Origin: Escherichia phage KEP3
Sequence record: PP047753
Strand: one strand, 5' to 3'
Length of the DNA: 64,000 bases
Positions within the stretch are counted from its first letter, which is position 1, and every line of letters begins with the position of its first letter. Below are positions 1 through 64,000 of the stretch, in pieces. Made by a program: the position numbers and the translations under genes. Under the pieces are notes generated by a model. The model was not told the origin of the DNA and made no database searches. It worked only from the letters and a program-made list of their open reading frames with translations.

Positions 1-327
1 GAAAATTTGCTCATTCTGCCACATATCGTAAAACTTATCACTTACTTTTGTGACTGAAGAGGTGTGCATACAATTCAGGAACCATGACGGTGTACTAGCA
101 TCCATAATTGTTTCAAGTTTTTGTGTGACATTCACATCCATGCCTGCAACAACGTAATTGCCTCGCATTTTGCAAACAATTCTTCCAAACAAGATTGCAC
201 TTCTACCTCTTCGGTCGTCACAGTACATAACTGTGTCCCCGTGCTTAACATCTTGTCCGATGCTATCAACGCCTAATTTAACACCTGAGATAATGTCATC
301 ATAAGATAGCTTTTTTGCTTTAGACAC
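1..327 (-). CDS. hypothetical protein, N-terminal part (gene runs off window start)
   Basis: Open minus-strand frame from GTG at 325-327 preceded by GGAGA; absent from ORF track because truncated by window edge. Confidence 0.35.
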   Translation of the reverse strand, partial: MSKAKKLSYDDIISGVKLGVDSIGQDVKHGDTVMYCDDRRGRSAILFGRIVCKMRGNYVVAGMDVNVTQKLETIMDASTPSWFLNCMHTSSVTKVSDKFYDMWQNEQIF

Positions 328-652
328 GGTATTTCTCCAAGTTTCTTTTTAGATATAGCCAACCATAGTCAGTTCTTTCTACACCCATAAAGAGTGGAGC
401 CATCACAACTTTACCAAAAGTATTTCTGTGTTGGCAGATTTCAAAGGAATACTCTTTCTCAATATCAATCCCATATTTGTACAGGACTGCTTTTAAAACT
501 TGTTCATTATCCAGAAGTGTATCTGGAGTCTCACCATACTTCTCGAGTAACGGGTCATTCATAAACACCGTCATAGAAATATTGTAGTTTGAGAAGTGGC
601 TCTTCTGAGCCACGCCTTCTTTATTAATGTTCTGTGAATCCATTATAACCAA
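320..652 (-). CDS. hypothetical protein
   Basis: ORF track; tightly packed in minus-strand gene series. Confidence 0.5.
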   Translation of the reverse strand: MVIMDSQNINKEGVAQKSHFSNYNISMTVFMNDPLLEKYGETPDTLLDNEQVLKAVLYKYGIDIEKEYSFEICQHRNTFGKVVMAPLFMGVERTDYGWLYLKRNLEKYRV

Positions 653-1379
653 CCCCTTTTAACCAGCACTTCAGGTTATTAGCATCATAATTCAGTTTCG
701 GGTATGAGGTTACATGGAACTGCTCACCATCATAGTAGACAATATCTGCAATCCATAGTCCATTCTCTTTACAGAAATCTTTATCTGCTTTAGAGGTAAT
801 TGGATTAACTTCTACAAAACCATCTACACCCAAATCCTTTAAGCTACATACAATACCTTTGCAGATAACGCATGTGTCAGATACTACCACAAAAAGTTCT
901 TGGCTTTCAAGTTCTACAATGTATTCACCAAGCTGAACTTTAGGGAGATTAGATTGCTTCATAATCTTCCCATCGGCTGCACGAACAATTGCATACCATT
1001 CTTTACCATCAACTACTGACATTCTGATGATACACTCTTGACCAGTACGCTTCTCAATATCTGCAAGACGTTTTAAAGCTTCTTCATAGTCGTCTGTGTA
1101 CTTCAGGTCATTATTATGGCAAACAGCTTTCATAGCACCGTTATGGTCATGTTGTGACAGGTAAATCAAACCGTCAAGAACATATTGCAAATCTGCCTGA
1201 GCATCCAGTGTCTCAATGGGGTCTTTCTCTTCAATTGCTTTTACAAGCTCTTTTGCTTCTTCAAGCATACATAGAGATTGAGATTTCAAAGATTCCCAAT
1301 ACTCATTACTGTAAGGTTGCTTTTGAGTGTTCCCACAACGAAGATTCCAGTTTTTTACTGATTCTCTTGAGTTAAACAT
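624..1379 (-). CDS. MazG-like nucleotide pyrophosphohydrolase domain protein (tentative)
   Basis: N-terminal EEAKELVKAIEE...DAQADLQYVLDGL pattern resembles all-alpha NTP pyrophosphohydrolase E/D-rich helices. Confidence 0.4.
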   Translation of the reverse strand: MFNSRESVKNWNLRCGNTQKQPYSNEYWESLKSQSLCMLEEAKELVKAIEEKDPIETLDAQADLQYVLDGLIYLSQHDHNGAMKAVCHNNDLKYTDDYEEALKRLADIEKRTGQECIIRMSVVDGKEWYAIVRAADGKIMKQSNLPKVQLGEYIVELESQELFVVVSDTCVICKGIVCSLKDLGVDGFVEVNPITSKADKDFCKENGLWIADIVYYDGEQFHVTSYPKLNYDANNLKCWLKGVGYNGFTEH

Positions 1380-1618
1380 TTGGACTCCTTAAAATATCTG
1401 TTAACCTTTAGCTCTCGTGTTTCAATATATTCCAGATGCTCACGTAGCTCTTGACGTTTAAGCATTAGGTGCTGCATTTGAGATTCAACAGCTTCAACTT
1501 CTTTAATTATTGACTCTCTGGCACTTGCAAGAATGCGCCCAAGTTCTTCAATCTTGCTGTCAACTTTTGCTACATGACTCACAGCTTTACTTTTGTTAAA
1601 CATTTTATTCTCTCTCAA
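1355..1618 (-). CDS. hypothetical coiled-coil protein
   Basis: ORF track; heptad-like charged sequence. Confidence 0.4.
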   Translation of the reverse strand: MRENKMFNKSKAVSHVAKVDSKIEELGRILASARESIIKEVEAVESQMQHLMLKRQELREHLEYIETRELKVNRYFKESKCLTQENQ

Positions 1619-1624
1619 TAGTTA

Positions 1625-2122
1625 TCAAGCACAGTTTGCTTTCATTACCTTATGGATTCTTTTTTCAGCATCTTCATAAGTTTCTTTAGTAATAAACTTA
1701 ATTGCTGCAATATTGGCATTGTAGAAGAGTCTGAGCTTAGAGTCAATCCTTTTTGTCATTACATCAAATTTATGTTGAAGGTTTGCTTCACCATAAACTA
1801 GACCACCTTTTGTGTGGTAGGTTTGAATAATGTAAAAGTCAAAAAATTCTTTTCCAAAGCTCTCAATATCTTTTTTAATATACTCAGAAGAAGTCTCATA
1901 AGTCATCCAATCACTTTCCTTAGTGACTACCTTCTTCCGAGTCTTGCCAGCAACTTTTCTTTTGGTCACACTATTAAGCTGTTTCTTTCCGATATAATAT
2001 TGTCCGGTTTTCTTACAGTATACTAAATAGACAAAACCAAAATGTTTAGTGGGGTCAACTTCCCCACACAAAGATACCCAATGACCATAGGTGGGGCAAT
2101 TGCCAAATCCTTTAATCTTCAT
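1625..2122 (-). CDS. GIY-YIG nuclease domain protein
   Basis: N-terminal GFVYLVYCKKTGQYYIGKK matches GIY-(x9-11)-YIG motif. Confidence 0.5.
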   Translation of the reverse strand: MKIKGFGNCPTYGHWVSLCGEVDPTKHFGFVYLVYCKKTGQYYIGKKQLNSVTKRKVAGKTRKKVVTKESDWMTYETSSEYIKKDIESFGKEFFDFYIIQTYHTKGGLVYGEANLQHKFDVMTKRIDSKLRLFYNANIAAIKFITKETYEDAEKRIHKVMKANCA

Positions 2123-3152
2123 TCATACACGGCTCCCAATTATATTTCTTAAAAGAGAAATTATCTTTTGGATTTCTCTCTTGATATGCTATCCAGAAAT
2201 GTTGTTCCATTAACTCTAATGGTGTTTTGGTAATAGTCTGTCCATCCCATGACACATAGGTGTAAGACTCTTTTTTAGCATAGAGTTCATAGATAGCGTC
2301 AAGACACTCTTTATAGGTCTCTTTGCCATCTAAAGCATTCATCACAGCTACTTTTCCAGCACCTTTAAGGCCGAAGTAGTTGTCTGCATTATCTCCAGCA
2401 ACAGCCTGATAACACAAAAATTTAAAACCTACACCAACTGTTTTTGCAGCTTTTGGTTTTGATTTGATAGGACAATCCCAGATATCACCAACATTATTAT
2501 CAGCAATAAAAATTAGTGGTGACTTTTCATAAGTCATGTCAATACAATAAGTCCCTTCAGCTTGTCGAAGGTCTTTGTCAATACTCATAAGAGCAGCCTT
2601 CTTACCCATCTTTTCAGCTTTAGCAATTACGATTGAGTCTGCTTCGAAGCCACCCTTTAAGAGTTTAAACTCTGGTCTTGACAGAAGATATTCACGACAA
2701 GCAACTAAGTGTGTTGGTGTGACAGCCTCTTTACGGTTACCTTGATATTGGTGCTCAAGACCTTTAATGTCTTTATGTTTATGTACACCCTTCTCTGTTA
2801 AGTAACCTACCCAAGTTCTTTCTTTACCAACAACCTTAAGCCATTCCTGAAGAACCTGCTGAGTAGCCATGATAGCTTCTTTTTCACTCTTAGCTTCTTT
2901 CCAAGTCTGTCTTTCCCATTCATCTTCATCAAATGTCAGGCCAAGTTCTTCCACAAGGATTCTCTGGTCTGCTAACCATCTTGCAGCATCTTTTGCATTA
3001 TCAAATGGTTCAGATTCTTCTGCTGTGAGTTTATTGACATACTTATATTTTGCTTTCTCAACTACACAAGCACCTTTATAGGCAATACTGTCAGAGTCAA
3101 TAAAGACATGTGTAACTGAATCTGGAAGTTTTGTTAGCGTATACTGCTCCAT
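2112..3152 (-). CDS. 5'-3' exonuclease / flap endonuclease (RNase H-like)
   Basis: VFIDSDSIAYKGA N-terminal PIN-like acidic motif, SIDKDLRQ second acidic cluster, GVGFKF...GLKGAGKV helix-hairpin-helix-like segment. Confidence 0.5.
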   Translation of the reverse strand: MEQYTLTKLPDSVTHVFIDSDSIAYKGACVVEKAKYKYVNKLTAEESEPFDNAKDAARWLADQRILVEELGLTFDEDEWERQTWKEAKSEKEAIMATQQVLQEWLKVVGKERTWVGYLTEKGVHKHKDIKGLEHQYQGNRKEAVTPTHLVACREYLLSRPEFKLLKGGFEADSIVIAKAEKMGKKAALMSIDKDLRQAEGTYCIDMTYEKSPLIFIADNNVGDIWDCPIKSKPKAAKTVGVGFKFLCYQAVAGDNADNYFGLKGAGKVAVMNALDGKETYKECLDAIYELYAKKESYTYVSWDGQTITKTPLELMEQHFWIAYQERNPKDNFSFKKYNWEPCMNED

Positions 3153-3214
3153 TATGACTCTCCATATGAAAAAGCCCCATACTAAGTACAGGGCTTTAAA
3201 GTAACTTTTAGAGA

Positions 3215-4072
3215 TTAGTCTTCTGTATCGAAGTCTTCATCTTCTTCGTCATCTGGGTCTGGCAAGTCTTCATCGTCACCATCATCAGAATCATTTGAAG
3301 GTTTGTGGTCTTTTGCGTCTTCTTCAGTGATTTCACCGTTGTCTTCAACACCGTCAAGACCAAGCATAGCCAGTTCGTCTTCATCCAGTTCAGGTTCGCC
3401 GTTAGCGCCGTTACCACCAGTGTAAGGTACAAGAGTATCAATGATAAACTGTTCCTGAATAGGTTTTGTCAGAACATTGTTCTCAAAAGTGTAGAAGTGA
3501 GTAGAAAGAATCACACTACCAAAAGAACCGTTACCAACTGCAATATCTGGATGAATTACATCATAGTTCTTATCATCTTCATGTTTGTCAGATGCTTGAG
3601 CTTTGATTTTCTTCATCGGCTGTTTAACAGCTACACGCTTACCGTTTACTTCTTCAATCAGCATTACAGGGAATGACTGTTTAGCTGTCCACACAGCACC
3701 ATCTTTATAAGCTGCTGCACGACTTACTTTCAAGATGTAGTAAGTGTCTGCTTCAAATGGTGGTTTGCAACCAAACTTCTCTTCGAAGTCATCTGCATCA
3801 ACTGCTTCAGTAGTAACTTTATCCCAACCTTCTGGGTTTTTCTTAGACTTAGTAAACTCTTTAAATAGTTTATTACCATCTTCTGCCAGAATTGAAACAC
3901 TGTAGTTACAGTCTTTGCCTGGGAATTTCTTGTCAATGGATTTACCTTTTCCCGGACGTGGGGAAGTGTTCAGGTAATAAAACCAGACATCTTTCAGAAG
4001 GTAACGCAGAGTTTGACGTTCAGTACCATTGTACTTCTCTACCGGAGCTTTCATTTTAACAACTTTAGACAT
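3215..4072 (-). CDS. ssDNA-binding protein (tentative)
   Basis: Strongly acidic C-terminal tail (DDGDDEDLPDPDDEEDEDFDTED) typical of phage SSBs; position in replication module. Confidence 0.4.
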   Translation of the reverse strand: MSKVVKMKAPVEKYNGTERQTLRYLLKDVWFYYLNTSPRPGKGKSIDKKFPGKDCNYSVSILAEDGNKLFKEFTKSKKNPEGWDKVTTEAVDADDFEEKFGCKPPFEADTYYILKVSRAAAYKDGAVWTAKQSFPVMLIEEVNGKRVAVKQPMKKIKAQASDKHEDDKNYDVIHPDIAVGNGSFGSVILSTHFYTFENNVLTKPIQEQFIIDTLVPYTGGNGANGEPELDEDELAMLGLDGVEDNGEITEEDAKDHKPSNDSDDGDDEDLPDPDDEEDEDFDTED

Positions 4073-4108
4073 TATTTAAACCTCTATCTCAATTTATGAA
4101 GAGTACCA

Positions 4109-4137
4109 ATTCTAATTTGTTGATACTCTATTGTCAA
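4109..4137 (-). promoter_or_regulatory. sigma70-like promoter (minus-strand TTGACA, 17 nt spacer, TAGAAT) upstream of SSB-like gene
   Basis: Reverse complement of 4109-4137 gives TTGACA-17nt-TAGAAT. Confidence 0.4.
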
Positions 4138-4145
4138 ACATTAAT

Positions 4146-4294
4146 TACTGGAAGTTGTGCTTATCTTTAGAAGCTGCTTTACGTGCAGTTTTTCCAGTTC
4201 TTACACGCTTCTCTTCATAGTATTTTGCTGGTTTTCCAGCAGTGGCTTTTAAGGAATCCCCAAAAACTTTTTCAAATGCTTTAGAGTGTTTCAT
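4146..4294 (-). CDS. small basic protein (49 aa)
   Basis: ATG with GGAGA RBS, ATGA start/stop overlap with upstream gene; below ORF-track size cutoff. Confidence 0.3.
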
Positions 4295-4578
4295 GATATT
4301 CTCCGATATACTTGATATTCAAACACATTTTCTTTTATTACAAACAGCCAACCAATATTATGTTTAGGTATAGTAATAGTGACTGTGATTATGCTGTGAT
4401 GGAACTTTTCTTCTACCTCAACACCTCCATCACATTTCATGTAGAGCATTCTATAGAACCTATCAACCTTTGTCAAACACTCTTCCTGAAATTCATTTAA
4501 ACTTTTTTCTTCAAAGAAGGGTATAAACCCCTCTCTTTTATAACTATCACTCAGTTTCGAATGGGCAGTCATCTGCAT
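4291..4578 (-). CDS. hypothetical protein
   Basis: ORF track. Confidence 0.4.
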   Translation of the reverse strand: MQMTAHSKLSDSYKREGFIPFFEEKSLNEFQEECLTKVDRFYRMLYMKCDGGVEVEEKFHHSIITVTITIPKHNIGWLFVIKENVFEYQVYRRIS

Positions 4579-6532
4579 CCTCGCTTAATACAGGTGGAAT
4601 CGTTGAGCTTTGACGCTGTTCTTCAGTATAGACTTCACCAGTCTCACGGTCAAACACTTCATCCTCATAATGAGGTAAAGAGTCGTCATAATGGTCTTCA
4701 GCTTCACCAATACCAAACTGTTGACGGATATTTTCTGCTGCACCATCAATGTCAACACCACACCCAGAAGCTTTGATAAGACGCCCTGTGTCTGGATTGT
4801 ACCAAGTATGACCAGCAATACCTGTTGACTTACCATGACGACGACACTTAGTTAACTTGATTTTTGTCAAGTTTTTCTTAACAGGGTCTGGGTCAACCTT
4901 GTTACGCATTAACAGGATGTTGTTCATGGAAATCTGGAAATACGCACCAGAGCCTTTAATGTCCTCTTCAGAGATATCTCCACCTTCAGAGTTAGCTTTC
5001 TGACCACCTGCACTCTTACGAACGTGACATACGTTAACCTGTGCATACTGGTAGCGTTTGCAACGACGTAATAGTTCAGACAAAACCTCCTCTTCATCTG
5101 TATCTGAACGTGACAGAGCCAGCGTAATAGGGTCAAGAATTATAATCTTACAGTCTAAACTGTTAACAAGATAGTCAACAAATTCCAGCAGGTTATCTTG
5201 GTCAATTGCCCCTTGATGGTCTACGATGTGGATACGACGACCTTTAGATAGTTCTGCGTGTGCTTCCTTTAATTCATCCCAATCACGTTCGTCATAAGGA
5301 ATCTCGGAAATCTGCTTACTCAGGTGGATTGCACAGAGCATCTCCATCAACTCTTCGTAGGTATCTTCTACAGGAATTACACCAATATTATAATCGGTTT
5401 CCTTCCAAGCTGAATAAATCATCTCACGAGTGTAAGCTGACTTACCTACTGAAGATGGTGCTGCCAGAGTTGTAATCTCACCTAAACCATAACCACCATA
5501 AGTCAGTCTGTTCAAATCCCCGAAAGATTCTGGGAAAGGAATCAAAGGAATCTGACCACGATTCTTCATTGCCTCAAAACCATCTGCAAAGTTCTTGATA
5601 CCAGCAGGGCAATAACGAGGTGCATTGTAGATACGCTGCTTAAATCCTTCAAGAACTGTATCTTTCTCTTTATAGAACTTTGTCCACCATTCATTAAGGT
5701 CTTTTACACCTTCTGGATACTGGAATAAACGAACCTTCTCAATAGGTAGGATACCAGCAGCCTCTTTGGTGGCTTTAGCACCCGCTTCATCGTTATCAAA
5801 GCACAAGTAAATCTCATCAAATGATGTGATGTACTGATAGTTGTCTTTGATAGACTTAATGTTTGCACCTGATGGGACAGATACGTGGCAGTAATTCTTA
5901 CGACGAGACTTATCTTTAATTGCCAGAGAAGTCATGTAGATTGCTGTAGCACATTCCATCTCACCTTCCCAGATGAATAGACGGTTGCCACCTTCTGGAG
6001 CAATCCATGAACCAAACATTGCCAGTTCACCTTTAATGTCTCCAACACCACCTGAAAAGTCTTTTAGCTTACCACGTAGGTGCTCTTTTGGGTGGTCTTC
6101 TGGGTAACGGTGACGAACACGGTAGCCAACATGTTCTAGCTTGCCATCTTCATTACGTTTGTAAGTCGGATAGAAATGTGCATCAATTTCACCATCACTG
6201 TCAATGTCGACCTTGATACCTAAGCGTTCAAGAACTTTTGCAGGAATCTTCCTGTCTTTCAAGTCCATTGCTTCAAGGTTTTCTTTTACATCGTCTAAAT
6301 CCATTCCACGGAAAGTACGGTTTTTATTATCTGAACCAGTAGAATAAGTGCTCACAATCTGTCCTTTATCAAAATCCCACTCTGGGAAACCTTTCTTACA
6401 ACTAAAGCAAGTCATCGAATAAGAATCATCGTCATGATGGTAGATTGAACCAGCATCTGATGAACCACAACGTGGACATGCACAATGACCAACAAACTGA
6501 CCAGCCTCTTTCAATTTACGACCTTTAGACAT
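4547..6532 (-). CDS. DNA primase-helicase (zinc finger + TOPRIM-like + DnaB-like helicase)
   Basis: CPRCGSS...CFSCKKG zinc ribbon; Walker A APSSVGKS; start moved to ATG at 6532 with GAAGAGGTG RBS. Confidence 0.8.
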   Translation of the reverse strand: MSKGRKLKEAGQFVGHCACPRCGSSDAGSIYHHDDDSYSMTCFSCKKGFPEWDFDKGQIVSTYSTGSDNKNRTFRGMDLDDVKENLEAMDLKDRKIPAKVLERLGIKVDIDSDGEIDAHFYPTYKRNEDGKLEHVGYRVRHRYPEDHPKEHLRGKLKDFSGGVGDIKGELAMFGSWIAPEGGNRLFIWEGEMECATAIYMTSLAIKDKSRRKNYCHVSVPSGANIKSIKDNYQYITSFDEIYLCFDNDEAGAKATKEAAGILPIEKVRLFQYPEGVKDLNEWWTKFYKEKDTVLEGFKQRIYNAPRYCPAGIKNFADGFEAMKNRGQIPLIPFPESFGDLNRLTYGGYGLGEITTLAAPSSVGKSAYTREMIYSAWKETDYNIGVIPVEDTYEELMEMLCAIHLSKQISEIPYDERDWDELKEAHAELSKGRRIHIVDHQGAIDQDNLLEFVDYLVNSLDCKIIILDPITLALSRSDTDEEEVLSELLRRCKRYQYAQVNVCHVRKSAGGQKANSEGGDISEEDIKGSGAYFQISMNNILLMRNKVDPDPVKKNLTKIKLTKCRRHGKSTGIAGHTWYNPDTGRLIKASGCGVDIDGAAENIRQQFGIGEAEDHYDDSLPHYEDEVFDRETGEVYTEEQRQSSTIPPVLSEDADDCPFETE

Positions 6533-6725
6533 TAGCACCTCTTCGTTGTAGTTCTGCCTTCAATCCATTTTCAATCTTGTCCAGTTCATGGATTTCATCT
6601 GCAATCTCTTTCCTTCGTGATTCAACTCTCTTAAGACGTTCAATCATTACCTCATTGGAAAGAGATGAGAGTTCCACTAAACGATGGTCAATAACTTTGA
6701 AATTATCTTTTACTCTCATCTTCAT
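6525..6725 (-). CDS. hypothetical protein
   Basis: ORF track. Confidence 0.4.
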   Translation of the reverse strand: MKMRVKDNFKVIDHRLVELSSLSNEVMIERLKRVESRRKEIADEIHELDKIENGLKAELQRRGANV

Positions 6726-6733
6726 GCTCTCTT

Positions 6734-7477
6734 TTAAATTTTAAGGATAGCTCTTAACTTGCTTTCAAGGTCTGCAAGAGTACCATTATTATGAATAATG
6801 TCACGCGCATATTTGGTAGAAATTCCATTTTCTGAAACATGTGATGAAACCTTGTCCACATTGTCTCTTTTTACTTCAATAGTTTGGTGTGCAAATCTAC
6901 TCAGCCACTCAGCTTCAGAGTCAAACCTTAAGTCACTGATTAAAACAACACCTTCTTGATTCTTAAGTGAGCAAACGTCAAAGAAATTTGCCATTCGTTT
7001 TTCTAGGTCTTTAGCCCAGAATTTGTCACCCATAACTTTACGGATAACTTCAGTACCCCAAATCTGTTGAATTTGTCTTGATGAGAATTTATACTTTTTG
7101 CTAAATCCCAGACGTGTCAATAGAGTCGGTTTAGCGACCTTCTTTAGTTCCATAATTAATCGTCCAGTCAACTCTGACATGAGTTTGAAGTCATCATGGT
7201 AACGTTCACCTCTGAAGGTAAACTCCATAGCTTCTGTGACTTTGAACATCAGTTCATGGTATGATAAATCAAAAACCTGTGGAGTTTCTTTAGTTTCACC
7301 GTACAGGTCATTCCAAGTCAGGTCAAATATCTTTGAAGCAGAGAGTTTAAGGTTGTCTGCATAGGCCATTACTGCAACATTGTATCCGTACTCATCCTCT
7401 AAGATGTTCTTCACAATAGAACATGAGGTATCTTTTCCAGAACGTGCCTTTCCAGTAAATGCGATAATATTACTCAT
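6734..7477 (-). CDS. deoxynucleoside monophosphate kinase
   Basis: N-terminus IIAFTGKARSGKDT closely matches T4 dNMP kinase P-loop (LSGVKRSGKDTT). Confidence 0.65.
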   Translation of the reverse strand: MSNIIAFTGKARSGKDTSCSIVKNILEDEYGYNVAVMAYADNLKLSASKIFDLTWNDLYGETKETPQVFDLSYHELMFKVTEAMEFTFRGERYHDDFKLMSELTGRLIMELKKVAKPTLLTRLGFSKKYKFSSRQIQQIWGTEVIRKVMGDKFWAKDLEKRMANFFDVCSLKNQEGVVLISDLRFDSEAEWLSRFAHQTIEVKRDNVDKVSSHVSENGISTKYARDIIHNNGTLADLESKLRAILKI

Positions 7478-7538
7478 TCTATCTCCCTTAATTACTAAAA
7501 AGCCCCCAGCTAAGGAGGCTTGTAAGTTTTATAAAGAC

Positions 7539-8351
7539 TTAGTGTAGTTGGTCAGTATTAATCTGTGAGTGTTCTTTTTCAGCCATAGCTGAGATTTGCT
7601 TAACAAAATCATCACCGAAGTTAATGCGAAGCTTCTCTTCAATGATTGAAGCACCGATGCTTACCAAAACATCATTGATTGCTTGCATACTCACACCGCC
7701 AGTCATTTCCTCAACGAACTCAATGGTTACTCCCAACATCTGAGAAAGTTGGATTAGTGCAACGATATTCATCATTGTAGAAATAGCTGGAATCATCAGA
7801 GCAACCTTCACCTGTAGTGGTTCTACATCAGCTACAGAATCATCTTTCACAGCTTCTTCTAAAGAATCTTTAGTTTGCTGGATAATCTCTTTGATTCGTG
7901 GGTTTAACTCTTCTACACCCCAATCAAGTTTTTCATATCGTGACAGCTTCTCTTCCATGCGCTTCTCAAGAGCAGCCATAACAGCACTCGTTGACGAAAT
8001 TAACAGGTCAACTAGCTCATTATTATCTAAGAGCAATAGCGAGTCTTTTTCTTCAGAGGTCATGGCAATATAGTCATTTTTCTGCATCTCATAAAAAATG
8101 AACTCTGCAATAGCATCAACACCTACAACAATAGATGCTAAAGCAAGTGTTTTGTCACACAGCATCATATTAACCTGTTCTGCAAAAGCACCGTTATCAG
8201 ACTTGTCTTTAGGCAGGTTATAGCTTGCAGGCATAAACTGTTCTGTGTAGTTGTTTCCACGAAGAATCATAGCCATGCTTTCTACGGCATTGATTAAGAA
8301 AGCTTCGTCAATACCTTTTTCTTCAAGCATCTGGTCTACAGTAGTATTCAT
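7539..8351 (-). CDS. hypothetical protein
   Basis: ORF track. Confidence 0.5.
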   Translation of the reverse strand: MNTTVDQMLEEKGIDEAFLINAVESMAMILRGNNYTEQFMPASYNLPKDKSDNGAFAEQVNMMLCDKTLALASIVVGVDAIAEFIFYEMQKNDYIAMTSEEKDSLLLLDNNELVDLLISSTSAVMAALEKRMEEKLSRYEKLDWGVEELNPRIKEIIQQTKDSLEEAVKDDSVADVEPLQVKVALMIPAISTMMNIVALIQLSQMLGVTIEFVEEMTGGVSMQAINDVLVSIGASIIEEKLRINFGDDFVKQISAMAEKEHSQINTDQLH

Positions 8352-8352
8352 A

Positions 8353-8775
8353 TTATTTCTCTCTCAGTTTGTTAAGTTTCTTTCTAGAACATTTTAAGTT
8401 TTCTGATGAAGAAAAGTCAAGTGTCTTTTCAGAACGTGGATAGTAATGTCTATCCCAAGAAGTTTCAACATCATTAATCAGTGACGCTAGATTACACAGG
8501 TCTGTACCACTTTGCAACCTCTTTTTAAGAGAATCTAGTAAAGCAACTGTGTCTTTAGCTTTACGTCTAGCTGTAGCAACATCTTTCATATGCTCAAATA
8601 CAGAGCATTTTAAGTCATCTTCATAGTTTTCAGACAACTCTATTTCATGTTGTATATCAACCATTCTCCTGTGATGGTGAGCATATTCCCGTTGAGCAGC
8701 AATGTCAAGTTCTTCCAACTTCTGCAAAGCTCTAACAAAGTCAGCTATGTCTGGGTGAACAAACATTTTCTGCAT
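8353..8775 (-). CDS. hypothetical protein
   Basis: ORF track. Confidence 0.5.
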   Translation of the reverse strand: MQKMFVHPDIADFVRALQKLEELDIAAQREYAHHHRRMVDIQHEIELSENYEDDLKCSVFEHMKDVATARRKAKDTVALLDSLKKRLQSGTDLCNLASLINDVETSWDRHYYPRSEKTLDFSSSENLKCSRKKLNKLREK

Positions 8776-8952
8776 GTAAGCCTCTTTTAAGTAACTATTA
8801 AGTTTTAATCTTTTATCTTAACGTATTCTATACGTTATACTTTAAAGCTTTTTAAAAGCTATTAAATAATCTTTTAAGAGTTTTAAAGTATCTGTATAGT
8901 TAAACTGTTAAGTAACCTTTTAAGTAAAAACCCACTTCGCAAAGATTAACAC

Positions 8953-8974
8953 CTTGTCAAGTACATTGTCAACT
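8953..8974. promoter_or_regulatory. CCTTGTCAAGTACATTGTCAAC motif in divergent promoter region
   Basis: Tandem TTGTCAA half-sites; near-identical copy at 51688-51709. Confidence 0.4.
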
Positions 8975-9032
8975 TGCTTTTTATAATTTTTTGCAGTAAT
9001 GTATGAGGTTAATGATTTTAGAGGGAGTAAAA

Positions 9033-11732
9033 ATGGAAAACGTAGATTTTAAAAACTTACATTTAGTTGGTGATACAGAAACTGATGGTTTACTCCTTGA
9101 GTTCACTAAAGTGCACGTAATGGCTTTCGCAGACTATAAATCTGACGATGAAGAGCCACCTGTATGGGTCTTTACAGATGAGCCTATCCTCGGTCACAAA
9201 TACACCAAGTACATCAAGGGTGGTTTGCGTGAAGGTATTGAGTTTGCGTTAAAGGCAAAACGACTTTGCATCCATAATGGTCTGGGTTATGACTGGTGGG
9301 TTTTCAATCACATTGCACCTGATTTATGGAACTTTGATAATCCAAAGTGTAAGCCGTGGAGTAATTTCTTTCAGGATTCTCTTATCCAGTCTCGTGTTCA
9401 GTGGATGGATAGACCAACTCCAAAAGGCTATAAAGGTGCTCATGGCTTGGCTGCATGGGGTGCTCGTGTTGGTGTCCGTAAACCAGAGATTGAACATTGG
9501 GGTGTGTGGAATGCAGAAATCTTCACTCGTGTTGTGGAAGATATCCGTATTAACGCCAAAACTAAACGCGCACTGGATAATGAGTATCTCAAGCTAAAGA
9601 AGTGTGGCATAGACACTTATGAAACCTATATGCGAGCTAAAGAAACATCTTTCTGGATGAGTCAACAAGCTATCAATGGTTGGAAAGCTGATAAAGAACT
9701 TATGGAGTTCCATGTAAAGGAACTTGACAAGTTGACTAATGAGCTTGCTTCAGAAGTTGAACCACATCTTCCTCCAACTATTAAGACCAAAGGTAAAGTT
9801 ACTGGGGAAGAGTTTGCAAAAGCTTGGAATGAGTATGTTGAAACATTCGGTCATGCAGATGGACTGAAGAGAATTACCAAGTACCCTAAGACAAAGTATC
9901 GTCAGCAGGTACGTAACGGTGAGATGCAGACATATGAAATCAAGCCATTTGGTAAGCCAACTACAAAGATTTTTAACATTGAAAAGAGAAATTGCTATAC
10001 ACCAACCAACTCTGTAACTGGTGAAGAGTACAAGGAAGGTTTTGTAGCAATGAAGGATGCTCGTGCAATTTGCAACGAGTTGAATGCAAAGATTGGTAAG
10101 AAATGCAAAGACTGGAAGCCAGTAAAAACAGTTAAGACTGTGAAGTACTATAACAGTCATGTTGTTAACCACTTTGAACTTGAGTCAAGTCGCTACACAG
10201 GATTGATTGATGCACCATATACACCAATTGAGTTTGAAGTTTCTCGTATGACTCAGGTAGCAGTTGTTAAAGACTACTTGAAATCAGTTGGTTGGATTCC
10301 AGATGACTGGAACTACAAGAAAGATTCAGACGGTCGCCCTGTCAAAGTTTGTCGTTTCAAAGACAACAAAAAGATGATTACAAAGCATCCTAAGTGGCAG
10401 GAGATGGTTGAACGGTGTGGGTTGAGTTATGTTGAACACGAAGGTGTCCAGTACATCGAACATAACTGGTCTGTGAAGAAGTACACGGATTTGCTTGAAC
10501 CTTGCTTAATCCGTACTTCACCAAAACTTACTGAATCTTCTTATGATACGATTGAAGGTGAGCTTGGACAGAAGATTGCTAAATACTATACTTTGATGCA
10601 CCGACGCAGAACCATTGAGAACTCAAAGGATGATGAAAAAGGTTGGCTAAACCAGATTCGTCCAGATGGTCGCCTTAGTGCTGGTGCAATGGTATTTGGT
10701 ACTTCAACTGGACGTATGACACAATATGGTATTGTAAACGTACCGTCTGGTGCTGCTGTCTATGGGGAACCAATGAGGGCAGTATGGATTTGTGAAGAAG
10801 GTACTAACGTTGTCTCTGTAGACATGAACTCAGCCCAGCTAGTTCTTCTTTGTAACTTTATGGGTGACAAAGACTTCACCAAAGCGGTAACGCAAGGTAA
10901 AGAAGAGATTGAGTTTATTCGTCAAGAAGATGGACGCTATTACTGCAAACACTTTGATGAGTACCTCAACCCAGAGATTGATAAGTACCTCCGCTATGAC
11001 TCTGAGAATGACCTGTACGTTGTCTATTCAGGGACTGATGCACACACACTGAACAGTATTTACTTTAGCTTGAATGATGAGCAGGATATCTTGACTTGTC
11101 GAGCCACTCAGGATGAGAATCTTCTCCATGAGATTAGTAAGGGTCGTAAAAAAGCTAAGAATGGTATCTATGCACTGCTGTTCGGTGCAGGTGATGAGAA
11201 GTTTGCTAAGACAATTAAAGCTGCAACTACTCAGGAAGGTGCACTGACCAAACAGACTTACTTTATTCGTTTGCCTAAAATTAAGAAGCTGCTGGATGAC
11301 TTGGAAGCTGACTACAAAGCGACTAAAAAGGCACTTGAAGAGGTGTTTGGTAAGACCGCTGCAATCTCTAAAGGGGGATTTGTAAAGGTTGCTGGAGCTT
11401 GGTTGTGGTGTAAATCTCCACACAAACTGTTGAACTATCTTTTGATGGGTTCAGAGGCTCAGATTCAAAATGAGGCAATCAACCTTGCTTGTCGTCGTAT
11501 GATTGACGAAGGTTTGATGAAGTTAAATGGTCGTCAACCAGCTATTGGTGCTCGTTTACTCTGTGCATATCACGATGAAACAAGCTGGGAATGTCCAGAA
11601 AGTATGACGGCAGAAGTGAAAGCAGTTACTGACTGGTATTATGGACAAGCTTCTAAGAACTTAGGTCTTAAGAAAGAAACACTTGTAACAGGTACTGGTA
11701 AGGTTGGTAAAAGCTGGCTTGAAGTACACTAA
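9033..11732 (+). CDS. DNA polymerase, family A, with 3'-5' exonuclease domain
   Basis: Exo motif LVGDTETDG; pol motifs SVDMNSAQL, KNGIYALLFGAG, YHDE; start moved to ATG 9033 with GAGGGAG RBS. Confidence 0.85.
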   Translation: MENVDFKNLHLVGDTETDGLLLEFTKVHVMAFADYKSDDEEPPVWVFTDEPILGHKYTKYIKGGLREGIEFALKAKRLCIHNGLGYDWWVFNHIAPDLWNFDNPKCKPWSNFFQDSLIQSRVQWMDRPTPKGYKGAHGLAAWGARVGVRKPEIEHWGVWNAEIFTRVVEDIRINAKTKRALDNEYLKLKKCGIDTYETYMRAKETSFWMSQQAINGWKADKELMEFHVKELDKLTNELASEVEPHLPPTIKTKGKVTGEEFAKAWNEYVETFGHADGLKRITKYPKTKYRQQVRNGEMQTYEIKPFGKPTTKIFNIEKRNCYTPTNSVTGEEYKEGFVAMKDARAICNELNAKIGKKCKDWKPVKTVKTVKYYNSHVVNHFELESSRYTGLIDAPYTPIEFEVSRMTQVAVVKDYLKSVGWIPDDWNYKKDSDGRPVKVCRFKDNKKMITKHPKWQEMVERCGLSYVEHEGVQYIEHNWSVKKYTDLLEPCLIRTSPKLTESSYDTIEGELGQKIAKYYTLMHRRRTIENSKDDEKGWLNQIRPDGRLSAGAMVFGTSTGRMTQYGIVNVPSGAAVYGEPMRAVWICEEGTNVVSVDMNSAQLVLLCNFMGDKDFTKAVTQGKEEIEFIRQEDGRYYCKHFDEYLNPEIDKYLRYDSENDLYVVYSGTDAHTLNSIYFSLNDEQDILTCRATQDENLLHEISKGRKKAKNGIYALLFGAGDEKFAKTIKAATTQEGALTKQTYFIRLPKIKKLLDDLEADYKATKKALEEVFGKTAAISKGGFVKVAGAWLWCKSPHKLLNYLLMGSEAQIQNEAINLACRRMIDEGLMKLNGRQPAIGARLLCAYHDETSWECPESMTAEVKAVTDWYYGQASKNLGLKKETLVTGTGKVGKSWLEVH

Positions 11733-11738
11733 TTAGTA

Positions 11739-11773
11739 TTGACAAGGTACTCATGGAAGAGTACCTTATACAA
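11739..11773 (+). promoter_or_regulatory. TTGACA box followed by perfect 7-bp inverted repeat (GGTACTC/GAGTACC) and TATACA
   Basis: Seen directly; could be promoter/operator or terminator for polymerase gene. Confidence 0.3.
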
Positions 11774-11793
11774 TATCTTATATAGGAGGGCTT

Positions 11794-12003
11794 ATGAGCC
11801 ACCGTGGAAGAACCCATGCAGCAATGATGAAAGGTGCTTCAAAGGAAACTATCAAGAATCGTAAGCAGAAGTTGTTTGAGAGAATAAACAGGTTGATTGA
11901 CAATTCATCTCTTTCAGGTTCTGAGAAGGTTTTCTTGAAAGGTAATCTGAAAAGCATTGCACAAGAACTTGTAGATATTGAATATTGGAGACATCAAAAA
12001 TGA
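11794..12003 (+). CDS. hypothetical protein
   Basis: ORF track; TAGGAGGG RBS. Confidence 0.5.
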   Translation: MSHRGRTHAAMMKGASKETIKNRKQKLFERINRLIDNSSLSGSEKVFLKGNLKSIAQELVDIEYWRHQK

Positions 12004-12218
12004 CACTTGCAGACGTTATTCAGCAACTTCATGATAACTGCTACACTCCAGAGTTAATTCAGGAGATGTCCATTGTAGTCATGCCTAGCAAGTTCGTAAA
12101 AACCTTTAACAACGACGCTTTAAGGTCTACACACATCCTTATCGTTGACGGTAAGATTGCAAAAGACCGTACTGGAGTACTTAAAGGTGAACGTATTGAT
12201 ATTCTGGAGTTGCTATGA
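12000..12218 (+). CDS. hypothetical protein
   Basis: ATG at 12000 with GGAGA RBS and ATGA overlap. Confidence 0.45.
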   Translation: MTLADVIQQLHDNCYTPELIQEMSIVVMPSKFVKTFNNDALRSTHILIVDGKIAKDRTGVLKGERIDILELL

Positions 12219-12360
12219 AGAAAATGTACAGTCTCTGGGGAAGGGTTGGTAAAGGTTTTGACTGGACGCTTCTTCGTTCAAACGTTAAACGTAGTGAATT
12301 ACCAGAACTCATCACTCACTATTTAAAAACATACAGAGAGGTAGACTATCGTGAACAATA
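12215..12360 (+). CDS. small protein (48 aa)
   Basis: ATGA overlap with upstream stop, GGAG RBS; below ORF-track cutoff. Confidence 0.3.
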
Positions 12361-12608
12361 AGGTTAAGAGTTGTGTGAAAGTAATGGTTGCACTTGGAGT
12401 AATTTTTCTATCTGGCTGCAACCCCTCTTATGAAGATAAAAATGCTTCCTACAGCCTCCCACCAGAGATGCAAGATTGCACAGTCTATGAGTTATATGGT
12501 GATACTGTAAGCAGAGATATTGTTGTTGTCAGATGTCCAAACTCTCAAACAACAACATCTTATATCTATGGCAAAAATGGTCAATCACATACCACGGTTA
12601 TTGAGTGA
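12351..12608 (+). CDS. putative lipoprotein
   Basis: Hydrophobic signal sequence ending in lipobox LSGC. Confidence 0.5.
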   Translation: MNNKVKSCVKVMVALGVIFLSGCNPSYEDKNASYSLPPEMQDCTVYELYGDTVSRDIVVVRCPNSQTTTSYIYGKNGQSHTTVIE

Positions 12609-12618
12609 GGTTTTTACG

Positions 12619-12825
12619 ATGGAAGTATTAGTAAACTATATCTATCGTTATGATGTTGTTCACTCCACTACAACTGTAGCTCAACGCAATCCAATAGTCC
12701 CACGAGAAGGTGAGCTTGTTCGCATTGAGGGTTGGACTTACACTGTGGAAAGCATCATCCATAAGTTTGATGTTGCTGGCGATGTTCAAGTTATTGACGT
12801 AGAAATTGGTGGTAAGAGAAAATGA
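12619..12825 (+). CDS. hypothetical protein
   Basis: ATG 12619 with GAGG RBS; ORF-track upstream start overlaps previous gene. Confidence 0.4.
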   Translation: MEVLVNYIYRYDVVHSTTTVAQRNPIVPREGELVRIEGWTYTVESIIHKFDVAGDVQVIDVEIGGKRK

Positions 12826-13040
12826 CTGTAGAAGATAAATTTAAGAACGCAGTTCTTACAGAAGAGGGTGAGCTTGAAACATTCATTCTTCGTGTTGATG
12901 GTAAGCTATTCCGGTGTCGTTGTGGGTCAAACTGTTTCCATAAACCAGATAAAAATGACTTAGAGCTTTACGCATGTAATGCTTGTTACACTTGGTATCA
13001 CTCAGAGGTTAAAAATGACAATTCTGTACAAACAAAATAA
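12822..13040 (+). CDS. small Cys-rich zinc-ribbon protein
   Basis: CRCGSNC...CNAC cysteine pairs. Confidence 0.45.
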   Translation: MTVEDKFKNAVLTEEGELETFILRVDGKLFRCRCGSNCFHKPDKNDLELYACNACYTWYHSEVKNDNSVQTK

Positions 13041-14115
13041 AGACGGCTCTTTTAACGTCTGGTCATGCGTTGCTGTAGGTGACAAAGTTATTACAACCTA
13101 CGGTAAAGAAAATGGCAAGATGATGTTTGAAGAGTATACAGCAGAACCTAAAAACATCGGTAAAAAGAATGAGCGTAACGCTGAACAGCAAGCTCTTTTT
13201 GAAGTTGCTGCAAAGTATAAAAAGCAGGTTGACCGCAAAGGTTATGCTTACACAAAAGAGTCTGCACAGAATACTGAAAAGGTGGGTGTACAGCTTGCTC
13301 ATGATGCTGCAAAGGTTAGCCATGCAAAGTATTTGATATTCCCTGCTGATGCTCAACCAAAACTTGATGGTGTTCGTTGTAGAATTTCAAGAGATGCTGA
13401 TTTAGTTAGCTTCACGGCTTATTCTCGTGAGAATACTGTTTACAACGTCCCAGAAGAACTAATCCCAGATTTGCTTTTGTTGCTTAAATTGCATCCACAA
13501 GTCGAAGACTTTGATGGTGAGATTTATGCTCATGGTTGGGACTTAGAAGATATTGTGTCTATGATTAAGAATGCTGACAATCCAGACCGACATCTACTCC
13601 AGTTCTACTGGTACGATATCTGTGACAGCACTAAGACGTGGCCTGAGCGTAGAGATATTATTGAGACTTCACCATTGAATGACTTTAGAGACGGCTGTAA
13701 AGTTGTTCCTGTTAAGTCTCGTCGTGTAAATTCTTGGGAAGAGTTTGATGAAGCTCATGATAAGTGGGTTGAAGCTAAGTTTGAAGGTGCAATGTACCGT
13801 TCAATCTCTGAAGACTCCTTCTATGAGTGTTGTCACCGTTCATACTTCTTGATTAAGCACAAGAAGATGCACACTGAAGAGTTTAAAGTGACTGGTGTAA
13901 AGACTGATAAGCGTGGTCATGGCAAGTTCGTTGTAGAGACTCTTCCTAACGTCTTTGTAGATGTCTCATGGAAGACTACTCATGAGAAGAAACAGTATCT
14001 TGCTGAACATCCTGAAGAGTTTATCGGCAAACCTTTGACGGTTCAGTTCCAGAAGATGACTCGTAAAGGTTCTTTACAGTTCCCTGTTGGGTTAGTTATT
14101 CGAGACTACGAATAA
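13015..14115 (+). CDS. ATP-dependent DNA ligase
   Basis: Adenylation motif KLDGVR; size ~366 aa like T7-type ligases; start set to ATG 13015. Confidence 0.7.
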   Translation: MTILYKQNKDGSFNVWSCVAVGDKVITTYGKENGKMMFEEYTAEPKNIGKKNERNAEQQALFEVAAKYKKQVDRKGYAYTKESAQNTEKVGVQLAHDAAKVSHAKYLIFPADAQPKLDGVRCRISRDADLVSFTAYSRENTVYNVPEELIPDLLLLLKLHPQVEDFDGEIYAHGWDLEDIVSMIKNADNPDRHLLQFYWYDICDSTKTWPERRDIIETSPLNDFRDGCKVVPVKSRRVNSWEEFDEAHDKWVEAKFEGAMYRSISEDSFYECCHRSYFLIKHKKMHTEEFKVTGVKTDKRGHGKFVVETLPNVFVDVSWKTTHEKKQYLAEHPEEFIGKPLTVQFQKMTRKGSLQFPVGLVIRDYE

Positions 14116-14122
14116 AAAGCTG

Positions 14123-14150
14123 TTGACATAGAAAATTTGGTGAGTATACT
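14123..14150 (+). promoter_or_regulatory. sigma70-like promoter TTGACA-16nt-TATACT
   Basis: Seen directly; 8-bp inverted repeat GGTGAGTA/TACTCACC (14139-14178) overlaps -10. Confidence 0.5.
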
Positions 14151-14305
14151 GAGCAGCATAAACCAACGGGTACTCACCAGCATCACTTAAGAGTCTTTTA
14201 AAAGGGTTTTTAAGTGATGTCCGGTCGGGTGAGGTAGGGTTAAGTATTGTCCGGTACGGTCGGGTAAAGTACGGTACGGTAAGGCAAAGTAGGGTATGGG
14301 TAGTT

Positions 14306-14331
14306 AGTCTCAGCTACATTAAAATGAGACT
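14306..14331 (+). other. hairpin H1 (stem AGTCTC/GAGACT, loop AGCTACATTAAAAT)
   Basis: Inverted repeat; followed by TTTTT. Confidence 0.6.
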
Positions 14332-14448
14332 TACCTTTTTAAAAGGTCTTTAAAGAGGGTCTTTTAATGAGGTGGGGTCTGGTTTGGTATGGTAATGTGA
14401 GGTATGGGTCAGGTGGGGTGAGGTGTAGTTAGGTCTGGTATGGGTGGA

Positions 14449-14476
14449 TGGTAGTAGCCACGTTAAAAATCTACCA
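14449..14476 (+). other. hairpin H2 (stem TGGTAG/CTACCA, loop TAGCCACGTTAAAAAT)
   Basis: Inverted repeat with loop related to H1. Confidence 0.55.
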
Positions 14477-14533
14477 AGTTTCTAAAGAGTCTTCTGTTGA
14501 GGGTTCTTTACAAACAACTTAACAATAAACTAA

Positions 14534-15139
<606 letters not shown>

Positions 15140-15141
15140 TT

Positions 15142-15582
15142 ATGAATACAAAAGCATTAGCAGCAAAGTTTAGTTACGGTGACACTGTATCACACTCTGA
15201 GATGGATACCTTCTTAGGTATTGTGAAGCCAACTTATCAAGGTGACATTGTTAAGTACGAAGATGAAATGAAGGCTTATGCACTTACACGCCTAAACCGA
15301 CTTGAGAAGTTTATTGAGAAGCTTCTTAAAGAAGAGAAGATTTATCTGGTTGCTTCAATGGGTGTTGGTTATCGTGTGGTTGAACCTAAGCATCAAGCAA
15401 CTATTGCAAAACGTAAAATGTCTGGTAAGATTGGTCGCGCTTTAAAGCAAGCCACTCAAGCGATTGAGAATGTGAACACTATGGCACTTAGCCATCAAGA
15501 ACGCTCACGACTGATTGAACAGCAAAACCATTTAGCTGCTATGAAAGCTAACATTAACAAGCAACGTAGAAAACCTTTCTAA
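15142..15582 (+). CDS. hypothetical protein
   Basis: ORF track. Confidence 0.5.
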   Translation: MNTKALAAKFSYGDTVSHSEMDTFLGIVKPTYQGDIVKYEDEMKAYALTRLNRLEKFIEKLLKEEKIYLVASMGVGYRVVEPKHQATIAKRKMSGKIGRALKQATQAIENVNTMALSHQERSRLIEQQNHLAAMKANINKQRRKPF

Positions 15583-15593
15583 GTTGACTAGGT

Positions 15594-15616
15594 AGCCTCT
15601 TCGGAGGCTCCTTTTT
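15594..15616 (+). terminator. rho-independent terminator (AGCCTC-TTCG-GAGGCT + T5)
   Basis: GC stem, tetraloop, T-run. Confidence 0.6.
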
Positions 15617-15717
15617 AAAAGGTCTTTAAGAGGGTCTTTTAATGAGGTTTGGTATGGTCAGGTATGGTGTGGTGTTGTAAGGTTTGGTGCGGTCAGGTTA
15701 GGCTTGGTATGGGTAGT

Positions 15718-15745
15718 TAATCGGAGCTACATAAAAATCCGATTA
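15718..15745 (+). other. hairpin H3 (stem TAATCGGA/TCCGATTA, loop GCTACATAAAAA)
   Basis: Inverted repeat; loop conserved, stem differs from H1. Confidence 0.6.
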
Positions 15746-15855
15746 CATCACTTAAGAGTCTTCTAAGAGGGTTTTTAAGTGGTGTTTGGTAGGATAGAGT
15801 AAGGTAAGTTAAGGTAGGGTGAGGTCTGGTATGGTAAGGTAATGTATGGGTAGTT

Positions 15856-15881
15856 AGTCTCAGCTACATTAAAATGAGACT
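15856..15881 (+). other. hairpin H4 (identical to H1)
   Basis: Exact repeat of 14306-14331. Confidence 0.6.
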
Positions 15882-15982
15882 TACCTTTTTAAAAGGTCTT
15901 TTAAGAGGGTCTTTTAACAAGGTATTGTATGGTGTAGTTTGGTTAGGTATGGTTAGGTGTGGTAAGGTAAGGTATGGAAGGA

Positions 15983-16010
15983 TGGCAGTAGCCTTATAAA
16001 AAATCTGCCA
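15983..16010 (+). other. hairpin H5 (stem TGGCAG/CTGCCA, loop TAGCCTTATAAAAAAT)
   Basis: Inverted repeat with related loop. Confidence 0.55.
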
Positions 16011-16012
16011 AA

Positions 16013-16057
16013 TAAGCTATAAAATCTGTTGACAAGTCAGGTGTTATAGCTTATTTT
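16013..16057 (+). promoter_or_regulatory. promoter candidate (TTGACA 16029-16034, TATTTT -10) flanked by inverted repeat AAGCTATAA/TTATAGCTT
   Basis: Seen directly; spacer 17. Confidence 0.4.
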
Positions 16058-16101
16058 TATACTCAATGTAATACAAAATTTAATATAACTTTGAGGTCAT
16101 T

Positions 16102-16485
16102 ATGAAAAAGATTTTATTAGCTGCTGCAATGGTTATGGCAATGAATTTACCAGTCAATGCAACAGAACTCCCAAATGTGGACTTATCAGGTGTTTCAGAA
16201 GACACTTGCCAGATTGTTAAAGGTGTTGCGCTATCTAAAGGTGAGTTACTTAAACCAATCTCTGAAGAGTCTTTGACAGAGATGACTGATAAGGTGACTG
16301 ACTACCAGTATCGTGTTCTTGCAGAGTATTTCCTGCAATCTGCAAACATTAAAGAGAAACACCATGACGATATTGATGTACAGGCGATGCTCAATCATCG
16401 CATCCAGTTTAAAGAAGATTTGATGCAAAAAGCTATGTATGGTGTTGAGTATTTCTTAGAAAACAGAAGCTGCACAGGTATTTGA
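16102..16485 (+). CDS. secreted/periplasmic protein (signal peptide)
   Basis: N-terminal MKKILLAAAMVMAMNLPVNA; GAGGT RBS. Confidence 0.5.
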   Translation: MKKILLAAAMVMAMNLPVNATELPNVDLSGVSEDTCQIVKGVALSKGELLKPISEESLTEMTDKVTDYQYRVLAEYFLQSANIKEKHHDDIDVQAMLNHRIQFKEDLMQKAMYGVEYFLENRSCTGI

Positions 16486-16486
16486 T

Positions 16487-16699
16487 ATGGCTCTTAAAAA
16501 GTTACATCCCAGAAGCGGTTATGGTAAGATAATTGACGATACAGACGGCTTTACAGTCTTTACAGTTATCTGTCAAGATGATTCACAGATTGAAAAGGCT
16601 CTTGATGATTATCTTAACGATGAACGTGAAAAGGTTAGAGCTACAAACATAGACTCATTGATTGACACTTCACGCAAACGGAAGAAGAAAGATGAATGA
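16487..16699 (+). CDS. hypothetical protein
   Basis: ORF track. Confidence 0.4.
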   Translation: MALKKLHPRSGYGKIIDDTDGFTVFTVICQDDSQIEKALDDYLNDEREKVRATNIDSLIDTSRKRKKKDE

Positions 16700-16991
16700 G
16701 GTTTTTGACCCTTATGCTCCACAAGATGATTGGGAGGCTGATAGAGAGGCTGAAATGGAGAGTTATATTTGCCCAATGGATGTAGACGAAATGAGAGACT
16801 TCGTTGCACATCGTTTTAAGAGAGAGATTAAATCCAGAGGTCTTTCTCAAGAGCAAGTTGCTAAAATTTGTGGTATCTCTCAGGCTCGTGTATCCAACAT
16901 AATCCACCTCACTGGGAATGTTTCCCTTGAGTATATGTTGGAAGTATGTGAAAAATTTGGTGTTAATTTCAATTTAAGGTTGGCAGATTAA
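16692..16991 (+). CDS. helix-turn-helix DNA-binding protein
   Basis: VAKICGISQARVSNIIHLTGN resembles XRE/Cro-type HTH; start set to ATG 16692. Confidence 0.5.
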   Translation: MNEVFDPYAPQDDWEADREAEMESYICPMDVDEMRDFVAHRFKREIKSRGLSQEQVAKICGISQARVSNIIHLTGNVSLEYMLEVCEKFGVNFNLRLAD

Positions 16992-16992
16992 T

Positions 16993-17352
16993 ATGAAACG
17001 TGAAAACATTATCCACTCTGAAAACTTCGCACTAGGCTTTTATGGTGCACCTACTCACCTTGAAAAGTACTACGGTGTAAAAATTCTTTCCAATCTCATT
17101 ATGGCTTACAAAGATGGTAAGATTAAGCACACTGAGAAGAAACGTGTCATGGGCTACATGGCTGTAGGTTCAGCAATCTCGAACATTAAGCTGGAAACCA
17201 CTAGCAGTCAGATTGTAAAAGACCACTTCATCAAAGAGCTTTACCATAATCTTGACGGTGTAGATGTTCAGGCTGTTTGGTTGGATGTTGATGGTCACAA
17301 CTACACAAGTTTCGTTTTCAAAAACGACGACATTAAGTGTCTGTTCCCATAA
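16993..17352 (+). CDS. hypothetical protein
   Basis: ORF track. Confidence 0.45.
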   Translation: MKRENIIHSENFALGFYGAPTHLEKYYGVKILSNLIMAYKDGKIKHTEKKRVMGYMAVGSAISNIKLETTSSQIVKDHFIKELYHNLDGVDVQAVWLDVDGHNYTSFVFKNDDIKCLFP

Positions 17353-17359
17353 TAGGTGA

Positions 17360-17881
17360 TTGCTTATGATTGATATCTACTTACAAGATGCTCATGCAGA
17401 TTTCCTTAAAGAAATGCTTAAAAAGTTTATGGCTTCACAGTATGAGAATGAAGCATCTTTTAAAATAGTTACATGTGGCGATGAAGCTGGTTTTGTTGAG
17501 ATTGAACATGAAGGTACTGGAAAGACTGTTTGTAAGTTACCTGATAGTATGTTCTCTAGCTCATTCTTAACAAAGACTAGTATAAATGTTAAGCTTGTAC
17601 CTCATATTGAAACATACTCTGGTACAGATTACCCTAAAGGGTTCAAGTCACTGATGAAGTACTTCTTAGATGACTTTGTGAGTAATCTTCTGAGGGAGGT
17701 AAAAGAAAGTCGTACAGTGTTAACTGTAGAGAATATAGGAGGCACTATAAGGGTCACTTCTGACTGCTATGTAATGAGCCTCTTCGACTTTGTTCCTAAG
17801 AACTTTGATGGTATTCTGGATGAAGAGGATGACTGTGTAGACTTTATATTGGTTCTTGAGCCAGTTTTTGAGGTTAAATAA
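17360..17881 (+). CDS. hypothetical protein
   Basis: ORF track. Confidence 0.45.
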   Translation: MLMIDIYLQDAHADFLKEMLKKFMASQYENEASFKIVTCGDEAGFVEIEHEGTGKTVCKLPDSMFSSSFLTKTSINVKLVPHIETYSGTDYPKGFKSLMKYFLDDFVSNLLREVKESRTVLTVENIGGTIRVTSDCYVMSLFDFVPKNFDGILDEEDDCVDFILVLEPVFEVK

Positions 17882-18142
17882 ATGAAAATTGAACACTGCT
17901 ATGAGTCTGATGGAACACCTATCCGATGTCCACATTGTGGATGTACAGACTTGCAAGGTGAGGTAAGTGAAATAGTCAACGGTCATATCGCTGAAGAGAG
18001 TACAAGGTGTACAGGGTGTAATGAAATCATTGCTTTCTGGGCTTATGGTTCATACCAACCTGCACCACACTTAATCTACCATAGCAATAAAGCTGTGAAG
18101 AATGTTATCAACTGGTTCATTAAGAAAGGATTTACAAAATGA
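17882..18142 (+). CDS. small zinc-ribbon protein
   Basis: CPHCGC...CTGCNE cysteine pairs. Confidence 0.45.
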   Translation: MKIEHCYESDGTPIRCPHCGCTDLQGEVSEIVNGHIAEESTRCTGCNEIIAFWAYGSYQPAPHLIYHSNKAVKNVINWFIKKGFTK

Positions 18143-18684
18143 TTAAATTAATCTTTGCAAGTGGTGAAAACGGTGAATTTGGTACACCGACTGGTATGCC
18201 GTGGCCTCGACATAAACAGGACATGCAAGAGTTTAAGAGACTCACTAAAAATAACTTAGTAGTCATGGGTAATGAGACTTTTAAGACTCTGGGTAGTAAA
18301 CCTTTACCAGAACGTGCAAACCTCATCTTAACAAATTCTGTACCATACTTAGGCATAGACTTTGGCAAAGATGATGTAATGTATGCTAAAGCCAGTAAAG
18401 AGTCATTTGGAGCATTTTTGAAGTATCTTGATAGCTCTATTGATGAAGATGTCTTTGTAATTGGTGGTGCAGGTATCCTTGTCAATGCTTTACCGTATGC
18501 TAGTGTGGTGTTCCATACTGTTTTCCATAAAGTTACTGAAGAGGCCACTGTGCATTTACCTTTTGAAAACTTCTTTGAGAAGCTGTATGATAACCGTGTG
18601 TTTACAAAGGTACAGTCAAAACCATCAGAGGATGGTAAAGCAACTTTTGAAATTTATGTTCCACAAGTAAAAGGACACTTTTGA
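18139..18684 (+). CDS. frd: dihydrofolate reductase
   Basis: N-terminal IKLIFASGENGEFGTPTGMPWP...VVMGNETF matches DHFR signature. Confidence 0.85.
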   Translation: MIKLIFASGENGEFGTPTGMPWPRHKQDMQEFKRLTKNNLVVMGNETFKTLGSKPLPERANLILTNSVPYLGIDFGKDDVMYAKASKESFGAFLKYLDSSIDEDVFVIGGAGILVNALPYASVVFHTVFHKVTEEATVHLPFENFFEKLYDNRVFTKVQSKPSEDGKATFEIYVPQVKGHF

Positions 18685-18685
18685 T

Positions 18686-19585
18686 ATGTCACAAGCAGAT
18701 ACAAGTTACAAAAATATCCTGAACCATGTTTTATCCGTTGGTGAACTGCGTACTACACGAACTGGAGATGTTATCTCTGCTTTTGCTCCACCTCAGTTTC
18801 GTTTTGATATGAGGACTGGTTTCCCGCTCTTAACATCTAAACAGGTGTTTACACGGCAAGTTATTGGGGAAGCTTTATGGTTCCTGAATGGTGAGAATAA
18901 GCTTGGTGAACTTCGTTACCGTACTTGGGATGAAAATGACGGAGAACGCTGGACTATCTGGTCAGATGATTTTAAACGTTGGTTAAGCTCTAATTATTCT
19001 TCTGAACAAGACTGGTTAGATGACGCAGGTGGGAGAATCTACGGGGTTCAGTGGAGAAACTTTGAAGGTCATAATGGTTGTGTTGTAGACCAGTTAGAGA
19101 CCTTAGTAACGAAGATGAAGGGTGATATTACAGACCGCTACATGCTTGTTAATGCTTGGAATGCAGCAGATATTGCATCCAACTCGATGGCTTTAGCACC
19201 TTGTCATGTTCTGTTTCAGATTTATATCACTAATGAGGGTGAAGTTGACTTACAGTGGTATCAACGTTCAGTAGACACCTTTTTAGGACTTCCGTTTAAT
19301 ATTGCATCTTACGGTTTTATTCTGGAAGTTCTTTGTAAGATGACTGGATACACTCCACGGTACTTGATAGGTGTCTTTGGGGATACCCAGATTTATCAGA
19401 ACCATATGAAGCAGGTTTATGAACTGATGAACAATGAAGAGTTCCATGCACCTACTTTTGAGATTGGTGTACCACTTAACACACTAAGTGACCTAAAACA
19501 CCTTACTGCAAGTGATTTTATTGGTGGCATTTACAACTACCAACATGCAGGAAAGATTGAAGCACCTTTGTCAGTAGGTAAGTAG
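18686..19585 (+). CDS. thyA: thymidylate synthase
   Basis: NAWNAAD...MALAPCHVLFQIY...YQRSVDTFLGLPFNIASYG catalytic region. Confidence 0.8.
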   Translation: MSQADTSYKNILNHVLSVGELRTTRTGDVISAFAPPQFRFDMRTGFPLLTSKQVFTRQVIGEALWFLNGENKLGELRYRTWDENDGERWTIWSDDFKRWLSSNYSSEQDWLDDAGGRIYGVQWRNFEGHNGCVVDQLETLVTKMKGDITDRYMLVNAWNAADIASNSMALAPCHVLFQIYITNEGEVDLQWYQRSVDTFLGLPFNIASYGFILEVLCKMTGYTPRYLIGVFGDTQIYQNHMKQVYELMNNEEFHAPTFEIGVPLNTLSDLKHLTASDFIGGIYNYQHAGKIEAPLSVGK

Positions 19586-19593
19586 AAACAAAA

Positions 19594-19618
19594 AAGGCTC
19601 CTTTTTACGGGAGCCTTA
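19594..19618. terminator. bidirectional terminator between convergent genes
   Basis: GGCTCC/GGGAGCC hairpin flanked by A-run upstream and T-run downstream. Confidence 0.55.
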
Positions 19619-19622
19619 AACT

Positions 19623-19994
19623 TTATTTTTCAGTACTTTTTGTGTTCTTCTCAGTAATAGCTTGGAGGGCTGATACTGATTGAGCCAGATTATTTACACT
19701 GTCAGAGAACTTATCAAGAGTTTTGGTAAGCTTTGCATTCTCACCCTTAACATTCTCTAACTGAACTTTCTGATTCTCCATCCCTAACTGAATAAGTCTC
19801 ATGTCAGACTGTAAATCACGAATAGCTGAATAGTTACTTTTGGTGTAATTATCTAGCTGCTGTAACTTCGTTGTGACAGACACTTCTTGCTTACCACTTG
19901 AAACTTGCATCGTGGTATACATCCCAATAACACTAAAAATACCAACTACAATTGCACCAATATTATTTTTAAAAGCATCCTCTAGCCACTTCAT
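19623..19994 (-). CDS. membrane-anchored coiled-coil protein
   Basis: N-terminal hydrophobic helix then coiled-coil-like sequence. Confidence 0.4.
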   Translation of the reverse strand: MKWLEDAFKNNIGAIVVGIFSVIGMYTTMQVSSGKQEVSVTTKLQQLDNYTKSNYSAIRDLQSDMRLIQLGMENQKVQLENVKGENAKLTKTLDKFSDSVNNLAQSVSALQAITEKNTKSTEK

Positions 19995-20188
19995 TTATTC
20001 TCCCCCTTAAAAGCTTTTTCTAAGTTATCTACGAACTCATCATCAATAGGTGTGTCTGTTTTACTCGCAAGGTATCTTGCAAGCTTAAAGAACACTTTCT
20101 CAATCATGTATTCACTTAGAAGGGATAAAATGAGTTTCCAGAAGAAGCTACCTAGATTTTTTAGAAGAATTGCTAGGATTGTAGGCAT
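19991..20188 (-). CDS. small hydrophobic protein
   Basis: ORF track. Confidence 0.35.
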   Translation of the reverse strand: MPTILAILLKNLGSFFWKLILSLLSEYMIEKVFFKLARYLASKTDTPIDDEFVDNLEKAFKGENK

Positions 20189-20267
20189 TTAATCACCTCA
20201 TCAGCCAAGATGGTGAGAATACCTATAAAGAATATTAACACCATCTTAACAATCAGTCAACAAGGGA

Positions 20268-22817
20268 TTAAGCAGTTCTTACCCAAGCCATTAACTTATA
20301 GAACTGGTTAGTAACACTAAATGCTAAACCAGAACCAGTACCACCTGTGTTACCACTAACTGTGTGGCTGTGAGCACCAATACCAACAGTGTGGCTGTGG
20401 TTACCTGTTGTATTCGTTACACCAGACCAGTTTCTTGATGCGTTGAAGTTGACAGGGATACCATTAGTAAAGTTGTTACCAGTATACCCTTTAGAACCTG
20501 CCTGACTACCGAGGTAGAATGCACCACTTGCTGTGTAGAAGCTACTAGCGTCACTTCTGAAGTAACCAAATGAACCAGTAATCTCCATAGTACCTCTGTT
20601 GTGGTTGTGGTTACCAGTTGTGCTAGAAGTCTTAGTACCATAGTCAAATGATGAAGTAGTAGCAGAGAAGCTGTGCGTGTGTGAAGGTAAGTTACCAACA
20701 GACAGCGTTACAGAGTCTGAACCACCAGTTGTAGCAACATCTGAACCGTTTGCTGCTGCAATTCTAATAGTTCTACCAACACCATTATTCAGGTACGTCC
20801 AAGTTAACCCAGGAAGTGCTGTGTTTGGGTTGACATTACTGTTAAACCACGTCACAATACCTACTGGATAGATTTTATTCAGGTCTGTAGAGTCACTAAT
20901 TGCTTCTGCAATCTTCTGGTCAGTTTCTGCTTTAGTGTATGCACCAATATCTGAAGGGGTTGGTTTTTGCAAACTTGTGTAGTATTTTGCAATTGTACCC
21001 TTCACAATACCTTGTGGAGCATCATCAAATGTCTGTGGGACTTCAAACAACTGTACACTTGCATTACTAGAAGACTGAACCCTTGTCGTTGTGCTGTTTT
21101 GATACGTACCAGCAAGATAGTAAATATCATAGGTGTCTCCAGAAGTATTCACATAACCAATATCCCTGACAATGGTGTTCTCTGATGTTCTCCAAGCAAC
21201 AACATTTAAGCCCTTTGGATTGTTATTTGAAGTTCGCAGAACAATTTCACATTTACCTGCTTGGTTTGGTGTATTAATATTAAAACCTGACCCACCAAAT
21301 ACCTCAATAACAGCAGTGGATGCTGATTGTGGCATCACAACAGTGGCAATTTTAGCCCACTTATCAGTGTTTCCCACATTGAAGCTAGTGCTTCTGATTC
21401 TTAGGTATCTACTATCACTAGCACTTTGCGTAAAGTATCTAGCATCTAAGTTAGAGAAATCTGAAGGTTGAACTTGTCCAGCAATAGTCAATGTTTTGTT
21501 AATGTATGATGTTGTATTCCCGAGAACCAATTGGGTTCCAGAATAACTGTTATTTAGGGTAACATCATGCGTATCAGCACCACCAACACCAATCCACCAT
21601 CTTGATACATTAGTAGTGTCCACACCACGAATATATAATGGTCTATTCTGAGTAGAGTTTTTAACAATCAGACCTTCATTATCCGTAACAACTGTCTGTA
21701 CACCATTAAAAGTATTCCTTGCATTAGTTCTTGCAATTGTACTTAATGTTGCTGCCGGAATATATCTAGAGTCAATGTTAGCCCAATCTGAAGGTTGAAC
21801 TTGTCCAGTGATTCTGACATTTTTATTTGCTGATACTCCAGCAGCATCTAAGACCAAAGAGGTGTTAGTGGTATAGTTGTAGATAGTTACACCAGCACCT
21901 GAACTACCTTTACCAAGATACCATAAGTTTCCACCTTCATAATCTTTTGCAAGTAGATACAGGGATTCGTTTGCTGATGCACATTGCAGTGTGATAGCAG
22001 CAGCATTTGAGATAACACTCATAGTCCTAAATGTGTTAGCACCTGTAAAGGTGTTATTACCAGCTAACTGTGCAAATCTCTGATTAGCAACTGTCTGAGT
22101 GAAGTATCTAGCATCTAAGTTAGAGAAATCTGAAGGTTGAACTTGACCAGTGATTGCTAAAGACTTATTAACAGAGATATTGCTTGCAATAGTCAAAGCT
22201 GAGTTGTATTTGTTATTGTACAGTTTTACTTCATCAGAGCCATTACTACCAATACCAACCCACCATCTAGCTGAACCATCTAAGTTCACACCCTCAATAT
22301 ATTGCGCATTATTTGCATTCTGGTTTCTAAGACGAAGTAAGTTAGCATCACCTTGAATGTTCTGAGTTCCAGAGAATGTGTTTGTGACAGCAAGCCTTGC
22401 ATATCTTGCATCATTCTCTTCATTAGTTCTCATCCCAAGCTCATTAGGGCTTGGTTTATTCAAAGTGTGATAAACAGTTGCCGACCTTGAAGCATCTGCA
22501 ATAGTGAGTTTAAGACCATTTGCATTAATTTTAAAAGTCTTTAAAACATCCCCAATAGTAACCTCAGAAGAGCCTGTTGGGTCAAATACTGCCTTACCAC
22601 CGTAAAGTAACTTGACAATACCTAAATCCCCAACCATAGTACTCCCAGCAATCTGAACAAACCTTTCTAGTTTGAAGGAAGCTAAGAAGTCTTGATAGGT
22701 CATTCTACGGTCTTCGTCACCCAACATTTCAGGTCTTTTCTTAACTCTGATGTGCAATAGGTCTTCTGAACGAATTGTGTCGATTGAGTTTAACTGACTC
22801 AATTTGTAATCTGCCAT
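20268..22817 (-). CDS. tail fiber protein (long)
   Basis: Three internal repeats GQVQPSD(F/W)(S/A)N(L/I)D(A/S)RY; His-rich HxH C-terminal region. Confidence 0.65.
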   Translation of the reverse strand: MADYKLSQLNSIDTIRSEDLLHIRVKKRPEMLGDEDRRMTYQDFLASFKLERFVQIAGSTMVGDLGIVKLLYGGKAVFDPTGSSEVTIGDVLKTFKINANGLKLTIADASRSATVYHTLNKPSPNELGMRTNEENDARYARLAVTNTFSGTQNIQGDANLLRLRNQNANNAQYIEGVNLDGSARWWVGIGSNGSDEVKLYNNKYNSALTIASNISVNKSLAITGQVQPSDFSNLDARYFTQTVANQRFAQLAGNNTFTGANTFRTMSVISNAAAITLQCASANESLYLLAKDYEGGNLWYLGKGSSGAGVTIYNYTTNTSLVLDAAGVSANKNVRITGQVQPSDWANIDSRYIPAATLSTIARTNARNTFNGVQTVVTDNEGLIVKNSTQNRPLYIRGVDTTNVSRWWIGVGGADTHDVTLNNSYSGTQLVLGNTTSYINKTLTIAGQVQPSDFSNLDARYFTQSASDSRYLRIRSTSFNVGNTDKWAKIATVVMPQSASTAVIEVFGGSGFNINTPNQAGKCEIVLRTSNNNPKGLNVVAWRTSENTIVRDIGYVNTSGDTYDIYYLAGTYQNSTTTRVQSSSNASVQLFEVPQTFDDAPQGIVKGTIAKYYTSLQKPTPSDIGAYTKAETDQKIAEAISDSTDLNKIYPVGIVTWFNSNVNPNTALPGLTWTYLNNGVGRTIRIAAANGSDVATTGGSDSVTLSVGNLPSHTHSFSATTSSFDYGTKTSSTTGNHNHNRGTMEITGSFGYFRSDASSFYTASGAFYLGSQAGSKGYTGNNFTNGIPVNFNASRNWSGVTNTTGNHSHTVGIGAHSHTVSGNTGGTGSGLAFSVTNQFYKLMAWVRTA

Positions 22818-22863
22818 TATGAATTTTCCTCTTAAAAGGGGCTATAAAGCCCCTGTAAAGAAA

Positions 22864-24039
22864 TTAAGCTGTTCTCTGCCACACATACACTACAAAAGAT
22901 GGCTGCTCAACACTGAAAGCTTGACCACCACCAACAGAACCAGATGTCCCTGAGTGTGTATGCTCAGAGCTAGAAACAGTAACAGTGCCTGTATGACTGT
23001 GCGAACCAATATTAACAGTGTGGCTGTGAGCACCAATTGCGACAGTATGGCTATGAGCACCAGATGATGCAGTTGTACCTGAGAAGCTATGGGTGTGAGC
23101 ACCAGCTAAATCAGTATACATAGCATTACCAACACCAGCATCAGCAGATGCAGTAATAGCGTTTGTGCCACCCCTATCATTACCCCTCATAGGGACTCTA
23201 TGGTTGTGGTTACCAGCATTACTTGTTGTGCCACTAAACGTGTGAGTGTGAGAACCAGCACTATTAGTCGTTTTTGTACCGTAATCAAAAGTTGATGTAC
23301 TTTTTGAACCATAATCAAAACTAGAGATAGATACACTTGCAGAGTGTGTATGACCACCACCTGTTAGATAGATAGAGTGAGTATGCGCTGGTAAATTATT
23401 ATTTGTTAATGCTACAGTCTGAGAACCAAACGTTGAACCAACAGGTCTAGAATATGTATCATAACCAACTAGTGCTCTACCTTTAGAAACTAACTCCCAA
23501 GTACCTCCACAAAGCAAGTAAGTGGATGGGTTATCAGAGTTAACAGATAGATGAATAGTACCCACTGGATATGATGCTTGGATAGCTTTGTATAAATTAT
23601 TAACTGCTTTCGCGGTAGCATATTTATCAGCATCTTCATTGTACAGATTGGATGTTGTCCAGTTCTGAACATTACTTAAACCAACCTGTGCTTTCGTTGT
23701 GTTATGTGGGTTACTTTTGTCGTCAATATGTTGCTGAATTAAGTTATTCACTTCCTCTGACGACATAATTTGTAGATTTGCTCTTGCCTCAGCAACATTT
23801 ACAATATCTGACAAGTTATTAGCTGCAACTAATTGAAGAGAGTTAATAACATTATCAAGACCTACTTGCGATTTAGTTACACCATGAGGGTTATTCCTCA
23901 AAGATGCGTGAGGTGCTAACAACTGCTCAAGCGTACATCTTTTATCCTCAACACCTTGCTTAAGATGGAAGATATCACTTAAATCAACTGGTAAGGCCGC
24001 TTGTGGCAAGGCACTAATTTGAATTTCACCTACTGCCAT
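22864..24039 (-). CDS. tail fiber protein (short), paralogous C-terminus
   Basis: Duplicated N-terminal NPH(G/N)(V/T)TK(S/A)QVGL(D/S)NV motif; HTHS/HSHT repeats; C-terminal end similar to 20268-22817. Confidence 0.6.
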   Translation of the reverse strand: MAVGEIQISALPQAALPVDLSDIFHLKQGVEDKRCTLEQLLAPHASLRNNPHGVTKSQVGLDNVINSLQLVAANNLSDIVNVAEARANLQIMSSEEVNNLIQQHIDDKSNPHNTTKAQVGLSNVQNWTTSNLYNEDADKYATAKAVNNLYKAIQASYPVGTIHLSVNSDNPSTYLLCGGTWELVSKGRALVGYDTYSRPVGSTFGSQTVALTNNNLPAHTHSIYLTGGGHTHSASVSISSFDYGSKSTSTFDYGTKTTNSAGSHTHTFSGTTSNAGNHNHRVPMRGNDRGGTNAITASADAGVGNAMYTDLAGAHTHSFSGTTASSGAHSHTVAIGAHSHTVNIGSHSHTGTVTVSSSEHTHSGTSGSVGGGQAFSVEQPSFVVYVWQRTA

Positions 24040-24041
24040 TA

Positions 24042-24344
24042 TTAAGCTCCTACATATTCATATGTGTAAAGGTTTCCTGTACTTGTTGATGCAGTCCCTG
24101 TCTCAGATTTAATCAGATTCCATCCATTAGCCACTAAATCTGGTTGCTCAGTTGCATATGAGCGAACTTCACCAACAGTGCCGTTTACTTTATTAAGCAG
24201 GTAGTTGATAATATAGTTGAACCACTGTCTACCCATAGGTTCACCCTTTAAAAGACCTGTCTCTTGAACTTCCGGTGGTGGTAAAACTTTTAACTGGTTA
24301 CCATCAGTATCTACTTCATTTGTAGACCAATTTAAAACTGCCAT
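24042..24344 (-). CDS. hypothetical tail protein
   Basis: ORF track; position. Confidence 0.4.
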
Positions 24345-25198
24345 TAAGAATTTCCTTCTTGTTGTGATTTATCTTTTCTGCCTTTGACAATTTGTGCAAC
24401 CTCAGCCATGATTCCATATGCACCAGCTGCAATAGCTTCTTTACCAACGATGAAATAGCCACTATTATTGGACCTATCTACAGTCATATAATCATCACTC
24501 TGTGAGTTTGCTGCTCTGTCAACCCTAAAGTAACCATCAATAACACCAGCATCTGCAAGACTACCTACTAAGTTGGACTCCAGAGAGCCACCAGTGTTAT
24601 TTGTGACAAGACCTCTGTTAGCATCAGTTACAAACCAGTTCTCTTTATCATCAACAATAGCAAGTGATGAATCAGCAACCTCTACAGGTGTCCAAGCAGT
24701 CCCATTTAAAGTAACATCTCTTAAGATAACAGCGGAGCCAGTAGTTGTTGCAGAAATCTTTGACAGTGTATATGCAGCATCTAGAACGCTTTTTCTAGTG
24801 TTGATACGGATAACGATACCACCAGTCTTAGGAGTAATATGCTCAAAAATCTGAGAGAAAGTTGCACCGTATAGCGTCATAATTGCTTTTTGCAAGAATG
24901 TTGGGGTGGTGTCAGAGCGTCTTAGGAAGATTTGAATATAAAGCATAGCCCTATATGTTTCATCATCTGCACCTAAAGGTCTAGGAACTTTAATCAGTGA
25001 GCCAATATTATCAAGTTGTTGGCCTACTGACGTCCTGATATTCCTCTCTGTGTGCATCTGCCAGCAAACATCCTCTAGAGTTTGTAATTCATCAGTGATT
25101 GCTTTCAAGATACTTGTATAGATAAATTTATCTTTAAACTGTGTTACAGTCCTTTCATCAAGTGTTTTGTAATAAACGCTATCAATCTTTTCAAACAT
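24344..25198 (-). CDS. baseplate/tail protein (tentative)
   Basis: Position between baseplate and fiber genes. Confidence 0.35.
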
Positions 25199-25200
25199 TA

Positions 25201-26669
25201 TTACTCCTTAGTGATGGTATACTGACTGCTTTCCCAAACAGTATATTGGTCACCATCAACAGTAATTCTTGCTGTAGTATACTGCCCGTCACTAGGTGGA
25301 ACTGATTGGCTGTTTGATAAGGCTACTTTAACCTCATTAATCTCAATACCTTTAATTACGTCATAGATATATCCATAGATTCTGTTAGGGATAACATCAT
25401 TACCAACCTTAAGAGTTCTCCCATAAGCATTAATACCTTGTACAATACTGTCTCTGATATCCTCTTCAGGGATTGTCAAGCTTTCTTCATCATATAAAGA
25501 GTAAGAGACTTTAACAAATGCGTATTTTGGTGTTGGTCTGCTAAAATAAATATTATGTGCCAAACCACCTAAATCATGGGCTGTACCAAAAATTGAGCCG
25601 TAAGCTCTAATACCAGCAGGTTTTGTATCCCAGATTGCTTGAGCAACATTATCATTTTGACCACCGACTACGACAATCTTAAAAGATTTTGGTGGAAGAC
25701 CTTCTGAGTTCGTCTCTTCAGTATCATTTTCAACACCTGAAGCATCTGAGACACCTTGAACCCTTTTAACAGCAGCTACAATTGCATCCAAAGTCCCTAC
25801 ACCAGTAACTGCTAAGGATTCTAAATACCTCTGTCTAAGTTCTGTGTCAGTTTCTTCGTTTCTACCAGTTGTTAAGTCATACCTGTTATAGATGCTGTCA
25901 AGGCCATCAACAGTGGTTTCAATCTCAATAAGAGTCCCAGCTAAAGCAGGAATAGCACCAACCTCTTCAGCTACTACATCTGAGATAGTTGTAATCTTTG
26001 TAAATGTCAGAAACGTTGTCGCAGTAACAACCATAGGGTTTGTTCTTGCAATAATATCACCCTCATCTTTATAGACTCTTAATGAGGCTCCATCATTGAT
26101 AACTTCTGCTTTTGCTACAATACCACCATTAATAGCCTCTGCTAATTTAGTTAGTAGTGTGGTAATTGTGTCTGATGAGGTTGGTTTATATGAGAAAATA
26201 ACGTTATCAATAATAATAACATAATCTGCATCAGTTCGTAAAGAGTTAACTTCAAGAACAGCTTCAACACAATATGATGGGGTGAGGGTAATATTGTTAA
26301 CTGGATAAAAGATATTTCCAGCAGTACTTCTCAATCTTGTTGTTGAAGAGATGGTAGCACCAGTTGTTCCAGTGAACTCAACCTGACCCCTTGTTGCCTG
26401 AGCAACATATCTGTATACAGCATTCAAAGCTGTGATATCATCAAGGTTAAATCCTTCAGCCTTGTCAATTGTCCCGCCGTCATAGATTTCTGATAGAATC
26501 TCATGTGTATCTGCTAAAGACCTTGCAATTGAAGCTAGGAAGAGACCTAATTGGCTATCTTCAGAAACGTCAAGGTTTGGTGAGATATCTCTAAGAAGTC
26601 TTGATTTGATATTATCAAAAATTTCCTGATATCTTAGAGTTTGTAATCCTGTTGTAGTTAATCCTGCCA

Positions 26670-26670
<1 letters not shown>
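25201..26670 (-). CDS. baseplate wedge protein (J/gp6-like, tentative)
   Basis: Size and position next to gp25-like gene. Confidence 0.35.
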
Positions 26671-32054
<5,384 letters not shown>

Positions 32055-32055
<1 letters not shown>

Positions 32056-32294
32056 TACATTTTTCCTGCTCTTCTAAGTTCGTTGTAAGCAATTTCCTCT
32101 TTATACGACCTCTGAATCTCAAGAAATTGTCTCAATGATAATAAATCAGAGAATGTCATAGCAAAGAGTTGGTCAAGTGTTTCTTTACACCCTTCCATAC
32201 CATAAATAGCAAGCACAAATTTCATCTCGTCTGCTTCTTCATAGGTTGCCTCTACAGCAGCATCAGTCAGTGGTGTCTGTAGAGTGTTACCCAT
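32055..32294 (-). CDS. tail assembly chaperone, downstream frame
   Basis: Starts 2 nt after stop of 32297-32695 in the -1 frame. Confidence 0.4.
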
Positions 32295-32296
32295 GT

Positions 32297-32695
32297 TTAC
32301 TGAGAAGTTAGGCTTTTGAAAATGCTTGCTTCGAAAAAACTTCCGAAGTTTGCCTCCAGCGCAAATGCTAAGTAATCAATAAATTCACCGTAGTTTGCTT
32401 GGAAGTATGTATCAATATTAAGTGGGAAGTCATCAACAGTTGCCCCTTGAAATAACAGGGTAGCCATTTCTTCAAGATTAATTTCTTCAATTCTGTCAAA
32501 ACAAGCTTCAACAAGTTCTTTAAATGGAACCATTGGAGCTTCTTTCTTATCTTTATCAGTCAGGCTTGACAGCATCTGTGCAAATGTTGGAACAACAATT
32601 TTACCCAACTTCATAGACATCTTAATACCATCTCTTGCCCCAAGCAGAACGATATTTACTTTCTTACCATTAATTACTCTAGATTCTGTTTTCAT
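32297..32695 (-). CDS. tail assembly chaperone (tentative)
   Basis: Position between tube and tape measure genes. Confidence 0.4.
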   Translation of the reverse strand: MKTESRVINGKKVNIVLLGARDGIKMSMKLGKIVVPTFAQMLSSLTDKDKKEAPMVPFKELVEACFDRIEEINLEEMATLLFQGATVDDFPLNIDTYFQANYGEFIDYLAFALEANFGSFFEASIFKSLTSQ

Positions 32696-32715
32696 TGTGA
32701 TTCCTTAATACTTTA

Positions 32716-32752
32716 AAAGAAACAAAAAAGGGGAAGACCTTTTAAAGTCTCC
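32716..32752 (-). terminator. rho-independent terminator after tube gene
   Basis: Minus-sense GGGGAGAC...GTCTTCCCC hairpin followed by TTTTTTGTTTCTTTT. Confidence 0.55.
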
Positions 32753-32767
32753 CCCTTATAGGATTTA

Positions 32768-33214
32768 TTAAACACTTGACGCTGGAATTGTAGAAGTGTA
32801 GTCTAGCTTCTCACAACCAAAAATCCAAGTTTTAGAGTTCTGGTCACGACCAAGTTCAATCTGTGGTAATTCCTGCAACCAAGCATTAATACCAGTTGCC
32901 AGAACAGAGCCTGATGGGTCGTAGATTACGAAGTTAGAAGAGATATCTTCTTCAAGTTCCATATTGTCTTGTTTAGCTTGAATTGCAGAAAGCATCTGAT
33001 TAGAGAGAGAAGTCTGCATTAGCTCAATCTCAATAGTACCTGTCTTGTCTGCATTTCTTGTCAGAGCAACCTGACCACCTGCACCTACAACTGGTGTCAC
33101 AAGTGGTGATGTTCTCTGTAGACGTAAGAATGAGTCTGGGGCAAAGCCTTCAATGGCAATACCATTCCAGCTACACACAACGTCTTTAGGGGAATATTGC
33201 TGATACATAGCCAT
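32768..33214 (-). CDS. tail tube protein (probable)
   Basis: 148 aa directly downstream of sheath-sized gene. Confidence 0.45.
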   Translation of the reverse strand: MAMYQQYSPKDVVCSWNGIAIEGFAPDSFLRLQRTSPLVTPVVGAGGQVALTRNADKTGTIEIELMQTSLSNQMLSAIQAKQDNMELEEDISSNFVIYDPSGSVLATGINAWLQELPQIELGRDQNSKTWIFGCEKLDYTSTIPASSV

Positions 33215-33229
33215 TCCAATTTACCTCTA

Positions 33230-34582
33230 TTATTCGTAAGCCACTGTACCTTTCAAGTCAACATCCAAGATAGCCCCTGCTAAGATACCTGCGAAGGTAA
33301 CATCTTTCAGGATACGAGCTTTCTTGTCTGCCAAAGCAACTTGAGAGGCTTTAGGAACATTAACTGTGTAAGATGACAGGAAGTTTCTGTTGACTGCTCT
33401 TTGTAGAGAGGTTTCAATGACTTGACGAATACGGGTAATACCAGTATCATCATAAGTAATCTTACCACCCTTCTGGTTAATTAGCAAGTCTCTCAGAGAA
33501 GTTTTCAGGTCTGATTCTAACCAGTCAACACCACGGATGATATCAATCCATTCCCCACCAGAAGTAATCCCTCTACGAACCACTGGAACACCACCATCAA
33601 GGTCAATAAAGTTACAGTGACGTGCATCTAAAGCTGACTTCTGAATACTTGTCAGAGGTCTCTGATTAGATGGCTGTAGAGAAGCAGCTACACCAGTTAA
33701 CTGTGCGTTACCCCAAGCAATTGAACCTGCATCATACGGAGCACCATAAGCAATATAAGCCATTTCTGGATAGTCTTCTGCTGCTGTGTGATGCCACAAG
33801 CAAACTGTACGAGTGTACTGATTCTTAGCAAGCTGTGCTGGAACATCATTTGCACTCGCTAATTCTGTACCTTGCAGTGCTGCTACATCGGAGTTAGCTG
33901 TAAAGAAAATCTTCTTACGAGCTTGAATCTCAGAAGCCATTGCTAAGACAAACTGTTGAGTTCTGTCTTCTGCTGCAATGAAATACCAGTCAGTTGAATA
34001 CGCTTCAATAGCTGCCAGAGCAGTCGATGCTGTGTCAGCAGTTGTGCTTGCAATTGACACTGTTTGTGCTGTAGTAGTAACCTTCACGAAGTCGTTGACA
34101 CCAGCTTTGGTGATTACCATTGTTGCTGAACCGCCAGCACCAGTTACATTGACAGTAACAAGGTCTTTTACAGAAGGTTCTGCTTCAATCTGAGTTTTAA
34201 GCTGCTGTAGCACCTTCTCAGCAGTATCTTCTGACTGTGAAGTGTACTGGAATGGCTGAGAAACTCCACCGCTCACAGCTACAGTTAAAGAATAGTCGGT
34301 GCTCTCAGTAACCTCATCAGGAATTGATACAGTGTACTGCATAGCACGTCTACCAATATAAAGCTGAGTTACTTTAGGAGTCTGACTCCAAAGTTGTTTA
34401 GCAGCCTTATATGCAGCAGAATTTTCATCGAAATCTTCAGCAACTTCAGTTAAGGAAGTGTAACCACGGACTCTTTCTTCAAAGTTATCTGTTGAAGCTA
34501 AAAATAGTGGCAGCCCAAAACCTTCTCTTGTAGTTCCTGCGGTGTTCAATGTAATATCTACATTAACAATTGGATTCCACAT
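33230..34582 (-). CDS. tail sheath protein (probable)
   Basis: 450 aa major tail gene followed by small tube-sized gene and gp25-like baseplate gene. Confidence 0.45.
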   Translation of the reverse strand: MWNPIVNVDITLNTAGTTREGFGLPLFLASTDNFEERVRGYTSLTEVAEDFDENSAAYKAAKQLWSQTPKVTQLYIGRRAMQYTVSIPDEVTESTDYSLTVAVSGGVSQPFQYTSQSEDTAEKVLQQLKTQIEAEPSVKDLVTVNVTGAGGSATMVITKAGVNDFVKVTTTAQTVSIASTTADTASTALAAIEAYSTDWYFIAAEDRTQQFVLAMASEIQARKKIFFTANSDVAALQGTELASANDVPAQLAKNQYTRTVCLWHHTAAEDYPEMAYIAYGAPYDAGSIAWGNAQLTGVAASLQPSNQRPLTSIQKSALDARHCNFIDLDGGVPVVRRGITSGGEWIDIIRGVDWLESDLKTSLRDLLINQKGGKITYDDTGITRIRQVIETSLQRAVNRNFLSSYTVNVPKASQVALADKKARILKDVTFAGILAGAILDVDLKGTVAYE

Positions 34583-35182
34583 TTATTTTACCCCTTTGGA
34601 GTCTACATCTAGATGGATAGTATATTCTGGTGGCTCTTGTCCTTCTTCGTAAACTAATTCACCATCAACAATGACACGTTCAATAATACTTCCACGTTCA
34701 TCTTTCAGGACTGAATTTTTTACAAGAGTTACAACAAGAGGTGCAGAATTTTCGAAATCTGTATTAAGATAAGTGTAGTCATTTGGGATAGCTCCAGTGT
34801 CTAAAACTGTAGCTCCTGTCTCTTCAAGAATTAAATCTCTGACTGAACTCATCTCTAATCGTTGTTTAAGCTCAAGCATAATACTGTGAGCACCTTTACC
34901 ATTTACCGTAATTAATACTGGAATTTGAAAAGCAATTCTATAGCAAACTACATCATCCTCAACAAACTTATCAAGAACCCAACCATAAGGTGTTGCAGCA
35001 TCTTGACAATATACGGTAATAAATGGCTGGTCAGGTTTTAAACCTTTGTCATTTGAGTTATCAGAAGGGTAAGCTCTAATTACGTTTGGTCTATTATTTT
35101 TATCACGAGCTAGTCTGTGACCAATAACATCCACTAAGGTTCTAACTAGACCTTTTTCAAGTTCTGCTGTTTCTAACTGCAT
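34583..35182 (-). CDS. neck/tail completion protein (tentative)
   Basis: Position between capsid and tail genes. Confidence 0.35.
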   Translation of the reverse strand: MQLETAELEKGLVRTLVDVIGHRLARDKNNRPNVIRAYPSDNSNDKGLKPDQPFITVYCQDAATPYGWVLDKFVEDDVVCYRIAFQIPVLITVNGKGAHSIMLELKQRLEMSSVRDLILEETGATVLDTGAIPNDYTYLNTDFENSAPLVVTLVKNSVLKDERGSIIERVIVDGELVYEEGQEPPEYTIHLDVDSKGVK

Positions 35183-35558
35183 TCATTTTATCCCTTCTAA
35201 TAATGATATATTCATAATGGGACGTATGGGCTAATTGCTGTGACCAATCCATAGTCATAAATACTTCATACTCATGACCATCAATCATAACAATGTCAGA
35301 CTCATTCCACTCTACATCATCTGAAGTTCTAAGTTTATATGTAGTATACAGGATTCTTGTATCGGTAAGCCTAATACCTTCCGGTAAAGCAATCTGTGTA
35401 CCATTCTTTACAGAACCTTTGATATACGGCTGGATATTACCTTTACAGTTAACCTCTACAATATCTTGTGAAGCTACCCAATCACCATCATCATTATAAT
35501 AACCGTCTTCAGAGACTTTACGCTTTACTATAAAGCTGTGTCTGTTTAAGAGCCTCAT
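35157..35558 (-). CDS. neck protein (tentative)
   Basis: Position. Confidence 0.35.
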   Translation of the reverse strand: MRLLNRHSFIVKRKVSEDGYYNDDGDWVASQDIVEVNCKGNIQPYIKGSVKNGTQIALPEGIRLTDTRILYTTYKLRTSDDVEWNESDIVMIDGHEYEVFMTMDWSQQLAHTSHYEYIIIRRDKMNAVRNSRT

Positions 35559-36037
35559 TTTTTAATACCCTTCTTAGTAGAAATTTTATAAGCAAGGTTA
35601 TCCCTTAAGTCACCTGTCTCAACAAGAGGTGCATTAAAGCCTTTTTTCTTGACTGTGGAAGGTGCGTTAGGAGGGAGGATAGCAGAATTACCAAAACCTC
35701 TTTTAATTGCCTTCTGAGCATTCTTTGCAAATGCTTCTAAGGTATTTGAAGGGTCTGTGTTGAGACTGCTAAGTTGCTTATATAGATTCTTCTTAGTCTG
35801 CTCTAACAAGGTCTGTCTGTTTAGCATCATAGTGATTTCAAACAACCTACGATATACTTTACCAGAAGCTGAAGGAACCCCAATAACTTCTTGTAAATAC
35901 ATTAAAGCAGGATAAGAAAAACCAGAGCTATGTTGACCTTGTTCTTGAAAATACCCAACTTGAGCATTAGCCGTTTGCAAGTTCTTCATAGCCCCGACTA
36001 ATTTTGCTCTAGCGGGGTGAATAACCCTTTTAACCAT
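35555..36037 (-). CDS. head-tail connector protein (tentative)
   Basis: Position. Confidence 0.35.
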   Translation of the reverse strand: MVKRVIHPARAKLVGAMKNLQTANAQVGYFQEQGQHSSGFSYPALMYLQEVIGVPSASGKVYRRLFEITMMLNRQTLLEQTKKNLYKQLSSLNTDPSNTLEAFAKNAQKAIKRGFGNSAILPPNAPSTVKKKGFNAPLVETGDLRDNLAYKISTKKGIKK

Positions 36038-36486
36038 TATTCATCTCGCTCGATAATAAATACGCCATTAACACGGTTGCAGTAATCTCTGCCTTCGTAT
36101 CTGGCAGCATCACCATATTCTGTGTATTTCTTGACAGAGCAAGGATTCTGACGACGCATATCAATATCACACTGATTAATACCACCTGCATAGGGTAGTC
36201 CTGAAACAGAGCTTTTAACAAGGTCATCATAAACAGCTTTCAGAGATTTGAATCTGGAAGAGTTACGTAAATAAACACCACCAACCTTCTCATCTCCCAT
36301 CTTGGCTACTTGAAAGAGTAAATATTTAAGAGCTTTGATGGCTGCTTTCTTTTCATCCTTTCCAGATTCTAGATAGAACCACTCTAGCACAGACTGTTCA
36401 ATAAGAATTTCATCATTATTGGTGTCTGTGCAGAGGATTCTTACTCTATCAAGAGGGTTATTGGCTGGGTCGCCTGTATAACACAT
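36037..36486 (-). CDS. head completion protein (tentative)
   Basis: Position. Confidence 0.35.
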   Translation of the reverse strand: MCYTGDPANNPLDRVRILCTDTNNDEILIEQSVLEWFYLESGKDEKKAAIKALKYLLFQVAKMGDEKVGGVYLRNSSRFKSLKAVYDDLVKSSVSGLPYAGGINQCDIDMRRQNPCSVKKYTEYGDAARYEGRDYCNRVNGVFIIERDE

Positions 36487-36507
36487 TCATAACCCTCCTT
36501 AAGAATA

Positions 36508-37614
36508 TTATTCGTCTTTAGCGTCAGAACGAACGTCTACCAGCAACTGAGGACGAGTACAGTATGGCAGCATGTAAGAGTGAGCTTCGAAGTCAATACC
36601 TTCATCACGGTCTTTTTCGTATTCGAATACGTACAGTTCCTGACCAAGTGTATTTGCGTAACCCATCTTAGGGCATGGGCCATAAGCCACTTCGAAGATG
36701 TTGTTTGCTTCACCCAGCATAGAAACGTTAGGGAAAGCGTGTCCTACACCAACCTCTGCACCAGCACCATCAATGCTCACCAGAGTATGAACCTTACCAC
36801 GCTTGTCTTTGAACTTACCGTTGTACTGGACAAACTTAACACCACCGTAGTAGAAAGTGTTCATGTGAGCCTGAACGCCGTCAGTACCACCAGTTCTCAG
36901 AGAACCAGTAATCTGTTGCCAAGCCAGTGGGGTCTGCTGTGCAAGATAGGCATCACGAATCTTAGGGTGTTTAGTCAGCTTGCTGAAGAATACACGGTCA
37001 ACAACTACGTGAATTTCTTCACCGTTGATTACAGTGCCAGTCTTAGCTTCGTCTTCCATGTGCATACGCAGTTCTTCAATAGAAGCGTCGATGTCAGCAT
37101 TAGGGTTGTCAAGGTCGAAGTAAACAGTCTTCTTCTCAACGTCGAACTGCTTGTACAGGTCAGCATACAGAGTACCACGAGCATCAACAACTTTACCCTT
37201 CAGAGCTTGCATAAACAGGAACTCACGAGTAATATCGAACTTGGTACGAATCTTCATCAGCTTCTTAGCACGTACTACAGCTTCAGTAGTCAGTTCGTTT
37301 GCAGTGCCTGGCTGACGTACACCCTGAATTTCATCAGGAGTAATGCTTTCAACTTCTTTGAAGTACATCATTGGGAAGCTGATTTGACGAACACGCTCAG
37401 GTGCGCTAGTCTCTGCTTTACGGCTATCACGGTCTACCGCATCAAGCAAGCTAACATCCCAATCAGTCAAATCCATAAGGAAAGTAGTTTGGGTGATTGG
37501 TGCTGAACGGAACAGACCTAAGTTGGAAATATACCCATAAGTATTTGGGATAGACTGGACTTCACCAGTCAGGTCAGCAAGGAAAAATCTGCTTTTTTCA
37601 GAATTAGTCAACAT
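36508..37614 (-). CDS. major capsid protein (lambda gpE-like)
   Basis: 368 aa downstream of protease and decoration genes; C-terminal region resembles lambda E family. Confidence 0.7.
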   Translation of the reverse strand: MLTNSEKSRFFLADLTGEVQSIPNTYGYISNLGLFRSAPITQTTFLMDLTDWDVSLLDAVDRDSRKAETSAPERVRQISFPMMYFKEVESITPDEIQGVRQPGTANELTTEAVVRAKKLMKIRTKFDITREFLFMQALKGKVVDARGTLYADLYKQFDVEKKTVYFDLDNPNADIDASIEELRMHMEDEAKTGTVINGEEIHVVVDRVFFSKLTKHPKIRDAYLAQQTPLAWQQITGSLRTGGTDGVQAHMNTFYYGGVKFVQYNGKFKDKRGKVHTLVSIDGAGAEVGVGHAFPNVSMLGEANNIFEVAYGPCPKMGYANTLGQELYVFEYEKDRDEGIDFEAHSYMLPYCTRPQLLVDVRSDAKDE

Positions 37615-37647
37615 TGTAAAATTCTCCAGAATGTCTTATTATTGTTA

Positions 37648-38025
37648 TTACAGGCCAGTTGGTACGAAATCAATACCTTTAGCAGCCAGAGCTGTCTTGA
37701 CGCTCTCGGCATTAACACCAGACTCAAGAGTCAGCATGTCTTTCAGTTCTGCGTCACGGTAAATACCAACAACTTTCAACTGACCGTGGTAAGACAGTTG
37801 CAGGTCTGCATAAAAGTTAACGATACATACAGAGTCAGCCTGAGCTTCTTCCCCTGCTGCAACTTTAGTACCATCTGCTTTCAGAACTTCACCTACACGA
37901 TATTCTGTAGATGCCTGTGGGGTGTACTCTTTACGAGAGTGGCCTGTTGGGGTAACCTGTTCCCAAAGAATGATATCATTCAGAGGTTCTCTTTTACCTA
38001 ACTTAGTAAAACCTTGATATGCCAT
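37648..38025 (-). CDS. head decoration protein (gpD-like, tentative)
   Basis: 125 aa immediately upstream of capsid gene. Confidence 0.45.
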   Translation of the reverse strand: MAYQGFTKLGKREPLNDIILWEQVTPTGHSRKEYTPQASTEYRVGEVLKADGTKVAAGEEAQADSVCIVNFYADLQLSYHGQLKVVGIYRDAELKDMLTLESGVNAESVKTALAAKGIDFVPTGL

Positions 38026-38036
38026 TATTGTGTTCC

Positions 38037-39383
38037 TTATTTGATAAGAGATTTTAGAGCATTCTGGAGAGCCAGTTTGCGTTGTTCAGCGGTGTCTTCG
38101 GAAGCATTCTTAGCTGGTTCTTTTTCTTCTTCAACTAAATCAGCTTCGCCGTCATTACCCACTTCTTCCATAGCGTTGGAATGTTCAAGAACAGCACCAG
38201 CAGTTTCTTTCAGCTTGGTAATTTCTGATTCTTTTTCTTCCATTGCAGAAGCATGGGACGCGATAGTTTCATTAAGTTTCTGGTTAGCACCTTCCATAGC
38301 ATTCATAAACAGAACACTCAGAGGGTTGTCAAGACCAGCACCTAAAATAGTCGTTGCAGCTTCTTTTGCATCAAATCCAAAAGCTTCAGCAGAAGCAGAA
38401 ATCTTATTAGTCAAATCTGACAAAGCAGCTTCCTGTTCTTTAGCTTTCATTTGAGCAACCTGAAGACGCAAAGCTTCTAGTTCTTGCTTTTCTTGTTCAG
38501 TCATTTCTTCACCTGAATTGTTAACGTTTAAACTTACAGGAGCCTCTTCAGAACCTTGTAAGTAATTTAAGAAATCATCTTGAGACATGATTGAGTTAAT
38601 TAAACCAAGTTCAAGAGCTTCCTGAGCAGAATAAACATTCGCCTCAGTATTCTTTACAGCTTCTTCAGAGATATTACGTGATTCAGCTACAAAACCTGTG
38701 AAGGTTGCGTAGGTATCATTAATTCTCTTTTGAAGTCTTTCTTTGCTTTCTTCTGAAAGTGCTTGGAATGGTGAACCCATGCCTTTAAACTCACCAGCTT
38801 TGATGACGTTAATTGTTACGCCATTCTTTTCAAATGCCTTAGTTAATTCCTGATGAACCATGATTACACCGATAGAACCAACATCTGCATCTGGTGATGC
38901 AATAATTTCTTCAGCAGAAGATGCAAGAGCATATGCAGCGGAACAAGCGAACTCATCTACATAAGCAATAATTTTCTTTTGGCCTCTTGAAGCCATAATG
39001 TGACGTGCTAATTCAAAGCAACCTGAAGCTTCACCACCACCAGAATCAATGTGCAGAACAATAGTCTTAATTGACTCATCTGCTAAAGCTTCGTCAAAGC
39101 CTCTACGTAAACCTTCATAAGAGCTTAAACCACCAGTACACATTGCATCAATGAATGTCATACGATGAGTTAAACCACCCATAATAGGGATAATAGCAAT
39201 ATCATCTTTTACTTTTAAAAGACTTCTTGCTTCACCTTTGGGTTTATCAAAGTTTACTGCTGCTTGGACATCACCCAGCAATCTGTTATTCACATAAGTT
39301 GCTGCTGAGTGAGCTAATGATTCAGTGGCTAGTAAAGGTTGGTTGAATAATCTATCAGCAAGTCTGAAGATATTCGAACTCAT
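38037..39383 (-). CDS. prohead protease (S49 family) fused to scaffold-like C-terminal domain
   Basis: ACSAAYALASSAEEIIASPDADVGSIGV matches S49/lambda gpC serine region; C-terminal coiled-coil. Confidence 0.75.
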   Translation of the reverse strand: MSSNIFRLADRLFNQPLLATESLAHSAATYVNNRLLGDVQAAVNFDKPKGEARSLLKVKDDIAIIPIMGGLTHRMTFIDAMCTGGLSSYEGLRRGFDEALADESIKTIVLHIDSGGGEASGCFELARHIMASRGQKKIIAYVDEFACSAAYALASSAEEIIASPDADVGSIGVIMVHQELTKAFEKNGVTINVIKAGEFKGMGSPFQALSEESKERLQKRINDTYATFTGFVAESRNISEEAVKNTEANVYSAQEALELGLINSIMSQDDFLNYLQGSEEAPVSLNVNNSGEEMTEQEKQELEALRLQVAQMKAKEQEAALSDLTNKISASAEAFGFDAKEAATTILGAGLDNPLSVLFMNAMEGANQKLNETIASHASAMEEKESEITKLKETAGAVLEHSNAMEEVGNDGEADLVEEEKEPAKNASEDTAEQRKLALQNALKSLIK

Positions 39384-39394
39384 TTTTACTCACC

Positions 39395-39727
39395 CTATTT
39401 GTTTAAATCTACAGAGACTGAAGAGATGACATAGATACCTTCTTCAGCAAAGAATTGAGGTTTGCTAAGAGCACCAGTTGCCACGCATTTATCGTTAGCA
39501 TCCCACAAGCTATAGTGTGAGACCATTGCAGAAGCTGGAACAGTAATATTAACTGTGTCTTCTGAGGCAATTAAGCCATTATCCGGTTCAGAAAAATAAA
39601 TAGCCACTGGCTGAGTAACCTTATTTGCTGTAGGGTCTGCCGTTGGGTCTACATTGTGTAAAATAATAGTCGTTGGGGTTAGCGTGGCGAGGATTTTATT
39701 CTTACCATCAATAGTTAATGTTCCCAT
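39395..39727 (-). CDS. hypothetical head protein
   Basis: ORF track. Confidence 0.4.
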   Translation of the reverse strand: MGTLTIDGKNKILATLTPTTIILHNVDPTADPTANKVTQPVAIYFSEPDNGLIASEDTVNITVPASAMVSHYSLWDANDKCVATGALSKPQFFAEEGIYVISSVSVDLNK

Positions 39728-40227
39728 TAATTAAACCTTACTTTTTGTTTAAGGACTGTTGAATGGTTACCAGATTCATCTACCACATTTACAATCATAT
39801 CATATACTTTACCTTTGACAAGTACTTTGTAATCATTTTGTGAAAAAATGTATTCAAGTCTGTTTGTTTCTTTGTTAACTGTCATTGGGGATTGAAATGC
39901 AGTATCGAGGGTAATGAAAGCGGCTTCAATGCTATTAACATTGATACGTTTATTCTCGCAGTTATATAACTTTACACCCAAAAGGCATGAACTGTCAAAT
40001 GGAATTTTAACAATTTCACTACAATTTCCTGAAATAAACGGTTTACCACTCATTGGTGCATCAAGTAACCTGCAAATAGTGAAAACGTCAGAGACTCCAC
40101 CATCACTAACATAACCTGAAAGGCTGACCCTTGAGACAGCCTCTACAGATAACTTATCAGTAATGATAAGAACACCCCTATACGAATGCACTCGTGTAGC
40201 ATTTGAAATAGAGATAACTTCAGCCAT
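39727..40227 (-). CDS. hypothetical head protein
   Basis: ORF track. Confidence 0.4.
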   Translation of the reverse strand: MAEVISISNATRVHSYRGVLIITDKLSVEAVSRVSLSGYVSDGGVSDVFTICRLLDAPMSGKPFISGNCSEIVKIPFDSSCLLGVKLYNCENKRINVNSIEAAFITLDTAFQSPMTVNKETNRLEYIFSQNDYKVLVKGKVYDMIVNVVDESGNHSTVLKQKVRFN

Positions 40228-41693
40228 TATTTATTTGCCTTATTTGCTGTGCTTGGGTCTTTCGCTGAAGGTGTCTTTGCAGTACCTTCTCCAGCGGTCT
40301 TATAACCATCTCCTGAACGGCTTTGGCTATTTGGAGAAAGTTTTTCAGATACTGGCTGAGACTCATCAGCAGGAGGAAGACCAATATGCTCTCTAAGTTT
40401 GTTAGATAGCTCTTTGTCAACTTCCAAAGCACCTACTGCAACAGTCTTCTGAATATAAGAACCGATTGCTTCAAGGTCTGGAGTTTCGATATCATCATAC
40501 GTGATTTGTACATGTTCTTCATCATCCCACATATTAAGAGCATAAGTCTGTGCAACTAAATCACGGTTAATTACGTTCTTAATTTGCTTCAGCAGAATAT
40601 CTACTGACATTGCTAATAGGCTTGTCTTAGAATCTGCAAGAGAGAATGAACCATATTTTGACTGACCCATAGCAAGAACATCTGACATGAATGCCATCAT
40701 AATCTGCTTGGAATATCTATCAATAATAGAACCTGTATCGTATGCTTTAGCACCCTGTCTAGAAACTAATGAGAACTCAAAAATATCCTCTTTAGTATCT
40801 GGGTCGATATATCTAGGCCAGATTAAACCTGCTCTGTCATTAGCAATCATATCATTAACAACAGTTTTGCAGTATTGTACGAAAGCTTTCTTTTCAGGTT
40901 CTGCATTTTCATCCAGATAATCTGGTGGTAAACCAATCTTTGGCATACCTACTAAGTCTCTTGAAACGCCAACAGCCTCATACTCTTCAATCTGTACTTT
41001 ATATTTCCACGGTACATAAGCATTAAGTAATGGTGAACGACCTTCTGGATTTCCATATTCATCGTCATACTTAAACAGCATGAATTTAGCTCGTGGAAGT
41101 TTTCTTGTTAGAGGTCTTTCTCCAAGATTGATTGCTCCAGCAATGTGTGAAACATTTCTCAGATTCTGTCTAACACCAGTAACTTTTCTAAAGTCTTCGT
41201 CAAAATACCACTTATCAAGCGTTGACTGGTTTCTGATTGGTAATTTAGCCCACCCAATTAGACCATCATCAAATTTTGACTGGTACTTTCCTTTTTTACC
41301 CTGACGCTTCTTATAAACCTTTTCGTTAACACAGAACCCATAAGTGCAGAATGACATTACAGAGTTAATAAAATCTGCCCAATCATGCTCCATGTCATCC
41401 ATTAAAGAATTAAAGAAGTCTGCTCTTTCAAGCATTTTAGGGTCTTGCTCTTTTCCCTTTGGAGGTACGAATCTCCAGTTGACTTTTCTGACAAACATCT
41501 TAATAATATTTACAGATGCTGCTACAGCAGGGTCACGCATCATTAATTGGAAAGTTTTAATACTTTCAGGGAACCTTAGTGCCTGACGAGGTTCTTCATA
41601 GATTCTTCCATTCTTAACCTTCAGACCCAAAGAACCTACTTCACCCATTCTAAATGGTGGTAAGCTTTCTTGTGTTTCTGTAATATCTGCCAT
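40227..41693 (-). CDS. portal protein
   Basis: ~490 aa directly downstream of terminase large subunit; start set to ATG 41693 with AGGTGA RBS. Confidence 0.55.
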   Translation of the reverse strand: MADITETQESLPPFRMGEVGSLGLKVKNGRIYEEPRQALRFPESIKTFQLMMRDPAVAASVNIIKMFVRKVNWRFVPPKGKEQDPKMLERADFFNSLMDDMEHDWADFINSVMSFCTYGFCVNEKVYKKRQGKKGKYQSKFDDGLIGWAKLPIRNQSTLDKWYFDEDFRKVTGVRQNLRNVSHIAGAINLGERPLTRKLPRAKFMLFKYDDEYGNPEGRSPLLNAYVPWKYKVQIEEYEAVGVSRDLVGMPKIGLPPDYLDENAEPEKKAFVQYCKTVVNDMIANDRAGLIWPRYIDPDTKEDIFEFSLVSRQGAKAYDTGSIIDRYSKQIMMAFMSDVLAMGQSKYGSFSLADSKTSLLAMSVDILLKQIKNVINRDLVAQTYALNMWDDEEHVQITYDDIETPDLEAIGSYIQKTVAVGALEVDKELSNKLREHIGLPPADESQPVSEKLSPNSQSRSGDGYKTAGEGTAKTPSAKDPSTANKANK

Positions 41694-41709
41694 TCTTCTC
41701 ACCTAGCTA

Positions 41710-43311
41710 TCAACGTCTAAGCCCCTCATATGGGTTTCCTCTCACTAAGTCTGTGTGAGCACCCATTGATGGTGGCTTGAATAATTTAACTTCGTTAAGA
41801 CTGTTGAAAGCATCACTGGTAGCATCCACTTGGTCATCTTTAGTTTTACCATCACCACAAAAACCTTCAAGTTCTTGAAAGTAAGCTTCGTTCCAACTGC
41901 CTCTCAAGACTTTTACAAGTCCAGCTTCAGAAGCAGCAGAAAACCCCGCAAATCGGGTAACTTTGTCTTTATTTGTTGGTTTAGCCCTTGCTCGATAACC
42001 TTTCTCGGCAAGTTTCCTGATGAGGGATGTTGCGTAGGATTTACCAGCAGCGCCTGGGTCTTGAGGGATAAAAATACCAGTTCGCTTACCGTCACTTTCA
42101 GCAGTCAAATTAATTTGTGTTTCGACTCCAGAGGGTCTATCTCTAAATCTTACTACATCAATGATATAATAGCAACCGTCTTTTTTAGATTTACCCATCT
42201 TAACACCTGCTGTCCAGTCTGGATTAGGGTTAATCTCAGATGGTAAAGTTGCTGCTAAGTCCCATGCTCTGACATCGAATACATCTTCTGGGAGTGAATC
42301 AACAATTTCACACCATTGTCTTTGCCAATAGTTTGAACCTTCTGCACGAGCCTTCCAGTTACCGAAACGAAGTCTTGCAACGTTTACAGGAGTGTTGTTT
42401 TCCAACTTACCACGGTATTTTGGTTCTAAGAAGTCAAGAATTGGGTTATCATCAATCGTACCAGAGATGAATGTATATGTTTGAGGAATCTCAAGAGGAA
42501 ACATTTCAAGAATCTTGTCTCTCTCCCAATCAGAAACCATAACACCATCATTCATTACATACCAACGAATACGACCACACTTTTCAGGGTCTGGGTAACC
42601 TTCTTCATCTAAGAATGGTTCTACCCAATCGTAAATAAAGTGGTCTCTGTCTGGGTTCATAGAAATCTTCATGTATGAATCACCTTCAGCCCCAGAACGT
42701 AGACGAGTCTGTAGGTATGAAATCTGTGAAGCAGAGAAGTGAGTACCTTCGTCAAAGTAAATAGCTGAATACTCAATACCCTGATGACCTTCAGCGTGCT
42801 TTTCAAGCTCTAGATAGGTAAACTTGATAGTTGCCCCAGAAGGGAATGTGATAGTCATCTTCTGCTCGTGAGGAACCCCACCAAACTTACCAAATAGTTT
42901 CTTTGCAGCAGGCCACAAACCACCTTGTAGCTGTGTTGTATTTCGACGGAAATATACAGCATTATAATTAGGGTCGTCAATAAACCTTAAAGAGTCCATT
43001 AACAATGCAGCAGTCTTACCAGCACCCGCAGCACCACCATAGAGGACCAAGTCAGCATTAGTATTTAAGAAGACCTCTTGAGAACCCGGCTGAGGGGCTA
43101 CATAGTTCTTATCAGTCATCAATTTGAAGATAAGTCTAACTTGGTCTGGTGTGTATCTTAATAAAGTCAGAATTTGAGTTGGAAGGAATTTAGAGGGGTC
43201 TTTACCGAATGATTTGATAATTTCTTTTACTTCATCAGAAAGCCCCAACTCTCCAGCTAGGACTTTCCTAACATCTTCCACTCGCTTCTGCTTAACAGCA
43301 TTTAAGTCCAT
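41710..43311 (-). CDS. terminase large subunit
   Basis: Walker A LYGGAAGAGKTAAL; start set to ATG 43311 with GGAGGT RBS. Confidence 0.85.
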   Translation of the reverse strand: MDLNAVKQKRVEDVRKVLAGELGLSDEVKEIIKSFGKDPSKFLPTQILTLLRYTPDQVRLIFKLMTDKNYVAPQPGSQEVFLNTNADLVLYGGAAGAGKTAALLMDSLRFIDDPNYNAVYFRRNTTQLQGGLWPAAKKLFGKFGGVPHEQKMTITFPSGATIKFTYLELEKHAEGHQGIEYSAIYFDEGTHFSASQISYLQTRLRSGAEGDSYMKISMNPDRDHFIYDWVEPFLDEEGYPDPEKCGRIRWYVMNDGVMVSDWERDKILEMFPLEIPQTYTFISGTIDDNPILDFLEPKYRGKLENNTPVNVARLRFGNWKARAEGSNYWQRQWCEIVDSLPEDVFDVRAWDLAATLPSEINPNPDWTAGVKMGKSKKDGCYYIIDVVRFRDRPSGVETQINLTAESDGKRTGIFIPQDPGAAGKSYATSLIRKLAEKGYRARAKPTNKDKVTRFAGFSAASEAGLVKVLRGSWNEAYFQELEGFCGDGKTKDDQVDATSDAFNSLNEVKLFKPPSMGAHTDLVRGNPYEGLRR

Positions 43312-43332
43312 TAAGCACCTCCGCAAATAGAA

Positions 43333-43533
43333 TTATTCAGAGTCTGTAGCAGTCTCTTCTTTCTTAACTTCGAACTTTGCATCAACAGCATCAAGAAGTG
43401 CATCCATAGATGCTTCTTTAATATCAATACCTGTTGCTACAGATAATCTGTCTGCAATTGCCATGATAGTATTCTGCATAAACTCTAGCTTCTTATTAGC
43501 TTCATAAAGTTCTTTATAAACGGTCTCGCTCAT
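43333..43533 (-). CDS. hypothetical protein
   Basis: ORF track; too small to call terminase small subunit confidently. Confidence 0.4.
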   Translation of the reverse strand: MSETVYKELYEANKKLEFMQNTIMAIADRLSVATGIDIKEASMDALLDAVDAKFEVKKEETATDSE

Positions 43534-43578
43534 TATGTTTTCTCCAAATAATTAACCATGTTTCCCCTTAAAAAAGAC

Positions 43579-43602
43579 GGCACAGAGACCGTCAAGGAGA
43601 AA
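43579..43602 (-). terminator. rho-independent terminator
   Basis: Minus-sense GACGGTCTCTGTGCCGTC + TTTTTT. Confidence 0.55.
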
Positions 43603-43658
43603 CCACAATGTACGTCAGAGACATACTGTATAAGTCTTCTTATAAAGTATAACTCTGT

Positions 43659-43718
43659 AAAAAAGCCCTGTCTAAAAATACTCTTCGGTAGCGAAAGGAA
43701 GAATACTTATAGCAGGGC
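43659..43718 (-). terminator. terminator at 3' end of tRNA array
   Basis: Minus-sense GCCCTG...CAGGGC stem followed by TTTTTT. Confidence 0.5.
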
Positions 43719-43745
43719 ATTATTATTATTTTAATTGAGAGAGAG

Positions 43746-43821
43746 TAAAATAACTTGGAGAATCCGAAGGGACTCGAACCCTTATAAACCTGTTTTGCAG
43801 ACAGGTACATAGCCATTTCTG
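43746..43821 (-). tRNA. tRNA-Cys: tRNA-Cys (GCA)
   Basis: T-arm GGGTTCGAGTCCC, 7-bp acceptor, anticodon loop CTGCAAA, CCA encoded. Confidence 0.75.
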
Positions 43822-43825
43822 TCAC

Positions 43826-43918
43826 GGATTCAAATTGGAGGAAGATACCAGACTTGAACTGGTACACCGATTTCTCAGCTACTGGCAGTTTAGCAAACTG
43901 CTCCCTTACCTTTTAGGG
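43826..43918 (-). tRNA. tRNA-Ser: tRNA-Ser (GCT), class II
   Basis: T-loop TTCAAGT, anticodon loop TTGCTAA, long variable arm. Confidence 0.65.
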
Positions 43919-43929
43919 TTAATCTTCCG

Positions 43930-44664
43930 TTATTTCTGTAATGCGTTCTTCATTTCTGGTGTTGCAATAGTATCAATTACACCAGTTTTACAAGCATCAT
44001 CAAACCAGTCTGGTAAGATACCTGCTAAGAACCCATTGATATTCGTTTTAAGGTACTCTGCAATAAGAGCAGCTTCTTCTTCAATCATCTGCACAACTTC
44101 ATCTGCATAAGCTGTAATCTTCGAGATACCTTCATTAATCTTGCTAACAGCTTGGTTAGCTAAATCAGAAACAGTATCAAGACCTTTGTCAATAGCATCT
44201 TGTAAGTCACTTAATACATCATTAACACCATCTAATGTACTGTTAATTGTGTCAATAGCTTTTTGACCGTACTCTGTAGCAACACCCATAATACCACTAA
44301 ATGGTGTACAACCGACTTGCTCTCCTGCTGCACCCATAACATTGGAATATCCTTTTGCTACCTGCATACGTGATGAAAACTCATCAATTGATTTTTGACC
44401 GTAATCTGTCAGTGTCTTAGTAGTTGATGTAGTGCTTGTCAGACTCGTTGTAAAGCTATTAAGCAGAACTGTTGTAAGTCCAGCAGCAATAAGCTTATCC
44501 TTTATTGTAGGGTCGGTTACAGAGCTAATAGAGTTTACAAGTGATGTAGAGGCAGCTACGGTTCCACCGAGAACTGCTGCACCAGTAATAAGGGGATTAG
44601 AAAACCCTCTACCGGTTTTTAAGAGATTAAAAATCTCCTTACCTTGTTCTGTCATCTCTTTCAT
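43930..44664 (-). CDS. hypothetical Ser/Thr-rich protein
   Basis: ORF track; start trimmed to ATG 44664 (AAGGTG RBS) to avoid overlap with tRNA. Confidence 0.45.
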   Translation of the reverse strand: MKEMTEQGKEIFNLLKTGRGFSNPLITGAAVLGGTVAASTSLVNSISSVTDPTIKDKLIAAGLTTVLLNSFTTSLTSTTSTTKTLTDYGQKSIDEFSSRMQVAKGYSNVMGAAGEQVGCTPFSGIMGVATEYGQKAIDTINSTLDGVNDVLSDLQDAIDKGLDTVSDLANQAVSKINEGISKITAYADEVVQMIEEEAALIAEYLKTNINGFLAGILPDWFDDACKTGVIDTIATPEMKNALQK

Positions 44665-44680
44665 TAAGCACCTTTGAAAT

Positions 44681-44758
44681 TGGTAGTCCAGTGGGATTTG
44701 AACCCTCTTCTCATGTTTTTCAGACACGCGCTTTAACCATATAAGCTACTTGGACTAT
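44681..44758 (-). tRNA. tRNA-Phe: tRNA-Phe (GAA)
   Basis: T-loop TTCAAAT, acceptor TAGTCCA/TGGACTA, anticodon loop CTGAAAA. Confidence 0.6.
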
Positions 44759-44762
44759 AAAT

Positions 44763-44838
44763 TGGGGTGACCTACGGGATTTGAACCCGTATAGACCATG
44801 TTCACAGCATGGGTCATTACCATTTATGATAAGGCCAC
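44763..44838 (-). tRNA. tRNA-His: tRNA-His (GTG)
   Basis: T-loop TTCAAAT, anticodon loop CTGTGAA. Confidence 0.7.
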
Positions 44839-44869
44839 ATTTAAGGACTCTCGTAAGAATCCTTAGAAG

Positions 44870-44946
44870 TGGCAGCGGCATAAGGATTTGAACCTTAATA
44901 AGACAGCTTCAGAGACTGCTGCATTGCCAGTTATGCTATACCTCTA
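44870..44946 (-). tRNA. tRNA-Gln: tRNA-Gln (CTG)
   Basis: D-stem GCAT/ATGC, anticodon loop CTCTGAA; one acceptor mismatch. Confidence 0.55.
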
Positions 44947-44950
44947 AATT

Positions 44951-45029
44951 TGGTACTCCATATCGGATTCGAACCGATACATAACACAGATTTTAAGTCT
45001 GGCCTCTCTGCCAATTGGAGTAATGGAGC
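44951..45029 (-). tRNA. tRNA with anticodon TAA (Leu codon UUA), class-I-like length
   Basis: T-arm ATCGG-TTCGAAT-CCGAT, anticodon loop CTTAAAA, discriminator A; short variable region. Confidence 0.55.
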
Positions 45030-45031
45030 AT

Positions 45032-45107
45032 TGGCGGGGGATGTTGGAATTGAACCAACTTCTTCGATTTCAAAGACCGAGGTTTTAACCTTGTAAACTA
45101 ATCCCCT
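45032..45107 (-). tRNA. tRNA-Gln: tRNA-Gln (TTG)
   Basis: T-loop TTCAATT, anticodon loop CTTTGAA. Confidence 0.65.
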
Positions 45108-45115
45108 TTAAATCT

Positions 45116-51558: not shown

Positions 51559-51687
51559 TGGTATGCCTCTTATAAGACCTCTTAAAAGGCTTTTAAGATA
51601 AAAGATAGATATCCAGAAAGATATCTGTTTAAATAGCCTTTTTAGAGGAACCTTTTAAGTTATCTTCTAAGTATTTATAAGCCTACA

Positions 51688-51709
51688 CCTTGTCAAGTAC
51701 TTTGTCAAC
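51688..51709. promoter_or_regulatory. CCTTGTCAAGTACTTTGTCAAC motif, second copy
   Basis: 21 of 22 identical to 8953-8974; also in a divergent intergenic region. Confidence 0.4.
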
Positions 51710-51807
51710 AACTTTTTTAACTTGTAATAGTTCTTGACTTGTTGTATGGATTACTGTACCATCTTACTTAAAGCTGTAGGTCTGCCTTGTTCTACAAAGG
51801 AGACTTA

Positions 51808-51969
51808 ATGAGAAAATCAAATAACCCGAAGAAAGGTAAAAATACCAATCACTGTAAGGAATCAAAAAGGGTAGAGTTACTCTACTATTCATCCTCTGAA
51901 ATTGGTCTGTACCTGTTCTTTCAAAATTACAGAAGACAAGAGGATTATCTATGTGTAGTTCCCAATTAG
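51808..51969 (+). CDS. small hypothetical protein
   Basis: ATG 51808 with AAGGAGA RBS; ORF-track start is TTG. Confidence 0.3.
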   Translation: MRKSNNPKKGKNTNHCKESKRVELLYYSSSEIGLYLFFQNYRRQEDYLCVVPN

Positions 51970-52184
51970 AAATCGCAGATATTATAGATTTATATCAAAC
52001 TGCAAAGAGTCATGGCTATATAACCTCAATTGGAAAGAATAGTCACTATGATGCTTTGACTGGAATGTATTTCAGGGCAATGGCTCAATCTAGTGAACAA
52101 CACTTAATGGTTTCTTCCAGTGAGTTTACTTCGTTTCTCTATTGCAGCAAAATTATAAATCGCAGGAGAACTGAAAAATGTTAA
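51951..52184 (+). CDS. hypothetical protein
   Basis: ORF track; AGAGGA RBS. Confidence 0.4.
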   Translation: MCSSQLEIADIIDLYQTAKSHGYITSIGKNSHYDALTGMYFRAMAQSSEQHLMVSSSEFTSFLYCSKIINRRRTEKC

Positions 52185-52768
52185 CAGTAAGTTTTAATTA
52201 CAATAGTGATGGCTCTGTATCAATTAATTCACCATATGCAAACGACCTATTGAAAGAGTTAGTTAATCAGTGTGACAGAGGTCTTCACTATGTTCCAAAT
52301 TCTTTTAAGCAGAAGACTATCGCCAATAACCTGATGCGTGTGACGGTTACAACATCAAATCCGAATTATGACATTGATAGTGAAAGCCCTTACTCTTTAG
52401 TGGCTCTTGGTGAATGCAGTCAATTCAAACTTGTATGCCACGACGCAGAAACATTTCTTAAGGTATTTTCCAGCCTCATTCACAATAATAAGTATGGGTA
52501 TGTTGATGGGAGTGTTAACTTCTATCCGGCAAACTATACCTGTCTATTGATTGATAATATGAGAAGCAGCAAACAAGAACCTACAGAAATTTCATTTGAT
52601 GTGAACTCTAGTCCAGACGCAGAAACAAGTAATAACTTCGATATGAGTTACGCACTATCACTTAGTAAGAAATCCGAGTTCATTGATTATGTCAATGGAT
52701 TTGGTTTTAAGTTTGATGAGAGCATGAATCTCAAAAAGCTTAAGAACCTACTTAAGACCAAAGCTTAA
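52178..52768 (+). CDS. hypothetical protein
   Basis: ORF track; AGGAGA RBS. Confidence 0.5.
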   Translation: MLTVSFNYNSDGSVSINSPYANDLLKELVNQCDRGLHYVPNSFKQKTIANNLMRVTVTTSNPNYDIDSESPYSLVALGECSQFKLVCHDAETFLKVFSSLIHNNKYGYVDGSVNFYPANYTCLLIDNMRSSKQEPTEISFDVNSSPDAETSNNFDMSYALSLSKKSEFIDYVNGFGFKFDESMNLKKLKNLLKTKA

Positions 52769-52775
52769 GTGTAAA

Positions 52776-52800
52776 CAGGGGCTAACGCCCCTTTATCTAT
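52776..52800 (+). terminator. rho-independent terminator (AGGGGC-TAAC-GCCCCT + T-rich)
   Basis: Seen directly. Confidence 0.5.
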
Positions 52801-52815
52801 TTATAAGGATATTTA

Positions 52816-53187
52816 ATGAAGGCTAAGAGTGCAAAAGACTTTTATTGCTTCCTACAATCCTATATCCACTCCGTGGAGAATGGTGAAAAATACAATCTTA
52901 ACGATGTTATTTCATCACCTTTAACATGGAGAATGAGTAGATGGCCTGAAGAGGATATTACACCAACTGCCGAGCAACCTACCTATAACCCAGACATTAA
53001 ACTCCCAGATTCAGATAAGTTACTATACCCAATGTTCCACATTGTTGGGCTTGGTACGTTTCTTATGGATATCCAGTATGTAATTGGTAAGGGTTATAAA
53101 GTTGAAGGTATTGTTGTTGGTGATGTGTCTCCACAACATAAAGGCTATTTCAGATTAAACGCACGTTTAGAGGCTAAAAAGAAATGA
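52816..53187 (+). CDS. hypothetical protein, paralog of N-terminal domain of 53184-54566
   Basis: Alignable to first ~120 aa of the next gene. Confidence 0.5.
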   Translation: MKAKSAKDFYCFLQSYIHSVENGEKYNLNDVISSPLTWRMSRWPEEDITPTAEQPTYNPDIKLPDSDKLLYPMFHIVGLGTFLMDIQYVIGKGYKVEGIVVGDVSPQHKGYFRLNARLEAKKK

Positions 53188-54566
53188 TTAAAGCAAAGAC
53201 TTATCCAGACTTCAAAGAATTTGTAAAGGGCTTCATTGCAAATGTAAAGGCTGGTAAGAGATATGATTTTAGAACATATCAAGAGGCTATTTTACCACTT
53301 ACCTATAGTTCATATTGGCCTGAAGCTGATATCGCAGAGGTTGAGAAGTTTGACTACAAACCAGACTACAAAGTTCCTTTCAGTGATGATTTGCTTTACA
53401 GTATCGGTGCTCAGATGAGAACTTCTGACTTCTTCATGGATTTACAATACGCAATTATCAATGGTAAAGACGTTGATACAGTTTATTGTGAATGGTTGGC
53501 AAGAGTTAAACCGTTCTCAATGTTGAATGCTAAGTTGAAGGATGCTATTAAGCCGCCAGCAATCACTCAGCAACCGACAAACCAAACAGTTAATGAGGGT
53601 GGCACACTTACCCTAAGCGTTATCGCAACTAACGCCACTGGATATCAATGGAAGAAGGGTGGTGAGGACATCTCCAGTGCCACTTCTGCAACTTATACAA
53701 AACAATCTGTAGTGCCTTCTGACGCTGGTTCATACACTTGTGTTGTATCTGGAGAGGCAGGGACAAGTGTTACATCAGATGCGGCAACAGTTACTGTTAA
53801 TGCGCTACCCGTGATTACACAGCAACCTTCTAGTCAGACCATCAATGAGGGTGGAAATATCAACTTGGAGGTTACTGCAACGGGTGCAACAGGTTACCAA
53901 TGGAAGAAAGATGGCTCTGACATCCCTTCAGCTACAGAAGCCACCTATAGCAAGTCTGGCGCACTGCCAACAGATGCAGGCTCATACACTTGCGTTGTAA
54001 CGGGTGCAGGTGGTTCTGTTACTTCTAGCCCTGCGACTGTTGTAGTAAACGCTCTACCAGTGATTACCAAGCAGCCAACCAACCAAGCAGTCAATGAAGG
54101 TAGTAGTTTGACGCTGAGTGTTGAGGCTACAGGTGCAACAGGTTACCAATGGAAGAAAGACAATGTGAACATCCCTAGCGCAACTGGTGCAACTTACACG
54201 AAAGCTAAAGCAGTCCCTGCTGATGCTGGCTCATATACCTGTGTAGTAACTGGTGCGGGTGGTTCAGTCACATCTAGTGCAGCGACAGTTACTGTGAATG
54301 CTCTTCCTGTAATCACTCAACAGCCAACCAATCAAGAAATCACTGAAGGTGAGACCTTAACGCTGAATGTTGTGGCAACAGGTGCAACCGGATATCAGTG
54401 GAAGAAGGGTGAGGAAAACATCCCAGATGCAACTACTGCAACTTACACCAAAGAAGGTGCAACCGCTGCTGATGCAGGAAGCTACACTTGTGTAGTAACT
54501 GGCGCAGGTGGTTCGGTAACATCTAATGCGGCAACAGTTACAGTTAATCAAGCAGGAGGTGAATAA
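53184..54566 (+). CDS. Ig-like tandem-repeat protein
   Basis: Four ~80-aa repeats ALPVITQQP(T/S)NQ...GATGYQWKK...DAGSYTCVVTGAGGSVTS...ATVTVN after an N-terminal domain. Confidence 0.6.
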   Translation: MIKAKTYPDFKEFVKGFIANVKAGKRYDFRTYQEAILPLTYSSYWPEADIAEVEKFDYKPDYKVPFSDDLLYSIGAQMRTSDFFMDLQYAIINGKDVDTVYCEWLARVKPFSMLNAKLKDAIKPPAITQQPTNQTVNEGGTLTLSVIATNATGYQWKKGGEDISSATSATYTKQSVVPSDAGSYTCVVSGEAGTSVTSDAATVTVNALPVITQQPSSQTINEGGNINLEVTATGATGYQWKKDGSDIPSATEATYSKSGALPTDAGSYTCVVTGAGGSVTSSPATVVVNALPVITKQPTNQAVNEGSSLTLSVEATGATGYQWKKDNVNIPSATGATYTKAKAVPADAGSYTCVVTGAGGSVTSSAATVTVNALPVITQQPTNQEITEGETLTLNVVATGATGYQWKKGEENIPDATTATYTKEGATAADAGSYTCVVTGAGGSVTSNAATVTVNQAGGE

Positions 54567-55030
54567 TGCAACTCTCAAGAAAAGGTTTAGAAGCCATTAA
54601 GTTCTTTGAAGGTCTGAAGTTAGAGGCTTACGAAGACTCTGCTGGAATCCCTACAATTGGGTATGGGACAACCAGTATTTCTGGTAAACCTGTTAAGATG
54701 GGTATGAAAATCACGGCTGAACAAGCTGAACAGTATCTTCTCGCAGATGTTGAAAAGTTTGTTGCAGCAGTGAACAAAGCTATCAAGGTTCCAACTTCTC
54801 AGAATGAGTTCGATGCACTTGTAAGTGAAACATACAACATCGGTATCACAGCTATGCAGGATTCTACATTTATCAAGCGCCACAATGCTGGTAATAAGGT
54901 AGGTTGTGCAGAAGCTATGCAGTGGTGGAACAAGATTACAGTCAAAGGTAAGAAGGTCACTTCAAACGGCTTGAAGAACAGACGTAGAATGGAAGCTGAC
55001 ATTTATCTTGACAGTGTATATCCAAAGTAA
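54566..55030 (+). CDS. endolysin, T4/lambda-type lysozyme (GH24)
   Basis: LEAYEDSAGIPTIGYGTT catalytic region. Confidence 0.85.
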   Translation: MQLSRKGLEAIKFFEGLKLEAYEDSAGIPTIGYGTTSISGKPVKMGMKITAEQAEQYLLADVEKFVAAVNKAIKVPTSQNEFDALVSETYNIGITAMQDSTFIKRHNAGNKVGCAEAMQWWNKITVKGKKVTSNGLKNRRRMEADIYLDSVYPK

Positions 55031-55036
55031 TATCTT

Positions 55037-55066
55037 CATAGGCTCCTTCGGGAGCCTTTTTTTTTT
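55037..55066 (+). terminator. strong rho-independent terminator (GGCTCC-TTCG-GGAGCC + T11)
   Basis: Seen directly. Confidence 0.8.
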
Positions 55067-55081
55067 TCTAAGGAGAAAACT

Positions 55082-55480
55082 ATGAAGCTTTGGGCTAGTG
55101 ATTTTGGGACTTTTAAATACACTCGTAATGGTTCGCTTGTACGCATCATTGGAAACAATGTAGTTTCAAGAGGCGACAAGGTGTATACACGGTTTACTGT
55201 AGAGCTTGTTGAACTGTCACCTATTGAGTCTGTGAACAATGGTATGTTCAAGTTTGAGACTTACAATGTCAATGAGCATGGACAATTCAATCCTCTTGGT
55301 GAAAGTGGACTTGATATTATTTCAGAGCACCCATTGACAAAAGAGCAACTTGCAGGTTACTATAAAACTGTTCTTGAAAGGCAGTTAGCAACACATGAAC
55401 AAGAAGCTAACTACCATTTACAGCATTGCGAAACTTTAAGAGCAAAAATCGAACAAGCAGAGAGAGGTTTTTATGAATAA
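55082..55480 (+). CDS. hypothetical protein
   Basis: ORF track; AAGGAGA RBS. Confidence 0.5.
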   Translation: MKLWASDFGTFKYTRNGSLVRIIGNNVVSRGDKVYTRFTVELVELSPIESVNNGMFKFETYNVNEHGQFNPLGESGLDIISEHPLTKEQLAGYYKTVLERQLATHEQEANYHLQHCETLRAKIEQAERGFYE

Positions 55481-55868
55481 TAACAGTCATATCCACGTTA
55501 AAGTTGATGTCAGTCGTTACAGCGAAAATGAGGAACTAGACCTGCGAGATGCTCTTCTATTTGAGAAGAATGGCAATCTTCATTTGCATTTTGAAGGTAC
55601 AAATACGTACCTCCACAGATGCCGAGATGATGCAGACGGTTGTCCTGTTTTTGCTTGGTATAATTTAGAGTTTCCTCTTTATGCCATCCACTATCCAGAT
55701 GGTGGAGAAGACTGGACTACCCAATCAATCTTTGATGAGCTTAACGGTATTCCAGTTGAGCAAGAAGAGCAAGAGCCTGTTGAACTCACCTTTACTTTCA
55801 TCAAAGAAGAGAAAGTTGGTGATTTGTCTGTAACTGAAGCAATTCAAGTTTCACAGGTTATTCGTTAA
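55473..55868 (+). CDS. hypothetical protein
   Basis: ORF track. Confidence 0.5.
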   Translation: MNNNSHIHVKVDVSRYSENEELDLRDALLFEKNGNLHLHFEGTNTYLHRCRDDADGCPVFAWYNLEFPLYAIHYPDGGEDWTTQSIFDELNGIPVEQEEQEPVELTFTFIKEEKVGDLSVTEAIQVSQVIR

Positions 55869-56161
55869 TGAGCAAAGTACAGGTTATCTTCCCTATTTGT
55901 GACTTCTCACTAGAGCGTGAACTTGACCTGTACGAAGAAATTACTGACGAAATCATCTGGTCTGTTGTAGAAGAGGCTATCAAGAAGCTGTATGGTGGCC
56001 TCTTAAACCCATCAAGTAAAAAGCTCAATACTAAACAAGTAGCTGATACGTACACTTCATACGATGCCTACAACAAACCTTTTGAGAATACCTGCTTTGA
56101 CCTTATGGTAGGTAATAATAAAGTCAACTATTTCTTCGTCAGAGAGTTTAACGATGAGTAA
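55868..56161 (+). CDS. hypothetical protein
   Basis: ORF track. Confidence 0.45.
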   Translation: MSKVQVIFPICDFSLERELDLYEEITDEIIWSVVEEAIKKLYGGLLNPSSKKLNTKQVADTYTSYDAYNKPFENTCFDLMVGNNKVNYFFVREFNDE

Positions 56162-56498
56162 GCTCCATGTCACAGTGTACAAAAACTTCTCAGATATTAA
56201 AGAGTCTTTAACCAATAAGCTTGACATGCAACGGAAAAGACTCTTTTTAATGTATGACATTGATAACTACAACCACCCTAGAGAGTTTAACTACAAGGAT
56301 GGTACAAAGGTTGTTGAATTTGAAGATTCTGTAACAGTGTATGTCAAACATGACTTACCAGCAAAGTACATAGGGATGTTAGAGTATTACATATTTAAAC
56401 ATACAGGTATGCGTGGTGAGTCTGTCAAGATATCTTCTATAGAAGTTTTTGAGAAACCTAACACACAACTTAAAAAGTATTTAATGAGGAAACTATAA
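56154..56498 (+). CDS. hypothetical protein
   Basis: ORF track. Confidence 0.45.
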   Translation: MSKLHVTVYKNFSDIKESLTNKLDMQRKRLFLMYDIDNYNHPREFNYKDGTKVVEFEDSVTVYVKHDLPAKYIGMLEYYIFKHTGMRGESVKISSIEVFEKPNTQLKKYLMRKL

Positions 56499-57079
56499 TG
56501 TCAGAAGAACATGAGCACATCCAACCAGAAGTTACATTAGTCAAACATTTCGGGAATGTAGAAGGCTGTGTAGCACTTTTTCAGACCAACATTAACTCTC
56601 CAGTCAAACTGTGCAAATTGACGATAAACACCAACAACATCAGTGTATGTGTGAATGAAGAAGTTCAATACTTCAAATTCAATGACAAAGAGGTCGATGC
56701 TGCACTATTGAAATATAGAGCAAATCTTGAAAAAGATATTGACCATAAAGAGGTGGTGAGTCTCTTTGCAGACCTTCATAAGCTTCTTGATAAGGTTGAA
56801 AAAAGAACATACTACATGAATAATGGTTCTATCATTACTACCATGATTTCACCATGTATCTCCGAGCCAATCTTCACAGATGATGGTGCTTATTACATTG
56901 TAGCTTCGGCAGTGTCTGATTGGTGGTTAAAGAACAACGCCCTGAAAACAGTGATTGATGCTATCAGAGAGCACATCCCTACATTCAGCCCGTGGAAAGG
57001 GAAAGGTGATGAGTTTATCGCATTATTGAGTGAAGAGAGTAACAAGCGCAGTGCATTACTGCCTAAAAAATACTCTTGA
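56498..57079 (+). CDS. hypothetical protein
   Basis: ORF track. Confidence 0.5.
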   Translation: MSEEHEHIQPEVTLVKHFGNVEGCVALFQTNINSPVKLCKLTINTNNISVCVNEEVQYFKFNDKEVDAALLKYRANLEKDIDHKEVVSLFADLHKLLDKVEKRTYYMNNGSIITTMISPCISEPIFTDDGAYYIVASAVSDWWLKNNALKTVIDAIREHIPTFSPWKGKGDEFIALLSEESNKRSALLPKKYS

Positions 57080-57162
57080 CCGAATATACAACATTAACTA
57101 TGATGGGAGCTATCGAGAGGTAGTTCCCTTTTTAGTTTCTTGAGAAGATACGTGGTGGAAGA

Positions 57163-57381
57163 ATGAAAAAACTAACTACAGTTGAAGATTACTACAAACT
57201 GTCCCTATTAGAGCAGTATCGTAGGAGTCAGAACATCAGAAAATGCTACGGTAAACACGCTGAAGGTGACTTTTACCATTGTTACGATGCAGATTTAAAA
57301 GGTGTAACACCTAGAGGTAAAGTCCTGCAAAGACTTGTTGACCTTGAGTGGAACAAACGATTGAGAGGGGTTGGAAAATGA
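57163..57381 (+). CDS. hypothetical protein
   Basis: ORF track. Confidence 0.4.
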   Translation: MKKLTTVEDYYKLSLLEQYRRSQNIRKCYGKHAEGDFYHCYDADLKGVTPRGKVLQRLVDLEWNKRLRGVGK

Positions 57382-57881
57382 TTTACGAAGAAAGATACAA
57401 AATAGACTACCAGAAGACTGGTCATCATACTTCCCTGAGAGTAACCAAACCAAATGGAGATACTGGTATCATAGCACATTTCGGTGGTGATTATTGGTAC
57501 GGTACAGGTTGCTTTGAAGGCTACAGTCAAGAATACTTGAAAGCTTTCTACAGAGACTTTACAAATGACTACAACAGGGTTGTTGAAGAGAAGAATAAGT
57601 GCATTAAGCATGAATACCATGCCAGAGGTTGTCTGAATATTGTTATGATACTGGTTTTCTTCTTAGCAACATTACTAGCCGTCTCAGCAATCAGCTACAT
57701 AGCTCAAGACTTGACCATTACACAGATTGCTGCAAAGGTATATGATGTTTGGTACTTGTATGTTGTCCCTTTAGTTGGTATCATCATCTCACTAATAAGA
57801 TTCAGAGTCCATAAGAAACGACTTAAGGATTCTGAGGTTAAACTTGAAGAGGTAAGTAAAGAATGCAACCTACAATTATAG
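57378..57881 (+). CDS. hypothetical membrane protein
   Basis: ATG 57378 (ATGA overlap, GAGGGG RBS); two hydrophobic helices. Confidence 0.45.
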   Translation: MIYEERYKIDYQKTGHHTSLRVTKPNGDTGIIAHFGGDYWYGTGCFEGYSQEYLKAFYRDFTNDYNRVVEEKNKCIKHEYHARGCLNIVMILVFFLATLLAVSAISYIAQDLTITQIAAKVYDVWYLYVVPLVGIIISLIRFRVHKKRLKDSEVKLEEVSKECNLQL

Positions 57882-57957
57882 CTGTATGTGTTCGTTTTGC
57901 AATCGCTGAAATGATTAACAAGGCAATCTTGAAAGATGCCTATGGAGAGACTAAGTA

Positions 57958-58182
57958 ATGATTAAGACACCTGTACCAATTTTTGGATTTCCTTCTATAG
58001 AAGAGTTCAAAGTTTATCTTGACAAAAACTTCTACAATGAGCAGCCTGTTACTTTGCTGAAGAGTGACTTATCAGAGCTTCTTGACATGGTTATCAAGGC
58101 AACTTCTGAAAAGGAACCTGAACAGAAAGCTGAGAAGAAGACTAGTAAGAAATCCGATAAGAGGGCTGAAAAGTCTGAGTAG
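57958..58182 (+). CDS. hypothetical protein
   Basis: ORF track. Confidence 0.4.
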   Translation: MIKTPVPIFGFPSIEEFKVYLDKNFYNEQPVTLLKSDLSELLDMVIKATSEKEPEQKAEKKTSKKSDKRAEKSE

Positions 58183-58236
58183 TAACTTGAGGGGTTACTT
58201 GATAGCCCCTTTGTAGAAACTTATAAGGTATCGAAT

Positions 58237-58665
58237 ATGCAAATCATTGCTGGTCAAGAACTTGACATCATAGATGCAAAAACACAGAAGTATATCGCAA
58301 CAGTGAAGGCTATAGGAGTCAGGGATTGGAATACTGAATACCCCATTCAATGCCTTGTGCTGGAAAAGTTTAAAGCTAATGGTATACACTTTTATCATGG
58401 TGACTACATCAGCTTTAACAAAGACGGTTATTGGCAAGGTAAGAACCATCCTCAAGCAAATGAGTTTGATATGCGTCTAGTGATACCACAAGAAGGTAAA
58501 TCACAAAATGTAAAAGATATCCTTGTAGAAGCCTATGCAGAAGGTATAATAGATGTTGTGCATGATGTTGAAGAAGCTTTAAAGCTTATTATGCCACATT
58601 TAGAATCTGGAAAGCTGACTTTAGAGATGCTTAATAGGGTTATTCGGAGAGCTTATGAAAGTTAA
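58237..58665 (+). CDS. hypothetical protein
   Basis: ORF track. Confidence 0.5.
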   Translation: MQIIAGQELDIIDAKTQKYIATVKAIGVRDWNTEYPIQCLVLEKFKANGIHFYHGDYISFNKDGYWQGKNHPQANEFDMRLVIPQEGKSQNVKDILVEAYAEGIIDVVHDVEEALKLIMPHLESGKLTLEMLNRVIRRAYES

Positions 58666-59119
58666 AGTAGTAGTTCAAAAAGCAATGCTTAACAATTCAA
58701 CTAAAGATAAGATGTACAAAGAGATTTGTGATAAGCTGAGTTGTTCAAGACATGCTGCTAAGGCTCTTGTGCATTGCTTTATCTTGGAATGCTCAGAAGC
58801 TTATATGAAACATATAGCTTTTGAAAGTTCTAACTTACTAGGTGATGTAGAAGTTGGTGAGAAGCTAAAAGAACCTGAGATGAAAACAGTTCCTAAAGTT
58901 GGTAATGTATACCCTCTTAAAGATTTCAAGACTGGAAAGATTGTTGCAAAAGGTGTAGTAGAATTTGTTTACCATGATGGTAAATACTTACTTAAAATAT
59001 TTGAGTATGATAGCCGCTATACACACTTATGTGGTCTTACACTCTTAGTAACAGAAGAAGACCTCATTAAGAACAACAACAACAAGTTTGCAGTTCCAGC
59101 TTACCAAGTTTTACGATAA
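58655..59119 (+). CDS. hypothetical protein
   Basis: ORF track. Confidence 0.5.
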   Translation: MKVKVVVQKAMLNNSTKDKMYKEICDKLSCSRHAAKALVHCFILECSEAYMKHIAFESSNLLGDVEVGEKLKEPEMKTVPKVGNVYPLKDFKTGKIVAKGVVEFVYHDGKYLLKIFEYDSRYTHLCGLTLLVTEEDLIKNNNNKFAVPAYQVLR

Positions 59120-59132
59120 TGGTGTGATAGAT

Positions 59133-59681
59133 ATGGAAAAAGATAACTTAAAAGAAGTTGAAGGTAACTATCTAGTACTTGATTGGGCTGATATTCGGGA
59201 AGCACTCTCCGAAGAAAATCTTGACTGGTTCCAACAAATTATCTTTGCAGTACGGCATAACAGAGAAGTTGAAAATGGTAAAGAGCCACTTGAAGGAATC
59301 TTTGTAGAAAGGTCTTATCCGTTCTATGAAGACACTTTACAGAAAGTTAAGATGTACTTTAGACAGAAGAACCGTAAAGTGGTCACTATGGTATCTCTTG
59401 GTGGTCAGAGTATGTCTGTGATGGAAGATATCAACCCTAAGAGACCGAGTAAAGGTGTTTGTATAAAAATCACAGGTCATGAAGAGTATATCTCAGTGGA
59501 TGATTTCAGTTCATTCTGTAATGGTTCTGCTGTCTTTAATGGGTTTCACTATGATATCCGAGTGTACCCAATCAAGGGAGATGATATCATGATGCAGGTA
59601 TTCGATAACAACAATGGATTTACTCATTTTTATCAGACAACCAAGTCATCACTGAAGACAGTTCTGGAAACACTGGTTTAA
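59133..59681 (+). CDS. hypothetical protein
   Basis: ORF-track frame; first ATG at 59133 (ORF-track start is TTG inside upstream gene). Confidence 0.45.
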   Translation: MEKDNLKEVEGNYLVLDWADIREALSEENLDWFQQIIFAVRHNREVENGKEPLEGIFVERSYPFYEDTLQKVKMYFRQKNRKVVTMVSLGGQSMSVMEDINPKRPSKGVCIKITGHEEYISVDDFSSFCNGSAVFNGFHYDIRVYPIKGDDIMMQVFDNNNGFTHFYQTTKSSLKTVLETLV

Positions 59682-59690
59682 AATATCTTA

Positions 59691-59722
59691 AGAGCCTCCT
59701 TAATTGGGGGCTTTTTAATTTT
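59691..59722 (+). terminator. rho-independent terminator ending plus-strand cluster
   Basis: AGCCTCC-TTAATT-GGGGGCT followed by TTTTTAATTTTT. Confidence 0.6.
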
Positions 59723-61269
59723 TATAAAATTTTATCGGTTGTCCCAACCTCTGGGTCACCATCATATGTGAATAAAATATCTACCCTTCTTAACAACCTT
59801 CTTAAGCTTACTCTCTATATAGTTATATAGTACTATATAGTATCTTAGTATCTATCTAGTGGTCTTAATAGCCCCTCTGTATAGCCCTTCTAAACACTCT
59901 TCTAACAAGCCTTCTTAACAACCTATACAATCACCTTAACCATCTCTCTACACCCTCTTAGAAGCTCCTATACACCTCTTAATCTCTAGGTTAGCTATGT
60001 TACCCTCTATAGGTGTTCACTAGGTATTACTAAGCCTCTATATAGACTGTTTTAACAAACTTAACAGGAATATCTTTACAGACCTTATCTCACAAGGTCT
60101 AACACGGTACTAACAAGGTATCTTATAAGCCTGTTTCTACCTGTATTTTTAAAAGACTGTCTAGGTAATTATTCAGAATTTTAAAATTTTTATAAAATAG
60201 GACTATCAAGTCATTTTTTTAGGGTCTTTGAAGGGACTGAAAAATATCTGTAGAAGATGTATATCTGCTTGGTAGCCCTTAACAGCTCCCTTACAAGTAC
60301 TTTGCAAAATTTTAAAATATCCTTAACAATCTCTTAACAACTCTCTCAAGCTCTTAACACCTCTTCAAAGGTCTTAACAGTTTCTTAACAGAACTAACAA
60401 GAACTTAACAGTTTTCTAACAAGTGCTGAATAGTCTTTACAGAGTCTTAACAGATAACTAACAAGAGCTAACAAGTTAATTTTTAAGAGTTATTTTGTTA
60501 AGATAATTAACAAGTTCCTAACAAGTGTTTAATCTTTTTAACAAGCTATTAACATGGTCACTATCTCTTTTCTTATCGTTCCCTTTCCCTCTTAGTGAAT
60601 CTCTAAACATACCTCTTAAAAACCCTCTATAGCCCCTTATAAGCCCTTTTAAGTCTCTTCCTAGTATTTACCCCTCAACTGTATGGATAGCTCTTTATAG
60701 GGCTTTACAGGAGCTTTTAAGGCTATGCCAAAGACTCTTACAAGGCTTTTACGTGGTCTTAACAGAGATTTAACAAGGGGCTAACAAGTCTCTAACAAGC
60801 ATAACTATGTAGGGATTGTTAAGAAATTGTTAAGAAAATGTTAAGGGGGCTAGCATTTACGTAACTTTATAGCCTCTTTCACGTAACTTTGAAGTAACTT
60901 TATAGCCCCTATAACATACTTTTAAGACACTAACAAGCCCTTTTTAGATATTCACAAGATAGCTAACGAGATAATAAAGCTTACACCCTTATAAGATTCT
61001 TTTAAGCCTCTAGGAAGCTTTATAAAGGGCTTTTAATGGTTAGGTAATGCAATCCCTTAAGTTAGGTTGATAAGGCTGTTATAGGGCTTTATAGAGCGTT
61101 TAAATGGGCCATCCCCTTTCTGGGGTTATTGGCTTTTATTTAAGTTGATTTGATAAGGGGCTATAGAGTAAGCTATAGAGTTATTGCTTTTAAGGTACGA
61201 GATAGATTCTATCGAATCAGTGGGATAGATTCTGGAAAGGGAAGGAAAGAGATTGTATAGAGATTTGAT
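59723..61269. repeat. 1.5 kb non-coding repeat-rich region (YTAACAR iterons, TATATAGT, GTTAAGAAA, GTAACTTT, GATAGATTCT repeats)
   Basis: No ORF of 60 aa or more; about 20 YTAACAR copies in 60290-60560. Confidence 0.8.
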
Positions 61270-61293
61270 AAGACGTAAAAAGCCCCATTTAAG
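61270..61293 (-). terminator. rho-independent terminator ending minus-strand small-gene series
   Basis: Minus-sense GCCCCTTAAATGGGGC + TTTTT; second GC hairpin at 61297-61312. Confidence 0.6.
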
Positions 61294-61336
61294 GGGCTGT
61301 AAAGGTATCTGGGGCTATTTAGCCCCGTTGCGTCGA

Positions 61337-61585
61337 TTAGTTGTACCCTTGTTTGCTGTAGTACAGGGAGACAATCAAATCACCCCAATAATGGTAATGA
61401 TGTTCATCGTTTAACGCCTCTTTTACTGCATCTTTCCAGAAGTCATCAGTAGGGTTATAATCTGGGATAACTTGCTTAATAACTGTCTTCACTAATGAAA
61501 AGCATTCATCAGTTCCACCAATATCAAATTTAACGTCCAGAGTGTAGCAGCCATAAGCATTAACAGTAGCGCGGATAGTAGCCAT
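61337..61585 (-). CDS. hypothetical protein
   Basis: ORF track; preceded by conserved module 1. Confidence 0.45.
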   Translation of the reverse strand: MATIRATVNAYGCYTLDVKFDIGGTDECFSLVKTVIKQVIPDYNPTDDFWKDAVKEALNDEHHYHYWGDLIVSLYYSKQGYN

Positions 61586-61650
61586 TTTTGAATCTCCTAG
61601 TTTAAGGTATTTATCTAGTGGGAGGTAATAACCTCCCGTTGATTAGTAAT
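61586..61650 (-). promoter_or_regulatory. conserved upstream module copy 1
   Basis: Fills space between upstream stop and next ATG; GC hairpin + AGGAGA RBS. Confidence 0.6.
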
Positions 61651-61914
61651 TTACTGCATGTTGGCGTAGGTTGCAAGTCTTTTTTCGTTGTATTTTGTCA
61701 GAATCTCACAAGATAATACATCGTACTTTGTAATAGCGTTGCCTTTGTCGAGGTCAAAGAATCCGAATGCTTTACCGTCTTTGAATCCGACAACTTCGTA
61801 AGATTCTTTAATGATTTCACCATTGAACAAATCACTTTCGATACGGTGGAATAGCGCTACATCCTCTTTGTCGGTTGCAATTTGTAAAAGTGTGGTCAGT
61901 TCGACGTGTTCCAT
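61651..61914 (-). CDS. hypothetical protein
   Basis: ORF track. Confidence 0.45.
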   Translation of the reverse strand: MEHVELTTLLQIATDKEDVALFHRIESDLFNGEIIKESYEVVGFKDGKAFGFFDLDKGNAITKYDVLSCEILTKYNEKRLATYANMQ

Positions 61915-61975
61915 TTTGAATCTCCAGTTTAGGATTTTATTTAGTGGGGGAGGTCATCCCCCGTTGATTGACAAT
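61915..61975 (-). promoter_or_regulatory. conserved upstream module copy 2
   Basis: GGGGGAGGTCATCCCCC hairpin, CTGGAGATTCAAA-ATG. Confidence 0.6.
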
Positions 61976-62506
61976 TTACAGACTTTTGATTGTCTCGTCA
62001 ATATCTTTTTCAATTTCTCTTAAAGTTTTTTCTAAGTTCTTGATATTCAGCATTAACCCCTCTCCCAGTGTCTTAGCGTAACCATTTGGGCGATGGTCAT
62101 AAAGCTCGATTTCTTCCACTTCGTAAAGGCTGACATTGAAGCCCCCTACCCCGTAGGCTGTGGATGAAGTGCCTTCCGGTGCTTTGTAGTATTTATTGAG
62201 ATTCTTTAAAGAGCGCTCGTAAGCCATACGATAACCGTTTAACACTGTTTTGGTGCAATCGCGTACACTTTCACACTGTGCCGCATACTTTTCTAAGAAC
62301 AGCGGGAGGAGTTCCGCTACCGCTTGCATGAAGTGACGAACAACGAAAGTAGACATATTACGGCGGTGAATGTAGAAAACACCCGTATCAGATTTAGTGA
62401 TAGTTGCGAAATGTTCACCATTGCAACGGAATTCATAGGTATCTTTTACAGGCTTGGACATTACACGATTTGAACGAATGTAATTGATTGCTTGAAACTT
62501 GTTCAT
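61976..62506 (-). CDS. hypothetical protein
   Basis: ORF track. Confidence 0.5.
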   Translation of the reverse strand: MNKFQAINYIRSNRVMSKPVKDTYEFRCNGEHFATITKSDTGVFYIHRRNMSTFVVRHFMQAVAELLPLFLEKYAAQCESVRDCTKTVLNGYRMAYERSLKNLNKYYKAPEGTSSTAYGVGGFNVSLYEVEEIELYDHRPNGYAKTLGEGLMLNIKNLEKTLREIEKDIDETIKSL

Positions 62507-62575
62507 TTTGAATCTCCAGTTTAGGATTTTATTTAGTGGGGGAGGTCATCCCCCGTTGATTAGTAATTTACTTGT
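62507..62575 (-). promoter_or_regulatory. conserved upstream module copy 3
   Basis: Near-identical to copy 2. Confidence 0.6.
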
Positions 62576-62722
62576 TTTAATTTGTCTTTGCAAGCAATTT
62601 TTTAAGTTTATCTATAAAGAATCTTTTAAGTGAATCCCTTTTAGATAAACCCCCTCGAACAAATGTACTATTGTCAAGGGGTATCGTCAAGTAATTTTTT
62701 AAAGTTTTTTATAAGTTATTGA

Positions 62723-63064
62723 TTAACTGATGAATATTTTTTCAGGTTTTACATAACTGATACGCTGGCTTTTTAGCAAGTCATCCCAGATTAGCGCGGC
62801 AATGTGCCCATATCCGGCCTCACGTAACCCCTTCATCGTTTCAACTCGACTCTCAAAACGATTTGCGTAGTACTCGCTATTCAGTGTCGTTTTATTCCCT
62901 TCGTTATCTGTATGGATGATTTGCATTACCTGAAAGGGGCTTACATCCTCGCCTTTGTTCCACTGCTCAAAGTATTTTAGGCACTGCATAGGTGACATCT
63001 TATCACTAACCTGAGTTGACCAAGATGAATTCTCTTTATCGGTAATTACAGTTACATAAGCCAT
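62723..63064 (-). CDS. hypothetical protein
   Basis: ORF track. Confidence 0.45.
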   Translation of the reverse strand: MAYVTVITDKENSSWSTQVSDKMSPMQCLKYFEQWNKGEDVSPFQVMQIIHTDNEGNKTTLNSEYYANRFESRVETMKGLREAGYGHIAALIWDDLLKSQRISYVKPEKIFIS

Positions 63065-63153
63065 TTTTGAATCTCCAGTTTAGGACTTTGTTTAGTGGGG
63101 AAGTTCATTCCTTCCCCGTTGATTGACAATTTACAGATTTTTATCAGGCTTGT
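63065..63153 (-). promoter_or_regulatory. conserved upstream module copy 4
   Basis: Variant hairpin GGGGAAG...CTTCCCC, same flanks. Confidence 0.55.
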
Positions 63154-63387
63154 CTAGTCTTTTTCAATGATAATTTCATATTGGCCGTCCACGCTGTCAA
63201 AATAGATACCGTCTTCATCTTCTGTCTTAAAGTAACATTGTATATCATCACTGGCGGGATAGTCTTGCCTTGCTATCTGGCAAACTTGAATAGCATTTTC
63301 TTTACTCCCTGTAAACTCCTCAAGCCCTTTAAAATCGCATGAATGACCGTTACAAATAGAAAGGATGAGATAAATGGTTGTCAACAT
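63154..63387 (-). CDS. hypothetical protein
   Basis: ORF track. Confidence 0.4.
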   Translation of the reverse strand: MLTTIYLILSICNGHSCDFKGLEEFTGSKENAIQVCQIARQDYPASDDIQCYFKTEDEDGIYFDSVDGQYEIIIEKD

Positions 63388-63453
63388 GATTTAAGCCCTC
63401 TAAAAGCCCCTACAAGGGGCTGATTAGTGTTTATAAGGTGATTGCATAGGTTT

Positions 63454-63996
63454 TTAGAAAAAGCTCTTTAAATCCTCTTCTGCAATGTTTCCTGTCAGTG
63501 TATCCATGATGTCACAAAAAACCTGAATACTGTCTGACTGTTGAACACTTTTAGCGAGAAGCTCCAGAGACTCATCAAGATAGTTTAAATTTGGGTTATC
63601 CAGTGAAGGGAGACAAAAAGGTGAAAACATAGCGTTAAACTCTGTTGTATAGACCTTTTTAATCCAATTTACATCAAAGTACTCTGTAAAACTTGCTAAA
63701 CTCGACATATTATCACAAGAATAATCATCATTTAGCTCATCCTCTGGAATATCGAGTTCTAAGATAACAATATTTTGGGTTTTCATCTGGAAAGCTGCGG
63801 TGATAGTGGCATTTCCTAGAGCTTGTTGGATACCTTCTGATGCTATTTCTTCCTCATCGTCGCCATAGATTTTATTTTCTGGATACACGTAAAAATTGCC
63901 GTCCATATCCGAACAATTCCATGCGCCTGATGGTTTATCACCGTTATTAATCAGGTTGATGAAGTTTTCTTGAGTAGTTCCGTGATAGCATTTCAT
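63454..63996 (-). CDS. hypothetical acidic protein
   Basis: ORF track; ATG at 63996. Confidence 0.45.
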   Translation of the reverse strand: MKCYHGTTQENFINLINNGDKPSGAWNCSDMDGNFYVYPENKIYGDDEEEIASEGIQQALGNATITAAFQMKTQNIVILELDIPEDELNDDYSCDNMSSLASFTEYFDVNWIKKVYTTEFNAMFSPFCLPSLDNPNLNYLDESLELLAKSVQQSDSIQVFCDIMDTLTGNIAEEDLKSFF

Positions 63997-64000
63997 TTTT

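Follow-up and report, generated by a model that had tools for sequence, protein, structure and literature searches.

The concatemer junction of phage T7 carries a 160-bp terminal repeat with adjoining short-repeat arrays and pac signals. The cosB site of lambda combines R sites with a site for host IHF, and pacL and pacR of SPP1 are made up of repeated boxes. The left terminal repeat of T5 contains an untranslated repeat region with 8 DnaA boxes, which was proposed to act as an injection stop signal (bioRxiv 10.1101/866236). The closest described systems are the Felix O1-like phages, whose terminase clusters with those of phages that package DNA with direct terminal repeats (DTR) (PMC4837284). 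The terminal repeat was mapped in several of them (PMC4837284, PMC8303462, PMC6454146): the DTR of UAB_Phi87 was found to be 608 bp by Bal31 digestion and run-off sequencing (PMC4837284), and DTRs were determined by PhageTerm in Pr103Blw (581 bp), in Ro111lw (613 bp) and also in D4. The DTR as a feature is therefore already known for the genus Felixounavirus.

The DNA analysed here, referred to as the window, is a stretch of 64,000 nucleotides of Escherichia phage KEP3 (PP047753), which belongs to Felixounavirus (Felix O1-like myoviruses). Positions 59723-61269 had been described in a first-pass annotation as a single non-coding block of 1.5 kb, dense in short repeats and lying between convergent gene clusters. 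The block is indeed gene-free and repeat-dense, but it is not uniform, since a unique flank stands on either side of a DTR, and each of these three parts has its own set of repeat families (Table 1). As reported earlier, no ORF of at least 60 aa was present, the longest one lying wholly inside having 36 aa, and related phages offered no coding reading either, as no ORF of at least 40 aa was conserved in position among 20 relatives. An Rfam scan of the region gave no family match, only two sub-threshold chance matches. The two convergent terminators said to bound the block were both found again in the sequence, at 59690-59715 on the plus strand and at 61298-61281 on the minus strand. The left one closes a plus-strand gene block and the right one the minus-strand early-gene block, each transcribed toward the genome end. 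The left flank was the most conserved part of the locus, with an identity to the window of 0.94 over the 20 relatives, compared with 0.79-0.90 for the flanking CDS and 0.81 for the right flank; the non-coding region is thus conserved as well as the neighbouring genes, or better.

Table 1. Features of the KEP3 terminal-repeat locus (positions of the window; boundaries A and B are the left and right ends of the terminal repeat)
Feature	Position	Strand	Remarks
Rho-independent terminator	59690-59722	+	10-pair stem followed by a T-run; annotated at the same position in AYO145A
Unique non-coding left flank of the terminal repeat	59723-60270		TATATAGT x3, CTNTATAG-type repeats, scattered YTAACAR
A+T stretch (85%)	near 60180-60220		in the left flank, 50-90 bp outside boundary A
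Outer junction motif GTATATCTGCTT	60259-60270	+	adjoins boundary A on the outside; identical in D4, ZX4221, Ro111lw and NBEco005
Homolog of the Felixounavirus short DTR, 580 bp	60271-60850		94.8% identical to Pr103Blw 1-581
Main array, 16 TGTTA(A) cores (CTTAACA on the plus strand)	60278-60560	-	adjoins boundary A
Second cluster, four copies in the same orientation, spacing exactly 11 bp	60759-60799	-	shares the helical phase of the main array, at a distance of 200 bp
Terminal triple in inverted orientation (ATTGTTAAGAA, ATTGTTAAGAA, AATGTTAAGGG)	60815-60848	+	ends 6 bp from boundary B
Outer junction motif TAGCATTTACGTAA	60851-60864	+	adjoins boundary B on the outside; identical in four DTR-resolved Felixounavirus records
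Unique non-coding right flank	60851-61269		GTAACTTTRWAG x3, CTNTATAG/GGGCTTTATAG repeats in both orientations, GATAGATTCT x2
Rho-independent terminator	61281-61298	-	also annotated in AYO145A

The assignment of the middle part was made by comparison with relatives. Positions 1-581 of Pr103Blw, annotated from PhageTerm as 'short direct terminal repeat region', aligned end to end with 60271-60850. UAB_Phi87 aligned there as well, and the identity was 84-95% for the mapped DTRs of UAB_Phi87, Pr103Blw, Ro111lw and D4. The repeat is syntenic, lying between the homologs of Felix01p050 and p049. The records informative for the boundaries were unusually long ones, and the terminal repeat is carried at both record ends by six relatives. 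Exact repeats of 581, 591, 613 and 651 bp were found at both ends of the records of D4, ZX4221, Ro111lw and NBEco005, and the Kolesnikviruses SPARTY and M7 possess exact DTRs of 439 and 444 bp at the syntenic site. When 25 nt on the outer and 35 nt on the inner side of each boundary were compared, the junctions of the window were identical to those of ZX4221 and Ro111lw and near-identical to those of D4 and NBEco005. Conservation of the outer motif at boundary A, in the same position at the cut, extended to SPARTY, and at boundary B a core TTACG...TA/GCC (the slash marking the cut) was common to the window and SPARTY. The junction-based length of the UAB_Phi87 repeat was 614 bp against the published 608 bp; since that length was published without coordinates, the mapped DTR is taken to be the counterpart of 60271-60850 on the basis of synteny and of the junction-based length.

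By homology, 60271-60850 is shown to correspond to the sequence of about 580 bp that would form either end of the linear DNA after packaging, as a short exact direct repeat of the T7 type. The predicted cuts fall between GTATATCTGCTT and GGTAGCCC and between GGGGGC and TAGCATTTACG, so that the termini of KEP3 are placed, from the relatives, at 60271 and 60850. The parts 59723-60270 and 60851-61269 would accordingly be, by the same homology, unique non-coding stretches just inside the genome ends, each sealed from the genes by a terminator. Being an internal part of an assembly that is collapsed or permuted, the window carries a single copy of the repeat, as a concatemer would. A terminal-repeat or packaging region was among the options given earlier, beside a replication origin and dense regulator-binding sites, and this option proved right because of the DTR homology, the matching junctions and the experimental mapping in a relative; uniform coverage without termini had been named as the result that would speak against it, and the outcome of PhageTerm and Bal31 in the relatives was the opposite. 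Two further clues to the ends were discarded. Contig ends near 61630 in EF202P1, FSL SP-010 and FSL SP-012 did not correspond to a DTR boundary, and a nick-site motif, TGCTW^G, was present at both boundaries in Felixounavirus, failed at boundary B of SPARTY and was dropped as a general rule.

The repeat YTAACAR occurs 28 times in 59723-61269 (25 on the plus and 3 on the minus strand), that is 18.1 per kb compared with 1.23 per kb in the rest of the window, a 15-fold enrichment. The copies are mostly spaced by 11 bp and otherwise by 9-10, 20, 31, 39 or 44 bp. The earlier figure of about 20 copies in 60290-60560 was too high for that interval, where only 13 strict copies (16 TAACA cores) are found, and fits the whole block 60271-60850 (18 on the plus and 3 on the minus strand). 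TTAACA was observed 112 times in the whole window against 73 +/- 8 expected, a number reached in 0 of 100 shuffles; this excess is due to the region 59723-61269. Among the minor repeats, the three copies of TATATAGT (starts 59816, 59824 and 59834; span 59816-59841) and the two of GATAGATTCT (starts 61201 and 61224) were recovered as reported. Of three reported copies of GTTAAGAAA, two are exact (60818 and 60829) and the third reads GTTAAGGGG (60840). The three copies of GTAACTTT(A/G)(T/A)AG exist (60861, 60883 and 60894; span 60861-60905) but lie about 20 bp to the left of the range given for them. The CTNTATAG family, of which the first-pass annotation saw only a part, amounts to 9.7 per kb compared with 0.21 per kb and is concentrated in the flanks.

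Inside the DTR, 24 TGTTA(A) cores, 20 of them on one strand, are spread over about 570 bp. The 20 same-strand copies are phased at 10.4 bp (R = 0.74) over about 510 bp, a degree of phasing matched by none of 2000 random placements, and in the main array alone the phasing peak is at 10.3 bp (R = 0.84). The positions of the heptamers are better conserved than the spacers (0.95 vs 0.86, p = 7e-6). The terminal triple was reported by TRF with a period of 11 and 95% matches, and an equivalent triple stands 6 bp from the end in SPARTY, so that this fixed distance is seen in both Felixounavirus and Kolesnikvirus. The TGTTAA unit with its 11-bp period is kept in Felixounavirus, Mooglevirus and Kolesnikvirus, the DNA being otherwise unalignable, whereas the motif of the flank arrays is genus-specific (CTNTATAG in Felixounavirus, TTAGAAG in Kolesnikvirus). 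The DTR varies in length in steps of about 11 bp, with indels of 10, 11, 21-23 and 48 bp; such quantised lengths are not proof of selection for phase, because replication slippage alone gives indels of unit length. No description of this internal anatomy, phased array included, was found in the literature on Felix O1-like phages, where the accounts of the DTR that were read give its length only. A scan of IMG/VR for three CTTAACA at 11-bp spacing, meant to detect the array outside the subfamily, yielded nothing informative on function: where dense arrays were dissimilar to the window, they proved to be 12-bp repeats within coding sequence (L014, L067, L114) or, in an uncultured phage that is not related, a perfect tandem repeat (L083-L086).

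We consider it probable that the region is the junction between unit genomes in the replicating Felixounavirus concatemer, with the phased array acting as a protein-wrapped site for cutting and packaging. Recognition of the ends for cutting and packaging is the most likely role of the array, although it may serve in injection, end protection or replication instead. The 24 phased cores could be docking sites for a protein binding cooperatively along one face of the helix, which would wrap or stiffen the terminal repeat. The resulting nucleoprotein complex would mark the junction for terminase, position two staggered cuts, one of them at the fixed distance of 6 bp from the terminal triple, and let the terminal repeat be duplicated during packaging. 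The palindrome-like flank repeats (CTNTATAG, and TTAGAAG in Kolesnikvirus) may bind a second, faster-evolving phage protein. Protein binding by the array is favoured by the enrichment and phasing of the motif, its conservation relative to the spacers, its persistence in three genera and the quantised DTR lengths, and a link to cutting by the position of the terminal triple in two genera and by the conservation of the non-coding region. The large terminase is encoded at 41710-43326 on the minus strand (Terminase_6N/6C domains). A search for the small terminase was not successful, as the 66-aa and 244-aa products encoded upstream of TerL matched only families of unknown function in Pfam and PHROGs. 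Nine products encoded in the flanks had no Pfam domain and only PHROGs matches of unknown function, and neither a phage RNA polymerase nor a small terminase is among the 149 annotated CDS of D4. The only annotated DNA-binding protein is a 99-aa HTH_3 protein.

Compared with the described junctions, no structural difference from the DTRs of Felix O1-like phages was seen in the window, these being homologous, in the same synteny and with matching junctions at both boundaries. As in T7, a short exact terminal repeat that needs duplication at packaging is combined with short repeat arrays at the junction. Unlike in T7, however, the main array is placed within the repeat and not beside it, the repeat has about 3.6 times the length of that of T7, the genes at both ends point outward, and there is no phage RNA polymerase with its promoters and no recognisable gp18-like small terminase. 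The locus resembles lambda cosB and the SPP1 pac sites in its repeated boxes, in their phasing at about one helical turn and in a sequence-specific cut at a fixed distance, but it has 24 boxes instead of 3-4, over about 570 bp, and cuts staggered by 580 bp. With 24 helically phased sites, quantised lengths and genus-specific flank motifs, it offers a very regular cis element for direct testing, and it touches the wider question of how the terminal repeat is located and duplicated in T7-type packagers that have no recognisable small terminase.

The partner of the array could also be a host protein. The minimal ArcA site is ATGTTAAAAA-N-ATGTTAAAAA with 11-bp spacing, with 2-5 repeats at 11 or 22 bp (PMC3798270, PMC4173790). 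The array shares the TGTTA core and the spacing of 11 bp from centre to centre, shows occasional gaps of 20-22 bp as do the ArcA-P sites of E. coli, and scores 15-22.8 bits; as candidate sites its repeats differ in number (24 vs 2-5), in having no associated promoter and in a conserved G after TGTTAA. A response regulator of the host, from the OmpR/PhoB family and with ArcA-P as the best match to the core, might be recruited by the TGTTAA array, although we regard this as rather unlikely. A matrix rebuilt from 115 published ArcA boxes, which correlated with the published Ri values at r = 0.994, was applied at the published cutoff of 15 bits. Nine of the 12 sites in the window reaching the cutoff fell inside the 580-bp DTR, as did all those in SPARTY, M7, Michonne, Sf16 and Felix O1 (scanned over some 2.6-3 kb surrounding the DTR in each) and 5 of 8 in the first 45 kb of D4. 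The two terminal boxes scored 22.6 and 22.8 bits, compared with a maximum of 21.4 in the training set. At least two TGTTA repeats at 11-bp spacing reaching 15 bits were also present in four other phages of three genera. The motif is invariant in phages of E. coli, Salmonella, Citrobacter, Erwinia and Hafnia, hosts which all have ArcA. No OmpR/PhoB-type DNA-binding domain encoded by the phage was detectable in the six-frame ORFs of a full relative genome, searched with a three-sequence profile and phmmer using ArcA, PhoB and OmpR queries, which gave only noise (best E about 1). Finally, disruption of arcB conferred resistance to FelixO1 in an aerobic RB-TnSeq screen of Salmonella.

Other observations speak against this reading. 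The match is post hoc, because ArcA was picked after the motif had been seen. An argument that the array is a 'super-consensus' for ArcA was weakened by its own controls, since any two TGTTAA cores at 11 bp average 18 bits, and the non-core score of -0.8 to -2.3 is no better than random (-1.9 +/- 4). A G follows TGTTAA in 13 of 17 phage copies but in 8% of ArcA boxes. No promoter on which a regulator could act lies nearby. The RB-TnSeq screen did not flag arcA itself for FelixO1, the arcB result was common to an unrelated phage, and the authors invoke RpoS; beyond the arcB entry, the literature gave nothing relevant on an ArcA link in Felix O1-like phages. PmrA, another member of the OmpR/PhoB family, binds YTTAAK repeats (PMC10927774), and the other strand of the array, CTTAAC-N5-CTTAAC, resembles this box equally well at the family level. 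It is doubtful that throughout the subfamily Ounavirinae the terminal repeat is a super-array of sites for ArcA-P or another member of the family such as PmrA. Such a regulator might serve terminase as an accessory, for which IHF at lambda cosB is a precedent of a host factor; it might also cap the ends, sense oxygen or redox state, or be titrated by the array as a decoy. If this were true, a redox or envelope signal of the host would be exploited at the ends of the phage genome, for assembly of the packaging complex, for capping the ends against RecBCD, or for titrating the regulator off the chromosome as genomes accumulate. With a response regulator as partner, genome maturation or end protection of a virulent phage would be tied to the physiology of its host in a novel manner.

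The earlier proposal of a replication origin did not hold up well and is judged improbable. According to it, the arrays would be iterons: an initiator encoded by the phage would bind to the phased repeats and open the A+T-rich stretch next to them, and the ends would coincide with the array only secondarily or would double as origins. The strongly conserved phased direct repeats and the A+T-rich stretch beside them are indeed like those of plasmid and phage iteron origins, and T7 has secondary origins near its genome ends. Unlike iteron origins, however, the array coincides exactly with the terminal repeat, its terminal triple keeping the fixed distance to the cut, and no initiator-like gene is adjacent, as the flanking genes have no recognisable domain. 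The replication genes of D4 (primase/helicase and polymerase) are more than 25 kb away, and the region contains one DnaA box and no strict IHF site, that is no enrichment of either. The GC skew, which had been suggested as a check, does change sign near the locus, but it does so where the genes switch orientation (convergent transcription), and so is not independent evidence.

Still less probable is an action of the region at DNA entry, either as an injection pause or anchoring signal or as an end-protection site bound just after ejection. The terminal repeat would be the first or the last DNA to enter. The genome ends are without early promoters, because both neighbouring gene blocks run outward to the ends and are sealed there by terminators. 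If the end is blunt, a protein sitting 6 bp from it might impede the loading of RecBCD. T5 provides a precedent in its array of boxes for a host factor, DnaA, and the two phages are alike in having a conserved, gene-free and repeat-dense stretch in the terminal repeat that is proposed to bind a host DNA-binding protein; the terminal repeat of T5 is of about 10 kb, however, compared with 0.58 kb, and DnaA boxes are not enriched in KEP3. In addition, no report of two-step injection was found in the literature on Felix O1-like phages, no A1/A2-like genes were identified, and a role in cutting is indicated by the conservation of the outer junction motifs, although by sequence alone a role in entry is inseparable from one in packaging. 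Control of transcription by the repeats, as clustered -35-like hexamers or as operators for the flanking genes or a non-coding RNA, is very improbable: TTAACA matches 5 of the 6 positions of the -35 hexamer TTGACA, a few weak promoter-like combinations were called inside the array and the phage encodes a Cro/C1-type HTH protein, but sigma-70 promoter-like sites are not enriched (10 vs 7.5 +/- 3.1 in shuffles), both neighbouring gene blocks end at the locus instead of starting there, and neither an Rfam family nor a conserved ORF was found.

In many Felixounavirus genomes on deposit the assembly is circularly permuted and the repeat collapsed, and their true ends can be assigned from the conserved junctions GTATATCTGCTT/GG and GGGGGC/TAGC without further data than the sequence. 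Annotators of many such deposited genomes have placed tiny hypothetical ORFs in the terminal-repeat region.

Three unusually long records looked as if they ended within the repeat-rich region at 59723-61269. Exact repeats were found at both record ends in the Felixounavirus relatives D4 (581 bp) and ZX4221 (591 bp), and the same pattern in NBEco005 (651 bp) and Ro111lw (613 bp), for which PhageTerm had given a 613-bp repeat (PMC6454146). Record I14.1 starts with the segment and has a second match further in; H12 also starts with it. Positions 1-581 of Pr103Blw, labelled 'short direct terminal repeat region', match the window's 60271-60850 over their full length; this 581-bp direct terminal repeat (DTR) was reported from PhageTerm (PMC8303462). 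Junctions were compared at base level in D4, ZX4221, Ro111lw and NBEco005, plus the Kolesnikvirus SPARTY. In all four of the former, the junction at 60271 (...GTATATCTGCTT/GGTAGCCCTTAACA, the slash marking the cut) and that at 60850, on the opposite strand (...TTACGTAAATGCTA/GCCCCCTTAACA), are exactly as in the window. SPARTY and Erwinia M7, also a Kolesnikvirus, have exact repeats of 439 and 444 bp in the syntenic place, and SPARTY keeps the outer motif GTATATCTGCTT with the cut position unchanged. Short terminal repeats were already inferred in the original Felix O1 paper (PMC3185647), and a 608-bp DTR was shown experimentally in UAB_Phi87 by Bal31 digestion and run-off sequencing (PMC4837284), where our junction positions give 614 bp. 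Because the Pr103Blw repeat aligns end to end, the junctions match and DTRs have been mapped in relatives, we identify 60271-60850 as the terminal repeat, present here in single copy as in a concatemer, with its identity and boundaries shown by homology. The stretches 59723-60270 and 60851-61269 are concluded on the same basis to be unique non-coding DNA just inside the two genome ends. The feature is thus of a known kind, experimentally mapped in relatives, and of the roles offered in the first-pass annotation the terminal-repeat region was correct.

A similarity search with 1.8 kb around the region matched 256 phage records, all Felix O1-like myoviruses of Escherichia, Salmonella, Shigella and Citrobacter; 188 of them had at least 80% of the 1.8 kb covered at 80-93% identity. 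Homologs of Felix01p050 and Felix01p049 border the region on either side, and both adjoining gene blocks are transcribed toward the genome ends and closed by the terminators already predicted from the sequence. Annotation of the region consists of two terminators only in AYO145A, small repeat regions in fjerdesal and tiny hypothetical ORFs filling it in LMP34 and UAB_Phi87; other annotators left it blank. An ORF scan bore out the absence of ORFs of at least 60 aa from 59723-61269, and none of at least 40 aa with a conserved position was found among 20 relatives. The 19 distinct repeats measure 569, 578-582, 591, 601-603, 612-614, 623, 633, 638 and 658 bp and differ by indels of 10, 11, 21-23, 26 or 48 bp, i.e. 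by whole units, which argues against any coding reading. Such indels are expected from slippage and are also allowed by phase conservation. Two observations on deposited records were made. GU169904.1, Staphylococcus phage SA1 by label, holds a Felixounavirus terminal-repeat copy at 135884-136463 (90.9% identity), which points to a chimeric or contaminated deposit. EF202P1, FSL SP-010 and FSL SP-012, records or contigs independent of one another, all start or stop at one intergenic point (61586-61650) near 61630, about 780 bp past the terminal repeat; this point was rejected as a DTR boundary and may be an assembly break at one of the early region's repeated intergenic modules.

The repeat density noted in the first-pass annotation was confirmed: YTAACAR occurs 28 times in 59723-61269 (18.1/kb vs 1.23/kb elsewhere), CTNTATAG reaches 9.7/kb vs 0.21/kb, and the TTAACA count over the whole window exceeded all 100 shuffles. 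The estimate of about 20 YTAACAR copies fits 60271-60850 and is too high for 60290-60560, with its 13 strict copies, and the smaller repeat families are present at slightly different coordinates. The terminal repeat contains 24 TGTTA cores, 20 on the minus and four on the plus strand. Each array unit consists of TGTTAA and five bases that vary, and in most copies another TG follows at +11; TGTTA sites elsewhere in the window lack this context. The 20 same-strand copies, which take in a distal cluster separated from the main array by 200 bp, keep a period of 10.4 bp across about 510 bp (Rayleigh R=0.74, reached by 0 of 2000 random placements). Three inverted copies adjoin the boundary at 60850 and end 6 bp from the cut, as does the equivalent terminal triple in SPARTY. 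No description of the repeat's internal anatomy was found in the literature on these phages; new here are the descriptions of the phased array, of lengths that vary in quantised steps and of conserved motifs at the cut sites. Separately, a perfect 16-nt inverted repeat (CTCTATAGCCCCTTAT at 60625-60640 and ATAAGGGGCTATAGAG at 61153-61168) has arms 512 bp apart, one in the terminal repeat and one in the right flank, spanning the 60850 boundary. An uncultured 81-kb phage, IMGVR_UViG_3300042863_002604, without similarity to the window or a close GenBank relative, carries the 11-bp unit TGTTAAGAACT in perfect tandem arrays at four or more intergenic sites, with heptamer and period as in the KEP3 terminal repeat.

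Coordinates of features (window positions, except for the arrays of the uncultured phage, which are within fetched loci)
Feature	Position	Strand	Source or remark
Terminator	59690-59715	+	terminator scan
Terminator	61298-61281	-	terminator scan
TerL	41710-43326	-	domain/family search
66-aa product	43333-43533	-	directly upstream of TerL; phrog_4397, unknown function
TGTTAAGAACT arrays	L083 743-793; L084 10316-10376; L085 8613-8733; L086 5018-5057		4 to 11 copies

In an alignment of 20 genomes, Mooglevirus included, identity was 0.94 in the left flank, 0.90 in the repeat and 0.79-0.90 in neighbouring CDS, so that the non-coding region is conserved as well as or better than neighbouring genes. 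By this alignment purifying selection is shown to act on the phased heptamers, which are 0.95 conserved vs 0.86 for the spacers (p=7e-6). The most frequent hexamer of the repeat is TGTTAA in all three genera compared, with 17 copies in Felixounavirus, 16 in Mooglevirus and 17 in Kolesnikvirus. Felixounavirus and Mooglevirus have CTATATA/CTCTATA as the motif of their flank arrays, Kolesnikvirus has TTAGAAG; the flank adjoining the SPARTY repeat (440-1005 of locus L009) has about 12-14 YTTAGAAG where the others have CTNTATAG-type repeats. Because the motif changes genus by genus, co-evolution with a phage protein is suggested.

We propose that the heptamers are putative docking sites for a protein binding cooperatively along one helix face. 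The resulting nucleoprotein complex would flag the junction for terminase, position the two cuts at a distance of 580 bp from each other and permit repeat duplication during packaging. T7-type packaging duplicates the terminal repeat at packaging, and lambda cosB and SPP1 pac are repeated-box terminase sites; the scheme follows the general logic of all three. No small terminase could be recognised: upstream of TerL, the products of 66 aa and 244 aa match only families of unknown function, and the same holds for nine products encoded on the flanks of the region; by position, the 66-aa product (phrog_4397) is a candidate for this subunit. The sole recognisable phage DNA-binding protein (99 aa) has a Cro/C1-type HTH, a class that would fit the palindrome-like flank motif better than the 11-bp direct repeats.

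A minority possibility is that a host response regulator of the ArcA-P type binds the array as a host factor. ArcA-P sites have the form ATGTTAAAAA-N-ATGTTAAAAA with 11-bp spacing, in two to five repeats at 11 or 22 bp (PMC4173790, PMC3798270). With an 18-bp matrix rebuilt from 115 Table S3 boxes (r=0.994 vs published Ri values), 9 of the window's 12 sites of at least 15 bits fell inside the 580-bp repeat, the terminal boxes, at 22.6 and 22.8 bits, exceeding all training boxes. All such sites lay in the repeat in SPARTY, M7, Michonne, Sf16 and Felix O1 (loci of about 2.6-3 kb around each DTR), and five of eight in the first 45 kb of D4. However, any TGTTAA pair 11 bp apart averages 18 bits, scores at non-core positions do not exceed those of random sequence, the base after TGTTAA is G in 13/17 phage units vs 8% of ArcA boxes, and CTTAAC-N5-CTTAAC, as the opposite strand reads, is similar to the PmrA box YTTAAK (PMC10927774). 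Given these controls, the ArcA match is therefore treated as a family-level likeness in architecture. A sequence search with approximate queries detected no phage OmpR/PhoB-type domain. In the Salmonella RB-TnSeq data listed in PMC8744999, arcB disruption gave FelixO1 resistance, an effect common to the unrelated phage Aji_GE and credited by the authors to RpoS; arcA appears, among the rows listed, on the Br60 sheet only. As background relevant to any redox-regulator idea, the D4 record (60533-68043) shows that the genus has two kinds of ribonucleotide reductase, the aerobic NrdAB type and the anaerobic NrdDG type, and is thus equipped for oxic and anoxic hosts.

A role of the repeats in transcription control is unlikely. 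One in DNA entry or end protection has a parallel in the T5 terminal-repeat untranslated region (bioRxiv 10.1101/866236), but sequence alone cannot tell it from packaging, and we consider it quite improbable. The replication origin offered in the first-pass annotation fits the phased repeats and an A+T-rich patch but is unsupported, there being no adjacent initiator gene, no enrichment of DnaA or IHF sites and no independent skew signal. Finally, GATC has 0 copies in the 64-kb window vs 186 +/- 13 expected from dinucleotide-preserving shuffles, a complete avoidance of the Dam/MboI-type site.

What the first reader, a model, noticed from the sequence alone, without database searches (positions are those of the whole stretch)
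61586..63153. Four near-identical ~65-bp modules, each filling the space upstream of a small gene
In gene sense each module reads: upstream stop TAA, ATTGTCAATCAACGG, a GC hairpin (GGGGGATGACCTCCCCC or variant), ACTAAATAAAATCCTAAACTGGAGATTCAAA, ATG. Copies are at 61586-61650, 61915-61975, 62507-62575 and 63065-63153. They combine a TTGTCA element, a hairpin with covarying stem and a fixed RBS context. This suggests a shared promoter/operator or RNA-processing cassette, possibly for a phage-specific transcription factor or RNA polymerase, controlling a tandem series of small early-type genes. The hairpin is not followed by a U-run, so it is unlikely to be a plain terminator.
Basis: seen in the sequence. 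Interest (0 to 1): 0.65.

Follow-up and report, generated by a model that had tools for sequence, protein, structure and literature searches.

The report
Repeated early promoter–hairpin–RBS gene cassettes
The four repeats are copies of a compact expression cassette of a Felix O1-like phage, made of a host-type promoter, a short RNA hairpin and a fixed ribosome-binding leader; each drives one small early gene, and the cassettes also act as crossover points where such genes are gained and lost, as in the 'PeSL' cassettes of T4-like phages.

Summary
Four ~100-bp modules lie on the minus strand, one upstream of each of four small genes. The window is a Felixounavirus, 99.9% identical to Escherichia phage vB_EcoM_DE17.

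Each one starts about 35 bp further upstream and contains:
- an A-tract;
- a TTGACA-like -35 box;
- an exact 17-bp spacer;
- a TAAATT -10 box, which in two copies doubles as the upstream gene's stop codon;
- an invariant ATCAACGG;
- a 6-8-bp GC hairpin starting 11 nt after the -10;
- an AU-rich leader, a GGAG ribosome-binding site and ATG.

In 90 distinct copies from relatives, 87 keep a -35 box at exactly 17 bp despite unrelated spacers. The stem covaries, and its frequent G·U pairs point to a sense-strand RNA structure. "TTGTCA" is not conserved and is not the -35 box.

Comparing 11 genomes shows genes being gained and lost one gene plus one module at a time. The junction modules are chimeric, with two different crossover points.

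This is the PeSL (promoter-early stem-loop) architecture of T4-like phages, found here in the Ounavirinae. I rate it a new member of a known kind. The promoter role is well supported. What the hairpin does (5' stabiliser, attenuator or insulator) is inferred only.

The parts
63062..63164 (-). Module 1 (type A), upstream of the 113-aa gene. A-tract; -35 TAGACA 63156-63151 (overlaps the TAG stop of the upstream 77-aa gene); 17-bp spacer; -10 TAAATT 63133-63128; predicted start of transcription at A63120 or C63121; SD GGAG 63076-63073; ATG 63064-63062.
   Evidence: 87.7 bits
63097..63117 (-). Module 1 hairpin GGGGAAG-gaatgaa-CTTCCCC (7 bp)
   Evidence: module-1 leader (63062-63125, including this hairpin) folds at -16 kcal/mol, z -2.95
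62504..62601 (-). Module 2 (type A), upstream of the 176-aa gene. -35 TTGCAA 62593-62588; 17-bp spacer; -10 TAAATT 62570-62565; predicted start A62557 or C62558; SD 62517-62514; ATG 62506-62504.
   Evidence: 64.4 bits
62538..62554 (-). Module 2 hairpin GGGGGA-tgacc-TCCCCC (6 bp)
   Evidence: module-2 leader (62504-62562, including this hairpin) folds at -14.4 kcal/mol, z -2.70
61912..62009 (-). Module 3 (type A), upstream of the 87-aa gene. -35 TTGACG 62001-61996 lies inside the last codons of the 176-aa gene (DIDETIKSL*); -10 TAAATT 61978-61973, whose TAA is that gene's stop codon; predicted start A61965 or C61966; SD 61925-61922; ATG 61914-61912.
   Evidence: 66.2 bits
61946..61962 (-). Module 3 hairpin, identical to the module 2 hairpin
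   Evidence: module-3 leader (61912-61970, including this hairpin) folds at -14.4 kcal/mol, z -2.54
61583..61684 (-). Module 4 (type A), upstream of the 82-aa last gene. -35 TTGCAA 61676-61671 lies inside the end of the 87-aa gene; -10 TAAATT 61653-61648, whose TAA is that gene's stop codon; predicted start A61640 or C61641; SD 61597-61594; ATG 61585-61583.
   Evidence: 73 bits
61620..61637 (-). Module 4 hairpin GGGAGGT-tatt-ACCTCCC (7 bp)
   Evidence: module-4 leader (61583-61645, including this hairpin) folds at -15.4 kcal/mol, z -3.53
62723..63064 (-). 113-aa gene served by module 1 (phrog_4318, unknown function). Homolog of Felix O1 ORF21, which peaked 5 min after infection.
61976..62506 (-). 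176-aa gene served by module 2 (phrog_4725, unknown function). Homolog of Felix O1 ORF22, which peaked 5 min after infection.
61651..61914 (-). 87-aa gene served by module 3 (phrog_7022). Present or absent among close relatives; the indel is bounded by modules 3 and 4.
61337..61585 (-). 82-aa last gene of the array, served by module 4 (phrog_4559)
61281..61298 (-). Canonical intrinsic terminator (hairpin plus T-run) that closes the array; shown for contrast with the module hairpins
63405..63421 (-). Canonical terminator-like hairpin with a T-run (CCCCTTgtaGGGGCTTTT) between the 180-aa and 77-aa genes
   Evidence: (D14)

Best explanation
Each module is a self-contained early-expression cassette of a Felix O1-like phage. 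It has three jobs.

1. Promoter. A strong host sigma-70 promoter (upstream A-tract, TTGACA-like -35, 17-bp spacer, TAAATT -10) is packed into the last codons and stop codon of the preceding gene.

2. Leader. The transcript is predicted to begin 7-8 nt after the -10, at or near the first A of the AAC in ATCAACGG. It would carry a stable GC hairpin 3-4 nt from its 5' end, followed by an unstructured AU-rich leader with a GGAG Shine-Dalgarno 7-8 nt before the ATG. I infer that the hairpin acts at the RNA level on the sense strand. In the cassette's own transcript it would be a 5'-proximal stem-loop that slows 5'-end-dependent decay and keeps the ribosome-binding leader free of upstream pairing. 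In transcripts reading through from upstream promoters it would sit just after the upstream stop codon, as a weak attenuator or a barrier to 3' exonucleases. Either way each small gene is insulated as its own unit.

3. Recombination linker. Because about 70-100 bp are shared between cassettes, they act as portable homology for recombination. Genes enter, leave and swap one gene plus one cassette at a time.

Shown here: the anatomy, conservation of the promoter geometry, covariation of the stem with a sense-strand bias, restriction to the small-gene array, and indels bounded by chimeric modules. Inferred: promoter activity, the exact start site, and what the hairpin does.
For: - Identity: the window is 99.9% identical to Felixounavirus DE17.
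- Promoter geometry: 87 of 90 distinct type A copies from 23 loci have at least 4/6 matches to TTGACA exactly 17 bp upstream of a TAnnnT hexamer (TAAATT in 67). The mean is 4.82 matches at that offset against 1.0-1.6 at offsets of ±1-3. There are about 50 different spacers in at least 6 unrelated spacer families, and some -35 boxes lie inside unrelated coding sequences. The generic scanner independently calls modules 1 and 3.
- Fixed spacing: the distance from the -10 to the stem is 10 unpaired nt in 87 units and 11 in 6, while the hairpin-to-SD distance varies from 13 to 24.
- Hairpin: 95% of cells are paired, 4 of 8 pairs show compensatory changes, and 0/500 shuffles reach the observed values. 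Pair 23-77 is G·U in 58 of 92 rows. The sense strand folds better than the antisense in 29 of 41 distinct hairpins.
- First promoter: the first copy in the array also carries the hairpin, although a strong canonical terminator lies about 350 nt upstream. That fits a role in the cassette's own transcript.
- Early expression: Felix O1 ORF21 and ORF22, homologs of the genes behind modules 1 and 2, peaked at 5 min by RT-PCR (PMC3185647).
- Recombination: cassette maps of 10 genomes plus Felix O1 show single-gene gains and losses. The junction where the 87-aa gene is missing is a chimera of modules 3 and 4, with two different crossover points. Only 17-21 of 55 modules are most similar to their positional ortholog, and 16-19 are most similar to a paralog in the same genome.
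- Precedent: the same architecture was defined, and its promoter and terminator activities were measured, for PeSLs of phages RB49 and phi1 (PMC2839356).
- 5' stem-loops as mRNA stabilisers in E. coli: this rests on established literature (Emory, Bouvet and Belasco 1992; Bouvet and Belasco 1992) that I recall rather than read; only confirmed that the review PMC3997798 lists these papers.
Against: - No transcript ends have been mapped for any Felix O1-like phage that I could find. The promoter, the start site and every hairpin role are therefore predictions.
- TAAATT matches the -10 consensus at only 4 of 6 positions, although it keeps A2 and T6.
- The second module type in the same array (type B) has its hairpin inside the promoter spacer and -10, so that hairpin is not in its own transcript. 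A 5'-stabiliser role therefore cannot be the general function of these hairpins.
- The covariation counts come from related copies and are inflated by shared descent. The G-run and C-run arms also pair well when slid by -1 to -3 (91-94% paired).
- Module-bounded indels could also arise if each incoming gene simply brought its own promoter, rather than by recombination between resident modules.
Confidence: 0.7

Rival explanations
1. The hairpin is primarily a transcription terminator or attenuator for transcripts coming from upstream, so the module is a terminator-promoter pair and its position in the cassette's own 5' leader is incidental. This partly overlaps the best explanation.
For: - GenBank records of relatives annotate these hairpins as 'rho-independent terminator predicted by WebGeSTer', directly after an annotated promoter.
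- The PeSL stem-loop of RB49 211/210 cut lacZ expression about as much as rrnB T1 (PMC2839356).
- In type B modules the hairpin lies upstream of the predicted start site, so it can act only on read-through RNA.
- With a promoter before almost every gene, some attenuation would stop transcription from piling up towards the end of the array.
Against: - No T-run follows the stem; the sequence is ACTAAATAAAAT. The terminator scan finds none at the modules, yet it finds the two canonical terminators in the same region. The phage therefore uses proper terminators where it needs them.
- The first promoter of the array keeps the hairpin even though a strong terminator already lies upstream.
- The -10-to-stem spacing is almost invariant, which a terminator for upstream RNA would not require.
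Confidence: 0.3
2. The module is an RNA-processing cassette. The hairpin and the AU-rich tract direct endonucleolytic cleavage (RNase E, or a phage RegB-like nuclease acting at GGAG) that cuts the polycistronic RNA into monocistronic units, each ending in a protective 3' hairpin.
For: - In both module types a stable hairpin is followed by a single-stranded AU-rich leader.
- GGAG is the invariant Shine-Dalgarno sequence. From memory, T4 RegB cuts early mRNAs at GGAG.
- The structure is selected on the sense strand.
Against: - The stem is far too short for RNase III (6-8 bp).
- No Rfam family matches.
- No nuclease was identified in the array; all six proteins tested fall in PHROG families of unknown function.
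- Because each module has its own promoter, processing is not needed to obtain monocistronic expression.
Confidence: 0.15
3. This is the first reader's idea: the module is a promoter or operator for a phage-specific RNA polymerase or transcription factor, with TTGTCA and the inverted repeat as the DNA recognition site.
For: - ATCAACGG is invariant in about 90 copies, more conserved than the -10 box itself, and its position is fixed. A bound factor could explain that.
- How Felix O1 times its transcription is unknown (PMC3185647).
Against: - TTGTCA is present in only 2 of 4 window copies and varies in relatives.
- A complete sigma-70 promoter sits at a fixed offset.
- The stem sequence varies with compensatory and G·U changes, which does not fit a sequence-specific duplex DNA site.
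- Felix O1 reportedly encodes no RNA polymerase and no T4-like polymerase modifiers.
Confidence: 0.07
4. The repeats have no function. They are leftovers of serial duplication or of a small selfish repeat that spread through the intergenic gaps.
For: - The copies are very similar to each other.
- Paralogs within one genome can be identical, which suggests gene conversion.
Against: - The -35 box and the 17-bp spacing are maintained across unrelated spacers and inside different coding sequences.
- The stem is maintained by compensatory changes.
- The promoter-plus-hairpin layout persists in Mooglevirus, and a type B-like module with a changed stem (GGTG.../...CACC) is present in the much more distant Erwinia phage Omen.
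- The copies always have the same orientation and sit exactly in front of a start codon.
Confidence: 0.05

Closest known systems
PeSL (promoter-early stem-loop) cassettes of T4-like phages RB49/phi1, PST/T4 and nt-1/KVP40 (Arbiol, Comeau, Krisch 2010, PMC2839356; Comeau 2014, PMC4122927)
   Same: - Both are composite units of about 100 bp: an AT-rich tract, a near-consensus sigma-70 -35 and -10 with a 17-bp spacer, a GGGG...CCCC stem-loop with G-T pairs, then SD and ATG.
- Both are repeated in front of small genes of unknown function in a hyperplastic early region.
- The stem-loop position relative to the promoter varies between subclasses. Here type A has it downstream of the -10 and type B has it spanning the spacer and -10.
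- Indels between close relatives are bounded by the elements, with crossovers between the -10 and the ATG.
   Different: - The phage lineage differs (Ounavirinae, not T4-like) and I found no sequence homology, so it is an analog.
- The layout is more compact: the upstream stop codon overlaps the -10 or the -35 instead of lying upstream of the promoter.
- In type A the hairpin begins about 4 nt after the predicted start site, so it is part of the cassette's own 5' leader, at a nearly invariant distance.
- Promoter activity, terminator activity and mini-circle formation were measured for PeSLs and have not been measured here.
5'-terminal stabilising stem-loops of E. coli mRNAs (ompA, papA; Emory, Bouvet and Belasco 1992, recalled from memory; reference list of PMC3997798)
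   Same: A stable hairpin lies within a few nucleotides of the predicted 5' end, followed by a single-stranded leader and the ribosome-binding site.
   Different: The 5' end is only predicted here. With 3-4 unpaired nucleotides the protection would be borderline. Type B modules of the same array lack a 5' hairpin.
Canonical intrinsic (rho-independent) terminators
   Same: A GC-rich stem of 6-8 bp with a short loop, placed just after a stop codon. Relatives' records annotate it as a terminator.
   Different: There is no U-tract. The same region has canonical terminators with T-runs at 61281-61298 and 63405-63421.
Direct repeats listed in the Felix O1 genome paper (Whichard 2010, PMC3185647): the 39-bp TTGACACTGGTTTTTAGATAGATTAAATTACACATCAAC and the 57-bp CTTTACATGGGGCTTAAAAG...
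   Same: They are the same elements. The 39-bp repeat is the promoter half of a type A module and the 57-bp repeat is a type B module.
   Different: The paper listed them only as repeats. It did not include them among its predicted promoters and left open how transcription passes the many terminators.
Moron and integron-type gene cassettes
   Same: Single small accessory genes come and go as units that carry their own expression signals, or are flanked by a repeated hairpin-forming element.
   Different: No integrase or attC-type site is evident. Unlike morons, the flanking elements are homologous to one another and appear to be the crossover sites themselves.

Membership tests
PeSL-type promoter/stem-loop cassette (Arbiol 2010) | Sigma-70-like -35 and -10 boxes with a spacer of about 17 bp | tested here: met
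   All 4 window copies have it. 87 of 90 distinct copies have at least 4/6 matches to TTGACA at exactly 17 bp from a TAnnnT hexamer. This is a sequence-level test only.
PeSL-type promoter/stem-loop cassette (Arbiol 2010) | AT-rich tract upstream of the -35 | tested here: met
   GAAAAAGA- or AAAAAATT-type A-tracts occur in all 4 copies. The consensus is 'taAAAAa' upstream of the -35.
PeSL-type promoter/stem-loop cassette (Arbiol 2010) | Stable stem-loop, typically polyG/polyC with G-T pairs, within or next to the promoter | tested here: met
   The four window module leaders fold at -14 to -16 kcal/mol. 95% of cells are paired, with compensatory changes and frequent G·U. The position is downstream of the -10 in type A and across the spacer and -10 in type B.
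PeSL-type promoter/stem-loop cassette (Arbiol 2010) | Shine-Dalgarno sequence and start codon of the downstream gene at the 3' end | tested here: met
   GGAG lies 7-8 nt before the ATG in all four copies.
PeSL-type promoter/stem-loop cassette (Arbiol 2010) | Clustered in a hyperplastic region of small genes of unknown function, and associated with indels between close relatives | tested here: met
   All 7 type A and 4 type B copies of the genome lie in one 5.6-kb array. The cassette map shows single-gene gains and losses and chimeric junction modules.
PeSL-type promoter/stem-loop cassette (Arbiol 2010) | Upstream stop codon in the AT-rich region before the -35 (described as typical, not strictly defining) | tested here: not met
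   The stop codon overlaps the -10 in copies 3 and 4 and the -35 in copy 1. The layout is therefore more compact than in PeSLs.
PeSL-type promoter/stem-loop cassette (Arbiol 2010) | Measured promoter and terminator activity, and formation of mini-circles by recombination between elements | not testable with these tools
   This needs reporter fusions and inverse PCR. The only indirect support is RT-PCR timing in Felix O1, where ORF21 and ORF22 peak at 5 min.
PeSL-type promoter/stem-loop cassette (Arbiol 2010) | Homology to the T4-like PeSL sequences, or residence in a T4-like genome | tested here: not met
   The host genome belongs to the Ounavirinae. Blastn of the module hits only Felixounavirus- and Mooglevirus-type records. 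It is therefore an analog, and I file it as the same kind of system, not the same family by descent.
Canonical intrinsic terminator | GC-rich hairpin immediately followed by a U-rich tract | tested here: not met
   The hairpin is present, but the 3' flank is ACTAAATAAAAT. The terminator scan reports none at the modules.
RNase III processing site (T7-type) | Extended double-stranded RNA of about 20 bp or more | tested here: not met
   The stems are 6-8 bp.
5'-terminal stabilising stem-loop (ompA type) | Hairpin within a few unpaired nucleotides of the real 5' end, with a measurable effect on half-life | tested here: inconclusive
   The stem starts 11 nt after the -10 in 87 of 95 units, which predicts 3-4 unpaired nucleotides. 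The start site and half-life have not been measured.
Phage-polymerase promoter (T7- or N4-type) | A phage-encoded RNA polymerase and its specific promoter sequence | not tested
   I did not search the window for a polymerase gene. The Felix O1 paper reports none (PMC3185647). A full sigma-70 promoter is present instead.

The most novel reading that the evidence does not exclude
The invariant ATCAACGG, together with a hairpin at a fixed distance from the promoter, is a recognition element for a dedicated factor, not just a passive leader. The factor could be a phage-encoded RNA-binding protein or nuclease that switches the whole early cassette set on or off after transcription. It could instead be a recombination helper that actively mobilises gene-plus-cassette units as mini-circles. 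In the second case the array would be an integron-like, actively shuffled accessory-gene system shared across the Ounavirinae.
Probability: 0.12. Interest if true: 0.65.

Novelty: new member of a known kind. Interest (0 to 1): 0.35.

Why it matters
- It fills a gap in a classic phage. The 2010 Felix O1 genome paper could not say where early transcription of this region starts. These cassettes give about 11 predicted early promoters, with start sites predicted to the nucleotide for the four in this window.
- It suggests that the PeSL principle (a promoter, a GC stem-loop and an RBS reused as a portable linker for shuffling small accessory genes) is not peculiar to T4-like phages. It appears to have arisen, or been kept, in a separate myovirus subfamily that is widely used for phage typing and therapy.
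- It has practical uses. The cassettes mark where accessory genes can be swapped in engineered Felix O1-like phages, and they are compact strong expression parts.
- It corrects database annotation. The hairpins are labelled as terminators in some records, and one Felix O1 gene (ORF19) is annotated as starting at the ATG inside the hairpin loop.

Tried and rejected
- TTGTCA as the -35 box: rejected. It is 23 nt from the nearest -10-like hexamer and is absent from 2 of the 4 copies.
- A -35 box inside the hairpin (ATGACC) or a T4-late-like TATAAATA in ACTAAATA: rejected. The spacing is wrong or the sequence is not conserved.
- A MotA-box middle promoter (TGCTT): it is present only in copy 2.
- An upstream mini-ORF starting at the AUG in the loop (AUGACC...UAA): rejected. 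The AUG alternates with AUA and is absent from copy 4.
- Known RNA families: nothing relevant came up. The only Rfam hits are far below their gathering scores.
- Function of the downstream genes: all six proteins fall in PHROG families of unknown function.
- First fuzzy-regex scan: it timed out and I replaced it with nhmmer and a covariance model.
- MAFFT alignment of the hairpins: they were misaligned, so I used a structure-aware covariance-model alignment.
- Pattern scan of viral contigs: it returned mostly single chance hits. Only contigs of about 85-90 kb with multiple hits were used.
- Transcript maps of Felix O1-like phages: none were found in the literature.
- One preprint on promoter-terminator coupling could not be opened.
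- Integron attC, MITE or homing-endonuclease explanations: not pursued. No integrase or nuclease gene lies in the array, and the G·U pattern points to RNA.
Full report
**What the window is.** The region 61300-63500 is 99.9% identical to Escherichia phage vB_EcoM_DE17. About 250 Felix O1-like phages (Felixounavirus, Mooglevirus) share it at 60-97% identity. The window corresponds to DE17 coordinates shifted by 49,484, so the window together with DE17 1-45,000 (L002) covers the whole genome. The finding lies at the downstream end of a minus-strand array of about 15 small genes. That array runs past the window end.

**Checking the observation.** The four copies are real.
- The leader core occurs 3 times with at most 2 mismatches, against 0.01 expected by chance.
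- A covariance model of the module finds exactly four sites in the window, even with filters off and E<=1.
- Each copy folds into a 6-7-bp GC hairpin with z = -2.5 to -3.5.
- The stems differ but stay complementary.
- No T-run follows the hairpin.
- 'TTGTCA' is in only two copies; the other two read TTACTA.

**Each module is longer than described.** Reading 50 nt further upstream shows that every copy is preceded by an A-tract, a TTGACA-like hexamer (TAGACA, TTGCAA, TTGACG, TTGCAA), exactly 17 bp, and TAAATT.
It is the true stop codon in copies 3 and 4.
- In copy 1 the true stop codon (TAG) lies inside the -35 box.
- The generic promoter scan independently reports copies 1 and 3 at 9/12 matches.

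Among 90 distinct copies gathered from 23 loci, 87 have at least 4/6 matches to TTGACA at exactly 17 bp. The mean is 4.82 matches, against 1.0-1.6 at neighbouring offsets. They use about 50 different spacers in at least six unrelated families, and several -35 boxes sit inside the C-terminal codons of unrelated genes. Shared descent alone would not produce that pattern; selection for a promoter would.

**Predicted start site.** The distance from the -10 to the first paired base is 10 nt in 87 units and 11 nt in 6. By contrast the hairpin length (17-21 nt) and the hairpin-to-SD distance (13-24 nt) both vary. With the usual start 7-8 nt after the -10, and a preference for pyrimidine at -1 and purine at +1, the transcript would begin at or near the first A of the AAC in ATCAACGG. 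That puts the hairpin 3-4 nt from the 5' end.

**The hairpin.**
- In a structure-aware alignment of 126 hits (92 distinct), 95% of cells pair and 4 of 8 pairs show compensatory changes. Examples are A-U to G-C or C-G, and G·U to A-U or G-C. No shuffle out of 500 reaches the observed values.
- The majority G·U at pair 23-77 would be an A·C mismatch on the other strand. The sense strand folds better than the antisense in 29 of 41 distinct hairpins. This points to a sense-strand RNA structure and not to a DNA operator or cruciform.
- Caveats: the copies are related, so the counts overstate the number of independent events. The G-run and C-run arms also pair when slid by a few columns.

**The rest of the family.** DE17 has 7 copies of this 'type A' module. 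It also has 4 copies of a 'type B' module, with layout TTTACA, 17 bp, TAnnnT. In type B an 8-9-bp hairpin (GGGGCTTA...TAAGCCCC) spans the spacer and the -10, followed by AGATAAAGAGCTTTACC and the same leader. The loop sequence varies, but a TAnnnT hexamer is always kept at 17 bp (TAAAGT, TATCTT, TAGGAT, TAAGAT, TAGTAT). The stem shows compensatory and U·G changes. All 11 copies lie in one 5.6-kb array, and there are none elsewhere in the genome.

The distant Erwinia phage Omen (Kolesnikvirus) has type B-like modules with a changed stem, GGTG.../...CACC. The architecture is therefore probably old within the Ounavirinae.

**Gene shuffling.** A map of genes and modules in ten genomes, plus Felix O1, shows single genes present or absent, each together with one module:
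- the 87-aa gene in the window is absent from pinkbiff, JohannRWettstein, BPSELC-1, Felix O1 and Mushroom (Mushroom also lacks the following 82-aa gene);
- a 52-aa gene is present only in DE17, ASO1A and HMD-P10;
- a 70-aa gene and a 170-aa gene replace one another;
- Maleficent carries extra genes;
- Felix O1 lacks three consecutive genes.

Where the 87-aa gene is missing, the single remaining module has the promoter half of module 3 and the leader half of module 4. The switch lies after the hairpin in pinkbiff and BPSELC-1. It lies just after the -10 in JohannRWettstein and Felix O1. That indicates at least two independent events inside the module homology.

The transcribed part of the modules does not follow the flanking genes. 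Only 17-21 of 55 modules are closest to their positional ortholog, while 16-19 are closest to a paralog in the same genome. Modules 2 and 3 of the window share an identical hairpin and leader. This indicates exchange or gene conversion between modules.

**Comparison with what is known.** The PeSLs of T4-like phages are defined as an AT-rich tract, a sigma-70 -35 and -10, a polyG/polyC stem-loop with G-T pairs placed variably relative to the promoter (including between the boxes, over the -10, or downstream of the -10), then SD and ATG. They cluster in hyperplastic regions and sit at indel junctions. Their promoter strength, terminator effect and mini-circle formation have been measured (PMC2839356; PMC4122927).

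The Felix modules meet every sequence-level criterion. They differ in four ways:
- they are in a different phage subfamily;
- I found no sequence homology to the T4-like elements;
- they are more compact, with the stop codon inside the promoter;
- in type A the hairpin sits at a fixed position inside the cassette's own 5' leader.

The Felix O1 genome paper listed the 39-bp and 57-bp repeats, which are the promoter half of type A and a type B module. It did not count them among its promoters, and it stated that how transcription proceeds and is timed is unknown (PMC3185647). Its RT-PCR shows ORFs 16, 20, 21 and 22 of this array peaking at 5 min. Some GenBank records annotate 'promoter' followed by 'terminator (WebGeSTer)' at these sites. 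I found no paper describing them as PeSL-like cassettes. The searchable library is incomplete, so this is not proof of absence.

**What the hairpin does (inferred).** Two readings compete and may both hold.
- For a role in the cassette's own transcript: the nearly invariant spacing to the -10, and the hairpin at the first promoter of the array, which sits about 350 nt downstream of a strong canonical terminator.
- For a role on read-through RNA, as attenuator or 3' barrier: the type B hairpins lie upstream of their own start site, and the PeSL precedent supports this role.
- Against canonical termination: there is no U-tract, and proper terminators are present nearby.
- RNase III is excluded by stem length.
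- No Rfam family matches.
- The downstream proteins are all of unknown function.

**Verdict.** It is a new member of a known kind and of moderate interest. Its main values are precise, testable start-site predictions for a classic phage and the extension of the PeSL shuffling principle beyond T4-like phages.

Noticed in passing
window 59700-61300: About 1.6 kb with no ORFs lies between two convergent gene blocks. It is packed with short direct and inverted repeats (TTAACAAG/CTAACAAG, CTATAAAG and others). Several GenBank records of relatives begin or end about 1 kb beyond the array, inside this region. It may therefore hold the physical genome ends, a packaging site or an origin.
   Followed up: partly
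L002 (DE17) 14510-17250, minus strand, beyond the window end: A second module type (type B) has the layout TTTACA, 17 bp, TAnnnT, with an 8-9-bp hairpin GGGGCTTA...TAAGCCCC spanning the spacer and -10, then AGATAAAGAGCTTTACC and the same leader. There are four copies in DE17. A type B-like version with a changed stem is in Erwinia phage Omen.
   Followed up: partly
window 62576-62722, minus strand: The 216-nt gap upstream of module 2 holds another promoter-like site (TTGACG, 17 bp, TACATT at 62690-62662). It also holds a 37-aa TTG-start ORF (62577-62690) that ends at the TAA of the module's -10. Relatives annotate a small gene here (Maleficent 46 aa, BPSELC-1 38 aa), so in this window it may be a decayed cassette.
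   Followed up: no
window 61637-61644, 61962-61969, 62554-62561, 63117-63124 (ATCAACGG): The 8-mer ATCAACGG between the -10 and the stem is invariant in about 90 distinct copies, including Mooglevirus. I saw one G-to-T exception, in Felix O1 ORF21. It is more conserved than the -10 hexamer, and I have no explanation for why.
   Followed up: partly
L002 (DE17) 17900-18090, minus strand: Three to four repeats of TTTTCATTTT...ATTGTGCAGGTA lie between the strong terminator after the phosphatase/macro-domain gene and the first early promoter of the array. They might be a regulator-binding site.
   Followed up: no
L131 (Felix O1 NC_005282) 4784-5101: Felix O1 ORF19 is annotated as starting at the ATG inside the module hairpin loop (ggggagggaATG), which makes it 45 nt longer than its homologs. 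This is probably a mis-called start codon.
   Followed up: partly
window 63405-63421, minus strand: A canonical terminator sits in the middle of the array, between the 180-aa and 77-aa genes. The 77-aa gene has no module or recognisable promoter of its own, so it would have to be expressed by read-through.
   Followed up: no
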